From an uncultured Nitrososphaeraceae archaeon (GTDB taxonomy: Archaea; Thermoproteota; Nitrososphaeria; Nitrososphaerales; Nitrososphaeraceae): a DNA stretch of 57,002 nt. Where the stretch lies: positions 1 through 57,002 of the forward strand of contig CAVXZB010000027.1 of assembly GCA_963765895.1 (NCBI GenBank), read 5' to 3'. A program made the position numbers and the translations under genes. The notes beneath the pieces were generated by a model, which did no database searches, was not told the origin of the DNA, and saw nothing but the letters and a program-made list of their open reading frames with translations. This document shows, piece after piece, positions 1 through 57,002 of this stretch. Position 1 is the first letter of the stretch. Every line of letters begins with the position of its first letter.

Positions 1-483
1 ATGGAACTTTGAGTGAACAATGGAAACTAATCCAATCAGAGAGATGGTTCAATCCTGATTTTGAGAATTTCATAAACAAAGAGGTAGAGCCAAAACCAGA
101 GACTAAATCGATATAATCTATTTATTAGTTCTTTGAGAATACGAACTTATGAAAGTCTTGACTTGCAATGACTAGTAAAAGATAGAGGAGTTGTCGATTA
201 ATTATTATAAAAGCTTCATAATCTTTATTCAACCTTTACTGTTTTATATAGTCATCATACTTGCACTACCACATTAGCTCCCCGGAGTTATCCAGCCTGG
301 CAAGGACCGTTTATCCTCTAAATCTAGATCATATTATGGCTCTTCGTTACCACGCCTTACTAGGCAGGCAGACAAACCACTTACATTTTGGAGATATGCA
401 GTTATTATAAAATTGGCCCTAGGCAAATTGCTAATACAAGAGCACCTAAAAACTAAGTATAATTAGATCACGTAAATGATCTT

Positions 484-1095
484 TCATTGCTCGCAAATTT
501 TTTCCTTTCTTATTCCTTCTCTTCTAATCCAATCTTCTTCATATTTTCTTGCAGATGAGGTTTTAGGAACACCATCGAATGAGATAACTGGATCTGGTCG
601 CCATACACACGCAACCTCTACACCCTTCCTATAAATAGGATCCTTAGATGCAAGAATATCTATCCTCTCAGTAAATATCGAATTTCTCATCTCTCTTGTG
701 ATTGGCCTAGATTGGGACTTTAATGCTAGTATCTTTGCAGTTTCTAAACAACCCGTCCAAAGTCTAAGTGAGAAGTTTAATTTATATTTCTCATCAATTT
801 CGATTTGTAGACATTGTATGAAACACTCTAGCAATATTTGTTTTCTCAGAGGGTCATAATTTTCGATTGGTGGATGAATTGATTGTCTTTCAGAATCTGT
901 AGGTTCGCGCCCATGCAGAACTTTAAATGCGTCAACATCCTTTTCGAATTCTTTTCCAATACATGATTCAATCATATCTATTATGTCGATTAGCTTCTCT
1001 CTATCCACTTCTAGGCTTGCTGGTATCGATTCAGGTTCGGGATAATCAAAAGCCCAACTGTAGAGAGTGTTCGTATTCGCATCCGACATGAGCAT
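484..1095 (-). CDS. hypothetical protein (203 aa)
   Basis: Long intact ORF with protein-like composition; no motif recognised. Confidence 0.6.
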   Translation of the reverse strand: MLMSDANTNTLYSWAFDYPEPESIPASLEVDREKLIDIIDMIESCIGKEFEKDVDAFKVLHGREPTDSERQSIHPPIENYDPLRKQILLECFIQCLQIEIDEKYKLNFSLRLWTGCLETAKILALKSQSRPITREMRNSIFTERIDILASKDPIYRKGVEVACVWRPDPVISFDGVPKTSSARKYEEDWIRREGIRKEKICEQ

Positions 1096-1161
1096 TGAAT
1101 GTAATCATTCATTTAATATATTTTAGCGCAAATAGAATTTGAAAAAGGGTAATAGTAGAAA

Positions 1162-1414
1162 CTAACTTGAATTTTCCTTGATATACTCGATAGTTTTCAG
1201 TCCATGTTCCTTTACGCCATCGCTTATGCTAAATAGGCCAATAACCTCGTTTATGGCCTCAATCGCCAGCTCTCCGAAAGTTGTTAGTGTATCGATTGCC
1301 CCAGTCTGAACAGCCGCATCACTAGAGCTATATACTGTGTTTTACTCTAGTGATTGCTTCTTCATTCTTGCTTGGGATTGACAAAACGCTTCTTACCTCA
1401 CATATACTCGACAT
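1162..1414 (-). pseudogene. small helical hypothetical protein, one frameshift
   Basis: Manual translation MSSICEVRSVL...ITRVK / VYSSSDAAVQTGAIDTLTTFGELAIEAINEVIG...ENSS*. Confidence 0.35.
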
Positions 1415-1512
1415 AGGCTAACTATATTAGAGTTATATAGATTTTATGGCAGGTTATGTCAATAATTTGTGATTTAATAGAATGTTATTATCATTAACTT
1501 AAACCAACACAA

Positions 1513-1773
1513 ATGGAAGATATATATCGAATAGTATGCAATATTTATGATAACATGAAGAGCTTTAACGATTGGTGGGGGACTATTCCAGAAGATCTTC
1601 GATATAAGTCACGTAAGGGAGATGAAGCAAACAAACCATTGCTAAACCAGGTTAACTATGTCCTTTTAAATCTCCATATGGCTGGAAAGCATGATGCAAA
1701 GCCAACTCATGAAGAGCTAAGAGATTGGCTGCACAGCGGTCAAGTAGATGTCCTTAGAATAAGTGCGAAATAG
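1513..1773 (+). CDS. small hypothetical protein
   Basis: 86-aa ORF; probable true start at the internal MKSFNDWW. Confidence 0.5.
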   Translation: MEDIYRIVCNIYDNMKSFNDWWGTIPEDLRYKSRKGDEANKPLLNQVNYVLLNLHMAGKHDAKPTHEELRDWLHSGQVDVLRISAK

Positions 1774-2025
1774 CAGCAGAAAAAATTTATTAGCGGTTGC
1801 ACCGGCAAGATATATCTTCCTACCAGCAATACCGAGGAACAAATAAAGCATAATGGTATTAGCTTTAATTCTATGCCAATGATGATCTAATTAGTTAGTT
1901 GATAATTTTGTTCCTATAAAGCTGCCTCATAATATGGATCTTTATGTATATACTAATGTAGTAGTGCATGAACCTAATTTTGCAAATTGTATAATGTGTT
2001 GACCATAATAAAATCAAAGCCAATT

Positions 2026-2276
2026 ATGCAAAATTTCTATAAAATAGAATTGATATAATTAACTCAGTCCTAAATACTGCCTATGGTAACGAAGTGAAAC
2101 AAATAGAAATCCTAATTAAAGCAAATATTTCAAGTAATATTTAAAGAGTATTTATCATTATTACTAGAGTCTGGTTTAATAGAATTAGACGACACGCTGA
2201 TACTTATAGAACTACTGAAAAAGGAATTCAATTTATAGATATTTACGAGAAAATAAAGACTGTAATTGACGAATAG
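2026..2276 (+). pseudogene. ArnR1-like winged-helix regulator (HTH_45-like), frameshifted
   Basis: Fragments RIDIINSVL..KANIS / FKEYLSLLLESGLIE / YRTTEKGIQFIDIY match the archaeal wHTH pattern; absent from ORF track. Confidence 0.65.
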
Positions 2277-2501
2277 ATTTCTATTTATCAATCTTTAATT
2301 CTACGCCTTATGTTATCGAGATTAGGGAAGATCGGAGCAGTTGATGCTGACGGGGCAAGTAATATTTGGGACGAAACAAAAAGTTGTAGTTGAGCAATGA
2401 CGTTTGTAAAGCAATTAGGAAGGGAGCGAGTCCATCAGTCAGTATCATCTACCAATCATTAATTACGATATCGTGCAGTTTATATTTGAATCATATCATC
2501 T

Positions 2502-3077
2502 ATGGATACTGAGGTAACTGGCACTTCTTCAGAAATTGCAGAGCAACTACCCACAATAGCACATGGAAATCATATTGTGCTGATATACCCTAACCTATAT
2601 TCACTTAGAGAGATCTATTCTCGGTATTGCAAAACTGCACTTGAAAATAATGAAGTAATTTTGTTACTTACATATTATGAGACTATTGATTGCGTTAGAC
2701 AAACCTTAAAAGAGTTTGGTATCGATACGGAAAAATATGAAAAAGAAAGGTCATTAATGATAGTTCAAGACATAACAAGAACATACTTTGGTTCTGCAGA
2801 TGATTTTCTATTCTTTATTAAGATATTTGATAAGCACCAAGAAAAACGAGGTAGAAATGGTATTTCAGTATTTGCAGATATGGGTGTATCTTTCCATCAT
2901 CCGCAAAATGATAAAAAGGATTTAGTAGTAGAATTTGAGAGATCACTGGGATCAAAATTTGATACTAAACTGAAAAGATTCTGCAACTATCATAAAAAAG
3001 ATTTTGACAGATTTGAAGAACATGAGAAGGACAATTTATTAAAGGCACACCATATAAAAATAAATGTGCTTTCTTAA
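2502..3077 (+). CDS. MEDS-domain sensor protein
   Basis: HIVLIY...YCKTALENNE...FADMG...EFERSL...FCNYHKKDF pattern of thaumarchaeal MEDS proteins. Confidence 0.75.
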   Translation: MDTEVTGTSSEIAEQLPTIAHGNHIVLIYPNLYSLREIYSRYCKTALENNEVILLLTYYETIDCVRQTLKEFGIDTEKYEKERSLMIVQDITRTYFGSADDFLFFIKIFDKHQEKRGRNGISVFADMGVSFHHPQNDKKDLVVEFERSLGSKFDTKLKRFCNYHKKDFDRFEEHEKDNLLKAHHIKINVLS

Positions 3078-3271
3078 TAATGAAGGGCCCAACAAGCTCT
3101 TATTGTGATATAGAAGATAGTAAGCGTAAGTGTAAATGTAGATGTGAATGTAAAAACAATATATTTTGTTCAAAGGCACTTCCACATAGACCGAAAACAA
3201 ATTCGATATAATGTCGATTACTGAGAATGCTTGCTTGCTAATCATATAATAAGAGAGAATATGATAACTAT

Positions 3272-3673
3272 ATGACTATATCCAATATGACAGTCCAAAC
3301 ACCTAAAATAATAATTATTGAGGATGATAGAGAGGTTAGTTCGCTTATTACTGCGGTTTGTAGATTAAATGGATATGACACCTACATGGCTTTTAGTGCA
3401 GCAGAATGCTTGCAGCAATTAGGGGAAATGCATAATCAAGTAGACGTAGTTTATATCAATGGCACAATAGCAGCTGATAAAGGTGTGATGTTAATATCTA
3501 AAGTTAAACAGATTGACCTTAACATCAAGATATTAGTGGTTGCAAATGATGATAGCGCAAGAAATATTATCCTAGAATATGGCGCAGACGATTTCTTAAT
3601 TAAACCAGTCAGCGTTGAGACTATACTTAGCAAGATAAGTATGCTTTTACTTGTTAAAATTCGTAATATCTAA
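3272..3673 (+). CDS. stand-alone response-regulator receiver domain (phospho-Asp apparently replaced by Asn, VVYING)
   Basis: IIIIEDD...GADDFLIKP receiver motifs. Confidence 0.8.
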   Translation: MTISNMTVQTPKIIIIEDDREVSSLITAVCRLNGYDTYMAFSAAECLQQLGEMHNQVDVVYINGTIAADKGVMLISKVKQIDLNIKILVVANDDSARNIILEYGADDFLIKPVSVETILSKISMLLLVKIRNI

Positions 3674-4070
3674 AGTTCCCTTACATAGAGTTTTAAATTG
3701 ACCCCCCAGTGTTATGTTATGAAGCTCAAATAATGCTTTCATTCTCTTAAATTTGATAGCAATATCTTATCTTGATTGGAACCTATTGCTATACACATTC
3801 ACATGTTGTAATATCGTAGAGCCAAACCATCAGCCTAAAAAAAGGATTCTGCGACTACTAAACCAGCTGTCTTCTTAACCCATAAATGCTTAAGGTTTTT
3901 AGCTACTGTATAGTTCACAAAAAAGATAGGTTCAGGGACTAACAAGACAGTCCAGACATAATATAAACTAGTGAATAAGATAAAATCAAGATACGATTAT
4001 GCGAGAGCAGTTACTAGCTAAAAATACTACGATAAGTAAGAAAAGAAGGATATTTAGAAATTGGTTTAAT

Positions 4071-5115
4071 CTAGTTATTATCTATTAGTTGAGCCCAATT
4101 TATGTTAGTATGTCTATGCATTAATTTCTTTGCATTATTTATAATATTGGCCGTGTCTGGATCTTTTCTTATTAACTCAGCTAGTTCATTTTCATTTTCA
4201 ACTGCAAGGCAGTTATAATTTTCCTTAAAATCACTATACTTATTTGCAATGCCTTCAAGCCAACTTCGGTAAAGAATTAGAGCGCAGTTATTATGTATGG
4301 CTTCAAGGAATGTATATTGAGTGCCACCACCATCATGTTTGACTACTGATAAATCAACTACAAATTTTGCCCCGGCAATAATTTGAGAAAGAGATCTAAA
4401 TGACCTTTCAAATTTACCATAATAAAATTTATTAAAATCACCTTTTTTACCTCCTAGATAACGATAAACATAAATCGGTGTTGGACAGCCATACAATTTG
4501 ATACTTTGCTGAGGACCTCAGAGCCTATTTGCCTTAAGTATTATATCTGTATTTTTTCTGAATCCTATTCTAGAAATAGAAACCGCACCAACCTTAGGAT
4601 TTTTTGAAATTATAGGATATGGATAAAATGGATGATAAAGAAAGACCGAATTTAAATTATACTTTTGTATTAAAAAGTCTTGAACCGTCTTCCTGATTGT
4701 TACTATCTTGTAATTTCTTATAACTGGGATCATCCGGTCTGAAATGTCTCTAGGGTCATTGAATTACTAGCACAATATTGTCTAGCCTGCTTCTAGTATC
4801 ATTTAGTTTTAACAACACATCATAATAATCATCCTTGACTACAGTCAAAAATGGATATTTTATAGAAGCAATCGAATCCTTTGATATATTACGATAACGT
4901 AATCCATACCCAAAATCCCGTAGTATGGATTCTGATTTGCAACTTGGATGTAGCAATAATTTATTCTTTTTATGAGCTACTAATCCTAATTTATAAAAAA
5001 GATGGGCTGCGAATGTAGTGACCCCTCCAAAAAAGAATCTATGAAGGTATAGAAATTGTGTGTTTTCGTTCAGTGTTCTCATAGGAGGAGAAGGTGATGT
5101 TATACTGAAGCTCAA
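4071..5115 (-). pseudogene. GT-B glycosyltransferase, split into three ORFs
   Basis: GGVTTF near N-term, SISRIGFRKNTDII, DGGGTQYTFLEA...ENENELAELI across fragments 4756-5115, 4518-4733, 4071-4496. Confidence 0.65.
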
Positions 5116-5873
5116 AGTCCTCTTCTAGTCATGATAATAGATATTGCAATTATTATCATTTTCCTTCTAATTTTGCCTTAGTCTTAATTGAAATAACATA
5201 GCCGGGGTTTTATCTACGTCTAATGCTTGTAATTGCTCGTAAAACTGATTATATCACCGACTGTCTATTTGTTGAACAATATGAGTGCCTGTTAGTCTAT
5301 TTTGAAATTGTTCATCCATTAAAGCTTGATAGAGTATTATTTTATTTTTATATAAATGGAAGTCTTTATCCGGCTATTGACCAAATTGTGATACTCTCAA
5401 TCAATAATAAGTCTATAATTGGTTCTAAGAACCGCGATATGTATTGTTTTTAACTTATAATAAGGATAAGGTTCACAATAATATTGGCATTCAAATTCGG
5501 TCGCTTGTTACCTGAATTCAATCTGCTAAATTCATCACAGGAGTATAGGTTGGATTCTGTGACACGGCCGCGTAAATTCGCAATGTTTCTTCTGAGTGAT
5601 TGTTACTCTACCATAAATATTAGATAGCGCGCTACTGGCCCTTAATTTAATTTTGATGCTATCATTTCCGTTGCTTCAGTGGCTTCCCGTCTTGCCTGTT
5701 TGTTTTAATATGCCATCATTACACTATGGATTCGATCTAATACGGATGATCTTCTACTATTATCTTTAGAATAATAAAAGTAGATTCTCATTGTGACCTG
5801 TCTTATCTAGTCAATAATGTTAGTCATGGAACCTTGAATATGTATAAAGTATAATGTATAACTGTGAACCTAT

Positions 5874-6575
5874 GTGAAATTAAGAGACATTACCAGGTAT
5901 CGGGTAATTGAAAGATACTTACGGCAAAGGTCTAAACAGACAAGACAAATTGATTCTTCCTCTTTTACTACTACGGATTCTAAAAATGAATTGGATTATT
6001 ATCATTTTGATCTTACCAAACCTCCAGAGATCTCTGACTACATTAAAAACAGATTTCTTCCCATATTCAGACAGTATAAGAATAACGCTAGACTAAACAC
6101 TCGCAGATTACGTATGTGGAGAGTTTCAATCATCGTTCTGACAATGTTTATGATAATATTTAATGTAATAGTTATATCAGGTAATAATAGCTCAAGTAAC
6201 AGATCCTCTTCAATCATTGCCATGGGAATTGTATCTTCTATTGCTGCTGCACTTATCCTTGGATTTACTGCATTTTTGCAATTGACTAAATCTCAAGAAA
6301 ACTGGCTTTTGTATAGCACGATATCTGAAAAACTAGAACGGGAATATAATCTGTTCAAGTTCAAAGGTGGTCCATATTCTTTATCTGCAACTAATGAACC
6401 AGATGATGCAAACAAAATTAATAAGTTATTTGTAGAAATCGTTGAAAATATTATTCTGACTCAAGGATCAGAACCTAGACCTACATATTCCTCTACGATT
6501 ACGACTGATACTATAACTACTACCAATCACCATGAGCCAACATCATCTCCGACAACAACTGCACAAGAGAAATAG
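5874..6575 (+). CDS. DUF4231 / SLATT-like two-TM protein
   Basis: Two TM helices followed by QENWLLYSTISEKLEREYNLF...PY...LFVEIVENII. Confidence 0.75.
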   Translation: MKLRDITRYRVIERYLRQRSKQTRQIDSSSFTTTDSKNELDYYHFDLTKPPEISDYIKNRFLPIFRQYKNNARLNTRRLRMWRVSIIVLTMFMIIFNVIVISGNNSSSNRSSSIIAMGIVSSIAAALILGFTAFLQLTKSQENWLLYSTISEKLEREYNLFKFKGGPYSLSATNEPDDANKINKLFVEIVENIILTQGSEPRPTYSSTITTDTITTTNHHEPTSSPTTTAQEK

Positions 6576-7015
6576 AAAAGAGACGTTTAGTTTTTAGATA
6601 GATGCAGATTAAATGATCCATGACTGAGCCAGTCCTTAAATTTGAAGGAAATATTTATCAATATAGAAAAAAAGTGCTCTAGCAGGACCAGCAAAAGTTG
6701 AGAGGGCATGAGAATGTGAAACAGAAAAATCAAGATGGTTAAGCTACTGTTCTCAGATGTTTGATTTTTTCGAGATAGATTCTTATTTCTATAGAATTCC
6801 TAATGCATGTATGGTAAAGAACTGGTGTAAAAAGACTCCCGCACATTTTAGATTTACCTGAGATTATGACATTATGAATTTCGCTCCACATAAAGACTTC
6901 ACTTGTTAATGGTATAAAGAAAGGAAAGCAGGTGATTAATAGCCTTATAATGCTATATTTTGATTAACTGACCATCTGATCCAGTTTCTCTAGCATTGTA
7001 AAGACGGATACGCCC

Positions 7016-7433
7016 TTATTGTGAATCTTCGGCTAGCTCTTTCTTTACTTTTATAACCAAGTCTTCTATGGTTAATGGCTTTGAAATAAAACGTTTTACT
7101 TCATCTAGAATCTCTTTTGTTTGGCTTCTTAAGCTCTCATTATACAATTCAGAAGCAGTAAGAAAACATATCTTTACTTTATTATCTAATTTCCGTATCT
7201 CTTTATACAAGTCATATCCATTCATTTTAGGCATATTAATATCAAGTATTACCAAAGAATAGTAGTTAGACTTAAAATTAGAGAGTGCTAATAGGATCAT
7301 TAAATGCATCAACCTTAAAACCCTCATCTTCCAGACCCATACTTAAAACTGAAGTGTTATTAGACTCGTTGTCGACAAGTAATAGTCTCGTCGTCGTAGT
7401 AGTAGCACTATTGTTATGGCTCACTACTATCAT
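7016..7433 (-). CDS. stand-alone receiver domain protein (one frameshift near 7290)
   Basis: RLLLVDNE...GFKVDAFNDP / LVILDINMPKMNG...FLTA...FISKP. Confidence 0.75.
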
Positions 7434-7497
7434 TTACTCCAATAGTAATAATATCGTTATTATTGCTACTAAACAATACATTTGTTATAGGTATCAA

Positions 7498-7909
7498 TTA
7501 TGAATTCAATTCTTCCTTTATTCGTTTTACCAACTCGTCTATATCGATGGGTTTTTGAATAAAGCATTCTACGTCAGAGTCTTCTTTTCCTTCTTTATTT
7601 TGATACTTTGCACTTGAACTACTGTGAGAGTTCTGTTTGAGCTCTTCGTGATATACATCAAATGCTGTGATAAAGCATATCTTAACTCTGTCATCTATCT
7701 TTCTTATCTCATGATATAGTTTAGATCCATCCATCTTTGGCATTTTATAGTCTATGAGCACAAAGTCATAGGTGCCGCTCTTAAAATCAGATAATGCTAG
7801 TAAGGGATCATTAAATGCATCAACTTTAAAACCATTATCCTGAAGACCCAGGGTATAAACAGTTGTAATATCAATTTCATCGTCTATTACTAGTATTCTT
7901 TTTTGACAT
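7498..7909 (-). CDS. stand-alone receiver domain protein (extra A in homopolymer just after start)
   Basis: RILVIDDE...DYKMPKMDG...FITA...FIQKP. Confidence 0.8.
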
Positions 7910-8302
7910 TTTGTTTACAGGGTTATTTTCCTTTCTCTTCTATATCCGCTTAGTCATTCCGAGATAATTGAATTACATGATGGCTTTTTTATCTGCTATA
8001 TGCCGCTAAAGCTACTTAGTTACTCATAAATGTAAGCTTTTATCGCCTTGTTGGGTATTTTGCAAGTTGAGAAGTGCCAAGCTAATTCAAGTCCAAGTAG
8101 AGTTACTACAAATCCTATTGCTGGATATATCAAATGTTCAAACACAAGTGTGGATTACATATGGTGCTTATTCTACTCTAGTAGACAATAATTTTGATAA
8201 ATAATAATTGTTGTTTATTTGCTGGAAGTAACAAAAATGCCTACATCGAGTTTGTAATTTATTATTCTGAGGTTAGCTGGATTTGATGATTTATTTCGAT
8301 GT

Positions 8303-8682
8303 GGAACATTATGCAGTTAATTAAATCTGACTTGCTAAAATAAAAGTGAAGCTATATGAGAAAATTGATTATTATCCTGGGTGGGTTGAATTCATAAATA
8401 CGGTATTATCTCTTCCATGATCTTTTGAATCATTATTTTGACAGATGATATTCGTTGTTAGATCATCATTTCCACAACTGTTTTGTTGCGTGCTTGTTCT
8501 GGAGCTTTTGCTTGATGCATATGCATCGTGGATTGTCATAATTGCTATTATTCCAATAAACAAGGCCGTTAATACTAGACTGCCTATCACTGTGTTTTTG
8601 TTGTTCATAATTCTAGAAATTTGTTAGATTTCGTATGTATATTTCATTTAGGAACATTAATGCAGTTAATTAAATCTGACTT
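8303..8682 (+). repeat. ~31-bp direct repeat pair (8303-8333, 8651-8682) bracketing a small secreted gene
   Basis: GGAACATTA(A)TGCAGTTAATTAAATCTGACTT in both copies. Confidence 0.85.
8372..8608 (-). CDS. small secreted protein
   Basis: Signal peptide ending in AYA; QQNSCGN...NIICQN. Confidence 0.65.
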   Translation of the reverse strand: MNNKNTVIGSLVLTALFIGIIAIMTIHDAYASSKSSRTSTQQNSCGNDDLTTNIICQNNDSKDHGRDNTVFMNSTHPG

Positions 8683-9016
8683 ATCTTCAATAAAGTGAGT
8701 AGAATATAACGTTATAGAAAAGATTTCATCCTAATGGCCTCATTTAATAGTAGTGTCATGCTTTTTTTTGCCAAATAATTTATTTGTAGATTATTCTTGT
8801 TACCTCTATGTCATTTGAGTTAAATACGTTAATGGTCTTGATTTACGAAGCTTTTTGTAATTATTATAGACAGACTAGATACTTCGCAGCGAGAGGTAAA
8901 GATAAGGCGATTTAATGCCGTCGCCCCGGAATGATTAGTTTTATCAGTATGCCATCTTTTCAAATTAAGAAATCTCCTTCTTTTATTCATCCGTCCAGTA
9001 TCCATATTAACAATAA

Positions 9017-9424
9017 TTATTCGCGCCCACCATACATTATTCGGTCTATATGTTCTAAGAGCTCTTCATTTGTTATAGGCTTGCGAATAAAACAGTTGGC
9101 AGGAAGTGAAGAAAATATGTCAGAATATGCCCCAGAATACATCTCTCCAGCTGTAAGAAAGCATATTTTCAACTTCTTATCAAGTCTCTTAATCTCTCTA
9201 TATAATGAAAAACCACTCATTTTGGGCATCTTAATGTCAAGAATTAACAGATCGTAGTAATGAGGTTTGAAGTTTTCTAAAGCAAGAAGCGGATTCTCAT
9301 ATGAGTCAACGATAAAACCGTTTTTCTCTAGCACTTTACGTAACATTATATTAACGTCAGGTTCATCATCGATAACTAGAATCCTTTTTGACATTTCTAT
9401 TACCTTGCTTATATATGCAAGCAT
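9017..9424 (-). CDS. stand-alone receiver domain protein
   Basis: MSKRILVIDDE...LDIKMPKMSG...FLTA...FIRKP. Confidence 0.9.
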   Translation of the reverse strand: MLAYISKVIEMSKRILVIDDEPDVNIMLRKVLEKNGFIVDSYENPLLALENFKPHYYDLLILDIKMPKMSGFSLYREIKRLDKKLKICFLTAGEMYSGAYSDIFSSLPANCFIRKPITNEELLEHIDRIMYGGRE

Positions 9425-9426
9425 TT

Positions 9427-9691
9427 TTGATTATTTCAGAAATTATTCAAAAGTTGAGGACAACAAAGGTGAGGCAATGTAAAGGCAAGTATTATGATGA
9501 TGGTAAATTTTGCGCTGTCGGAGCAGTAATGCATGAGATATAGTTGGAATGGTGAAAGGGAAATGTGTACCTCAAGCAGGGAACATGTATCAGTATTTCA
9601 TGAAGATACTTTAAAAATAATAATCGCCCTAAACGATTTTGATGGAAAACATTTTTCTGAAATAGCAGACTCGCTAGAAAAAACGTATTAG
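9427..9691 (+). pseudogene. small virus-like protein, one frameshift
   Basis: MIISEIIQKLRTTKVRQCKGKYYDDGKFCAVGAV.../...IIALNDFDGKHFSEIADSLEKTY*; the Q-x-G..C-x-x-G / ND..F-x-EIAD-x-(L/I)E pattern is common in phage proteins. Confidence 0.5.
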
Positions 9692-9708
9692 CAGACAGGA
9701 TCTGATCG

Positions 9709-10101
9709 ATGATGGTTGATTTTCAATTAACATATGGAATGAAAAATGATGATCTGCTTAAAGAGATTCTAACGCGTGGAGTAAATAAAGATGATTTGCA
9801 TAAACGGATACACGAAAATTTATTTTTAAATTTGTTTAATGGATTTCCTCATAGACATGAATTAATAGATTCTAATATGCTTGGATATACGATTGTCTCC
9901 AGCGAGAATACCCCATGTACTAACGCTGCAAATCACATCAAGAACTGGGATTATAAGTGGATGTCTAAGAAATGTGTAACTCGTGAAGTAATAGCTGTTG
10001 ACAGGGCTAACAATTATGCGGTTATACAACATAATATATATCAGACACGTATCTGTGATGTGTGTCTTAGGGCATATATTTCCTCACTTCATCCAAACTA
10101 G
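9709..10101 (+). CDS. hypothetical protein
   Basis: 130-aa ORF with C-terminal CxxC. Confidence 0.5.
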   Translation: MMVDFQLTYGMKNDDLLKEILTRGVNKDDLHKRIHENLFLNLFNGFPHRHELIDSNMLGYTIVSSENTPCTNAANHIKNWDYKWMSKKCVTREVIAVDRANNYAVIQHNIYQTRICDVCLRAYISSLHPN

Positions 10102-10158
10102 GACGAGATTCTTTATTCCCCCAGTTATATTCTGTGTGGAATAAACAGCGATGATGAA

Positions 10159-10605
10159 ATGTACTTTCTGCATCCACTGTTTCGTGTGCCTGAAGAATTG
10201 ATAAATCAAGCTAGGAATCACAGCGACGTTATGTCTATAGTCAAGTGGTGCAACAAAGAAGACATGGGATTTGAAGGACGCATTCAAGGGGATATTATTT
10301 TTGCAGAGGTTGAACTAAGAATATCGGAAATATTAGCTCACAAAGATTACATAGACGAAGTGATTTATGAATTTACGATAGGTAAAAATACTAAAATGCG
10401 TACTGCGCTGAGTTTGCATACACATCCGGGGGAAAAATTTATGGCATGTGATTGGCAGCATGATTTGAAAAGTTTGATTAATTACATCAAGACTCATTCC
10501 GAGCGACAAGATGCAACCATCGGTAATAGGCATGAACTGAAAACTGACGGCATCATAACAGGAATACTAAACGAGACATTGCCATCTGAAATGGATATAT
10601 GGTAA
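10159..10605 (+). CDS. hypothetical protein
   Basis: 148-aa ORF co-oriented with upstream genes. Confidence 0.5.
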   Translation: MYFLHPLFRVPEELINQARNHSDVMSIVKWCNKEDMGFEGRIQGDIIFAEVELRISEILAHKDYIDEVIYEFTIGKNTKMRTALSLHTHPGEKFMACDWQHDLKSLINYIKTHSERQDATIGNRHELKTDGIITGILNETLPSEMDIW

Positions 10606-10881
10606 TCCGTCGACTTGTTTAACACATCTGTGATCCTTGGTTCAGAACTTGTCATGCATCACCCTGAGCATCCTACTGTCAATAAGCAAATACCGGCAGG
10701 CAAGGCATTCCTACTATCTATGCGAGCGAGGGTCTACCAATAGGGCAATAAACGATTGAATGGATGATTAAGTTAGCGAAATTAAGCATCGATTATTTGA
10801 TGTTTCATTGAAATGGCACTAGCAATTGCTTTTTATATACAATTCCCGATGATATTCTTTATCTGATGTTAGGACAGTCAA

Positions 10882-11262
10882 ATGCAAGCTAAATCCTCTT
10901 TAAGATATATTTTGGCATACGATGCAGATTGCGGTTCATGTACTAGATTTATGCACGTAGTTGATTTTCTTGACAAATATGAAAAAATAGATTTTATCTC
11001 ATTAACTAGAGCTGATCAACAAGGTCTGCTTGATAAAATTTCTGCTCCTCTACGTTACAAGTCATTTCATCTTCTCTTCCCAGACGGACAAGCAAAAAGT
11101 GGATCTGAAGCCCTTCTTGATTTGATAGCAATACTACCTCTAGGGAGGGTAATATCTCTAATAATTAATTATTTTCCTGGATGTAAGCAGATTATGAGAT
11201 TTATTTATAGTAGATTTTCAAGACTACACAATACGGGCTCATGCAATGTTAATAATACGTGA
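10882..11262 (+). CDS. DCC1-like thiol-disulfide oxidoreductase (DUF393)
   Basis: N-terminal YDADCGSC (DxxCxxC), GSEAL, terminal Cys. Confidence 0.85.
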   Translation: MQAKSSLRYILAYDADCGSCTRFMHVVDFLDKYEKIDFISLTRADQQGLLDKISAPLRYKSFHLLFPDGQAKSGSEALLDLIAILPLGRVISLIINYFPGCKQIMRFIYSRFSRLHNTGSCNVNNT

Positions 11263-11353
11263 TGCTTTATTACAAACTGATACCTTTAGCTTGTATAATA
11301 AAAATTGGTCCTGTTAACTTTACAGGCCCTATGAAGTGTTGTTAACTGTAGGG

Positions 11354-11596
11354 TCATATACCAACATTCGTGAATCTTTGATAATGTGAACTATCGGGAT
11401 CAATTACTTCGAATGTATCCTCTATCGTTTTGAAAGGTTCTTTCTTTCCATCTTCGAATGTATTCCATACCATCATTCTTACTTTGTATACACCTAGTGG
11501 CGCAAATTCCGGTATTTCCCAACTCCATACTTTCCAATCCGTTCTAATCTTTCCGTCTAACTTGCCTTTTTCACTCCAATTTGTCGTTGGCGTCAA
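11354..11596 (-). pseudogene. 5'-truncated fragment of a beta-sandwich-like protein
   Basis: WSWEIPEFAPLGVYKVRMMVW...DTFEV; stop codon lies inside the left inverted repeat. Confidence 0.45.
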
Positions 11597-11771
11597 TTAT
11601 GTAGATGACAGAGGTTACTCCAGTTCTATTCCTAAACCAGTTATGGATAAACTTGGAAGACCGGAAAATATAAAGTTTGTTATGAAAGACGAAGATAATT
11701 CAATTCAATTGGTCTCTGGCAGTTCACATGTATTCAAATCTGCGAGTGTGAAATCTAAACATGGTAACTAA
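11592..11771 (+). pseudogene. AbrB/MazE-like swapped-hairpin protein, 5'-truncated
   Basis: VNYVDDRGYSSSIPKPVMDKLGRPENIKFVM; overlaps start of next gene. Confidence 0.55.
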
Positions 11772-12157
11772 AACATTCAATATTTCTGGTCAATACGTCA
11801 CTAATGTTGGAATGCGACCTGCATTACTCGACATTGGCTTAGACAATGACGTGAGTGTTCATGCTACCAACGTAGAAGCCGAGAGAGTACATGTTATTGT
11901 GGATGGTGATACGGAAAGTATCAATGAATTCGTACAGTATGTTAAGGAATAATGATATTCGAATCAAGAAGTCTGATGCGCAGTACAATGTGAGTGGACT
12001 AACTGAATACAACGGGCCAGAAATCGACTGGAATCGATATGAAATCCGATTTATGGCGCGTCAAATGACTAAGGGCTTCAGATTAGCCAATGAGAAACTA
12101 CAGTCAATTGAAAGCACTCTGTCAGAGATAAAAGATAGCTCTAATACTGGCCGCTAA
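11761..12157 (+). CDS. acylphosphatase-like protein with C-terminal coiled coil (one frameshift near 11950)
   Basis: ISGQYVTNVGMRPAL...ATN...VHVIVDGD..INEF; resembles the (V)QGVG(F/M)R acylphosphatase motif. Confidence 0.6.
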
Positions 12158-12524
12158 TGACCCGATAGTTAACACCCTATTCTAGGGCCTATGAAGTTAA
12201 CAGAACCATTCTTAATATTATTTGCCGTCAGTCCTAGTATAAATAACAGCACTGTCTTAGTCTAATTGTTCTTTAATATTGTCTCAAGGAGAGCCTATAG
12301 ACTGACCAATTGGGGAGTCAAGGTGATGGTTAGGAAACTGGAAAGGGGATAAGGAAGTAGATACTACTGATAGGGATGCATCTAATGAATCCGAAGCGTA
12401 GCAGCAGTTTATTATTGCCATTGTCGACGTATCTCCACATTCTATAAATCTGGTATATTTATTCTATTTTTTGATTTAATAGTTGCGACGATATCTTGAA
12501 CAAGCTTATCTCCACTCTGAGTGC

Positions 12525-13427
12525 TTATGTGACACTTATCTCTCTTACGCTAGCATAACTAAAATCTGGGGCCGATACATCACTTATTTTGGGATTTGAA
12601 TGGACAGGCCCCTTCCATACTCCGTCAATTCTGACTGTGGTTAGTGATCCAATTGGTTTTATAATGTGGCCTTTTTGTAGTTGATTAGTATCATCAACTT
12701 CCCAATATTTCCTCCATAAATTTGGAGGCTTACCAATATCTGGTACTGGATAATCAATCCACATTTCCAGATGCCTATCTTTATTACTGTTAATAAGAAA
12801 TGAAATCATCTTTATTCCGATATATTTGCCAACGAGCCTTTCGCCTATCTTAAATTGTGTATCTTGATCATTTCCCCACATATCGGGATGAGGGCGTTCA
12901 ACTTCAAGAGTATTTCCATTTCCACCATTAACATTTACTTCACAATCGTAACATGTACCAGTTTTTGGATGATGGGAGCTATGTGATCCTCCTAAAATTT
13001 TTGTAGATATTGTGTCATCGTCTGGTTTAAAACCATTTATTTTTACATAGTATGTGACTTCTTGATTTACTATACCATCACTTCCTTGGTCTGCACTGCC
13101 TGCAGCATTAGTATATTCTACAGAAGGTTCATCTGGTTTGCCTGATCTGTAAGTTCGAATTTTTTTATACAATGTAAAATCCTTTAGAAATTTTCCACTC
13201 GAAGCATCAGGTTTTATTTTCAAGATTCCAAATTCATCCTTATCACCGGTACTAATTGATTCCTCTCTAAGACTGACTGGCCGATCTTCATTTATAATAA
13301 CTGGATCTTCCAGTTCAATATTGTGTTTTGCTGCAAAATCATCAAGTCGTGCTTGCATTTGAATTAGTTCATATTTTAGTTTCTGATATTCTGTAAATTC
13401 TTCTTTACTAAATTCGGTCTCTTCCAT
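12525..13427 (-). CDS. hypothetical protein with putative beta-jellyroll (polysaccharide-lyase-like) domain
   Basis: NQEVTYY...GKYIGIK...LEMWID...W..Y...VRID...SVREI, a pattern seen in Nitrososphaeraceae proteins. Confidence 0.55.
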   Translation of the reverse strand: MEETEFSKEEFTEYQKLKYELIQMQARLDDFAAKHNIELEDPVIINEDRPVSLREESISTGDKDEFGILKIKPDASSGKFLKDFTLYKKIRTYRSGKPDEPSVEYTNAAGSADQGSDGIVNQEVTYYVKINGFKPDDDTISTKILGGSHSSHHPKTGTCYDCEVNVNGGNGNTLEVERPHPDMWGNDQDTQFKIGERLVGKYIGIKMISFLINSNKDRHLEMWIDYPVPDIGKPPNLWRKYWEVDDTNQLQKGHIIKPIGSLTTVRIDGVWKGPVHSNPKISDVSAPDFSYASVREISVT

Positions 13428-13734
13428 GGATATTGTCTAGATGTCTATCTTAATTAGTTTTGATAACAGTCAGACTTTAAAGATAATGAGCAGTATTTAT
13501 TTTTAAATACTGAGATTAGCTCATTTATTATTTGATATCGTCTACTACACAGTCGCACTCATAGTTCAATATGTCACTTAATAAGCTATAAATTCATTAT
13601 GCACATCTCTATCATTAGACAAGGAAATAATTTATCAACGTTTGCGTATTTATGGCATATTTACTAGAAACCGTACAGCACTTCAAGGACATTCCGTCTC
13701 CTGATAGATATGTAAATGAATTCTTGTTGTCTTA

Positions 13735-13830
13735 ACCAGACTCAGTTCTATACATTTGATCTCTTAACCCAGAAAACCTTTTAATGCGATATGTTTCATA
13801 ACGTAAATAGAAGACACTATTTCTAGATGG
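13735..13830. repeat. element-derived repeat B (copies at ~22405-22475 and ~26920-27012)
   Basis: Shared CCAGAAA..TTTT.A.TGCGA.AT.TTTCATAAC.TAA.T.GAAG.CA.T.TTT. Confidence 0.75.
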
Positions 13831-13914
13831 CTGGACTCGGGATTTAGAGGTATTATAGACTGTTTATTGGTAGTAGGGGAAATGGTAGTTCATCAAACTG
13901 CTTGATTTAGTAAA

Positions 13915-14158
13915 TCAACATGTCGCGCTTTGACGACGATAAAATTCAACTGCATATACATGCTTGCAATTGGTATTGTGGCGAGCATAATCTGGACATG
14001 AACAAACCCATCCATATTGAGTTGCAATGACAGTATAAGTGTTATAGCCGGATTCTGATCTTACACTATAACTTGATTCATTGATCATCGAAATAGCGCC
14101 TTGTTTGGGCTATCAATCTGTCTAGTTCTTCATGGTTAACTAATCGTTTAGACATCAT
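13915..14158 (-). pseudogene. SWIM zinc-finger protein, frameshifted
   Basis: MMSKRLVNHEELDRLIAQ/GAISMINESSYSVRSESGYNTYTVIATQYGWVCSCPDYARHNTNCKHVYAVEF; absent from ORF track. Confidence 0.75.
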
Positions 14159-14159
14159 T

Positions 14160-14460
14160 AGGCACCGCGCGCATCTTGATGACAGTAGGTAGTTTTTCAT
14201 CTACTGCCTCATCGAATCTCTTATTAGGATATTCTTGGCGCTCTCTTCTGATTTTAGTTACTCCATTTAGATCTTTAGTATATATTCGAAGCAAGGCGTC
14301 TTTGCCCCTCTTCCTACACAACCTCAAACTTCTTGCCCATATCCACTAGAAAAATCGGGATCCGAAATGCTACCTCGGTACAATCCAAGAATTATGATCT
14401 GGAATGGATGACGACAGTGAGGTGATGGATAAAGAGTTTGGCGCGCCTAATGATAGGTAT
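14160..14460 (-). pseudogene. C-terminal relic of the Rep-like family (paralog of 45077-46013)
   Basis: IPDHNSWIV...LLRIYTKD...IRRERQEYPNK. Confidence 0.75.
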
Positions 14461-14830
14461 CTCATTTTAGATAAACGCTTTTGATATGAGTGTTTCATAT
14501 CGTTGATACAATGACTTCTTCCGATATAATTATACTTGACTTTACAAGAATCCGATATTGCATATTGCGTTAACCTACCGTATAAAAGAGAACTAAAATA
14601 CATAGTTCCAATTCTGATTGCTACTATCAATAGATACCATCAATCTATAGGGTGATCATATTCACAAGAAAATGGCTTGTTTCATGCTATTATTATCTTT
14701 TTACTTGACCATCCGAGATGTTAAACCAGACTGTACTGTTTAAAAGTTGAAATAGTAGATATTGAATGAAACTTCAGCATGATATCCTACCTTGACAGAA
14801 TAAACGGTTACACTTCGAGGTGAATCTTTA

Positions 14831-15805
14831 ATGGAGGATCAGAGTCTTCAAGTTTCAAGTCTTCCGCCAAGACGAGAACGCGTTGGACTCATTGTGCATG
14901 GTTCTAACGCGGCGGTTGCGGTCAAAACTATTGTTGCAGCAGAAGCTGCCGGAGTGCGACAGATATGGATGGCCCAACCACCTGTTTGGCCAGATGTATT
15001 AACGATGTTAGCAGCTGGAGCAACAAGAACATCTACAGTACGCCTAGGAACCTCGATCACACCAACCTATCCACGTCATCCCTTGGTCCTAGCTCAGGAG
15101 CTTCTAGCTTTATACGATCTTGCACCTGGTCGATTGCGTCTTGGAATAGGCCCCAGTCACCGCTTTATTATAGAAGATATTTATGGTCTGCAACAGAAAA
15201 CGCCGTTAGCCCATCTGCACGAATATCTGGAAGTACTGCGTGCTGCACTCTGGCATGGGAAGGTCGATCGTCATGGACAATTCTATAACATTATAGCCAC
15301 ATTACCCCGCACGTCGCAGATTCCGATACTTATTTCAACGCTAGGAAAGTCAGCATTTCAATTGGCTGGACAAATATCCGATGGAGCCCTTACATGGGTA
15401 TGTCCTGTTCCGTATCTTCTTCATACTGGAATTCCAGCTTTACGTACATCAGCAGCTGCTGTTGGGCGATCACCGCCTCCATTGGTGGCACATGTACTGG
15501 TAGCAGTTACCGAGGATCGGCATGCTGTGCTCGCCGCAGGACATCAAATGCTTGATTTTTATGCTAAGATCCCTTTCTATGCTAACATGTTCTCTAATGC
15601 AGGTTTTTCATTGACATCAGATCAGGCGATACCTGATGCTCTTGTAGATAGCTTGGTTATTTTTGGAAATGAATCAATAGTAGCTGCTCGACTTACCGAA
15701 CTTCTGGCGGCGGGACTTGACGAGCTAATGGTATCCCTAGTGCCGACAATAGGTGCAGGTGATGATGAGCAGACACGAATCATGCATTTGATCGGTCGGC
15801 TATAA
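14831..15805 (+). CDS. LLM-class flavin-dependent oxidoreductase
   Basis: AEAAG..WM, LGTSI.PTYPRHP..LAQ, GRLRLGIGPSH, LAGQISDG. Confidence 0.9.
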   Translation: MEDQSLQVSSLPPRRERVGLIVHGSNAAVAVKTIVAAEAAGVRQIWMAQPPVWPDVLTMLAAGATRTSTVRLGTSITPTYPRHPLVLAQELLALYDLAPGRLRLGIGPSHRFIIEDIYGLQQKTPLAHLHEYLEVLRAALWHGKVDRHGQFYNIIATLPRTSQIPILISTLGKSAFQLAGQISDGALTWVCPVPYLLHTGIPALRTSAAAVGRSPPPLVAHVLVAVTEDRHAVLAAGHQMLDFYAKIPFYANMFSNAGFSLTSDQAIPDALVDSLVIFGNESIVAARLTELLAAGLDELMVSLVPTIGAGDDEQTRIMHLIGRL

Positions 15806-15879
15806 GATTGCCAGCTCTGTCATCATAGTATCACAAGCTGAACTCGTTGGTTTTCTGTAAGGGCTCAGGCCTTAATCCA

Positions 15880-15985
15880 TCGATTTGGAAGGTCGAAGAT
15901 ATTAAGTTCACCAAGTCTGATAGTTTTACCTATCAATAGGATCAGCTAGCCATGAGTAAGTTTGGATAATTTTAATAACTCTGAT
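15880..15985. repeat. element-derived repeat A (convergent gene ends); copies at ~25610-25823, ~27187-27420, ~40520-40677
   Basis: GAT(A/G)TTAAGTTCA...TGATA..TTACCTATC(A/G)ATAG.ATC.G.TA shared by four loci. Confidence 0.85.
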
Positions 15986-16388
15986 GGAGTTCGAGTTGGG
16001 AAAAATGTATTAAACCACTTGTTAATACAGATAGTTGCCAGACTCCACATACTTCTTACATAATCTCTGGTAGAATAAAAACCAGGATGGGATGATTAAT
16101 CCGGAATTGCTGTATATAGATATGTGGATATCCTACCACAATATGATAGACTATTATTGGGATTTAGATCAACGTGTTCTACTAGAAGGGTAGAGGTTAA
16201 CCTGGCGAAGAGGGCCTTGCATCCCACTGTGAGAGCAAGTGAGCAAGTTAATGATGAAACATATCCTTATGGGTTTGAGCAACCAAGCGATGTGGGAATG
16301 TTGGGTGACTTAGATATAGACGGTGCGGCCCTTATGCGTTAGACATATGGTTAGACAGTCCTTAAAAACTAGCATTATTTCTATACTT

Positions 16389-17582
16389 ATGATGACTGCA
16401 AAGCAAGCCTTAATCTTGGGAGCAGGTTTCGGGGGATTAGCGGCGGCCAACTTACTACGAAAGAATCTATCACAGGAAGAATGTCAAATTACTGTTATTG
16501 ACAAAAACCAGCATTTTATGATGGGACTTGTAAATTTATGGATACTGAGTGGAAGCAGAGAGTTGGAGAGTTCTCAAGTCGCTTTGAATAAGATGGAAGC
16601 TAAAGGAATCAAATTTTTGAATGACGAAATAACAAACATAGATCCATCCAAAAATAGTGTCACTACTAAAACCAACCAGAATAAACTGGAATACGATTAT
16701 TTGTTAGTAGCATTAGGTGCAGAACTTGCGCCAAGACAGATCAATGGCTTTGGAGATAACGATGTAAGTTGTTTTAACGTATATGATCCTCAGCAAATCC
16801 CAAGCTTACGAGAAAGAATACTCGCTCTAAAAAGGGGACAAATAGTAATCTGTATAGCTGATATTCCATACAAATGTCCCCCAGCACCTTATGAAGTGTC
16901 ATTATTGATCAACGATATCTTAACCAGAAATGGAACAAGAGAATCCATTGATTTGAATATATATGTACCAACACCAATTGCACTACCTGTAGCTGGAGCA
17001 AAAGTTAGTCAAGACGTTGTCGAGTTGCTTAATGACAACCATATCGAATTCCATCCATTGCATAAGCTAAAAAGAATATCGGATAAGAAAACAATAGAGT
17101 TTGAAAATGGCAATAAGGCAAGTTATGAACTGCTGATACTAGTTCCTCCTCATCAAGTTCCTCAAGTCATCAAGAATTCTGGCCTACTGGAAGGCGCAGA
17201 TCAGCGTTGGATTAATGTTGATAGGTTTACTTTTAGAACAAAATACAAAAATATCTTTGCAATAGGTGATGTGACTGAGATTAGAGTTGACAAAGCCGTG
17301 ACTGTCCCCAAAGCTGGAATATTTGCAGAGGGTGAAGCAAAGGCAGTAAGCCAGCAAATCATTAATGAAATCAAAAATGACAATGGTGATAAAGAACACA
17401 CTATATTCGATGGAAGAGGATTTTGCTTTATGGAAGTCGGAAATAAAAAAGCTGGATATGTCTATGTCGATCTCTATAATAAAGCTGGTCCTACCACTAG
17501 GCTTGACCCACCGTCAGACGAGTTCTATCAAAAGAAACTTGATTTTGAAAGAAGCAGATTAAACGAATGGTTGATACAATAA
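16389..17582 (+). CDS. sulfide:quinone oxidoreductase-like FAD-dependent oxidoreductase
   Basis: GAGFGG, YDYLLVALGA, KCPPAPYE, FAIGD, PKAG, GFCFME. Confidence 0.85.
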   Translation: MMTAKQALILGAGFGGLAAANLLRKNLSQEECQITVIDKNQHFMMGLVNLWILSGSRELESSQVALNKMEAKGIKFLNDEITNIDPSKNSVTTKTNQNKLEYDYLLVALGAELAPRQINGFGDNDVSCFNVYDPQQIPSLRERILALKRGQIVICIADIPYKCPPAPYEVSLLINDILTRNGTRESIDLNIYVPTPIALPVAGAKVSQDVVELLNDNHIEFHPLHKLKRISDKKTIEFENGNKASYELLILVPPHQVPQVIKNSGLLEGADQRWINVDRFTFRTKYKNIFAIGDVTEIRVDKAVTVPKAGIFAEGEAKAVSQQIINEIKNDNGDKEHTIFDGRGFCFMEVGNKKAGYVYVDLYNKAGPTTRLDPPSDEFYQKKLDFERSRLNEWLIQ

Positions 17583-17920
17583 TGATATTATTAGCTAAAA
17601 TTACTTAAGGAGACTTTGATATCGTATTTTTCCAGTGTGTGAAGCAACTTCACAGTTCTAGCCATGTTTGAAACATCTATCTTATATCGTTCTAGTACCT
17701 CAGGTCGGCGGCGTTTATCAGGCCGACGAATGATGCTACATGTCAGGAAGGAAAATAATGACTCTAAGATGATGCTAAATAATCCAGATAATCACACTAA
17801 CAGGCAGTTCGATAATCATTATTCATGGCTTTAGAATCTTATGGATTCTTCAGCTAGATTCTGAATATGTTCTACTATTGGTTGAAAGAGTTAAAATACA
17901 AGGGGTGCGCAAGAACCTGA

Positions 17921-18734
17921 TTATGTGCGCAACTTTTCCTGTATAGCAATATCTAGTCTAACACCAGGATACTCTTGGCGCTCTCTTCTAATTCTAATTC
18001 CATTACTTTCCTTCATATCCTTTGTATAGATACGCAGAAGTGCGTGTTCTCCATCCTCCCATGTCATCTCAAATTTCTCACCTGCACACTCGCTTAAAGA
18101 ATCTGTACCAAAGTGCCACATTGTTACGATCCATGAGTTATGGTTTGGAATGTGAATTTGCTGCAAATGAGGATATTGTATGCGGGGAGCCTGTTACTGA
18201 TGCTAATAGTCTCTCCTCTACTGATGTCAGTAGATTTGACAAGCAAATAAGACCTTCATGATCAACAACTACTGGTTTCATGGAACAGGATACGATGACA
18301 CTGACAGTGTCAGAGTGGTGTACGACTGTCTTTGCCTCCATGTTATGCATACGGATGGGCAATAGAGAGATGTCTTTACTAACTTCATTAGGTATCAGCT
18401 CGGTATGGATACCACGAATTGTTGACCAGATCCCTTTAGTTTTAAATCTAAGGCGGATATCATGTACCGAGTGTGTTTCAGACGGTAAGTTATCGATAAA
18501 TGACACTGATGACAGTTGGGGGACCACCGTATGGTTATCTGTCATTCCTGGTTTAGATTTTGTAAAGTTTACTCCATTTAGGCTATAAAAATGCGGGACC
18601 TGAATATTACTCTAAAATCGCAAAAACAAAATGTTCATTTCTCGATTCGTACTAGTCTTTGCACTTCCATTTTCATTGGATGATCTACTTTGTCTTACCC
18701 ACCAAGTGGGTGAGCATGTACGTGTCATTGTCAT
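17921..18734 (-). pseudogene. Rep-like family paralog of 45077-46013, frameshifted with internal deletion
   Basis: Near-identical WIVTMWHFGTDSLSE..GEKFEMTWEDGEHALLRIY.KDMK...RRERQEYPG. Confidence 0.85.
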
Positions 18735-18960
18735 TGTTAATTTATCGATTCTGCACTCTCAGCATTACTATTTAAATTTCAATCAGATTTCTCTCAGAAA
18801 GATTAACATTTGCAGTAAATACAACCTCAGCGATCCCGATGTTTTTCTTATGGTGATCTCATATGGCAATGTAGGTCTTAAAATGAAACTTGAAATTGCT
18901 CTTGCATAGAGAACGACAATTTGTCGTTCTTCTTAAGTCTAGTCTTTTTTCTACTTGATT
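18731..18960 (-). pseudogene. relic of the 284-aa ORF family (paralog of 46010-46864)
   Basis: KNDKLSFS motif and conserved ATGACAATGACA stop/start junction with the Rep-like gene. Confidence 0.65.
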
Positions 18961-19132
18961 TAAGAAAAGAATGGACTGTTCAAGTATCCCTATGAAATTG
19001 TGATTGACCTTAATTCAACTTGGTTCTAGTTGATACACAGCAAGTTCGCGCACATATGCGAATGTATAGAATGATCAGATATTCAATTTATCTACTAATT
19101 ACATTTATCTAATTCAGTCCTGATTCATTCAT

Positions 19133-19901
19133 GTGAAAAAGGTTGCAACAAGTGGAAAATGCAGTTACTGCTCTCAGATTTTTTCTCAGAACATGATTGC
19201 CAAACATTTGCAATCATGTAAACTAAGGAAGGAATTGTCACCATTTTTAAAGAAAGGCCAATGTTCATCTCTCCTGGGAATCAGCGGTAAACAGTTTCAA
19301 GACTATTGGGCTTTTATCGAGGTCAACGGAAATATCTGTAGACTAAAGGACATTGACTCATTCCTTAGAAATTTATGGCTTGAATGTTGTGGCCACTTGA
19401 GTTCCTTTAAAATAAATGATCAAATATACGAATCTTTTCCCTATCCCATGTACTCTACTAAGAGTATGCAAATATCCGTAAATAAGATTTTAAAGGAGGG
19501 TATGATTTTTGAATATACATATGACTTTGGAAGCTCAACTGAACTTATAATCAAGGTTGTTTCCGCTAACGATTCACTTAATGATAATAACATAGGATTC
19601 TCCAGATACAAAAGCTTCAAAGATACCTCGACATGCCCGAGAAAAGAAATGCAAAGATAAGATGCTTCCTCCAGTCAAACTTATCGCCAGAAATGATTCT
19701 ATTGTATTTACTTGTGATGCATGTAAGCAAGCAATAGCAACAAATATCTGCTAAATTTGTCTCTATGAAAAAAGCAGAAGAGGAGCTTCTTTATGTGAAA
19801 ACTGCAAAAGACATCACAAATGTGGAGAAGATGTGTTTTTACCCATAGTTAACTCTCCACGTTCAGGAGAATGTGGTTACACAGGAAGGTTAGTTAAGTA
19901 A
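19133..19901 (+). pseudogene. pRiA4b ORF-3-like / Zn-binding conserved protein, frameshift plus internal stop
   Basis: LRNLWLECCGHLSSF, YTYDFGSST, ARN...C..C...HKCGE...LPIVNSPRSGECGY. Confidence 0.75.
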
Positions 19902-20067
19902 GGCTCTGGTTGCCTTATCCTAATGTGGTTTAACAATTAATCTCTTGTCGTTGCTTATCATTCACTAGCATATCCAAATTTTTCTCTCGTAGATATTGAC
20001 TAACTTAAAACCTATATAGATAAGAAATATTAGCCATATTTGTAATCTCATCATTAGAGAGTGGAAA

Positions 20068-22374
20068 GTGGTAAACTCAATTACTGAACAGAATGGACCC
20101 CAACCTCAACAATACTTCAGCCATCCTTTAATAAAAAATGATAGCATTGAATTCAGATTATACCAAAATAACATATTTGAGTCTGTCAAAAATAAGAACG
20201 CCCTAGTAATTCTTCCAACTGCTTTGGGTAAGACAGTTGTAGCAATACTTGTTTGTGCGGAAATTCTGTATAATTACAAGTCAAAGAGAGTCTTGATAAT
20301 GGCTCCAACCAAACCTCTCGTATCTCAACATACGACATCATTTTTATCAGGTAATGAAGATGCCTGAAGATAGTATAGCAGTAGTAACAGGAAAGAACTC
20401 TCCTCAATCTAGAAAGGCTATCTGGAATCAAAAAGAATTAAGAATTATTTTTGCTACACCAGAGGTAGTCAAAAATGACCTTATAGAGAGGAGGTTATCG
20501 CTTGATGAATTTGGCTTGTTAGTCTTTGATGAAGCTCATAGGGCAGTAAAAGATTATGCCTATACCTTAATAGCCAAGTCCTACGTTCGACAATCATCAC
20601 ATCCTGTAATTCTAGCCATGACAGCAAGCCCTGGATCAGAGCAAGGCAGGATTGATGAAGTTTGTAATAACCTATCCATTGAAAAAATAGAATACAGGAA
20701 TGAAGATGATGTAGATGTAAAGGAGTATATCAATACTATCGATACGACTTGGAAATGGTTTACTATTCCTCAGGAGTACAAATACATTAGTACAAGTCTT
20801 CGTGCCATGCTTGAAGACAAACTTCAGTTTCTTATAAAAAGAGGACTACTGATAAAAAAACATCCGAAGTGGATATTTAAGAGCGATCTCCTTAAACTAG
20901 GAGAAGAGATCCAGTATAAGATAAATGCAAGCCGGGAAGAACTAAGAGGATCACTTTATTCAGCCTTGGTGCAACAGTCGTCAGCCCTTACCCTTATGTA
21001 CTGTGCAGAACTTATAGAAAGCCAAGGATCTCAATCATTAAAAGCCTTTCTAGAAAGGATTGAAAGGGATGGTGGCAAGGCTAATCGATCCCTGCTAAAT
21101 GATAATAGGATAAAGGAGATTCAAGCACTTTTAAACAGTCTAAAGATAGAGCATCCTAAAGCAAAATATCTTGTAGAACATTTAAATCAATATTATGACA
21201 CATTTCAGAACAATAGGAATAATAACGATAGCAGTAAAACTAAGTTGACTAGCACAAGACCAAAAGCTCTTGTTTTCACCCATTATAGAGACACTGCAAG
21301 AAAGGTTGTCGAAATTTTGACTGAAAATGGCATAAAAGCATCAAGATTTGTAGGCCAAGCAAAAAGAGAGATAGATATGGGAATGGACCAGAATGAACAA
21401 TCAGCTATTCTGCAATCCTTCAGAGATGGAGAATTTGATGTCTTAGTAGCGACCTCTATTGCTGAGGAAGGACTTGATATTCCACAAGTAGATCTAGTTG
21501 TGTTTTATGAACCAATACCTAGTGAGATAAGATATATACAGAGAAGGGGAAGAACTGGACGAAAGTCATCTGGTAGTGTTATAATACTTGCAGCAAAGGA
21601 TACCATTGACGAACGATATCTTTATGCAAGCAAGAGACGTATGGAGAAGATGAAACAGATACTTTCTACCGTCAACATGACGTTAAAGCCTGTTCAGAGA
21701 GCAGATATCCTAGCAGATCCCATGACAGCTGATGAGATATCATCTTTTGAATTCAAGCCTACGATATTAGGCAAAGGGGTTGATAAGAAGCTATCATCCA
21801 CTATTGGCATCACAAGAGATGCTGATGATTTACTACCATCAATAGCATCAACTAATCGTTTAGTCAGAACAAGGGCAATAGATAGTGAGGATAATGACAA
21901 AAATAAGAAAATTGGCGGATTGCTCTCGCATGAGTCTGGTACCGCTACTAATGGATTTAGAAAAGCGGTGGATTCATGCAGCGAAAAGAATTCATACATT
22001 AATAGCAAAAAGTGGAAGACAAGCATTAGATGTAGATATAATTCAAGAGACCTTTGCATTTGAAGATTCTGTTTTACTAGAGGCATTGAATAAGCTTGAA
22101 AAACTTAATACGATACAATGGCTTGATGATACACGAGTAATCCTCTCTGAAAATTTGGCAAAGGTTGCTGGCGAGCACAATTGATGTGTATGTTGAAAAA
22201 ATCGTACAAGGTGGAGCATTAGTTCTAGTAAACGAAAAATGGCATGCTAGATTAAATCACTACGATTATGAAGGTCCACGAGAATTACTTAGAAAAGGAT
22301 CGGAATTCAGAGTTGTAGGCGAACTATATCATGATGAAGGTGTGTTTAGTCTCAGAGTAAAACAGATAGTATGA
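20068..22374 (+). CDS. hef: Hef/Mph1 (FANCM-like) SF2 helicase without nuclease domain, split by ~3 indels
   Basis: LPTALGKT, APTKPLV, DEAH, TASPG, ATSIAEEGLDIP, QRRGRTGR. Confidence 0.85.
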
Positions 22375-22544
22375 AATTATGAAAATCAGGAAAAGACCGG
22401 TCGTCTCTCCATCCAGAAAATGTTTTTAGTGCGACATATTTCATAACATAAATAGAAGGCACTATTTCCGAGATTAATAAATAACTTAACTGAATTCTTT
22501 TATATTGTAGCATAAAATTAGTAATATAATAACTACAGGCATAA

Positions 22545-22730
22545 TTGAACGAACTAAGATGTTCCCGCTTCGACGAAAATATTCAATTGAGTATACATGC
22601 TTGCACTTGGTATTGTGGCGCGCATAATCTGGGCATGAACAAACTCATCCAGATTGAGCTGCAATCCTTCATTATTTACAATATCGTTATATTCGAATCA
22701 GAAGTTGGTATTGCTGCCTTGTTCAACTAT
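22545..22730 (-). pseudogene. SWIM zinc-finger relic (paralog of 13915-14158)
   Basis: IAAQSG*VCSCPDYARHNTKCKHVYSIEYF. Confidence 0.75.
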
Positions 22731-22776
22731 TGAAATACAATGAGCATTTATTATAACTGAGATAACCTCAGTCCTA

Positions 22777-23042
22777 ATGACACGAGTCATGATGACAGTT
22801 GTGTTAATATTAGTTCTAGGATCGTCGGTAGGAAACGTGAGTGCAAAGAAGAGCAGTGATGATTGGATAAATAATCCTGATCGGTGCTTTCAGGCTGGAA
22901 AAGACGACGGAAGGAATAGTGGATTCAGTCAGTCGGAATTCGATACATGTGGGTCATCTTATGAACACGGATTTGTGAAAGATGCCTATCAGTAGATGGT
23001 AACACACGAGATATATGTAATAGTGCGGAGGACGCAGGTTAG
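22777..23042 (+). CDS. secreted array protein 1 (frameshift near 22980)
   Basis: Signal peptide; CFQAGKDDG...CGSSYEHGF / GCLSVDGNTRDICNSAEDAG*. Confidence 0.65.
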
Positions 23043-23080
23043 GCTTGGCGAGCATACACAATGGTAAAGGATGTAGTTCA

Positions 23081-23651
23081 ATGAAGACAATCATTGCAAT
23101 ATCAGCCATTAGTATGTTAGTGTTAGGTATGTCAATCTTGCCGACGAGTGTGTATGCACAAGGCAGCGCATATACCAAAGGATACAAAGACGCATTATGC
23201 GACGCGGTATCATGTAATGGACATGGATACAAACCAAGTTGTCCAGGTGATCACAGTAGCGAATACTGCAATAATTATAGAGACGGGTATGCTGCAGGAT
23301 GGGATGCTTCAACGAATGCTAATAGTAATGGACAACAACATATCAACCCACCACCAACTCAGCAGTACCAATCAACACCAGACTGGACCCTAACTGTCAA
23401 TGTTGTGAGAGTACCATTCGGGGAGTCTACTCTTAATCTAGAAGTCCGGGGTCCGTTTGGTAGTCATCTTTATGATAGCATACCAAACTCTGAGAGTCCG
23501 AGGTACTACATTCAATATGCCAGGTGATCAGTATCCTACAGGTTATTACTACAGGGTATGCGTGAGCAGCAATATTGTCGGATTTTTCTTGCCTCATTGT
23601 GTGCGATATGTCCACGGCGAAGGGGACGAGTCAGTGAACGTGCGGCCATAG
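23081..23651 (+). CDS. secreted array protein 2 (frameshift near 23500)
   Basis: MKTIIAISAISMLVLGMSILPTSVYA; YTKGYKDA..CPGDHSSEYCNNYRDGY; C-terminal beta-rich domain. Confidence 0.7.
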
Positions 23652-23716
23652 CAATGCGGATCAGGCAAAGTTTTGCTAGACGAGCAGTTACCACGACCCC
23701 TAGCGGTGAGTGGACA

Positions 23717-24010
23717 ATGAAAGTCCTAGTGAGCGCAATGACAATCGTGGTGCTAATGATAGGTGCGCAGAGTGTATATGCACGTCATTTGACGGATGCA
23801 GAACAGGAAGCTGGTATAGGAGCTGACAAACAAGGTATACCTTGTACATTCGGTCCTTCTCACGATGAATGTCGTGATCAATTCCTTGAAAGAACAAATA
23901 ACTTACCTACACTTCCGTCAAATCAGCATTATGGAGAATGTGAAGCAGTTGGACCTAATAACGAATTAGGATGTGATATTCTTAACGACGACGGGTCACC
24001 AAATCCATGA
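23717..24010 (+). CDS. secreted array protein 3
   Basis: MKVLVSAMTIVVLMIGAQSVYA; four Cys. Confidence 0.75.
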   Translation: MKVLVSAMTIVVLMIGAQSVYARHLTDAEQEAGIGADKQGIPCTFGPSHDECRDQFLERTNNLPTLPSNQHYGECEAVGPNNELGCDILNDDGSPNP

Positions 24011-24273
24011 AAGTAATATTGGGCGCAATTGTGGTCCTAACACTAATGATAGGCGCGCCATTAATGTATGCACCTAGCGATTCGTATAAGAAAGGATATT
24101 CAGAGGGTGTGAGAGATGGGCATAATATGATATTCCATCAGGCTAAATTAATAGACTATGATGGTGTGCATCATACATTTGGCCAGGGATATGTGGATGG
24201 ATGGAGATCAACATGTAAAGAAATGGGATTAGATACTGGCCCTGATAGCGGCTGTGAGCTTTCTATGGACTGA
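24007..24273 (+). CDS. secreted array protein 4
   Basis: ATGA overlap; MKVILGAIVVLTLMIGAP; YKKGYSEGVRDG...FGQGYVDGW. Confidence 0.75.
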   Translation: MKVILGAIVVLTLMIGAPLMYAPSDSYKKGYSEGVRDGHNMIFHQAKLIDYDGVHHTFGQGYVDGWRSTCKEMGLDTGPDSGCELSMD

Positions 24274-24288
24274 AGTAATGATTGACCT

Positions 24289-24684
24289 ATGAAAACAATA
24301 ATCATAACAACAGTTGCAGTTATGGTCCTAGTTGCGTCGCTAGGCGCACAGTCGGTGTATGCAGAGGTCATACATTCTGACCATCCAAAAGTTGATTATC
24401 AATTGGGCTTCAAATGGGGTGTCCGGGATGCACAATTTAAATGCAGTCCCCACTGTAACTCGACCAATGTATACATATGGCATTCGCCTAACGGCTTTAT
24501 CAATCAGACCAATGACTTTATTGATGGATATGTAACCGGATTCTGTAAAGTTGTCGGGCCAGACTCAGGAATGGATGAGCCAGAGGCAGACTTTGACTGT
24601 AATAAAGGGCCACCTTCTGCAGGTTGGATGATAGGGAAGACGATCACAGGTACATATACATCCAAATACCCATCACGGAATTAG
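24289..24684 (+). CDS. secreted array protein 5
   Basis: MKTIIITTVAVMVLVASLGAQSVYA; YQLGFKWGVRDA..C...C..YI..GF..QT..FIDGYVTGFC. Confidence 0.75.
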   Translation: MKTIIITTVAVMVLVASLGAQSVYAEVIHSDHPKVDYQLGFKWGVRDAQFKCSPHCNSTNVYIWHSPNGFINQTNDFIDGYVTGFCKVVGPDSGMDEPEADFDCNKGPPSAGWMIGKTITGTYTSKYPSRN

Positions 24685-24689
24685 GGGAA

Positions 24690-25005
24690 ATGAAAACGAA
24701 AATACTATTTAGCGCAGTTGCAGTTGTCATACTAATGATAGGCGCGCCCAGTGTATACGCAAGCAATGATTTCAGTCCGCTTCCACATGCTAAAGATCCA
24801 CAAGCCGCTTATCAGGCCGGATATGCACACGGCGTAGCTGACGCAAAGGCTGGTTTGTACGGATAGATGTCACTGGTATATATTAGAACCTGGAAAAGGC
24901 TTTGGATTTCATACACAGGAGTTCGTTCAGGGATATATTGCTGCTATGTGTGCGGCGGGTAACGGTAGCGATGCAGATGAGGCAACATGGAGTTGTCCTT
25001 CATGA
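24690..25005 (+). CDS. secreted array protein 6 (frameshift near 24855)
   Basis: MKTKILFSAVAVVILMIGAPSVYA; YQAGYAHGVADA / CTDRCHWYILEPGKGFGFHTQEFVQGY...DADEATWSCPS*. Confidence 0.7.
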
Positions 25006-25030
25006 TACCTAGATTGGAGAGGATGTTACA

Positions 25031-25363
25031 ATGAAAACAATATTAGGAATAGTCGCAGTCATAGCGGTGCTAATGATAGGCGCACCAACTATACAGGCAT
25101 TCGAAGGAACCTCCAAACATGGGTATGATGCTGGATATTTTGCAGCAAAATCAGGAAAGCCATATGATTTTAGTTCAAACCATACAGCAAAGTACAAACT
25201 GGGATATGATTTTGGTTATCGTGATGGTATACAGGATAGTCCATACGACCCAATAAAGAAATACGCGAACAAAGATTCAGAACAGGAGGATGGTATACCA
25301 TACGATGCACAGGGAAGACCGTGTATTTTCGGTCCTGATCATACCGAGTGTCTAGGGCATTAA
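25031..25363 (+). CDS. secreted array protein 7
   Basis: MKTILGIVAVIAVLMIGAP; GYDAGY..HTAKYKLGYDFGYRDG; QGRPCIFGPDHTEC. Confidence 0.75.
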   Translation: MKTILGIVAVIAVLMIGAPTIQAFEGTSKHGYDAGYFAAKSGKPYDFSSNHTAKYKLGYDFGYRDGIQDSPYDPIKKYANKDSEQEDGIPYDAQGRPCIFGPDHTECLGH

Positions 25364-25606
25364 ATTTCGTATACAACCGCGCTGCCTATTTGAACATCTT
25401 TGCAGTCGCATCTGAACTGTGCCTGCTGGTCTGGGCTTGGTCCGCTTGACCAGCTCTTTTTGCCACATTGGCCTTCATACGCCTTACCTATCTGTTTAAA
25501 ACCTGTGCCTAAATCAACCTGTACTTCGCTATGCGCGCCCGCTGGAATTTGGCGTATTACATGGGCAAGACCAATGTTTTTACCTTTAACTGGCCAACAT
25601 TGGCTT
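25360..25606 (-). pseudogene. 5'-truncated relic related to the 12525-13427 family
   Basis: Open frame GKNIGL...SEVQVD...QFRCD..DVQIGSAVVYEI*; its stop overlaps the stop of array protein 7. Confidence 0.5.
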
Positions 25607-25875
25607 ATTTATAACGCTTTTTCCGATATAATTATCCCCGGATGGATGAAAAATCCAATATCTTCAAATGTGTTAAAACTTGCAAGATGAAACTAAATAC
25701 TTAGTTTGCATCCACTAATTGCCACTATCTATAAATATCATCAATTTAGAGTCGATAGATATTAAGTTCATAGCAAGCCCTGATACTTTTACCTATCGAT
25801 AGTATCAGTTAGTCATCAGTAAGTAAGAAAATTTGCTTACCTTTTGGTAACTGTCCAATTTAAATATAATAAATA

Positions 25876-26736
25876 ATGAATAAAGGGGTTATGCAATATG
25901 AAAAATACAGTCAGATAAACTTGTTGGGCACGCTATGTCTAGCCGTAATCCTTATCGTAACTCTTTCATTAACTACACAAGCTGGTATCGCAAATGCGCA
26001 GAACAAAACAATATCCACAGAACCTAATGGGATAAAGGGCCAGATAACAAATGCTACCAAAATAAATATCGTTTTAGTTCATGGTGCAGGAGCTGACGCA
26101 TCTTCATGGAGTAAAGTAATCCCTATTCTACTAGACGCAGGACACAAAGTTATCGCAGTACAGCTTCCTCTCCATTCTCTGGCAGATGATGTATCTACAG
26201 TAAAGCGTGCAATTGATCTATTGGGTGGACCAACTATTCTTGTAGGACATTCATATGGTGGAGAGGTAATCTCAAACGCTGCTTATAATAATCCCAATGT
26301 CAAAGGTCTTGTTTACATTGCTGCATTAGCTCCTAAAGAAGGTCAATCTATCAGTAGCTTCACCGATCCTACCAAGTTTCCAAAAGGCTCTTTAATAATT
26401 GATAGAGGGGGCTTTGCATACTTTAACCCAAATTTATTCCATAATTCATTTTCAGATATTGATCCGACTCAAGCTAAGATCTTAGCCGTTACACAAAAGC
26501 CAATTAACATGTCAATTTTTACTGAAAAATCTGGCCCACCAGCTTGGAAGCAACTTCCGACATGGTATCAAGTATCTGAAAACGATCGCAATATCCCTCC
26601 TGCTGTCGAACGTTTATTTGCAAAACAGATGAATGCTACTACTATCTCAATTCCCTCTAGTCATTTGTCGCTTCTATCTCACCCAAATGAAGTCGCCCAA
26701 TTAATTCTAAATGCAACTAATGGAGTCGTCAAATAG
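25876..26736 (+). CDS. secreted alpha/beta hydrolase (Abhydrolase_6-like)
   Basis: LVHGAGAD, GHSYGG, D...SSH triad; signal peptide. Confidence 0.9.
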   Translation: MNKGVMQYEKYSQINLLGTLCLAVILIVTLSLTTQAGIANAQNKTISTEPNGIKGQITNATKINIVLVHGAGADASSWSKVIPILLDAGHKVIAVQLPLHSLADDVSTVKRAIDLLGGPTILVGHSYGGEVISNAAYNNPNVKGLVYIAALAPKEGQSISSFTDPTKFPKGSLIIDRGGFAYFNPNLFHNSFSDIDPTQAKILAVTQKPINMSIFTEKSGPPAWKQLPTWYQVSENDRNIPPAVERLFAKQMNATTISIPSSHLSLLSHPNEVAQLILNATNGVVK

Positions 26737-27385
26737 CATGACGGAGTAGCGGTATTGGACCTGACAGAACTCAAAGACCTTCATATTATAAGACTGTCTG
26801 CCAGACCGGACATTGACGGCAGTCTTTTATGTTTTATTCAGCACAGGAATTACTATGAATCCTGATTATTGCAACTGTAACGACTTTGAAAAGGCGAATA
26901 GAGATGTATATTGATCGTCTAAGACTCCATCCTATACATTTGATCTCTCAATCCAGAAATCGTTTTTAATCTGATTTATTTCATAACATAAGTGGAAGAC
27001 ATTTTTTTCCGATATACTTATCCTAGATCTAATAGAACGTCCGTTATAATAATCCGATTTGATTTCAGTCCGTTATCGAGCTACCACATTGTACAAGTAT
27101 TGGTTTTCTATTTTTAGATTATTCAGCCTACACATAGGATGCAGCATTCTTGATAATATTTATAATCTGGCATCGCTCCTATCTTATTATAACGCTTTTT
27201 CCGATATAATTATGCTGGACGTGTTAAAAAGTCCGATATTGTCCGGTGTGTTAAATGTATTGCATGTTAACGGAATTAAATACGTGATTCACATCGACTA
27301 ATTGCTACTATCTAGTTATCATCAATTGGGAGACGCCAGATATTAAGTTCATAAGTCATGATAGGTTACCTATCAATAGGATCGG

Positions 27386-27620
27386 CTAGTTATGAATAAG
27401 ATTGGACAGTCCTAATAGCTTCGATTTATTCGCCGCCGGATCTTTGTATTTTATGTGATGCACTATCGACTCCAGATGTACATTTCTTATATCAGGATGC
27501 AATACGCAGTAAAAGAATCCTTGCTTTATAGATACGATGGAATGACATGGGCTCTTATCTAAATCATGTTCTGGAAGTGGTACATGAGGCATAGTCGGAT
27601 CATCATAAAAGAAGTCGGAT
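27386..27620 (-). pseudogene. C-terminal Zn-finger-like relic of an element gene
   Basis: YCVLHPDIRNVHLESIVHHIKYKDP; its end (SKLLGLSNLIHN*) matches SELLKLSKLTHG* at 15947-15985. Confidence 0.5.
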
Positions 27621-28507
27621 GCCGAGCCGAGATTGGTGTATCAATTTAGTTCATAGCTAGGAACACGAGCACCCTTACCTGTGTCATCTTTCTCTGTTTA
27701 GATCGCTATTAGTGAAGGTCAGGAAAGGTATCGGATAAGATATAATTGTCAGTTATCTATAGAATTGGATCTATCAGTCAGAAGATGTCTCCTTCGTTAT
27801 CATCCCAACATGATCAGGAACCTGTAAAAACATCATCTCAACTACAAAGTATATAACAAATAAGTCTAAAAAGAAGAGCAATAAGTTGGTTGTAGTTGCT
27901 GATACTCCAGAAGAATCAGCACAATTTGTCCTAGATGTGTATAATGAGTTTGAACCAATAGGCTAATCTAAACTAGATTTTGAAGTAATTCTTCCCTGTA
28001 ATTAGATACAGGTGATCTAATTTTTTCCTTTTCTTTTATTTCAATTTGTGGTTCGCAATCTGACCATGCTACAATGCCACCACAATGAAAGCAATGATAA
28101 ATAATCCTAGTTTTTGATACAGTCATAGGTACCAATTGCTTACTAGACGCACCCGGGCAATTACAATCTAGACTATGGAATTTTGGCGTATAGTATACTT
28201 ATCTCCAGTAGTTAAAACAAACTACTGTGTTAAAAGTTCGAGCTAAGATTGTATCAAGACAATATCCTAAAACATTCGAATGGGAAAGTTTAGAGAAATG
28301 GAGCGTCTCAAGTACATCCTATTTGTCATGTACAGTCCGATAGAATGCACAAATGACTGCCACAGTCATCTGGGCATCTACAGTCCAATTGCTGAATTAT
28401 TAAATGGTCATGTGACGATTTTCTATTTGTTATTTTGCAGAGAGTTTATCCAACTGAAAATTGGCATATCTATTGAATAATAGGTAATACGTTGGTAAGA
28501 AAAGCAC

Positions 28508-28923
28508 ATGCCATATGGTTATTATAGTTTAAGTCACTTAGCCGAAAATATAACAATGGTACTTGAACAACACTCACAACTTCCTGCCATAACTCCTGAA
28601 GACGTTATCAGTCATTTTTTACAGTCGCTCACTCTTGGGATAGACATCGCTGTTGGCGTCGTTATAGCAATATCCATTATACGCGGATTATTATGTACAT
28701 AAAGCTAATACGAAGATCTCCGCTTGAGCAAACAAAAGAAGAGGAAGGCATAAAGCGTTTTGTAGGAAATAGTCTGATTCTTGCCCTAGACCTCCAAGTA
28801 GGTAGCGACATCATAAAAACGATACTGACTCCATCGGATAGGGAACTTATTTCGCTTGCTGTTATAGTAGCTATAAGGATAATACTTAGTTGGTCGTTAT
28901 CAAGGGAGATCAAGACGACGTGA
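28508..28923 (+). CDS. DUF1622 membrane protein (frameshift near 28695)
   Basis: LILALDLQVGSDIIKTILTPS..EL..LAVIVAIRIILSWSL.REI. Confidence 0.8.
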
Positions 28924-29623
28924 AAATCAGTGCAACGGTGTACTTTTTGCAGGATAACCTAATATCTACAATCGAACTTGGATATAGATGATTTAAATGC
29001 AAAGATATTCAAATCTATGTAAGAAGAATAACTAAAAGAGTCCAAATTTATTAAAAAGGCAAACTTCAAAAATAAACAGATTCTAGTAAAGAGAAATGAC
29101 CTGTACATGATATTATCGAGCTTGAGATAATATCAATGCTAAATCAGATGAGGATTTATGATGCAGAAGAGATTCAGGAAAAAACTGAAGTATTAGTAAA
29201 AACGAGCCTGATTTAACCTTCATTATTATTCATCAACTAAAAGACAGGGCGCGCAGAGGTACAAACCAAGATAGAAGAATTAGAAGATTGAATTAGTCAT
29301 TGAGACAGCGTAATAAAGTAATAGGTGATGCCATAGCACAATTATCGAATGATCTTGTCTATTTATCAGATAGGTTATGGGAGATTGAGAAAAGCCGAAA
29401 ATGGCGTCTCTAAAGTTTCGTTCTTGTTATATGCTACATTACCCATTAATCCAGAACTTTTTGCCGAGAACTAGGTTGACAAAACTATATCTTTTATTTT
29501 GACATCATCCAATAAAGGTTTAGTATCAAATGATATTAAGTGATTGATTGACTTTGGCCTTAACTATGTTAACTTACATGGTTTAGCATGGCTTTATTAT
29601 AACTTGTTTTCTTTATTACCACT

Positions 29624-29857
29624 ATGCGTAGTAATCAATCCATAAAGGTAATTAGATCACCTAAATATGGAATAGCCAAGAACGAAGGTGCAGACATGCA
29701 TGATACTGCAGTACAGTATGAGAAAAAATTATTTCATGAACATGACTTTATTAAAATAGGGAAAGAAACAAATAGTTCTCTTATCCGTTGCATTACCTGC
29801 GACAGATACTACTGCGACCTTTGGCAAGGCTTTGGAGTAAAGAATCTAGACAACTAA
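29624..29857 (+). CDS. small Zn-finger-like protein (probable frameshift at 3' end)
   Basis: HEHDF...RCITCDRYYCDL[C]GKAL. Confidence 0.5.
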   Translation: MRSNQSIKVIRSPKYGIAKNEGADMHDTAVQYEKKLFHEHDFIKIGKETNSSLIRCITCDRYYCDLWQGFGVKNLDN

Positions 29858-29962
29858 AGAATCAAGACATGCTCTATTATAATATGGAATTTAACACATA
29901 AATCATTGCAAAAAAACTCTATTCAGATCTGCTATTGAAGGACAGCATGGAAATGGGATTTT

Positions 29963-30721
29963 TTATTTATTACGATCCTTCATACATGATAAGGAAGAAG
30001 GGATTTCTTGCAACGCCGGTATAATCTGCGCATATGTTAGCATTCCGTATCCCTGATCTTTTAACTTGCGTATCATCTCTTTTTGTTCTTCTAATGCTGC
30101 ATGTGGATCTCGTGGATGCAAAGCAATTCTGATAACTTTGGGCTTTTGTTTAATTAAAAGATTGAAACACCTTTCGTCTCTACTAATATTTACAATATTC
30201 TTTTCTGGATATCCAGTAGAATCCCAATTTAAGACCTTTGAAACTTTTATTTTCCTAAATGCATTGTGGGAAAGCAATACGAATTTTTCTTGTGTTTCTG
30301 CTAAACTAAATCCTAACTTCTCTAATACCTCAATTGAGCTATTGTTTAGCTTCCAAGCTGGTGGTATAAACACATTAGGCTTTATCCCTATTTCTTGAAA
30401 TATCTCGAGCCCTACACGTATTTCCTCTTCTGCAGTGGCTCTTGTTATCGTATGAAAATCATCAAATCTCCCATTTTTCTTCTCATGATAAAGACCATGT
30501 AAAGCTATTTCACATCTATTGTAAGATTTGATTTTATCTACAAATTCAGGAAATCTTGGAAGATCTTGCTTTTCGTTAAAGAATGGCACCAACGCAATAT
30601 TATAATTTATCCCTAACCTTTCAAGCTCATCAGCAAACTTGAATATCTTTGCTGAAAAAGCAGGACATGCATCATGTATTGTAACTACTGTTAATGGTGT
30701 TTGCTGATGTAACTGTGACAT
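29963..30721 (-). CDS. DUF2334 / polysaccharide deacetylase family
   Basis: TIHDACP, ALHGLYH, FIPPAW, RIALHPRD. Confidence 0.85.
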   Translation of the reverse strand: MSQLHQQTPLTVVTIHDACPAFSAKIFKFADELERLGINYNIALVPFFNEKQDLPRFPEFVDKIKSYNRCEIALHGLYHEKKNGRFDDFHTITRATAEEEIRVGLEIFQEIGIKPNVFIPPAWKLNNSSIEVLEKLGFSLAETQEKFVLLSHNAFRKIKVSKVLNWDSTGYPEKNIVNISRDERCFNLLIKQKPKVIRIALHPRDPHAALEEQKEMIRKLKDQGYGMLTYAQIIPALQEIPSSLSCMKDRNK

Positions 30722-31107
30722 ATATTGTAATGTTCTACCTTTAGCCGTGCATATTTATTATTTAAATTATTATCTTCTACTTGGATTTACGAGTTCAGAA
30801 TAAACGATCATTACATATTTATAATTTTCATATGAAGAGTCGTTATCGATATTTGTTACCACGTTGATATGAACTGGGATACTTAGAATCATATTATTAT
30901 TGTTATTTCAGGAGTCTTGCTTTGAATAAATATAATAGGAATGTAGTCATACCAATCGTGAGTGCCATTATTGATACGAATCATAAAATATCCTTCTCGA
31001 TCAAATAGTATGACATATCTTGAACAGCAATAAAAGCATGTAGCTCATCTGCAAGACATACATTCTGCCAGTGATCGTAGATTCAGTGTATTTCTAAGGT
31101 TCTAAGA

Positions 31108-31440
31108 TTGAATATATCAAAAGAAAGAAATATGTTTGTGGTAGAGAGATTTTTATCAAATGTTGTAAAAGAATATGGAAACCATCCAGTTTCCAAAGAT
31201 TGTGGTATCTGTTATCCACAAGCCTGTCAGTTCTTGAAACTAAATCGTCATCACATTCATTCTTCATATAAGAAAAGCATCATGGAAAGGACTATACAGT
31301 ACATAAAGGATAAGACTGAATGTTTCGACGATTATTTTCCATGTAGAAAGAAAAACTGCAAATTGAAACCTGTACAAAAATGGTTAAATTTATTTGCGTA
31401 TCACCATAACAAGGAGAAAATAGCTTAACTTTACAGAGCC
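31108..31440 (+). mobile_element. IS6-family transposase C-terminal fragment with right inverted repeat
   Basis: SKERNMFVVERFL..YG.HPVS.D.G..YPQAC...ERTIQYIKD.TECFDDYFPC; followed by TTAACTTTACAGAGCC (31425-31440). Confidence 0.85.
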
Positions 31441-31475
31441 GGAAAAAAGGATTTTATCTAACGTATATTCAGAAT

Positions 31476-32206
31476 TTATCCCATATTCATAGACATATTC
31501 ACACTTTCTCTGTTTTGTGGTTCATGTGACTGTGATCTTGTTGGCATTACCAGTGTCTTTTCGATCTTTTCTAGTCCGATGCCGTTTATTAACGTCCCAA
31601 ACATTTCATGAGTACTTGCAAAATGATTTTCAGTTTTGACTGTGTCTATTATAAGCCCAAGGACATGCTGTCTTCCCATAAGATGCACAGTAATGGGAAC
31701 TTGTTTGAACTTTAAGGCGCCATCGGAGTAAATATTTCCGATTCCAGTAATTATCATATCGCCACCACCAATTATTACATTATTTGATACAAAATTATTA
31801 ATTGAATGGATATGAGATTCACTACCGTCGGGTTTTACCATAGTAAAATTAGCTGAAAAAGCGGCTTTAGGAGAGGGAACGGGAGGACAGCGGCTGTATT
31901 ATTAGAGATTCTGTTATTCATATTAGTATTATTGCTTACTACAAGATCCCATAAACCACCCTGTATCCAAGTGACCGAACCATTTTGTATTTGATTATTT
32001 GCAAAGTGATCTGATGCTTGTATTCCACTAACTTGTTGTTCAGTGCTGGCTTTTTTTGTACTTAGTTCGATTATTTTTACCCTCGAGTACATGGCTTTAT
32101 GAAGTGAGGCACTAGCAATTTTAATGAGATATGGTGCCGATAATAATGAAATAGCTAAGAGAGTAAAAAGTAATGGTATAAGAAAGGTAGGACTGTTCCT
32201 GTACAT
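31476..32206 (-). CDS. secreted hypothetical protein (frameshift near 31870)
   Basis: Signal peptide; WIQGGLWDL / MVKPDGSESHIHSI...HF..FG, a thaumarchaeal pattern. Confidence 0.6.
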
Positions 32207-33254
32207 GTTCTTTCTTTTAGAAATGCAATGTATATTCTTATAAATATGGTATTCTGTGGACCTGCACATTTAATTTTAGAAATATTTGTTCTTTCGTCTC
32301 GTCACATGTTTTCATAAGCTAGTCGTATAGATGTGATACAAGGTCAGGACATGCATATTTCTATATACTTATCCTTCGAATTATAGTTGTGAGTAAATTA
32401 CTAATTGGATTGGCGATAGGAGTTGCGGCATTTATGATAGGGACCTGTGTATATATGAATTGTAGAAAGAAGAAAAATGCTTTGAAAAATACTGATGTTG
32501 ATCTCGATTTACCTCAACCTATTAGTTAGTGAAACGCCGTATCTTATTCCTAAGTTGCCCATATTTTCTTAACCTAACCAACGCCTGTCTCTACTATTTC
32601 ATTAATTGTGATTGCGGATTTGCTGTATTATTCAATACTTAAGTCATATACTATGCAGATACTCGTATCGAAATTCCAACCAAAACTCCTACACAATCAT
32701 CTGTGAGAAGCTGGTAGTGTAGCTTTTATTAAGATGTAATCAATGATTTTCTTTTTCAGATAAAAATCGTGTCAAACCTCAACTAGAAGAGAATATTGGC
32801 CCAATTGACTTTCGAAAAGTTTACTGTGAACCATGAGGATGTTGATGGGTTTTTTGAAGGCTTGTTTGGGAAACTGATGCCACATAGTTTAAGTGCCAAC
32901 CAGGGTTATAATCAGTCAGAGATATCACGACAGTTTAAGAATATGGTGGTCTGAGGTAGCCTGCATTAGGAGTTCGTATTCAACCTAGTTGCTAGCGTGT
33001 TGTAGAGGTATTTCCTTCCAGAGCCCTACATGCAGAAGCATTATTATACATACAAGCGTTAATGAGTTGTTTCATCTGCAAGCTGCCATTCTGTGCAAAA
33101 ACAGTTGGTGCAGTAATTGTTGTCAAGCACCTAATGCTGTGATAACTGCGATGATCACAACTGTAATAAATAACGTAGCTTTCATTAATATTTTCGTTCC
33201 GTTCATTTATATAAATTGTGGTCATATAGAAGATTCAGTTGCAAGGACGGTTAA

Positions 33255-33490
33255 GTTTTGTCATCAAATTTGATCTTACCCTATAACTGGATTCATAGAT
33301 CATTGTAACTGCGCCATTTATTTGGGCTTTCAGTTTGCCTAGCTCTTCATGGTTAATGAGTTGTCTAGACATCTTTAGCAATTGGCGCGCGCATTTCTAC
33401 TAACGTGTTCAGTCTTCTCATCTATTGCCTCATCAAATCTTTTATTAGGATATTCTTGACGTTCCCTGCGAATTCTAGTCTCTCCATTCA
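33255..33490 (-). pseudogene. relic: Rep-like C-terminus followed by SWIM-gene N-terminus
   Basis: RIRRERQEYPNKRFDEAIDEK then MSRQLINHEELGKLKAQINGAVTMIYESSYRVRS; same order as 13915-14460. Confidence 0.75.
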
Positions 33491-33890
33491 GGAAACAAAC
33501 AATAGACCCTGGAACATGCATAACATAGAATGAAACAATGGCAAGACATAGACTAGCTTAAGAGAAATAGCAGTCCTTCAAGGTCAGGTCGCATTGCAAA
33601 CCCATATCAGGGAGTATTTTTTCATTGCGCATGGATTATCGGAGAAAGAAAAGTCACCCCCTTGTATCTTACATATCATTACCATGGTCAGTGTATTATC
33701 ATAGTCCGTATTAATAATATTAATTCAATTAATCAATCAATCGATATATGACTATTTCGTATAATAAAGTTCAATAGAGCAAGAATTCTAAACATGAAAA
33801 GTAATTCGATCTCTACAATCAGAGCTAGTTATTATTAGTAATAATATGTTTTTAGCTAATTTTATGTTATCAGACCTGTAACAGGTACTC

Positions 33891-35586
33891 ATGTCATCAA
33901 AGAAAAATGGATCAAAAATCCCTATCCAGGGAAGTGAACGTCAGCCACTTGTTGGCTCGCATGCTGTTGGACCAATAGATCCTAATCAACAGATCGAAGT
34001 CACTGTGAGACTTCGTCGTGCAGGATCAGATGATGTAGAATCAAGAATACAAAAAATGGCAAATCAGTTACCTTCTGACCGTCACTACCTCACAGCTGAA
34101 GAGCTAGAAGCACATCATGGAGCTGACCCAGATGATGTAGCAAAAGTAGAACGATTCGCTTTGAATAATGGTCTGCAAGTAGTGAGAACTGATAATACCA
34201 AACGTGCTGTGGTGTTAAAGGGATCTGCAAGTGCTATGAATTCAACTTTCGGAGTCGAATTAAAGCAGTATCAATATTCTGAAGGCTCATACCGAGGACG
34301 TACTGGACACATACACGTGCCAACCGAAATTGCTTCTATAATAGAAGGGGTGTTTGGACTTGACGATAGACCACAAGCTGAGCCCCATTTCAGACATCAC
34401 AAATCTTCCAAAAGAGTGCAATCATCTGAAATATTAGCAATTTCTAATGGAACGTTTACTCCAGTTGAGCTGGCTAAACTTTATAACTTTCCTACAGATA
34501 GAAACGGCACTAAATTAGATGGTACTGGCCAGTGTATCGCGATATTAGAATTGGGTGGAGGTTATCGAGATTCTGATCTAGATACTTATTTTTCAAAGCT
34601 GGGAATTGCCAAACCTGATATATCAAGTGTACCTGGTACCCGTGGAGCTGATAATAATCCTACAGGAAATCCAAAGGGTCCAGATGGCGAAGTTATGCTC
34701 GATATTGAGGTAGCTGCAGCCGTGGCGCCAAAGGCAAAAATAGTAGTTTATTTTGACAAACCAGATGATCGAGGTTTCCTTGCAGCTCTTAACAGGGCAA
34801 TCCACGATACCTCAAATAAACCATCTGTGATCTCTATTAGCTGGGGCAAACCGGAAGAATTTTGGACAGCGCCTAACCGACAAGCTTTCGACGGTATGTT
34901 GCAAGATGCTCGCTGCTTTAGGAATAACTGTATGTTGTGCTTCCGGTGATAATGGCTCTTCCGATGAGAGGCCTTCAAATGATGGTCAAGGTATTCCCGA
35001 TGGCAATGCACATGTAGATTTTCCTGCCTCTTCTGCTTTCGCATTAGCCTGTGGTGGTACTCATTTGACAGCTTTCAATGGTTCAATTAATAATGAAATA
35101 GTTTGGAACGACCCTGATGGCGGAGCAGGTGGTGGGGGAATCAGCGCTTTTACTCAACGGCCAGACTATCAACGAAATTTAGTATTGCCTCTTTCAGTTA
35201 ATGGAGTGAACTTTGATGGACGAGGCCTTCCAGATGTGTCAGGCGATGCGTCACCACTTACAGGCTACCAAGTTCGAGTAGACGGACGAGACTTTCCAAT
35301 CGGGGGAACCAGTGCAGTAGCTCCATTGTGGGCTGGTTTGATAGCGTTAATCAATCAAGCAATAGGAACAAGAGTGGGCTTTCTAAATACGCTACTTTAC
35401 ACACGCATTGGTCCAAATGGAGTACTTCGTGACATAACTAATGGAAATAATGGTATAAACAATGTCAAAGTGATAGGTAGTGATCAATTAGTAGACATAG
35501 CAGGATATTCAGCAGAGACTGGTTGGGATGCATCTACTGGATGGGGTTCTCCAGATGGTAAAAAGATCATGACCAGTTTAATATGA
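33891..35586 (+). CDS. S53 sedolisin/kumamolisin-like peptidase with pro-domain (frameshift near 34915)
   Basis: GEVMLDIE (E/D), ASGDNGS, PDVSGDA, GGTSAVAP, GWDASTGWGSP. Confidence 0.9.
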
Positions 35587-36058
35587 ATCTGTTGGGCACA
35601 AACACTACACCATAGATTGGTCTTGACTAGTTCAAGATCATATTTTATTTTTATACGCTATGTACTCACAATCATCAAATCCATATCACTTTATTAAATA
35701 ATCATTAGCACCTCAGTGCTTCCATTCTCCTCACATAATAGGGCGTGAAGAACTAGAACTAAATTTCAAACTACTAAGGGAGAAAATTTCTTTCAGCTAT
35801 GGTGCCTCAATCTGGACTGCAAGAAAAATTACCCCCTTTGCAATTAGATTGAGTAGTAGGATTTTGCAATTATTAGCGAATTTATTTCTATCTCAAGAGC
35901 CGCATCAAATATTTTGATGTGGATATGATAGCGCTACATGGTAATCAATAATCTTCCATTATCTGCTTATCCTTTCATATTCATGCATATTATATTCCAA
36001 TATCAATGGAATTCGTGACAAATCATAAATGGAATCATAATAATTAATTAGAACAGCT

Positions 36059-36853
36059 TTGAGTCATGTGATCATGAAAACAAAGACGCTAAGAATAAGT
36101 CTAGTTGCACTAGTATCAATTTGCTGCCTTACAGTCGCCAGTGGCTCATTTCTTTCAGTAAATGCTCAACAGCCTAATTCCAATTGGCTTCCCATTCTAT
36201 TGATACACGGTTACGGCGAGGATTCTAGAGTTTGGAATTCATGGAGATATTGGTTGGGGGCTGATAACTTTTCGGGGGTATATCCAATAGCATTCAGTGA
36301 TGACAAGTGTGGATCCGTTGAAGAACATGCAACGGAATTAAACAATATAGTAAATGGAATTCTGCATGATACTGGTAGTCAGAAGGTCAATATAGTTGCG
36401 CATAGTAAAGGTGGTCTAGATGCAAGATGGTACATAGCACATGGTGGCGCTGATAAAGTAGCAAATCTAATCATGATTGGAACTCCAAACTCTGGTTCGC
36501 CTGTAGGGTGGATAGACTTCACAGGATGTCTTCCTGGCTCTGATAGTGATCTGATTCCAGGGTCTGCCGCTACTCTGGTAGTAGATCGACCTCAAAGTAC
36601 CCACTATTATGCTATTGCTGGGAATTAGATACCGGATATGTGTTTGTCTGGCACTGTATGGATACCGGTACCAGACGGAGGTAATTGTTTTATCCCAGGC
36701 AAAGATGATTATTTGGTACCAGTTTATAGTGCTGAGTCAAGTCCTCGTTATCATTACACCCAACTGGGCCAACCTGTACCCTATATACACTTTGATCTGC
36801 TAGAACATAGAGACGTATATGAAAGAGTAGTCCCGATATTGAATGGATTATAG
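36059..36853 (+). CDS. secreted lipase/esterase (AHSxGG type), interrupted near 36630
   Basis: LLIHGY, VAHSKGGL, GTPNSGS, DDYLVP...HFDL. Confidence 0.8.
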
Positions 36854-36952
36854 ATCTTGAAACACTCAGCAAATGACAGTGTAACAGAAAAGCCCTAAGA
36901 TATAACTGGAGAAGTAGCGGCTTAAAGTCAGGTCGCAATAATTAGCGCTATT

Positions 36953-37011
36953 AAGGGGATGTTTTTCTTTCAGTGCGCTCCCACAGCCAGTGAAAGAAAT
37001 TTTCCCCCCTT
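36953..37011. repeat. imperfect ~60-bp palindrome family (also ~33609-33663, ~35770-35838, half copy 40374-40400)
   Basis: AAGGGG..TTTCTTTCA / TGAAAGAAA..CCCCTT arms. Confidence 0.65.
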
Positions 37012-37154
37012 GTCCTTAATTATTTTATCCTTGATCATCATGCGGTCTAAAACCTTCTGGGTTTATGACATGCTAATCCAATTAAATTGGTCTTGTTATT
37101 TAGCGTAGCTGATATCTACTTTGATTGATTTAGTGTTCTCTGTATAGATATCAT

Positions 37155-37400
37155 TAAGATTGTAGGCTGCTATATATTTTGCAAAGACTTCTTCTTGCTC
37201 TAGCCCTAGTATAACGCAAAGTATGTTCTCCTGGAAGAAGAGGCTTAAGCATTATCCACCAACCATGCGTAATCGCTTTATCTGGCCCTTCAGGTTCTCC
37301 CCAGATGTTATCCTTGGGTAGAGTTAGATCGAAAAGACCAGATTGACTTTATGTGCCTCATCATTCTTCAAATGAAGTGGTCTTCCATCTAGAGTAGTAA
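37155..37400 (-). pseudogene. relic of a thaumarchaeal hypothetical family
   Basis: FDLTLPKDNIWG...AITHGWWIMLKPLLPGEHTL. Confidence 0.5.
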
Positions 37401-37903
37401 CCTATAAGGAGGTTCTAGGCAAGTCAAACCTAATGATATATTGAAAACCGTCTTTATCATATTTCCTCAGAAACCTCCATAACGTTAAAATGTCTGACAT
37501 ATCAATAAAAGATTATTCCTGGCGCGCAGGATAAGTAGTTTGATTAGTAAGAGATATCTACCTTGGGGTAGGACTCATTTGAAAGAAAAATAATCGTACT
37601 TATTTTTATAGGTTCGTACGATCGCTAATCTTTCTGTCCAGGTATGCAGAATTGAATAGCTTTACCCTATTCAATCAAATATTATTTTGCGTACTTGAGA
37701 TCGGGCCCTACGTTATACTATACCAATTTTGTAGTAAGGATGGAACGTATTCTTACAGCTATGTGACTTCAGGAGGATACTTTAGGCTAATAGTTAAAGG
37801 AACTAATAGTCAGAAGGATATTTCGTTCAATGATAACTGTAAGCTGGAGCTGGATATTATTGGCCATGGAGTGAGTTGAACGAAAAAAAAGCATTACAGC
37901 AGG

Positions 37904-38221
37904 ATGGGAGTCCTATACCAAATATTGAAAGGGTTACGAAATTGCCCAGAAGGGCTAAACTGCAACCAGCTCCAGGGATGTATACCAACAGTCCAAAACT
38001 GGACGAGATTTAAGGGCTTGTATCTAACTAAACTGCTGAACTGTGGATGGATCAAAATAATGCCATTCCACCAACTTTACGGACAACGAAAATTTGTTCT
38101 GACGAAAAAGGGTGAAGAGGCTCTAAATTCATTTGATAATCTTCTTTTACTTGGTCTTGACATAACAAATGAGGATGCACAAGTTATAAACTGTATTGAT
38201 ATAGCGACTCATCCAAAATAA
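37904..38221 (+). CDS. winged-helix DNA-binding protein
   Basis: LYQIL...YLTKLLNCGWI...FVLTKKGEEAL. Confidence 0.7.
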   Translation: MGVLYQILKGLRNCPEGLNCNQLQGCIPTVQNWTRFKGLYLTKLLNCGWIKIMPFHQLYGQRKFVLTKKGEEALNSFDNLLLLGLDITNEDAQVINCIDIATHPK

Positions 38222-38490
38222 CTAGCTATACCTCGCCCGCTTAGATATAGTAACAATAATTTGATATAATTTATACAGACTCCCGTTGAAGATAGTCTGG
38301 ATATATATACAAATCGTACATAATTTACTAGTCCTGAAAAATTTTCAGTAGTCCCAAAAAAGTTCAGATTTGCCTAAAATAGTCGAAATCATCTCAGTGT
38401 TATGAGATCCAACAGATTTCAAACAAAAGACAAGATATGGACAGATATTAAGTTAAATCTTACCAGCTCGAATAGGCAGGCCGTTTTGTA

Positions 38491-39350
38491 ATGACTCTGG
38501 ACTTAAATGCTTTCCTTAAAAAGACTGGAGAGAAATCAGTTCAAGAACTTGACTCGAAAACTAACGAATCACTAGAATTAATCGAGAGAGTACGACAAAG
38601 AGCAAGTGCACTTAAGGAATGCCTTGGATCACCCGCTTCGCCAATTTCAATAGTCGCAATACTGAAGGACAACCCATGCTTGCTGAAGTGTGACACGAGA
38701 TACAAGACTACCATTACCACAATGACATAGATTCATTATACTCTGGGCGCCACGACTGGGTAAGAAAGAGGTTAATAGAGGGGATATTAGACAAATTTGA
38801 AGATCTTATTCTTGTAAGATCCGAGCACGGCATTATAAACGGAAAATTAGATGTAGCAGTTTTCCCAGACAAAATCCGACTTAAATACGGTAGAAGGCTT
38901 ATAGCAATAGAAATTAAAACAGGAAGATGGGTGGACAGCAGCCTATTCAATCAAATTGAACGATACCTGTTAGAGTTAGATGTATTAATAGTCGCGAGAG
39001 TGCCAACGGAGGATGTTGTAGCAATACGTAGATCTCCATTGGAAGATATTTTGGAAAAAAATTTGAACGTTCTTAGCAGAAAGTCTCACCGGATATTGTC
39101 TGGAAAAAGGATAAAAATTCCTGGGGATTGGTGCAAAGGTTGTAAGGCAAACTGTGAATTCAAGAAACCACCAAGATGGTCTGATAAAAACAGTAACGGC
39201 TCACTAGAAGGGTATGAGGATTTTACCAGACAGACAGATATCATAATAGAAAAAATTCTTATCAAACTGCAGGAACTGTTCGGACTTGCAGAAGAAGAAA
39301 CTACTGAAGATGCTACCATGAATACTAGTAATGCAAGTCTACCCCCTTGA
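38491..39350 (+). CDS. solo Cas4-like PD-(D/E)xK nuclease with probable Fe-S staple (frameshift near 38720)
   Basis: NPC / SGRH...GKLDV...IEIKTG...QIERY...PGDWCKGCKANC. Confidence 0.65.
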
Positions 39351-39427
39351 TCAAGGAGGGGTATGGAATAGTGAAGTAAAATGAAAATTTCTTCCGATGC
39401 AATCTATTCAGACAACACGCTCGAGGA

Positions 39428-40236
39428 ATGGCTTTGAACCAAGGAAAAACAAGGAAGTGTGAGAAGTGTGGAGGAGAACATACTAGACTAGATAAACTGA
39501 TATGTACGAGGTGTAGACGATTCGAAGAACCAACAAACTGTACCTGCGTGATATGTGATCGACGATTCTACGAAGTCCCAGCTAGAATAAGAGCTGGACG
39601 CGGGAAATATTGTGATAGGTCATGTAAGCTTAAAGGTGAGGCGGCTGAATTCGAGATAAGAAATTGTAAAAGATGTGGAGAGGAGTTCAAGGCTCGTATT
39701 ACACAGTCTGGCAAAAAATGGAACAAGGGACAGTATTGCTCACAGAAATGTATTATTCCATACCATGCGGGAAAGAAGCGTCCGCTTACCGCCAAGTGGC
39801 TAGAAAGTGTGAGAAGGTCAAGGGATGAACTTCGTGGTAGACCAAATCCGAAAAACACCGGTCCGCGTAACTGGTCCGAGGAAGTGAGAGAAAAATGTCG
39901 AAAACATAGACTCTCGCAAACATTTCTTAAATCAAATACAGATATAGAAAAAATACTTGCTCGGCAATGGATAAGTTGGGGTTGAAATACAAACATCCTT
40001 ACAACCTAGGAAATAAATTCCAATGCGATTTTGCTTTTCCTGATAAGAAAGTGATAGTAGAAGCTGATGGAACATATTGGCACTCTTTAAGTAGAAACAA
40101 GCATTTCGACAAACTGAAAAAAATGTATTGTGAATCACATGGTTGGAATTTACTTCGTTTCACTGACTATGAGATAAAGAAGCAGATATCTAATTGCATT
40201 ACAACTATTTGCGACTTATTAGCTAGAAGTTCTTAA
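39428..40236 (+). CDS. Zn-ribbon repeats + NUMOD3-like + DUF559/Vsr-type endonuclease (frameshift near 39965)
   Basis: CxxC..F...KYCDRSC repeats, WSEEVREK, TDIE / CDFAFPDKKVIVEADGTYWH...GWNLLRF. Confidence 0.8.
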
Positions 40237-40765
40237 ATTTTACTGCCGTACTACAAATGCAGTCATAATGGGTGATTGATTTAGTGTTCTCTTTGTATAG
40301 ATATCACTAAGATAGCATTCAAGATTATGAGGCCCCCATCTGCCTACACATCCAGAATTTGCTTTATTCATAGACTACTAAGGGGTATTTTTTCTTTCAG
40401 GTACGGTCATCTTTTTCAAATACTTTGACATAGGTATCATAAGATATCACCTTCAATTCGCCCTTGCTGACCATTTCCTCATACTTGTATTTATATTATG
40501 GATCGTGACCTAATTTTCAGGTGTGTTAAACGTATTGCATTTTAACGGAATTATTATGTTGATTTGCATCAACTAATTGCTACTATCTATAGATATCATT
40601 AATTGGCAAAGTCGACCGATGTTAAGTTCATCATGAGTCCTGATAGTTTTACCTATCAATAGGATCAGCTACCATGACATATGAATTAGAGGATCACACG
40701 AGCTGGCGTGTCTATTACCTGAGCGATGATGACAATGTTCGTGTCATTATAATACAATTAAGGTC

Positions 40766-40947
40766 AATCTGACCCATCTGACGTATCTGACACTTTAGTA
40801 GATGCGAATCTTGAACCACGTACAGCCTTGATTGCATTTCAACTATCTGACCTATCTGACACTCCCCAACTTGTAATCTCGCATCGCATTGAACTATAAC
40901 TGTATTGCAGCCCAACGACCTATCTGACATATATGACATATATGACA
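40766..40947 (+). repeat. 9-bp iteron-like array 1
   Basis: TATCTGAC(C/A/G)-type units in clusters at 40766-40792, 40844-40861, 40921-40947. Confidence 0.85.
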
Positions 40948-41148
40948 TCATACCCGGAATAGGATTCACTTTGATTGGCTATGAGAGAAGCTACAGTCAG
41001 GTTCCGATATGAAACAGTCTTTTGAGATATGAATCGAGCCAGAGCTTGAATATTTGACTCTGACTCTTATTTTCGGACTCATGTTATACAGGATGTGTTG
41101 AAGCTGGTTTAACGTATTAGAAAAGATACCTTTGTCTTGATTATAATA

Positions 41149-42538
41149 TTAACATCCTTCGAGTATCTTCAATGCATCTTTTTCTCCTTGTTCAATTAGC
41201 ATCTTTATGGAATCATGAGTAAAGTCTGTAGCTTTGCTGGCATAATCCGCTTCCTTACCGGGTACTAGCATCTACGTCAGATGCACGTTCTATTCTTATT
41301 ACCTGTTTTAATGTGAATTTGCCTTTTATTAGATCTTTGTATTTTTCCCGCCTAACTTCTCGTGTTTTACTTTTTTCTTCAGCAATCGTTAGAAACTGCT
41401 CAAACCCATTTTGAAATACCATACCCTCATTTCTATTAGTAAATTTATGTATTAATTGTATGGCGCCAAGCAATGTTTCTTCCAAATCATTGTAGTCTGT
41501 TACAATATCTGTTACCATTTCATCATAGCCAGAATTCCTGTCTGAATATGTTATATCATTAAATCTATCATTAACCCCGTCATAGTCAGTTGGAATAACA
41601 TCTTTTTTGGAAGGATGTACGTTTACTATATATACATCGAGATCTGGAATTTTAGCTTTAACATTATCTACTACTTTAGTCCAATACTCCCTATGTGCCT
41701 GCAAGAGTTCTCTAAATGGTGTATTATTTAAAAAACCTCCATCATAGAAACTTCTTCCACCTATTGCCCTGAACTTATAGAAAATAGGTATCGTACCGCT
41801 TGCCATAACGTGATCAATTGTAATCCCATCACTTTCATACACTGAATTTTCAGAATCATCTTTTGTATGATAACTATCAAATGTCACTGTCTTTCCTTCA
41901 GATACGTCTACACTAATGACAAGTAGACGTGGTTCTCTTCTACTCCAACTAGTGGCTATTCTTAACTTTTCATTATCTTTATCTTTTGAATATCCTTCGA
42001 TGGTATTTTGTAAGGGATCGATATCATGTAGATACCATTTATATAATGGATCTGAATCAGCATACTTGTAATCAACTTCTGCCTCTGGAGCCGAACATAC
42101 GTTTGGAGTTCCTTGCTCTTTGTACGCTTTTACTGAATAATATCTTCTCAGAGCCTCTTTAGATGCCCTAAACATTTTTTGTTTTTCTTTATCATTCAAC
42201 CATTTGCTGATATCAGGAGTGGACGAAAGACCATATTGCTGGTTCCCCCAAAAATCTTCAAGTATTTGTACTGCTTCTTTCCAGCTCTTATGTCTGTTGA
42301 CTACATTGCTTACAAGCACTGCGGCGTTCATTGCACCCATGGAACTGCCTGCAACAATATCAAATAGCGGCCCATTTTCCGTGTCGTTTCCACCACTTTC
42401 AAGAAGCTTTTTACACAACACTTTCAATACACCTACTTCATAAGCACCTAATGCTCCCCCTCCTTGGAGTACCAATGCCCTCTGTCTATCAGGAATATTT
42501 TGGTCCTTAGAGCGTTTTGAAGAATTTTCCTCTGTCAT
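41149..42538 (-). CDS. patatin-like phospholipase (frameshift near C-terminus)
   Basis: LQGGGALGAYE, GSSMG, DGG..NNTP. Confidence 0.9.
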
Positions 42539-42690
42539 TTAATATTCCTTTAATAAAATTGCTCTTCTTATTTTATAGTACCGTGATTCTATGTGTTATT
42601 AAAATCTGCTGCTTATATTTCATCATTAGATCGAATGACAACTGTAAGCTCAGTATTGATGAAAAATGAGTAGGAGGGCGCACGCTCCAC

Positions 42691-42870
42691 TATCTGACCT
42701 ATCTGACATATATGACGTTTCTGACCCCCTAGCAGCGAATAATCTCTCATCATATAGAACTGTTGGAATTGTACCTATCTGACGTATCTGACCTATCTGA
42801 CATCAGTATGGCAGACAGTCTCTAGTTATACAGTTCCCCCTTCTGTCAGGACTATCTGACCTATCTGACA
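42691..42870 (+). repeat. 9-bp iteron-like array 2
   Basis: Clusters of 4 (42691-42726), 3 (42776-42802) and 2 (42853-42870) units. Confidence 0.85.
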
Positions 42871-43894
42871 TCAGATCCGGTAGTACTCATATCGTTAGAA
42901 TCATAAAATTATGATAGATAGCTAAAAGGGAAAAAAGTAGAGATAACACTGCCTTCGATCGTCGTTGTCAGAAGAAGTAGAAATCCCTTTATTAGTCTTA
43001 CAAGAAGCAAACTAGCATTGAGATTATCAATTGTTACAAGCCCTTTCAAACTTTGAGGGTCGAATTATCAAATTACATATAGTATAATTATAACTTTGCA
43101 TCCATATTATTTCTATTGTGGATTACAAAACTTATATCTCAATAATAGTTAACTAGAAAATGTAATACTATACAAGAACTACAAACAGAGAGTTCATATT
43201 ATTAGCCTCTCAAGTATTACTATATGGAGGAGTGGGACTAGACCACCAATGTTTTCATATTAAGATGTAACAGTTGCTGGCGAACAAATAAGCAGGTCAG
43301 AATTATCCGTACTTCGCGTGAAAAATACTATTGCGAAGAGTGTTTGAATAAGTATGATCTATGTCATAGCTAACATATAACTAAAATGAGAATATATAAT
43401 AGTAATAATATTCTATGAATGTTAGATTTCTATCTAACAGCAACTTCTTTCACACAAAATCTGTTGTAAGGGATTTTATATCATATGCTAAAGGTGCTCT
43501 TCATTAAGTCCTGCTAATATCTATAAAGGGCGGATTCTATAAACTAGTGCCACAGCCGCCATCTTCTTAACCCTTTGTATATGCAAAGTCTTTTCTAATC
43601 TAACTTCAGAGATACTGCCAGTGATGACTATTTTATCTCTCCTCTACACAAATGTTGTCTCATATAGAAGATCGTTCTGAAACCATCTGTGACGACACAG
43701 TCACACATTCTTCTATAACGTTCTTCCGTTTTTGATCTGCTTTTTCCTTTGCAACTTGTTTAGCCTCATCCTTAAATTCATTTGGAATATTGTTTTGAAT
43801 AGTCGTTTTAGACCAGATATCGATTAGGTCTTTCTTTATTCCGAATATCTGAAAGTCCTGCGTGCGGCACTCTGGGAAGGGAAGGTCAATCATC

Positions 43895-44103
43895 ACGGAC
43901 ATTTCTATAACGTTATAGCCACATTATCTTGCACGTCACAGATTCCGATACTTATTTCAACGCCAAAGTCGGCCGGACAAATGGCCGATGGAGCCCTTAC
44001 ATGTGTATGTCCTGTTCTGTATCTGCTTCATACTGGAATCCCTGGTTTGCGTGCATCAGCAGCTTGCAGTTGGGCGATCTCCGACTCCATTGGTGGCGCA
44101 TGT
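43895..44103 (+). pseudogene. internal fragment of an LLM oxidoreductase paralog
   Basis: High nucleotide similarity to ~15273-15495 (CAGATTCCGATACTTATTTCAACGC...GATGGAGCCCTTACATG...). Confidence 0.85.
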
Positions 44104-44104
44104 T

Positions 44105-44468
44105 TCAATAGCACTAAAATGACACCGATGACAATGATGACAGTTGGGATACCACCGTATGGTTATCTGTCATCTCACGTTTAGGCTTTGAAAATAACTC
44201 CTCTTAAGCTATAGAAGGCGGGGCCAGAAGAGAACAACCACTGTACGTCACAATTTTTCATCAGAATTGAAATCTTGTTTCTGAATGTCCCATAGGGTTA
44301 TCTTATATCTTTTACCATCTACTTCAAAGTCTAAAAAATCACGAAAACAAAATGGTCTCCTCGATTAGCACTAGTCTTTGCATATGCCTCTTCATTGCAT
44401 AATCTAGCTTTATCCTATCCATTAATTTTTTCCCAAAATTCTCAGCACCCCGTAGGTGTCATTGTCAT
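44105..44468 (-). pseudogene. N-terminal relic of Rep-like family
   Basis: Matches 45660-46013 (CCATCTACTTCAAAGTCTA, ACCACCGTATGG). Confidence 0.75.
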
Positions 44469-45010
44469 CGTTAATTTATCGGTTCGAATTCTCAGTCTGT
44501 TCTTTATTTGGATATTAGTTATACTCTTATTAACAAAGTCAGATTTCGCGATGAAGGAAATGCTTTTGACATGCTTACTCCAAAACGCCTTCAGATGGTC
44601 GCATAGAGTATCATATTGAAGTAGAAATAACAACTCGGATTTATCTTCTTGGTCAATATTGGGGCGCGCATTTAATTTGCATTTTTAGTTCCTCCACTTT
44701 TGCATGTTATTGGTTACTCTCGCTTGACTTAGACTCTAGCTCTAACGCATTGTCTGCAGGAAATTAGATCCTTCATTAGCAGATCCTTCATTTTTTATAG
44801 TGTTCGAGTCAGAACCTGGTATTGCTACTTTTCGGCTACTGAATTTCCGTGAGCATTTATCATAAGTGGGAGAGCCTCCTTCTCTTGTTTTAGAGAACGA
44901 CAATTTGTCGTTCTTCTCCTCCTTTTGCCTGTGGGATTTGTGTATGCTTTTGCATTTTGTCTTAATTTAATACAGCCAAAGAACGAACAATACTTCAATA
45001 TTTTTCCCAC
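44465..45010 (-). pseudogene. relic of 284-aa ORF family
   Basis: NDKLSFS palindrome at 44894-44914 and the same 3' junction. Confidence 0.6.
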
Positions 45011-45076
45011 AGACGTGATCAGAGGACACTAGTTGCTAACATGCAGGGTGAGTCGAGGGGGCGCGCAAAAATCTGA

Positions 45077-46013
45077 TCATGTGTGCAACTTCTCATGTAT
45101 AGCAACATCTAACCTTACACCGGGATATTCTTGACGCTCTTTTCTGATCTTAATTCCATTACCATCTTTCATGTCCTTTGAATAGATGCGAAGTAATGCA
45201 TGTTCTCCGTCCTCCCATGTCATCTCGAATTTGTCACCCGTATATTCACTTAAAGAATCTGTGCCAAAGTGCCACATCGTTACAATCCAAGAACCATGAT
45301 CCGGAATTGGACTTGACGCGGATGATGACAGTGACAGTGATGGAGGCGCGCATTCTATATATCGTAACAATCTTTCTTCTGCACGAGTTAAAGCATTAGA
45401 AAGTCGTACAAGGCCCCTGATATCCACTGCAATAGGATTTAGAGAGCATGCAACAATGACACTAACAGTATCTGTATGATGTATAGTAGTCTTAATGGTA
45501 AGGTCGTGAGTTTCTATAGGATCTAGTGATACATCTTTACTTACCTCATTTGGTTTTAATTCTGGATGATTAGTGGTTATGACACTCCAGATATTATCAA
45601 CCTTGAACCTAAACCGTATATCATGTAAGGCATGTTTGTCTGCGGGTAAAGTATCGATGAATGACACTGATGACACAGATGACAGGGAAGAGACCACCGT
45701 ATGGTGGCCTGTCATTCCCTTTCTGGGTTTAGTAAAGGGATAGCCTTTTAGACTGTAAAATGCAGGACCAGAAATGTATTCTAGTTGCGCGTAACCACTT
45801 CTTACATATTGCGAAATCTTATTTCTATATGTTCCATATGCCATACCATATTTCTTGCCATCTACTTCAAAGTCTAGAAAATCAAGATAGCAAAACGGTC
45901 TATTCTCGACTCGTCACTATCCTTTGCATATGAACCTTCATTGGATAATCTAACTTTGTCTTGCCCATTACATGATTCACCAGACTGGGAATACCATTAC
46001 CTGTCATTGTCAT
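45077..46013 (-). CDS. wHTH + putative divergent Rep_trans-like replication initiator (frameshift near 45915)
   Basis: Start overlaps upstream stop (ATGA); RPFCYLDF..GTYRNKIS...AFYSLKG wHTH-like; VTMWHFGTD and LLRIYSK...RKE. Confidence 0.5.
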
Positions 46014-46864
46014 TGTTCATTTGTAGATTCTAGGCTGTCAGCACCTACTACTTCAATTTCAGTTAGATCCCTCTTGGCAAGATCAACCTTCGCAGTGAAT
46101 ATGACTTTAGAGACTCCTTTGTTCCTACTATAACAAGCACTCATTTGGCGACGTAGATCTTCAAACGAAACCTGAAACCTGACATCAAAGAATCTATCAC
46201 CACCAGAGGCATTCGATCCCAATTTAGATTTTAGATCGACTACTTGTGATTGTAATATCAGATTCTCTTTTGATTTAGACGCTAAATCCTGCTGAAGTCT
46301 TGCAATTTTCGTTTCAAACTCCTTGCTCCCATCTTGTTCTAGCAACTGTGGGTCTGAACTAGTAAGTGGGGAAGACGCCCCATTTGCTTCATTCAGTTGA
46401 ATGTCAGATGGATCTTCATGAATACATCTAGCTCCAAAATCAGATCTTTCATTATTTACGTCGTCACCATTATTCGAACTAGAATTTGTAACATCTGCTG
46501 ATTCAGTTACTGTGCTCCCGTCTGCATGAACCAACAATTCGGATGTGTCCTGTCTTTTATCTCCAGAAATCGACATTTTGTCGATCTTCTTTTTGGGTCC
46601 AGTCTTACGCTTCCATTTATCGAGACAATATCGTTCAATATCTCTGGTGGAGATGAGTTTTTGCGCTATTTCTTCGTGCAATACATTTTTAATTTCTTCA
46701 CAGACGCTTTCACTATTTGAAACCTTAGCCTCGAATGCTAATCCTAATTTGATAATTAGTCCTTTGCGCTTGCCTAACATCATATTGAATTCTTTTTTGA
46801 CTTCATCGATGATTGCATCCAGGTCTGAATTGTCATTGCTGATAACGTTATTATTGTCACTCAT
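46010..46864 (-). CDS. element-associated HTH/coiled-coil protein (284 aa)
   Basis: Intact ORF; ISTRDIERYCLDKWK HTH-like segment; coiled coil. Confidence 0.7.
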   Translation of the reverse strand: MSDNNNVISNDNSDLDAIIDEVKKEFNMMLGKRKGLIIKLGLAFEAKVSNSESVCEEIKNVLHEEIAQKLISTRDIERYCLDKWKRKTGPKKKIDKMSISGDKRQDTSELLVHADGSTVTESADVTNSSSNNGDDVNNERSDFGARCIHEDPSDIQLNEANGASSPLTSSDPQLLEQDGSKEFETKIARLQQDLASKSKENLILQSQVVDLKSKLGSNASGGDRFFDVRFQVSFEDLRRQMSACYSRNKGVSKVIFTAKVDLAKRDLTEIEVVGADSLESTNEQ

Positions 46865-47213
46865 ACACTATCTCTCCTCTTGTTTGTTACTTGCGGCTAA
46901 ATTATGGCATCTACATTTGCAGATAATTTTTGACGAAAAAACAGTATTCTCGTAGTAGCCAGTACATAAATTACAGTGATCAGTCAAACATTTTTCTACT
47001 TCTATCACGATTTTTTCAGTATTATCGCTCATAATTTTTTGTTCCCTCTTGCACCATAGCGTTTTCGAGCAGACGATTGATGTACCTTGAACGCGGGATA
47101 TCCCCTCGCCTTCTATCCATTTGCTCCAGCAAATATTTTGAAATGCTGAAAGTTATGATATTGGTCATTATAACTATATTAAATAAAATTAATATATGAG
47201 CATTTTATGATAG

Positions 47214-48128
47214 ATGTATAGGTATCATGAACTAAATATGCTACACAAATCAATCAGAAGGGAGTTGACTGAACAGAATTGGTTACAGGTTGAGAAAAAT
47301 GATAGCAATCCCAGACTAAAATTAAGAAGACTTAAGGATCAATCCATTAGAGCAATCAATGATCTGTCACTTATAGCAAGAAAGTTGCCTGAACAAACGC
47401 AAACTGAGATATTCGATTATGAAGTATTAAAGAGGCTCATTGAGGCGATTCTTAATGTAAATAGTGATGAGCATTCAGACTTTACCAATGCCGGTTCAGA
47501 TCCTAGACGAACATATTTGGGGGCGCTATTAGCAGAGGAAGGAATAAAGCTCTGTACACGGGCATATATTACGCAAAATCGAGAGACGCCCGTATTAACA
47601 GATGCGACAGTAGATCAGCTTAATAAGACTATAAAAATATGCAATGAAATCGCCTATGTGATGGATCTTCCAGGTAGGACGAAAGTGAGGGATAATCTAC
47701 AATATCAATTTAATTGGAATAGGGTTCCAGGACCCGATGAAGATAAATTTGTAAAATTCATCGAAAGCATATTTGGATCTATCTATGAAAACTTCAAAGA
47801 TGATAATCTTTTAACATACGAAATTAAGAAAGAGAGCCCTGCTACCCATGGCGCAAGTTTGGAAGAATTATCAGATCTTTTTAGGGCAACTGGCAAAAAG
47901 GAAGAAGATATGATATCTAGATTAAGAGCATCAAAAATAGTACTGAATGTAATTGACATGAATAATGAGATAATGGCCACCTATTCTCTTATACTAAGAT
48001 TTAGTGCAAAGGCAATTAAGCTAACATATGAAGTACTTGGTAAAAAAGGTCAAATAGATCCTACGGATATAATTGTCAAACAAGATTATGGCAACTTTTA
48101 CATTTACAGAAGAAAGTTAGCGAGATAA
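47214..48128 (+). CDS. hypothetical protein between integrase and replication module
   Basis: 304-aa intact ORF; FNWNRVPGPD C-terminal motif. Confidence 0.7.
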   Translation: MYRYHELNMLHKSIRRELTEQNWLQVEKNDSNPRLKLRRLKDQSIRAINDLSLIARKLPEQTQTEIFDYEVLKRLIEAILNVNSDEHSDFTNAGSDPRRTYLGALLAEEGIKLCTRAYITQNRETPVLTDATVDQLNKTIKICNEIAYVMDLPGRTKVRDNLQYQFNWNRVPGPDEDKFVKFIESIFGSIYENFKDDNLLTYEIKKESPATHGASLEELSDLFRATGKKEEDMISRLRASKIVLNVIDMNNEIMATYSLILRFSAKAIKLTYEVLGKKGQIDPTDIIVKQDYGNFYIYRRKLAR

Positions 48129-48134
48129 TACAAA

Positions 48135-49580
48135 TTATTCAGAAGAAAATGCTGTCTTATAGATTCCGCTTTGATACAACTGCTTTGCAAATTCGACTTT
48201 ATTCTTACCATCCATATTTCCAAGAGCTGTAATTAGCGCGCGCATCTGAGACTGCATCGTATTAAATTTCCCTTCTATAACTGTCAGTTTATCATCCTTC
48301 TTTTTTTGTTCGTCTAATGTCTCATTGTACGCATCATAAGTTAATACCATCCGACAATGCGCGCAGAACTTGCTGTCTGGTTTATTGGGTTCATTGCAAT
48401 TAGGACACTGCTTTGGTCTTAGCGCAACAGATAGTTTTTGATCCTTTGTAACTATACCATATGCTTCTAACAGACTCTCACTTGCTTCATTTCCAAAATA
48501 GTGAAGATATTTCTGAGGCATATTGGAGTTAGTCGTCCAACCCGCGTACTGACGCAGCGTATGCTCCTTTAGTATCTTGGATTTATCCGTCAATGCGCTA
48601 TGCCTTCTTACATAGGGATTCCATGGCTTCTTCAGTAATTCTTCTATTTTCGCCTTATCTTCTGATGGAACATTTGGATCGCTTAATAATTTCGGGAATA
48701 GTGCATTCTTATAACTACCATAAATCTGTGATAACGATGATATAGCCAGAATTCTACCTATACTCTTACGATTTCCACATAATAAAATCGTATTAGGGTT
48801 TGCCGACTGCGGGTGTTCGTGATTTAAATAATCTTTGATGTATGGGATTGAGTCTATTAGTGGGATGGACCTACTTCCAGTCTTTCCGTTAATTAACACC
48901 TCTGCATATTGTCTATTCCCAGTGGTTTTGAATACAATATCTTTTATCCTCAACTTTAATAATTCATGTGGCCTACAACCAGTATCGCGAGACATAGCAT
49001 GATAACACTTTATTCTTTTAGAAGGGCAATACTTTAGGAATAGCAGATCATCCTCAACTGTCCAAAGATCTGTAGGCTTGTAAATTGATTGTTCTTTTCG
49101 CTTAAGCTGTAATACATTCTGAATCACTTCTGGTTTTGGTCGTTTCCTTGGTTCAATGCCAGGATAATATAACCATCTGAAAAATCTAATCAAATGCATT
49201 CGGTATATATTGTAAGTTCCGATCCATCTATGCATGGGATCTAATGTCTCTGGTTTGCGGTAACTTTCTAGATATGAAATTATATCGTCCCTACTTATAG
49301 CGCTAAAAGGATGATTGCTATTAAATTTAGAGAACGTACATAGTAGTTTAATTACATCGCCTCTGTAGTGATCAGAGGGATTGACCTCCATTCTTAATGC
49401 TTCAATGTAACTTCCTATTGTGAATGCATTATCTTTTGATATTGCATAAAGTAACTTGGAAAATTCAAGACTTAAGCCTGAGGAGATGTCTTGAATTTTT
49501 CTTTCTAAAGTAATACCATGATGACGTTCAGTATTGATCTTGTTTTGCCTTTCTGCTGTTAATGCAATATTGTTCCTCAA
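48135..49580 (-). CDS. tyrosine recombinase/integrase with C-terminal zinc ribbon
   Basis: TGCRPHE (R), GKTG (K), YVRRHSA (R), AGW, KYLH (Y); CPNC...FCAHC. Confidence 0.95.
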   Translation of the reverse strand: MRNNIALTAERQNKINTERHHGITLERKIQDISSGLSLEFSKLLYAISKDNAFTIGSYIEALRMEVNPSDHYRGDVIKLLCTFSKFNSNHPFSAISRDDIISYLESYRKPETLDPMHRWIGTYNIYRMHLIRFFRWLYYPGIEPRKRPKPEVIQNVLQLKRKEQSIYKPTDLWTVEDDLLFLKYCPSKRIKCYHAMSRDTGCRPHELLKLRIKDIVFKTTGNRQYAEVLINGKTGSRSIPLIDSIPYIKDYLNHEHPQSANPNTILLCGNRKSIGRILAISSLSQIYGSYKNALFPKLLSDPNVPSEDKAKIEELLKKPWNPYVRRHSALTDKSKILKEHTLRQYAGWTTNSNMPQKYLHYFGNEASESLLEAYGIVTKDQKLSVALRPKQCPNCNEPNKPDSKFCAHCRMVLTYDAYNETLDEQKKKDDKLTVIEGKFNTMQSQMRALITALGNMDGKNKVEFAKQLYQSGIYKTAFSSE

Positions 49581-49665
49581 TTATTAAGTAAATATATCAT
49601 TATATCTCCAATATAAGTTAGTATTATATGTCAACTATCAGTAGTATTAGCTCTCATCTACGATC

Positions 49666-49935
49666 GTGCAGGTCGCGTTGCCATCAATTGGAAGAGAATT
49701 TGGTGTATCTATTAATGGACTACAATGGATAGTTACTGCCTATGGCTTGACTTTGGCCGGCTTTCTTATGCTTAGTGGGCGTGTGGGAGACATTTACGGT
49801 CACAAGAAGTTGTTTATCACAGGACTTCTGCTGTTTTCTCTTGCATCGTTGACGGGAGGTCTTGCTCCTTCCGAGATTGTTGTTATTGATAATAAGTCGC
49901 TCTGGTTAGCATCAATCAGTTTGATACCACATTAA
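49666..49935 (+). pseudogene. MFS transporter (DHA2/EmrB-QacA type) N-terminal fragment
   Basis: VALPSI...LQWIVTAY...GRVGDIYGHKK; truncated after the third or fourth TM. Confidence 0.8.
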
Positions 49936-50476
49936 GAACTGGCAGCAGCTGTCGACAGAACACTAGATAAGGAGTTTGCAGGATATAACGAGATATTTGA
50001 TGCTTTTAGAGTAGTATCGAAGTTCTATAGTTTTAAAGGCACTACTGAACGTTAAAATTAGTCTCGTTCAACTTTCCCAGTACTTTGCGTGATTGAACTA
50101 ATTAATTAATTTCTCGCCTACGTTAATTCCTTAGAAGATCCGTCAGAGCGGGACTGACTGCTACATCAAATTCAGTATAATACCTTTTCACTTCCCATTA
50201 TCCGTGTTTAGACCTATTTCCTCACTATATCGTCAACCTTATTGCTATCTGTCATTAGTTTACCTCTTGCATATATCTCTACGTGGTTCCAATATGTAGA
50301 GGTGTATTCTCTCAACGTTCCTTCGCTATTAGTCGAAGTACTTAAACGCCATATCGCGGCAATATGATCCGGTCGGGGAAGTCATAAAATATTACGTACA
50401 TATTCAATTCTGTATAATAAAAAAATGGTAGATTAACTGGCCTCGTAGCATTCACTTTGTATTAACGACAAATGAA

Positions 50477-51180
50477 TTAGCGGTTATTTTTCAATAAATA
50501 AAGTCCATTCTGGAGCATGCCATGATCGTTATTTAGATAAACTGTCTTCTTCTTTGCATTTAACTTCTTAATTGACGATAATAAGGTATCCAGTTCGGCT
50601 TGTGAGTAGATATAATTATACCATTTCTTATAGCCATGTATCCTGAGATACATCTATCATTAGTAACGACCCTCGTGCGAGGAAGTTGTGGGGCATCAAC
50701 AGAACAAAAGACTATTCCTATATTTTCGATTTTATCTATTACTTTCCGCCATGATTGATCTCTAAATTCTATTACAGATTCATTGTTGTCCAATTTGGTT
50801 TTATTAAAAAAATTTATTACTGTTTCAAGATTTTCTAGCGAGTATTTGAATGACGGGGGCATTTTGAAAAGCCAGAAATCGATCCTATCATAAATTCTAT
50901 AAAGTGTTTTACTAAATTTGCTCCATAATTGTAAGGCTTTTTCTCCTTTCAATTGGGTATAATCTGTAATGTAGCGATTGACCTTAATAGAAAAAGAGAA
51001 ATAGTCGGGGGAAGCGGATAACCATGTATCTATCCAGGATTCCATAGGAAAGCGATAATAGCTAGCATTAATCTCTACCGAATTAAATCCTAGATTTATA
51101 GACCATTGAAATGGTGAAGGTTTTCCCTCGTTCCATGAATATGAGTAACCAGAAGTTCCAACTTTTATTATTCCAGACAA
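50477..51180 (-). CDS. DUF72 family protein (frameshift near C-terminus)
   Basis: VGTSGYSY, FNSVEINASYY, EFR, YLNNDH. Confidence 0.85.
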
Positions 51181-51686
51181 CTCTATATTCTAGATGAGAT
51201 TAAGGTCTTATGAGTAATAACAATTATTTCTTTCTTCTAGAAGAATAGTGTATCATGTAATGAGTTTCTCCTAACCTAATGAAGGAAGAATTTAGATATA
51301 GCATCAAAGATAATTATAATTTTTAGATATAGATAAAGGAGATATAAAAAAAGATATAAAAACTAAAGACGAATGAAAAAGATCGACTAAAAGAATAATT
51401 CTGGGCTATCTGTTTGAAAATTGGATACCATAGAAGAATTAGGGCCCTATAGGCATGTGAAGTTATTGAAGTGTGTCAAAGCTGATAAAGATGTTCTAAC
51501 CACAATCATTGAGAAATTTTTTTCTTTAACACGGAAATATTCTAAAGTCAGTAGTGTTAATAGATAACTGTATACACGGACTAATGTTGAAAGTGCTTTT
51601 TATGTATGAACTAGACTAGTTTTACATTTTTCATATTCCTTGCACTTTTGTTTTGTGACCCTACGAATATCTTTTTCAACAAAAAG

Positions 51687-51724
51687 AAATATTATAAATG
51701 CTAACATTAGCATTTATAATATTT
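51687..51724. repeat. perfect 18-2-18 palindrome
   Basis: AAATATTATAAATGCTAA-CA-TTAGCATTTATAATATTT. Confidence 0.9.
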
Positions 51725-51939
51725 TTTAAATACAGATTTAAACTGAAGTGCTGCAGTGGCAAACTTTACCTAAAAAGATTAAGAAACTACATAGGAATAG
51801 TTTTCAGAAAGACAAATCTTTTGAAAATGAATTGGTCTTAATCCAAATGTAGATTAGGCATATATTTTAGAAATTAGAATTCTCAGCATAATTAGTAGCA
51901 ATAAATTCAGTATTAGTGTCCATCCATTCATTTTTTACT

Positions 51940-52896
51940 TCATTTAGACTGATTTTGTTGTTGTTGTTGTAAGCGAGATGCCGAAGATTTAGACTGGGAT
52001 TGTGGCAATTGGAAAAATGGGACTGCTCCTTGTCCACCTAAAGAAAATGGCAGCTGTCCATTCCACCTATTGATTGCTTGCCACTGAAGATATTGAGGAT
52101 TCTGTCTTAACTGCGATGTAATAATTTTAATTGCTTGTGATTCTCCACTAGCCTTTGCTATGTTAGCTTTGGCCTGTGCTTGAGCTTGTACAACTGTCTG
52201 GTTAGCTACTACTTGAATTCCTCTCAAATTATTCAATTCTGTCAAGGACTTTTGAAAAGCTACTACTTTATCTTCAACCTGATTAGAAAATGCATCAGAG
52301 AATTTAAAATCGGTAATAAATATTGTCTCTACTACTATGTCCTTAGCTGATAAAGAATTTCTTATCGTATTTGCTATAACATCCTTAACAATGGCTCTTT
52401 TTGTAATTAACTCCTCAGCGTTGTATTTCGCTACGCTTGCTTTAACTGATTCTTGTATTGTAGGTGCGATTACTCTATCTGCATAGTCTGGGCCCAATTG
52501 TTGGTAAACCTTATTTACATCAGCAGGGTTCAGATGGTAATTTAACGCTATCACGGTTTGTACTTGTTGTAAATCATTTGAAGCTGCTGATGCTTCGGCT
52601 TGATATTTGAGTGTACGTACTTCTAATGGTATGACCTGTTCCGCGAACGGTATTACGAAATGCACTCCTTCTCCAAGTACTCTATTCTCAACTGCGCCTA
52701 GATATAGAACAACTCCTCTATGTCCTGCCTGCACTATGACTACTGATTCAGATATTACTAAAATAATTACAATAAATGTCACAAGAGCTGCAATAATTAC
52801 TAATTTCTTTGAACTTGTTACTAAATCTCTTCCTACAGGTTCAAGAGGTTCTCCTTCGGGTGTCTTATTATTTGATTTCTTGAAGGGATTTCTCAT
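51940..52896 (-). CDS. SPFH/prohibitin (band 7) protein
   Basis: TM then VQAGHRGV...EGVHFVIPF...AEELITKR...FSDAFS; RWNGQLP. Confidence 0.92.
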   Translation of the reverse strand: MRNPFKKSNNKTPEGEPLEPVGRDLVTSSKKLVIIAALVTFIVIILVISESVVIVQAGHRGVVLYLGAVENRVLGEGVHFVIPFAEQVIPLEVRTLKYQAEASAASNDLQQVQTVIALNYHLNPADVNKVYQQLGPDYADRVIAPTIQESVKASVAKYNAEELITKRAIVKDVIANTIRNSLSAKDIVVETIFITDFKFSDAFSNQVEDKVVAFQKSLTELNNLRGIQVVANQTVVQAQAQAKANIAKASGESQAIKIITSQLRQNPQYLQWQAINRWNGQLPFSLGGQGAVPFFQLPQSQSKSSASRLQQQQQNQSK

Positions 52897-53385
52897 AACT
52901 TAATAATCTTCTTTAGTTAACCGCGTGATACTAAATGTAAGATGCATACCCTTCTGAGACATACCATCCATTTCTTGAATTCTTATTGCCGAATGTAACG
53001 AGGCTTCTAATGTCATCGACAATGATATTCTAGAATCGATAGTAGATGACCTAATCGTAGATCTTTCCTTCTCTTGTAACTATGTACGCACGCTTGAGAT
53101 ATAATCTTGTAGTAGGGCTGAAAAATGAAAGAAGAGTCGATGTCATAGATAGTATTTTATAAATCATCATAATTAACTCTCGATTAACTTTGTTAATTCA
53201 GAATAATATCCATTATTCCTGTTATTCAATCTTTAAAAGTACGTAATATTCTAGTCAGCTATGGATTTTCTCATGCATAATTATTTGCCAAGAGGAATCA
53301 ATTGCTAGATAATTTTTTATTTCTTTGTTTTATCTCTATGTAGAGCATGGTGAATATGTACTATTATAGAATGTACGCTCAATAC

Positions 53386-53520
53386 TTATGTGAAAGTATT
53401 ATGACTATCATTTGCTTTTAGTTCTGTATTGCTAAGACCACATTCTTTACATTTGTAAATTATTGTATTTTCCAATTCCTTATTTCTTAGCATGTCTCCT
53501 CCGCAGCAAGCACATTTCAT
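53386..53520 (-). CDS. 44-aa zinc-ribbon microprotein
   Basis: MKCACCGGDM...YKCKECGLS; below ORF-track cutoff. Confidence 0.65.
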   Translation of the reverse strand: MKCACCGGDMLRNKELENTIIYKCKECGLSNTELKANDSHNTFT

Positions 53521-53675
53521 GTCGAATATAACCCCTGATATTGTTACAAGTTTCGTAATATAAAATGAACCATTCTCTATATTAAGAATAATAATGTGAT
53601 CTATAGGACTATCGTCTACAGTAGTATCAGTACCGGAGCTGCAATTAAAGTATTATAATATATTAATGAATAGTA

Positions 53676-53906
53676 CTAACCATAGGTGCAGACTGTAGTT
53701 GCAATATTGCGTTCAGAATCTTTTAGAGATTTTTTTGCAGCTTGAGCAATTATTCCTGCAACATAAGTGTCGATTCCTAAGAAGACAGCGATCTCCTCTT
53801 GGCTGTGATTTGCAACGGATTTAACTGTAAATAATCCACAGCGTTCTAACAAATTCTTAAGACCAGGTGCAATACTTAAACATTGAATACTTGCGTTGTC
53901 GTTCAT
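53676..53906 (-). CDS. small HhH / RadA-N-terminal-like protein
   Basis: IAPGLKNLLERCG..TVKSVA..SQEEIA..LGI...A..I..AA. Confidence 0.6.
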   Translation of the reverse strand: MNDNASIQCLSIAPGLKNLLERCGLFTVKSVANHSQEEIAVFLGIDTYVAGIIAQAAKKSLKDSERNIATTVCTYG

Positions 53907-54368
53907 AATTCTATATTTAGCTTTAAAATACTTAAAGATATTATAAAGTCTTCATATAATCTATATAGTTATGTTATAACACTATCAGGTTATTGGACAT
54001 GATGCTAGAAAATTATGCCCTTATAAAGATATAACCCTTGTTTACTAAATTAAAACGAAAGCCTTCGCTAATATATTATCCCTGCCTCGGCTTCTCATTT
54101 TCATATTCATCAGCTACGCCGCCCTTCATTACTGATTTTTTTAACTTTCCTTCTCTTTCTAATTCTTTAACGACATCATTATCAGTTTTAATTTGTTGAT
54201 TGTTAGTATTATCTAGATCTTGTTCATTATTCATGTTTTCCACCTCTAAATTGAGATAATCTCTATCATTTATATGACTTATTATTATAAAAGATTTGAT
54301 ATACTGCTCATATAATGCTCAAGATTTATATTAATAAAAGGAAGAAAAATATGGTTTGAGATTAAAGT

Positions 54369-54512
54369 TTAGGTTAAAGCATCTTTTACCTTTACCTTGG
54401 CTTTGTTAAGAGTCTCTGAACTAGGTTTTCCTTCAATATGATCTCCCTCAGTCTGAATTTTTGCTTCTGCATCTTGCTCGGTATTTTTTACTTTCTTTGC
54501 AATATCTGTCAT
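54369..54512 (-). CDS. 47-aa hydrophilic microprotein (CsbD/LEA-like)
   Basis: MTDIAKKVKNTEQDAEAKIQTEGDHIEGKPSSETLNKAKVKVKDALT*. Confidence 0.5.
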   Translation of the reverse strand: MTDIAKKVKNTEQDAEAKIQTEGDHIEGKPSSETLNKAKVKVKDALT

Positions 54513-55042
54513 ACTAGTTATTTATGGTATACATACTTTAATACTGTTATCAATGCCTCATTCTGTCAATTTTTTATTCCCATAATTTAAAAATATATTA
54601 TACCCAGTTAGAGATCAGTTATAACAATTAAAGTTATGTCAGAAACAATTTAAATAACGATATAATTATTGACAGTAATAAATAAGCGTTTTACTTTTTA
54701 ATTAATATGATTGAGTTTGATAGATCTTTACTCTATATTATTCTTGGCACAGTTATATTGGTAATAGTTTTTTATTTTAAAAAACGGAAAGATCTTAATA
54801 GGACGACTTAATATAACCAAGTGATATCATAATCAAAATCACGGAATGTCTTGTATATCTAATTCCAAATTGGAATGCAGTTACCCCGAATTTATAATAT
54901 AATCACTGCATCAGATCAATAGCTTGGATAATGAATCGCATGTACCCCGATGACGATGACGAATAAATTAGTTAGATCTTTTGAAAAAAGAAAGAAACGT
55001 TAAAGTCAAAATATCGATATTATGATATCTTACATTCGTCCT

Positions 55043-55249
55043 TTACTTATCCGCCGCCAGCCCCCATTCCTCCACCTGTTGATTCGACTTCTTGCTCTTG
55101 CACTCCTTGTCGACTTTTGACTTTACTTTGGTAATTGGTTTAAGAGTCTCTTTCGTGATATCTTTTTCATCTTGTTGTTCTTCCATATTTGTATTAGGGT
55201 TACATTTTATATGAAGATCGTTTTTATTGAATCTTATTTTTCTATTCAT
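55043..55249 (-). CDS. small charged hypothetical protein
   Basis: Short ORF; probable start at MEEQQDEK. Confidence 0.4.
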   Translation of the reverse strand: MNRKIRFNKNDLHIKCNPNTNMEEQQDEKDITKETLKPITKVKSKVDKECKSKKSNQQVEEWGLAADK

Positions 55250-55501
55250 ATTGAGGGCTATATCATCAAGTGCTTTACTGTGCTTTGCATATCGTGCTGT
55301 TCGGCCTATGCGTAAATAGGTGATCTATAAGAACTTGAATTATATTTAAATTCCTATTAATTTGAACAGATTGGCAAAGCCAGTAGTACGGTAATATACC
55401 GCACTTTTGCCTCCCTCCCTCTCTTATAAGGACATGTCATATTATTAACATGTCAAGTTGAATATGATTTTGAAGGGATAATTCAGGGGGTTGAAACAAA
55501 G

Positions 55502-55899
55502 ATGATTAGTGGTTTGTTGGAAAAAGGAAAAAGAATAATGATAGTAGATGATGATAGTGATTGTACCTTCACTATCAAGACAGTCTTAGAGAGATATGGA
55601 TTTAAAGTACATTCTTTTAATAATGCATATTTAGCACTGAGCGCATATAGGTCTAACTTTTATGATCTAGTGATCCTTGACATAATCTTGCCAGAGATGA
55701 ATGGCTTTCAACTATTTAGAGAAATTAAAAGGATTGATAAAAAAGTAAAGGTGTGTTTTCTTTCAGTGGTCAACTGTGTTATGGCACATATTCCGATATC
55801 TTTTCTACGATAGATGCTAGCTATTTTATTCGGAAACCGATAGAAAATCAGAGTTTAGTACAAAAAATTGAAGAGATAATCGAGGTGAATTGTACCTGA
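55502..55899 (+). CDS. stand-alone receiver domain protein (frameshift near 55775)
   Basis: IMIVDDD...LDIILPEMNG...FLS / FIRKP. Confidence 0.8.
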
Positions 55900-56110
55900 C
55901 TTGATACAACTAAGACATCTATAATCAAATTAATATTCAAAGTACAGTAGTCTATTTATTCATATATATTTTGATTTCGTAGAGCACGCCTACATACTGA
56001 GAAACCACTTGTGTATTACTTCTACTGATCATCTGTTGAATCGTTATGGAGGTTGTAAGAAAGCAAGACAGAAGTTAATAACGTTATATGAAGTTCAATT
56101 TTAGTATATG

Positions 56111-57002
56111 TTATGTAGTAATGCCTTGTCCAACTATTCTTATTCCAGAAGTATCTAGCTTTAGTAATAGAAATATTTGATTCTGAACATAAACAACAGA
56201 CTTTTCGGGAACAATTTCAATGACCTTGATATTATGATCGTGACCATCATTAGTTATTCTTTTTATTTTTACTGGTTTGATCTGGAGTCCAATTGCCAAC
56301 ATATAGTTCTGGTCTTCTAAAACTTGTCCTTTAAAGAATGAATTTCTTTTAAATTTTGTAGTAAGTATATTTTCATTTGTGGCAACTTTTATCATACTGT
56401 CACCTGTATCTGTAAACGTGGAACATAGTACGTCACCTCTAGATATCCCATCGCTGTAATTCCTTTAATTGCTAGTCCAACCCTTGCCGGAGTTATGGAC
56501 TCCTCAACTGGCGTATCATGCATTTGAATTGATTTGACTGTGATATTAATATCCATAGGCATAATTCTCAGTTGATCATGAACTCTGACAATTCCTTGTC
56601 TTATAACACCCAATACAACCGTTCCAACACCCTTGACGTCAAATGCATGATCAATTGATATAAATATGGTTCGTGTTTCGGTAGACTCAGGTGGCTCCAA
56701 CTCAGGGCCAGCTTTCTCATCGCTGTTAAATGATTTTTTTGGTTCTATTAAAGATAATTCTTGTTTTAGTTCCTCGTAATTATTCATAAATTTAAAATCT
56801 TTTATACTTGTATTTTGTATTAGTAACCTTATTTTTTCTTCATCAATATCATAGGAATGAAGGATAAAGCCATTCTTAAAATTGACCGAATCTAACGCAA
56901 CAATCTGCTCACCTAAATTCTTGTCAATTTTTGTAATATTTAAAAGTGCATATTCTGGCGTGCTGCTGGCCTGATTTAATGACTGTATTTTCTCTGGATA
57001 TG
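56111..57002 (-). CDS. SelB-like / EF-Tu domain-2 protein, cut by window edge, frameshift near 56440
   Basis: IDHAFDVKGVGTVVLG...VKSIQMHD...RVGLAIKG. Confidence 0.8.

Follow-up and report, generated by a model that had tools for sequence, protein, structure and literature searches.

The seven small genes at positions 22777–25363 of the window (the whole stretch of 57,002 nucleotides of Nitrososphaeraceae DNA that was analysed) are interpreted, with a probability of about 0.7, as one locus of a birth-and-death family of genes that has expanded within the genus and encodes small, predicted extracellular proteins. The modules A, B, C, D, E and G and the leader of this family were detected at 34 sites of the genome, with about 12 multi-gene arrays and 11 sites carrying at least four features, and the array described here was the richest of all the sites. 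A tblastn search, combined with iterated HMM searching of the six-frame ORFs, produced 44 domain-A matches in 40 ORFs, including 24 full-length and 20 partial matches and altogether 43 unique sequences. Where soil ammonia-oxidising archaea (AOA) have large genomes, these are thought to result from gene duplication, and the family provides a concrete, countable case of such duplicated genes.

Domain A was present in all six genomes examined from the same genus and in 14 of the 24 from the same family, but in none of the 16 genomes from other families of the order. Within Nitrososphaeraceae its distribution is patchy, with matches in 57 of 201 genomes and 10 of 18 genera. At E ≤ 1e-3 the domain matched 574 representative clusters, and all named matches were annotated as 'hypothetical' and came from Nitrososphaeraceae or Nitrososphaerota. 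The search for related loci with a single protein produced only two named MAG loci. The system had been presumed undescribed, and literature searches brought up no published account of the family; the supplementary gene-family tables of PMC7603488 may list it.

The ORF calls upheld the seven co-oriented genes of the initial annotation, all of them small ORFs on the forward strand. Its description of the spacing held for the 4-bp overlap between g3 and g4 and for the 65 bp between the g2 extension and g3, but the gap between g1 and g2 is 85 bp when counted to the ATG start, wider than the claimed maximum of about 65 bp. The first gene, g1 (22777–22995), encodes a predicted small secreted protein of the G type, with a non-LMIGA leader type of its own, and is truncated by a frameshift near 22981–22984. 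Its conserved C-terminal tail, with two more Cys, was recognised as an out-of-frame remnant at 22983–23039 when frame translations were compared with the intact homologues in C19, G006 and G002. The genome includes 12 G-module ORFs, and g1 is 83% identical to the one at C19:302203. In g2 (23081–23527) the ORF, module HMMs and hhalign distinguished a leader, module D with four Cys, a linker and the start of a beta-rich module E. The module continues in another frame as E2 (23499–23651; jackhmmer match), implying a frameshift near 23495–23505.

The gene g3 (23717–24010) consists of an LMIGA-type leader followed by modules B and C, each with two Cys, and its 19 homologues were all 'hypothetical' and all from Nitrososphaeraceae. 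In g4 (24007–24273), the start of which forms the overlap with the g3 stop, an LMIGA leader precedes a divergent domain A with two Cys (HMM E 4.1e-7), while g5 (24289–24684) has an LGAQSVYA-type leader, a full domain A with four Cys (E 1.1e-25) and a C-terminal tail. Also g6 (24690–25005) combines an LMIGA leader with domain A, divided between two frame-split pieces at 24690–24866 and 24838–25005. The last gene, g7 (25031–25363), has an LMIGA leader, a GY-helix module H present only in this gene, and a C-terminal module B with two Cys. Purine-rich motifs precede the starts of g6 and g7.

Both shared modules reported earlier were recovered: the EQE..PC.FGP.H.EC module is N-proximal in g3 and C-terminal in g7 (65% identity over 26 aa, E 6.8e-6), and the long Y..G..D..C..C..YI..GF..GY..C..C module is common to g5 and g6. 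The mature parts had been described as unrelated overall but built from reused modules. The reuse was evident, but the unrelatedness did not hold, as g4, g5 and g6 carry one and the same domain and the N-terminal module of g2 is probably its distant relative (hhalign of domain A against module D, probability 87.7%, E 3.4e-6). Domain A comprises 69 residues, with two helices and a conserved Cys pair. Its nearly invariant columns are G, D, Y, F, G, Y, G, C and C, with neither His among them, and 21 of the 22 aligned copies have two or four Cys. The alignment did not include any conserved stretch of 7–10 columns.

The AlphaFold model of g5 (pLDDT 82.5, pTM 0.81) placed helices at residues 8–26 and 50–64 and a hairpin at 69–78. 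The domain is thus predicted to form two helices, each with a G-x-x-x-G face, and after them a small hairpin that the conserved Cys pair probably pins, a pairing deduced from the near-invariance of these two Cys and not from the model itself. For mature g3 the model was of low quality (pLDDT 58.6). Pfam and NCBIfam gave no useful match for the nine window translations and include no model for domain A. With the g5 model, Foldseek produced no match in the PDB at E ≤ 0.001 and the best score of a wide VIA-align search (Z 4.0, annexin-fusion chains) was within noise; the profile search of PDB sequences had zero matches at E ≤ 10. The domain would be a new extracellular one, with a confident predicted fold, no solved relative and dozens of copies in one genus.

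None of the nine translations matched the anti-phage defence models of PADLOC, and Rfam gave zero matches at E ≤ 1 on 22000–26200. The PHROGs matches were all weak, to families without an assigned function and in leader or N-terminal stretches, the best being on the signal peptide of g7 (E 2.7e-4). No close relatives of g5 or g3 were detected on viral contigs in a scan that sees only close relatives. Tandem DNA repeats were absent from the array genes, and one weak 11-bp repeat was found at 25800–25825.

Domain A was also found together with PKD domains in two large proteins, P0112 and P0113, of which P0113 additionally carries RTX repeats. As the same domain occurs within these large surface proteins, a role in the cell envelope or matrix is proposed for the small ones; from this co-occurrence of domains, the array products would be extracellular binding or structural modules. 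The family offers a handle on the little-studied secretome and cell-surface biology of soil AOA.

An N-terminal signal peptide had been reported for each gene, and the translations agreed: every gene appears to begin with M(K/T) and about 14 hydrophobic residues closed by a small-x-small end (VYA, VSA). The positive n-region, the h-region of 10–15 residues and the small residues at -3 and -1 expected for signal peptidase I were found in g1–g7 and in 21 aligned leaders, as judged from the translations and a crude hydrophobicity filter. The array products are accordingly predicted to be Sec-exported. The block CTAATGATAGGYGC was found exactly, on the forward strand, at 23753–23766 (g3, where it encodes LMIGA), 24043–24056 (g4), 24732–24745 (g6) and 25070–25083 (g7), giving four matches against 0.00 expected from 100 shuffles. 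Also the distribution of the peptides was as first noted, LMIGA in g3, g4, g6 and g7 and SVYA in g2, g3, g5 and g6. The leader HMM matched only 22 of 1346 signal-peptide-like ORFs, showing that the leader is family-specific. The pre-protein would thus carry a family-specific Sec-type signal peptide made up of MK and a hydrophobic core, often with LMIGA in it, and ending in (S/A)x(Y/F)A. Once exported and cleaved, the products of 45–110 residues would fold outside the membrane, with one to three disulfides to stabilise them.

The initial annotation had taken the array for a recombination-diversified library of secreted peptides used in antagonism, adhesion or as virus decoys, with the leader block as the anchor of cassette exchange. 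Such an origin is unlikely, but several properties of the leaders support it. One leader type is joined to unrelated mature modules, namely A, B-C, H-B and a 'GYWTA' type. In this genome, 21 leaders have a codon-invariant core, CTAATGATAGGC (CTA 21/21, ATA 21/21, GGC 19/21), while in the congeners this core is rare and codon-mixed; the invariance rests mainly on three synonymous sites and, since the leader sequences are related, is no independent sample. The exact core block was present 21 times in this genome and 0–1 times in each of the six congeners, and the leader DNA of g6 matched 16 other sites in this genome against 0–2 per congener, in genomes with 3–17 domain matches. Between g5 and its orthologue in G006, the dN of the leader was 0.61 and that of the mature part 0.116. 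The codons flanking the core vary, which speaks against exchange at this block. Unlike the core, the invariant Gly columns of the mature domain have mixed codons. For a comparison of whether the leaders cluster by genome, the congeners provided only five unique genes with both a full leader match and a full domain.

The dN comparison and the counts of core codons and blocks bore out decoupled histories of leader and mature parts. Among distant paralogues (42 pairs, 10 genes) the amino acid identity was 54% in the leader and 33% in the mature domain, whereas the close homologues of g5 and g3 showed the reverse trend, the leader changing faster than the mature part. The codon-invariant core, rare and codon-mixed in the congeners, suggests that the leader has been homogenised or has spread inside this genome. 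In paralogues that are otherwise old, the core has either stayed or become the same at synonymous sites, and this identity points to short-tract homogenisation or to one leader spreading onto diverged genes. The family thereby offers a clean case, in an archaeon, for the study of concerted evolution acting on the sequence of a signal peptide. A bolder possibility, which we consider quite improbable, is that the 12-nt core acts as a DNA or RNA tag, homogenised inside a genome, through which one export leader is time and again re-attached to unrelated extracellular modules, giving the genus a secreted repertoire of fast turnover for interactions with viruses, competitors or plant roots. If true, such tag-mediated leader re-attachment would be a prokaryotic counterpart of exon shuffling.

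The module shuffling described earlier was confirmed, with the orders L-B-C, L-H-B, L-B-Alike, L-A-C-A, L-C-A and L-B-A among the genes of the family. The gene order G-D-A-A was found on C27, at C19:302k and on G006:C223, and G-B-A-A on C25. Gene order and content also differed between the congeners, as expected if exchange had taken place, in arrays with different flanks and only putative orthology. Within the array, the segment 22772–23360 is 87% identical to C19:302198–302793 and the segment 23141–23360 is 91% identical to C12:5486–5708. The breakpoints observed were not limited to the leader block: the one at 23141 lies at the junction of leader and mature part, in favour of a library, and the other, at 23360, lies in a linker and argues against it. 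In line with a birth-and-death family, the comparison of copies shows growth of the arrays by tandem and segmental duplication, and different module orders that result from gene fusion, module loss and rearrangement.

The mature parts are under purifying selection. The dN/dS of close homologues was 0.15–0.57 in the seven usable of nine pairs, two having been dropped because their codon alignments were out of register, and the lowest value was that of g5 and its G006 orthologue (0.15). Together with the 57–91% identity of the g3 and g5 orthologues across other MAGs, this argues against a hypervariable library. In conotoxin-type venom superfamilies, which are eukaryotic, a conserved signal peptide and a pro-region precede diverse, small, disulfide-rich mature peptides with dN/dS above 1. 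The distant paralogues resemble these in the better conservation of the leader, but the low dN/dS of the mature parts and the faster change of the leader between close homologues are unlike them.

Also the organisation of the array argues against cassette exchange. Each of the seven genes has an ATG and a leader of its own, leaving no single expression site, and no recombinase was found adjoining the array. The blocks of the window are direct repeats, so that the outcome of exchange would be deletion or duplication of whole genes and not shuffling. The Mycoplasma vsa/vsp/vlp loci and the shufflons rely on a site-specific recombinase of their own, on inverted sites and on silent cassettes without promoter or leader. 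The array is similar to them as a cluster of surface or secreted genes in which a near-identical 5' leader with a short conserved DNA site is followed by differing mature parts, but differs in the start and leader of every gene, the direct orientation of the sites and the lack of an adjacent recombinase gene.

The claim that the array is borne by an integrative element was not supported by checks of tRNAs, recombinases and the distribution of the family, combined with a non-exhaustive search for borders. The family is spread over its 34 sites on many contigs and occurs in all six congeners, and the window contains no tRNA. Among the 20 larger window ORFs scanned, no recombinase was detected except for a weak Phage_integrase match (E 3.6e-4, below the cut-off) at 48135–49580, 23 kb from the array. 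The SWIM relic noted beside the array was found again as a reverse-strand relic ORF (22486–22644) with a SWIM-type CxC..CxH motif, overlapping a short dispersed repeat at 22571–22665. Further upstream, a forward-strand ORF (20354–22063) contains C-terminal helicase domains (Pfam Helicase_C and related domains). This stretch is multi-copy, being 86% identical to C49:6478–8436 and present in two copies in both G002 and G003. Downstream, BLAST located a 5'-truncated copy of the dispersed repeat A (about 220–280 bp) at 25604–25824, between g7 and an alpha/beta hydrolase gene; the repeat had 57 BLAST matches in the genome, and 13 copies were aligned. The scanned neighbours included the helicase, the alpha/beta hydrolase, a luciferase-like monooxygenase, a flavoprotein and others.

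The products could alternatively be Sec-exported, archaeocin-like antimicrobial peptides directed against competing archaea or bacteria, which has a low probability. Small, secreted, disulfide-containing proteins, as predicted here, and expanded, rapidly rearranging arrays would suit such a role. Moreover, 10 of 89 family members matched the lactocin 705 family (PF08109) below the Pfam cut-off (best E 0.0051), one of them on the first G-x-x-x-G helix over 15 residues (15.4 bits against a cut-off of 22). The likeness is that of a short helix with a G-x-x-x-G face. However, these sub-threshold matches cover a 15-residue motif, and none of the nine window translations matched PF08109 even at E ≤ 10. 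Class IIb two-peptide bacteriocins have double-glycine leaders and are encoded close to an immunity gene and to an ABC exporter of their own, whereas the leaders here are of the Sec type and the neighbourhood of the array revealed no genes for immunity, ABC export or modification. The embedding of the domain in large PKD surface proteins, and purifying selection in place of arms-race signatures, also argue against this role.

It is similarly improbable that the array is mostly a decaying pseudogene cluster without present function in a degraded, repeat-rich region. Three of the seven genes (g1, g2 and g6) are frame-broken in this assembly, so the array may be partly non-functional. Many copies of the family are decaying: besides the partial matches, 20 of the 44, stops were present in five of the 41 matches in this genome (G000). 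The flanks, consisting of the SWIM relic, the truncated multi-copy helicase and dispersed repeats, are in line with decay, as are ORFs of at least 100 aa occupying only 53% of the contig. Fungal and oomycete clusters of small secreted cysteine-rich effectors are eukaryotic and host-directed. The array shares with them the lineage-specific tandem expansion of small secreted Cys proteins without known domains and the location in repeat-rich, gene-sparse, rearranging regions with frequent pseudogenisation, but the organism here is an archaeal chemolithotroph.

On the other side, g3, g4, g5 and g7 are intact, and the dN/dS values are well below one. The frame breaks may alternatively be indel errors of the assembly. 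In DNA alignment g1 has a 1-bp gap relative to the C19 paralogue, and the E parts of g2 are read in one frame in a minus-strand ORF of C12. The frameshift of g6 results from a single additional T within the TTT run at 24854–24856, which puts the second piece in the +1 frame. Near-identical soil DNA contigs (runs X1 and X2) are one base shorter at 24854 and have g6 in one frame; the gene is thus unbroken in a strain more than 99% identical, and the homologue in G005 is in one frame as well. The tight spacing and the motifs before the g6 and g7 starts would fit an operon. Contigs from the RNA libraries X5 and X6 span 25068–25400 (g7) with 0–1 differences; these are metatranscriptome libraries of one study, and such libraries can contain DNA.

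The domain as an extracellular module handling a metal, e.g. copper, which ammonia oxidisers need, is highly improbable: common His, Asp and Cys positions in its consensus and the extracellular location are the sole points in favour, while the nearly invariant columns include no His, the even Cys count fits disulfides, and the Pfam, NCBIfam, structure and PDB profile searches found no similarity to known metallochaperones.

The presence of the family in metatranscriptome libraries adds to its interest. The RNA-library contigs gave good cover of g7, and for g2 and g3 the cover came from diverged relatives only; contig cover had gaps, e.g. at 24065–24155 and, in the RNA runs, over g1. Two joints in run X2 were considered as variants of the array and rejected, as they represent paralogous loci, C12-like and C75-like. 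A DNA contig of the same run spans 23692–24001 (g3) with zero differences.

Judged from its sequence, the array at 22777–25363 appears to belong to a real, genus-expanded family of small, arrayed, Sec-type exported and disulfide-stabilised proteins. The family combines a new domain of two helices with a few short Cys modules, and it has evolved by duplication, fusion, module loss and decay, the leader core being curiously homogenised. No description of the family was found in the literature searched.

The initial annotation had listed seven co-oriented small genes, and seven ORFs are present on the plus strand, with the following order of leader (L) and mature-part modules: g1 (22777–22995; G), g2 (23081–23527; D-E), g3 (23717–24010; L-B-C), g4 (24007–24273; L-A), g5 (24289–24684; A), g6 (24690–24866; L-A) and g7 (25031–25363; L-H-B). 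As read from the sequence, M(K/T) at the N-terminus of every product is followed by hydrophobic residues and then by a small-x-small end. Also the shared motifs were recovered as described. The leader DNA block CTAATGATAGGYGC is found exactly at its four sites (23753, 24043, 24732 and 25070; 0.00 expected, 100 shuffles), its peptide LMIGA in g3, g4, g6 and g7, and the leader-end motif SVYA in g2, g3, g5 and g6. The EQE..PC.FGP.H.EC module is common to g3 and g7 in different positions (65% identity over 26 aa, E 6.8e-6).

In the present assembly, three genes out of seven (g1, g2 and g6) are broken, each continuing out of frame. The conserved Cys-bearing tail is missing from g1 and lies out of frame at 22983–23039, and the DNA alignment of g1 with its paralogue on contig C19 includes a 1-bp gap. 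The second gene runs on out of frame at 23499–23651, and a paralogue on contig C12 has both parts in one frame. In g6 the stop is at 24866 and the rest of the domain is in the +1 frame at 24838–25005. One base of g6, at 24854 in a TTT run, is missing from near-identical soil-metagenome DNA contigs (two runs of one study), one of which has four further differences from the window in 617 nt. Dropping this base puts both pieces into one frame, and the homologue in congener G005 is likewise in a single frame; the extra T is either a real mutation or an assembly error. Stop-to-stop ORFs of at least 100 aa make up 60% of the source genome (4.9 Mb in 88 contigs, ca. 36% G+C, completeness 88%) and 53% of the 57-kb contig C27, the whole of which is the window, and frameshifted family members are common. 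Both observations mean either that coding density is low and many genes are decaying, or that the assembly carries indel errors.

None of the array products had a match in Pfam, NCBIfam or PADLOC, and PHROGs gave only weak matches of unknown function over the leader or N-terminal stretches. The products have many relatives in their own genome. An HMM iterated over all six-frame ORFs of the genome defined domain A, with ca. 69 residues, the landmarks YQSGFxHGVxD, YI..PGKGF, F..GY..GFC and SDADEA.F.C, and 44 matches in 40 ORFs (24 full length, 20 partial). The modules delimited by jackhmmer were B and C (seven ORFs and two Cys each), D (11 ORFs, typically four Cys), E (three ORFs, beta-rich), G (12 ORFs) and H (g7 only). 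Modules and leader matches are spread over 34 sites of the genome; some 12 of these are multi-gene arrays, of which that of the window is the richest. The mature parts had been considered unrelated overall, which holds for some genes only: in profile–profile comparison G, B and C show no relation to A, but D does (probability 87.7%, E 3.4e-6, 43 columns).

The order G-D-A-A was seen on C27, C19:302k and G006:C223 (a congener), and G-B-A-A on C25, while 22772–23360, which takes in g1 and two-thirds of g2, shares 87% identity with C19:302198–302793. On these recurring partial gene orders and this segment identity, the arrays are paralogous segmental copies. No tandem DNA repeats were found inside the array genes, so the duplications are old. 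The contig ends C41/C43 and C13/C44 overlap with 98.5–99.3% identity over 5.9–8.8 kb, indicating assembly redundancy or strain mixture; this hardly alters the family counts, as 43 of the 44 domain matches are unique.

The domain profile matched all six congeners (3–17 matches each, 41 in the source genome) and 14 of 24 genomes of the same family, whereas the 16 other families of the order that were sampled had no match. When 201 genomes of the family were searched, 57 matched, from 10 of 18 genera, and the 48 best matches all belonged to the source genus. The matches in other genera mostly cover profile positions 1 to ca. 60, and the ORFs that hold them are often several hundred residues long. 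Among 1.84 billion representatives, 574 proteins were detected with E≤1e-3, and with the limit at E≤1e-10 there were 153; the named relatives are throughout hypothetical proteins from Nitrososphaeraceae MAGs, and the Atlas clusters are from Nitrososphaerota and without Pfam. Orthologues of g3 in other assemblies have 57–81% identity with 97–100% of the query covered. A shorter form of the domain is present inside large proteins, with PKD domains in P0112 and P0113, the latter also with RTX repeats, and with TPR repeats in P0145 and P0150. An extracellular binding or structural role is favoured as the putative function, because the domain is also found in large surface proteins. Antagonism, as had been proposed, is less probable, the one point in its favour being a motif that matches a bacteriocin family below the threshold.

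In the large secreted proteins P0112, P0113, P0030 and P0156 of other assemblies, the short form occurs once or twice, after a Cys-rich region and before PKD repeats or a beta-rich C-terminal domain, with RTX repeats in P0113. This suggests that the arrayed small genes either originated from surface-protein architectures or contribute to them.

The reuse of modules in different orders is real, and several other combinations were found beyond the array: L-A-C-A at C19:3764–4411, L-C-partial A at C19:300043 and in P0189 and P0191, L-B-Alike at C75:14014–14313 (the order opposite to L-H-B of g7), B-B'-Alike on C25 and L-B-A in congener G006. At C75:12293–12868, two neighbouring genes are fused with the internal leader kept. 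Between g7 and C75 the leader is 79% and module B 87% alike at the DNA level, with ca. 200 bp of additional module separating the two in g7. That one leader came to precede unrelated modules is sufficiently explained if neighbouring genes fused and modules were then lost. Of the breakpoints in the DNA comparisons, one (23141) is where leader and mature part join and the other (23360) is inside a low-complexity linker; they are thus not restricted to the leader block at which they had been expected to cluster.

The AlphaFold model of mature g5 (89 sequences; pLDDT 82.5, pTM 0.81) includes two long helices (8–26 and 50–64) and a hairpin (69–78). No solved structure resembling it was found. The nearly invariant domain A columns are G19, D22, Y37, F45, F52, G55, Y56, G59, C61 and C79. 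From the model and these columns we infer a Gly-x-x-x-Gly face on both helices and a conserved Cys pair that is able to link helix 2 with the hairpin. Two or four Cys are present in 21 of the 22 domain copies aligned.

Nei–Gojobori dN/dS for mature parts of close homologues, leaving out two of nine pairs whose codons were misaligned, was 0.20 and 0.28 for g1, 0.25–0.57 for the N-part of g2, 0.15 for g5 and 0.28 for g3. Such low values indicate real genes under purifying selection rather than hypervariable cassettes, and they speak against a recombination-diversified library. Contigs of two metatranscriptome libraries (one study, labelled plant metagenome) cover g7 at 25068–25400 with 0–1 differences, which is suggestive of transcription, although such libraries can hold DNA.

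Upstream of the array, the stretch at 20354–22394 has a helicase ORF with Helicase_C and helical-bundle domains, the N-terminal motor part being missing. The stretch is multi-copy, with a copy at C49:6478–8436 (86% identity) and two each in congeners G002 and G003. Family genes also follow the copy on C49 and another copy adjoins an array in G002:C114; the stretch lies beside secreted-family arrays in three places. The SWIM relic ORF, also upstream and on the minus strand (22486–22644; zinc-finger motif CxC..CxH, repeat 22571–22665), has a 95-bp core with ca. nine repeats in the source genome and many in congeners, and resembles a gene, multi-copy and possibly mobile, that has decayed. Downstream are an alpha/beta hydrolase and a dispersed repeat of ca. 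220–280 bp with TTTATAA-like boxes and 57 BLAST matches in the genome (25604–25824, after g7 and truncated at the 5' side; further copies elsewhere in the window at 27183–27400, 40563–40671 and 15878–15961). This and a second repeat are within 2 kb of 11 of the 34 family sites, the window's own included, against 2.2 ± 1.5 at random, where 11 was never attained in 1000 placements. The regions that hold the arrays are thus plastic and rich in repeats. That the array is borne on an element was not borne out, as the window has no tRNA and its sole integrase-like match is weak and 23 kb from the array. A 481-aa ORF at 48135–49580 has weak Phage_integrase and zinc-ribbon matches. Like this ORF, the genes at 5874–6575 and 41255–42538 of the contig look accessory; they encode a SLATT/DUF4231 2TM protein and a patatin-like phospholipase.

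Of 1346 ORFs with a signal-peptide-like start, the leader HMM picked 22, and the leader is therefore specific to the family. Among distant paralogues (42 pairs, 10 genes), identity is higher in the leader (54% aa, 65% nt) than in domain A (33% aa, 48% nt), whereas close homologues show the reverse (g5 vs G006, leader dN 0.61 and mature dN 0.116; g3 vs G002, 0.80 and 0.23). The core in 21 leaders of the source genome always has CTA for Leu and ATA for Ile, and GGC for Gly in 19, compared with genome-wide usages of 18% (CTA), 40% (ATA) and 50% (GGY). Codons are variable beside the core and mixed in the invariant Gly columns of domain A. The exact core 14-mer has 21 copies in the source genome, one in G002 and none in the other five congeners, which have, like G002, 1–8 (L/F)MIGA sites each in any, mixed codons; the leader DNA of g6 found 16 other sites in the source genome and 0–2 per congener. 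The invariance hence represents within-genome homogeneity, not a nucleotide constraint common to the species. Short-tract conversion may have produced it, or else one leader may have spread recently onto diverged genes. The proposed leader/mature recombination is in part upheld by this homogenised core, but no active diversification mechanism was shown.

A second secreted family is present in the source genome at C19:300454–301038, C76:12060–12578, C49:9307–9573 and C19:1988–2569. Its mature part begins with G/K-x-YW-(T/S)-A..YH(L/I)F, and the leader is of the LMIGA type in three of these four copies, that of C19:1988–2569 differing. Towards the C-terminus it is similar to the continuation of module E on C19:7336–7875.

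Follow-up and report, generated by a model that had tools for sequence, protein, structure and literature searches.

A winged-helix protein family with a TBP-like, Rep_trans-like domain linked to integrases in Nitrososphaerales: a candidate initiator of replication

Does the multicopy gene placed at 45077-46013 in a 57,002-nt stretch of Nitrososphaeraceae DNA (the window, here always meaning the whole stretch) encode an enzyme that starts replication? The initial annotation had proposed a divergent rolling-circle initiator of the Rep_trans type, fused to a helix-turn-helix of the winged type (wHTH), on the basis of short motifs repeated at 45077, 17921, 14160-14460, and 33440-33490. A six-frame motif search of the window together with tblastn recovered all these copies: MWHFG at 45277 and 18121, RIYSK at 45190, RIYTK at 18034 and 14288, and R[KR]ERQE at 45145, 17989, 14249, and 33470. 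The open reading frame at 45077-45844 (minus strand, 255 aa) belongs to a family combining a wHTH with a TBP/Rep_trans-like domain and contains VTMWHFGTD, LLRIYSK, and RKERQEYP; it starts at a conserved internal Met, without the first ~40 family residues. The span originally given to the gene had to be shortened, as 45845-46013 was closed and N-terminal homology extended only to 45919, in a degraded coding segment (45845-45919, minus strand; VENRPFCYLDFLDFEVDGKKYG) that is preceded by stop codons and carries one TGA and one TAG within the match. Hence the window copy is devoid of the first ~40 winged-helix residues and is probably a pseudogene.

Other copies in the window were found by tblastn with the 255-aa ORF, and their scores far exceed chance. 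The match at 17924-18605 (E 5e-80) was split over two frames and is therefore a frameshifted copy (17924-18691, minus strand) with a degraded N-terminus, its C-terminal 76 residues being 83% identical. A C-terminal fragment at 14184-14465 (minus strand; E 2.5e-17) displayed internal in-frame stops and retained RIYTK and RRERQEYP. The match at 33414-33476 (E 2.8e-4) lies in a 23-residue relic (RIRRERQEYPNKRFDEAIDEK; 33411-33479, minus strand) with RRERQEYP at 33470, and one at 44117-44294 (E 8.6e-7), absent from the initial annotation, belongs to a further family region at 44114-44485 (minus strand). Segments 44118-44485 and 45660-46030, which are ~1543 nt apart and 73-85% identical, represent a partial duplication in direct orientation.

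A word-indexed search returned 440 family proteins at E ≤ 1e-3, and an exhaustive search 660 representatives of 50% clusters, with E values under 1e-30 for 92. Among the 120 matches listed of the 440, named proteins came from Nitrososphaeraceae and no Pfam domain was present; among named matches the family was confined to Nitrososphaerales. The usual protein length was 289-305 aa, and the proposed wHTH fusion held, a winged helix being confirmed at the N-terminus (residues 1-77), followed by a Ser-rich linker and a compact TBP-like domain (residues 105-289). Across the order, 20 of 251 genomes contained a match (11/56 in the same taxonomic family and 6/57 in another), a patchy, mobile-element-like distribution.

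The C-terminal domain of the window copy (residues ~66-255; 45080-45649, minus strand), modelled alone, gave a pLDDT of 91 and a pTM of 0.84 and consisted of two modules rich in strands, with a helix closing off each. In Foldseek searches this domain matched TBP (E 4e-4; TM 0.49/0.51) and 4cij (E 1.1e-2), and the full model matched 4cij at rank 9 (E 1.4e-3). RepDE and RepSTK1 were within the ten best of 48,161 chains, with TBP outscoring Rep_trans, and a search of viral models retrieved TBP-like proteins of giant viruses and proteins of Inoviridae. The predicted C-domain is thereby a crescent β-sheet of two pseudo-symmetric modules, with the TBP-like topology common to Rep_trans, as expected from the initial proposal. 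A search of the ESM Atlas with the C-domain gave solely eukaryotic lipid-transfer-like clusters (scores ≤ 0.89, low recognition) and was uninformative.

In Rep_trans proteins, as described by Carr (2016), the nucleophile Y191 stands on strand 10 between R189 and K193, the metal being held from the inner face by D46 on strand 1, D142 on strand 6, and E214 on strand 11. RepC of pT181 has the corresponding D in TRLDLAFD, Y in RIYNK, and E in RVE. The family shows H-D-I-R on strand 1 of module 1 and W-I-V-T-M-W-H-F-G-T-D on strand 1 of module 2, and its penultimate and last strands carry L-L-R-I-Y-S-K and I-R-x-E-R-Q-E, respectively; with a TBP-like connectivity these four strands would neighbour one another. 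In the window copy, the candidate catalytic residue is Tyr221 (codon 45182-45184) of RIYSK (45176-45190), flanked by R219 and K223; His192 and Asp196 of MWHFGTD (45257-45277), on the first strand of module 2, are candidate metal ligands, and Arg234 and Glu236 form the R-x-E of RKERQE (45128-45145) on the last strand, all three motifs being on the minus strand and delimited by motif search and conservation.

Conservation was counted over 269 family proteins, using the numbering of P0070, the intact copy on contig 48, in which R255-I-Y257-x-K259 lies on the penultimate strand (252-261) and H112-D113 was placed on the first. The tyrosine Y257 was kept in 225 of 226 proteins, the lone exception being a fragment of 116 aa, which agrees with the conservation predicted for the RIY tyrosine. 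R268 was kept in 214/214, E270 in 207/214, K259 in 220/224, H228 in 234/239, D232 in 235/238, H112 in 238/241, and C171 in 255/260. We know of no counterpart in Rep_trans initiators of the invariant Cys-Ser of the family. In ten distant homologs from other genera and families, found by tblastn at 23-35% identity, Y, K, D232, and H112 were kept in all ten, and R268 and E270 in the eight that reached that far. On register and strand order, the tyrosine flanked by R(-2) and Lys(+2) would be equivalent to Y191 of Rep_trans. The initial annotation had also suggested that a histidine replaces the first aspartate; position 228 is His in eight of the distant homologs, Glu in one, and Asp in one, a variation to be expected of a metal ligand equivalent to D142, which lends the suggestion support.

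Sequence-level comparisons gave weak results. Pfam assigned no family to the window protein or to 65 diverse, full-length family members, and the Rep_trans model PF02486, PF25227, and the TBP model did not match any of them at E ≤ 1. Six-frame searches with PF02486 found nothing in 41 genomes (Bacillus subtilis control positive), nor did PF25227 in 301 genomes of the phylum, the source genome included (Haloferax volcanii control positive). A profile-profile comparison (hhalign) with a RepC profile, made of the RepC family and four further proteins, two each from Enterococcus and Staphylococcus, aligned LLRIYSK..RKERQ with FIRIYNKK..WRVEIE as its best local alignment (P 0.028; hhalign probability 1.8%) against a profile that is shallow because tblastn of RepC found no match in the phage collection; the score of 23.4 was reached by none of 40 column shuffles, one of which attained 23.0. 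The global mode of hhalign yielded a meaningless alignment, and a PDB sequence search with the family profile only two chance matches (E 2.3). Against PHROGs, the window protein had no match and the 65 members gave noise (best E 0.024, without function; one member against 'replication initiation protein', E 0.14). The proposal of a Rep_trans-type initiator is therefore upheld as to fold class and invariant tyrosine, but not by a PF02486 match; the profile-profile result is marginal and TBP scores higher.

The family shares with Rep_trans (RepC/RepD/RepDE, RepSTK1) the crescent TBP-like sheet of two pseudo-symmetric modules, the R-x-Y-x-K strand followed by the R-x-E strand, and, on strand 1 of module 2, the position of a candidate metal ligand, with order and register agreeing; in both, a DNA-binding domain is part of the polypeptide, and the initiator alone would be encoded by the element. 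Unlike Rep_trans, the family misses the Pfam model, has a domain of ~190 aa with ~4+4 strands and His at the D142 position, carries an N-terminal winged helix instead of a C-terminal helical DNA-binding domain, and is archaeal and integrase-linked. A second relative in kind is Rep-Arvir/DUF7845, the RepSNJ2 of pleolipovirus SNJ2 (NAR 2026, PMC13107129), described there as an archaeal Rep_trans-like protein of TBP fold whose kinship is seen by structure alone, with a wHTH fusion, an invariant tyrosine, integrase-bearing elements, and a Foldseek pattern of TBP plus Inoviridae Rep, as in our family. In contrast with that description, the family does not match PF25227, has the wHTH first and no third domain (Rep-Arvir having an N-terminal catalytic domain and a central wHTH), a catalytic domain of ~190 instead of ~300 aa, and the motif RIYxK instead of KHYYM. 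The words 'Nitroso' and 'Thaumarch' are absent from the main text of that paper, whose supplementary taxon tables might include such proteins, and a full-text literature search found no paper containing both 'Nitrososphaera' and 'Rep_trans'.

In MOBT relaxases (RelSt3, Orf20 of Tn916), according to PMC9371924, the HTH stands at the N-terminus and is connected by a flexible linker to a PF02486 domain, the same order of parts as in the family; these enzymes form dimers, and the inverted repeat that they bind is distant from the nic site. They differ from the family in being bacterial, in matching PF02486, and in residing in conjugative elements. Assignment to the TATA-binding proteins themselves was rejected: besides the missing Pfam match, the strands of the concave sheet bear the invariant Tyr, Arg, Lys, Glu, His, and Asp, and, in contrast with a single-copy basal factor, the gene is multicopy, mostly decayed, integrase-linked, and patchy. 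Since neither PF02486 nor PF25227 matched, the family is filed as a separate, smaller one of the same structural kind as Rep_trans and Rep-Arvir. By analogy, its protein would work most like a Rep_trans nicking enzyme, with its parts ordered as in MOBT and a biology resembling that of the SNJ2 Rep-Arvir.

Along the minus strand of the window, the order was a tyrosine-recombinase-like integrase (48135-49580, minus strand; 481 aa, zinc ribbon; PF00589 at 20.8 bits, below cut-off), a 304-aa protein on the opposite strand (47214-48128, plus strand; family not assigned, homologs in loci L015 and L035), a small Cys-rich ORF (46868-47032, minus strand; 54 aa), a coiled-coil protein directly upstream of the gene (46010-46864, minus strand; 284 aa; kept beside the gene in close relatives, 14 loci), and the gene itself (45919-45077). 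The proximity to an integrase was thus confirmed, but with three intervening ORFs, the gene having been placed two genes away before. Given this order, the region contains one nearly complete but damaged element alongside the remnant of another, and the window holds more relics at 17924-18930, 14184-14465, and 33411-33479.

Over 72 related loci in public genomes, a cluster of integrase homologs lay upstream on the same strand (median 2.7 kb). Upstream sequence of at least 3.5 kb was available for 48 loci, and 30 of these had an integrase homolog; where, among them, the gene measured at least 240 aa, the figure was 19 of 21. The integrases beside distant homologs matched PF00589 above cut-off. 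Genes for tRNA adjoined the integrase in L020, L035, L038, L042, and L090 and lay ~250 nt beyond it in L084; neither exact search nor blastn-short found att repeats of tRNA ends. The interval between integrase and gene contained small proteins (RHH-like by eye, AbrB/MazE-type, zinc ribbons), to which close relatives add the coiled-coil protein, and genes downstream were variable (SWIM zinc finger, RadA-like ATPase, ParB-methylase). The family gene is the sole conserved large partner of the tyrosine integrase in small, often tRNA-adjacent integrated elements. No initiator, polymerase, or helicase was recognised among the neighbour clusters that Pfam could name, several having stayed unnamed, which makes the family gene the candidate replication starter. 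NitUzo-E2 and other cryptic integrated elements of Thaumarchaeota are likewise very small, with an integrase, a wHTH protein, and few hypothetical genes, the wHTH protein having been suggested there as a possible replication starter (Krupovic 2019, PMC6563490). Conserved words behind the gene proved to be a small SWIM zinc-finger ORF (PF04434, 21.2 bits; L057:3534-3785) located there in a subset of loci (L003, L004, L006, L007, L011, L055, and L057); the words recur ~60-215 nt past the stop of the 14184 fragment.

A 21-bp dyad with the pattern ARANCGANN-N3-NNTCGNTYT was found inside the coiled-coil gene. The window holds three sites against 0.01 expected, a number reached by none of 100 shuffles: AAATCGACATTTTGTCGATCT at 46567-46587, within the 284-aa gene, and the perfect dyad AGAACGACAATTTGTCGTTCT twice, at 44894-44914 in a remnant of a 284-aa-type gene and at 18910-18930 upstream of the 17924 copy. 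It was present in 10 of 78 loci, once per locus apart from a second site in L013, and, wherever positions were compared, inside the coiled-coil gene that lies upstream of the family gene. Over 16 aligned sites, pairing holds for 95.8% of the cells vs. 81.8% in shuffles, and the three arm positions left free by the pattern all vary on both sides, with compensatory changes. The dyad could be a binding site for a dimeric protein or part of an origin. No hairpin common to the loci was found downstream of the gene.

Starting from what is established, namely fold class, residue conservation, domain order, synteny, and patchy multicopy distribution, we read the family as a minimal, very divergent relative of the Rep_trans nicking-joining enzymes, and consider it somewhat more probable than the contrary that its protein is a tyrosine nicking enzyme starting the replication of small integrated elements. 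After excision of the element, the winged helix would bind a dyad within it; the R-I-Y-x-K tyrosine, situated on the penultimate strand in the concave sheet, would cut one DNA strand and become covalently attached, with the Glu of R-x-E (last strand), the His/Asp of W-H-F-G-x-D (module 2, strand 1), and the His-Asp of module 1, strand 1, as putative metal ligands; and the freed 3'-OH would prime rolling-circle replication by host enzymes.

The same protein might instead be a transcription regulator or repressor of the element, whose winged helix sits on an operator such as the 21-bp dyad and whose TBP-like domain cleaves no strand and serves only to oligomerise, to bind a ligand, or to contact DNA a second time. 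We hold this to be unlikely: near-invariance of Tyr, Arg, Lys, Arg, Glu, His, and Asp down to 23-35% identity would be unexpected in a non-catalytic domain, these residues keep, strand by strand, the order and register seen in the active site of Rep_trans, and the elements already encode RHH-like, AbrB/MazE-type, and zinc-ribbon proteins fitting that role.

The 3' end of the gene was kept in 66 of the 88 copies uncut by contig ends; the starts of truncated copies clustered at residues 88-108, in the Ser-rich linker (15/88), and at 207-218, and in several truncated copies homology began at nearly identical nucleotides. The linker DNA at the start cluster reads GTGGTCTCTTC..TGTCATC..TGTCATT (L055, L009, L014, L010, L011, L012; contigs C72 and C76), and N-terminal remnants stop at the same linker. 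The clustering could stem from recombination at the linker DNA, from use of the conserved internal Met, or from breaks in the alignment where linkers vary. Many proteins of 190-240 aa (P0026, P0040, P0064, P0079, and others) span the TBP-like domain alone, and in L045 and L046, on large chromosomal contigs, the short form lies behind AT-rich non-coding DNA; a short form without winged helix may be genuine.

More speculatively, and in our opinion doubtful as a whole, these would be the first rolling-circle replicons of ammonia-oxidising archaea, with a minimal, ~190-aa Rep_trans-like nuclease having a mixed His/Asp/Glu metal site and targeted by an N-terminal winged helix, and with its DNA sites inside coding sequence: the covarying 21-bp dyad of the upstream gene as the bind site, and the DNA of the Ser-rich linker of the rep gene as a hot spot where Rep or the integrase causes breaks, which would account for the abundance of 5'-truncated copies.

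The chemistry could also be the same and the role another, a MOBT-like relaxase nicking an oriT for mobilisation or a strand transferase moving or rearranging the element. The part order and the distant bind and nic sites of MOBT enzymes (PMC9371924) would suit such a role, and the retained 3' ends and linker starts could reflect DNA breakage mediated by the protein; yet no conjugation genes were recognised around the family gene, no conjugation or transfer family being among the Pfam-named neighbour clusters (several clusters are unnamed), and the integrase already serves movement of the element, so that we regard this role as quite improbable.

As to the present activity of the elements, the source genome (4.9 Mb, 88 contigs) had 31 six-frame matches, of which one, on contig 48, was full-length and open, the other 30 being fragments or containing stops. 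Beside this sole intact copy, both a putative integrase-like gene (called by eye and position) and the gene of the coiled-coil protein are broken into two ORFs apiece (L001:12627-13834 and 9537-10398), which indicates that the contig 48 element is decaying too. No free replicon or virus carrying the gene was found: the phage, plasmid, and IMG/VR collections contained no family protein, and locus contigs no terminal overlaps. Circular junctions, by which a small integrative replicon was to be recognised, did not appear in four sequencing runs; two joints matched the internal partial duplication and paralogs, and no more than 0.21 of the words occurred, in short contigs, in the best DNA runs (no RNA run was listed). 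A chromosomal family, domesticated or decaying and with no current mobile function, which resembles Rep_trans by convergence or by chance, would fit the single intact copy in the source genome, the negative searches for a free replicon or virus, and the non-significant sequence-level tests, but is very unlikely, given that full-length open copies are present in many genomes, the residues are strongly constrained, the integrase link holds from 78% to 23-35% identity, and the distribution is patchy.

To our knowledge, ammonia-oxidising archaea have no plasmid or genetic vector. If the family protein does start replication as a nicking enzyme, work on such a vector could start from a small self-replicating element whose initiator is defined, archaeal Rep_trans-like initiators would extend to Nitrososphaerales, and the family would be the smallest version of the catalytic fold. 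The SNJ2 Rep has been made into shuttle vectors, as reported in PMC13107129, and the missing replication gene of the small cryptic integrated elements of Thaumarchaeota (PMC6563490) would have a name.

Elsewhere in the window, a DUF4231/SLATT-type protein with two transmembrane segments and a patatin-like phospholipase (5874-6575 and 41255-42538, respectively), a helicase (20354-22063) whose N-terminal motor part is apparently incomplete (DEAD match from profile position 78), and a PRiA4_ORF3-like protein (19133-19660) fit a variable, island-like region. A pro-kumamolisin activation domain and a subtilase-like fragment in overlapping ORFs (33891-34949 and 34906-35586) look like a peptidase gene split by a frameshift. 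GC-rich words of the GGCGCGC type occur at 44658, 45340, 48232, and 45050-45060, within and behind the element, in a window with 31-42% G+C; in L009 and L014, similar words stand immediately upstream of the partial copies that start at the linker, which in L014 is ~100 nt behind the stop of the preceding copy.
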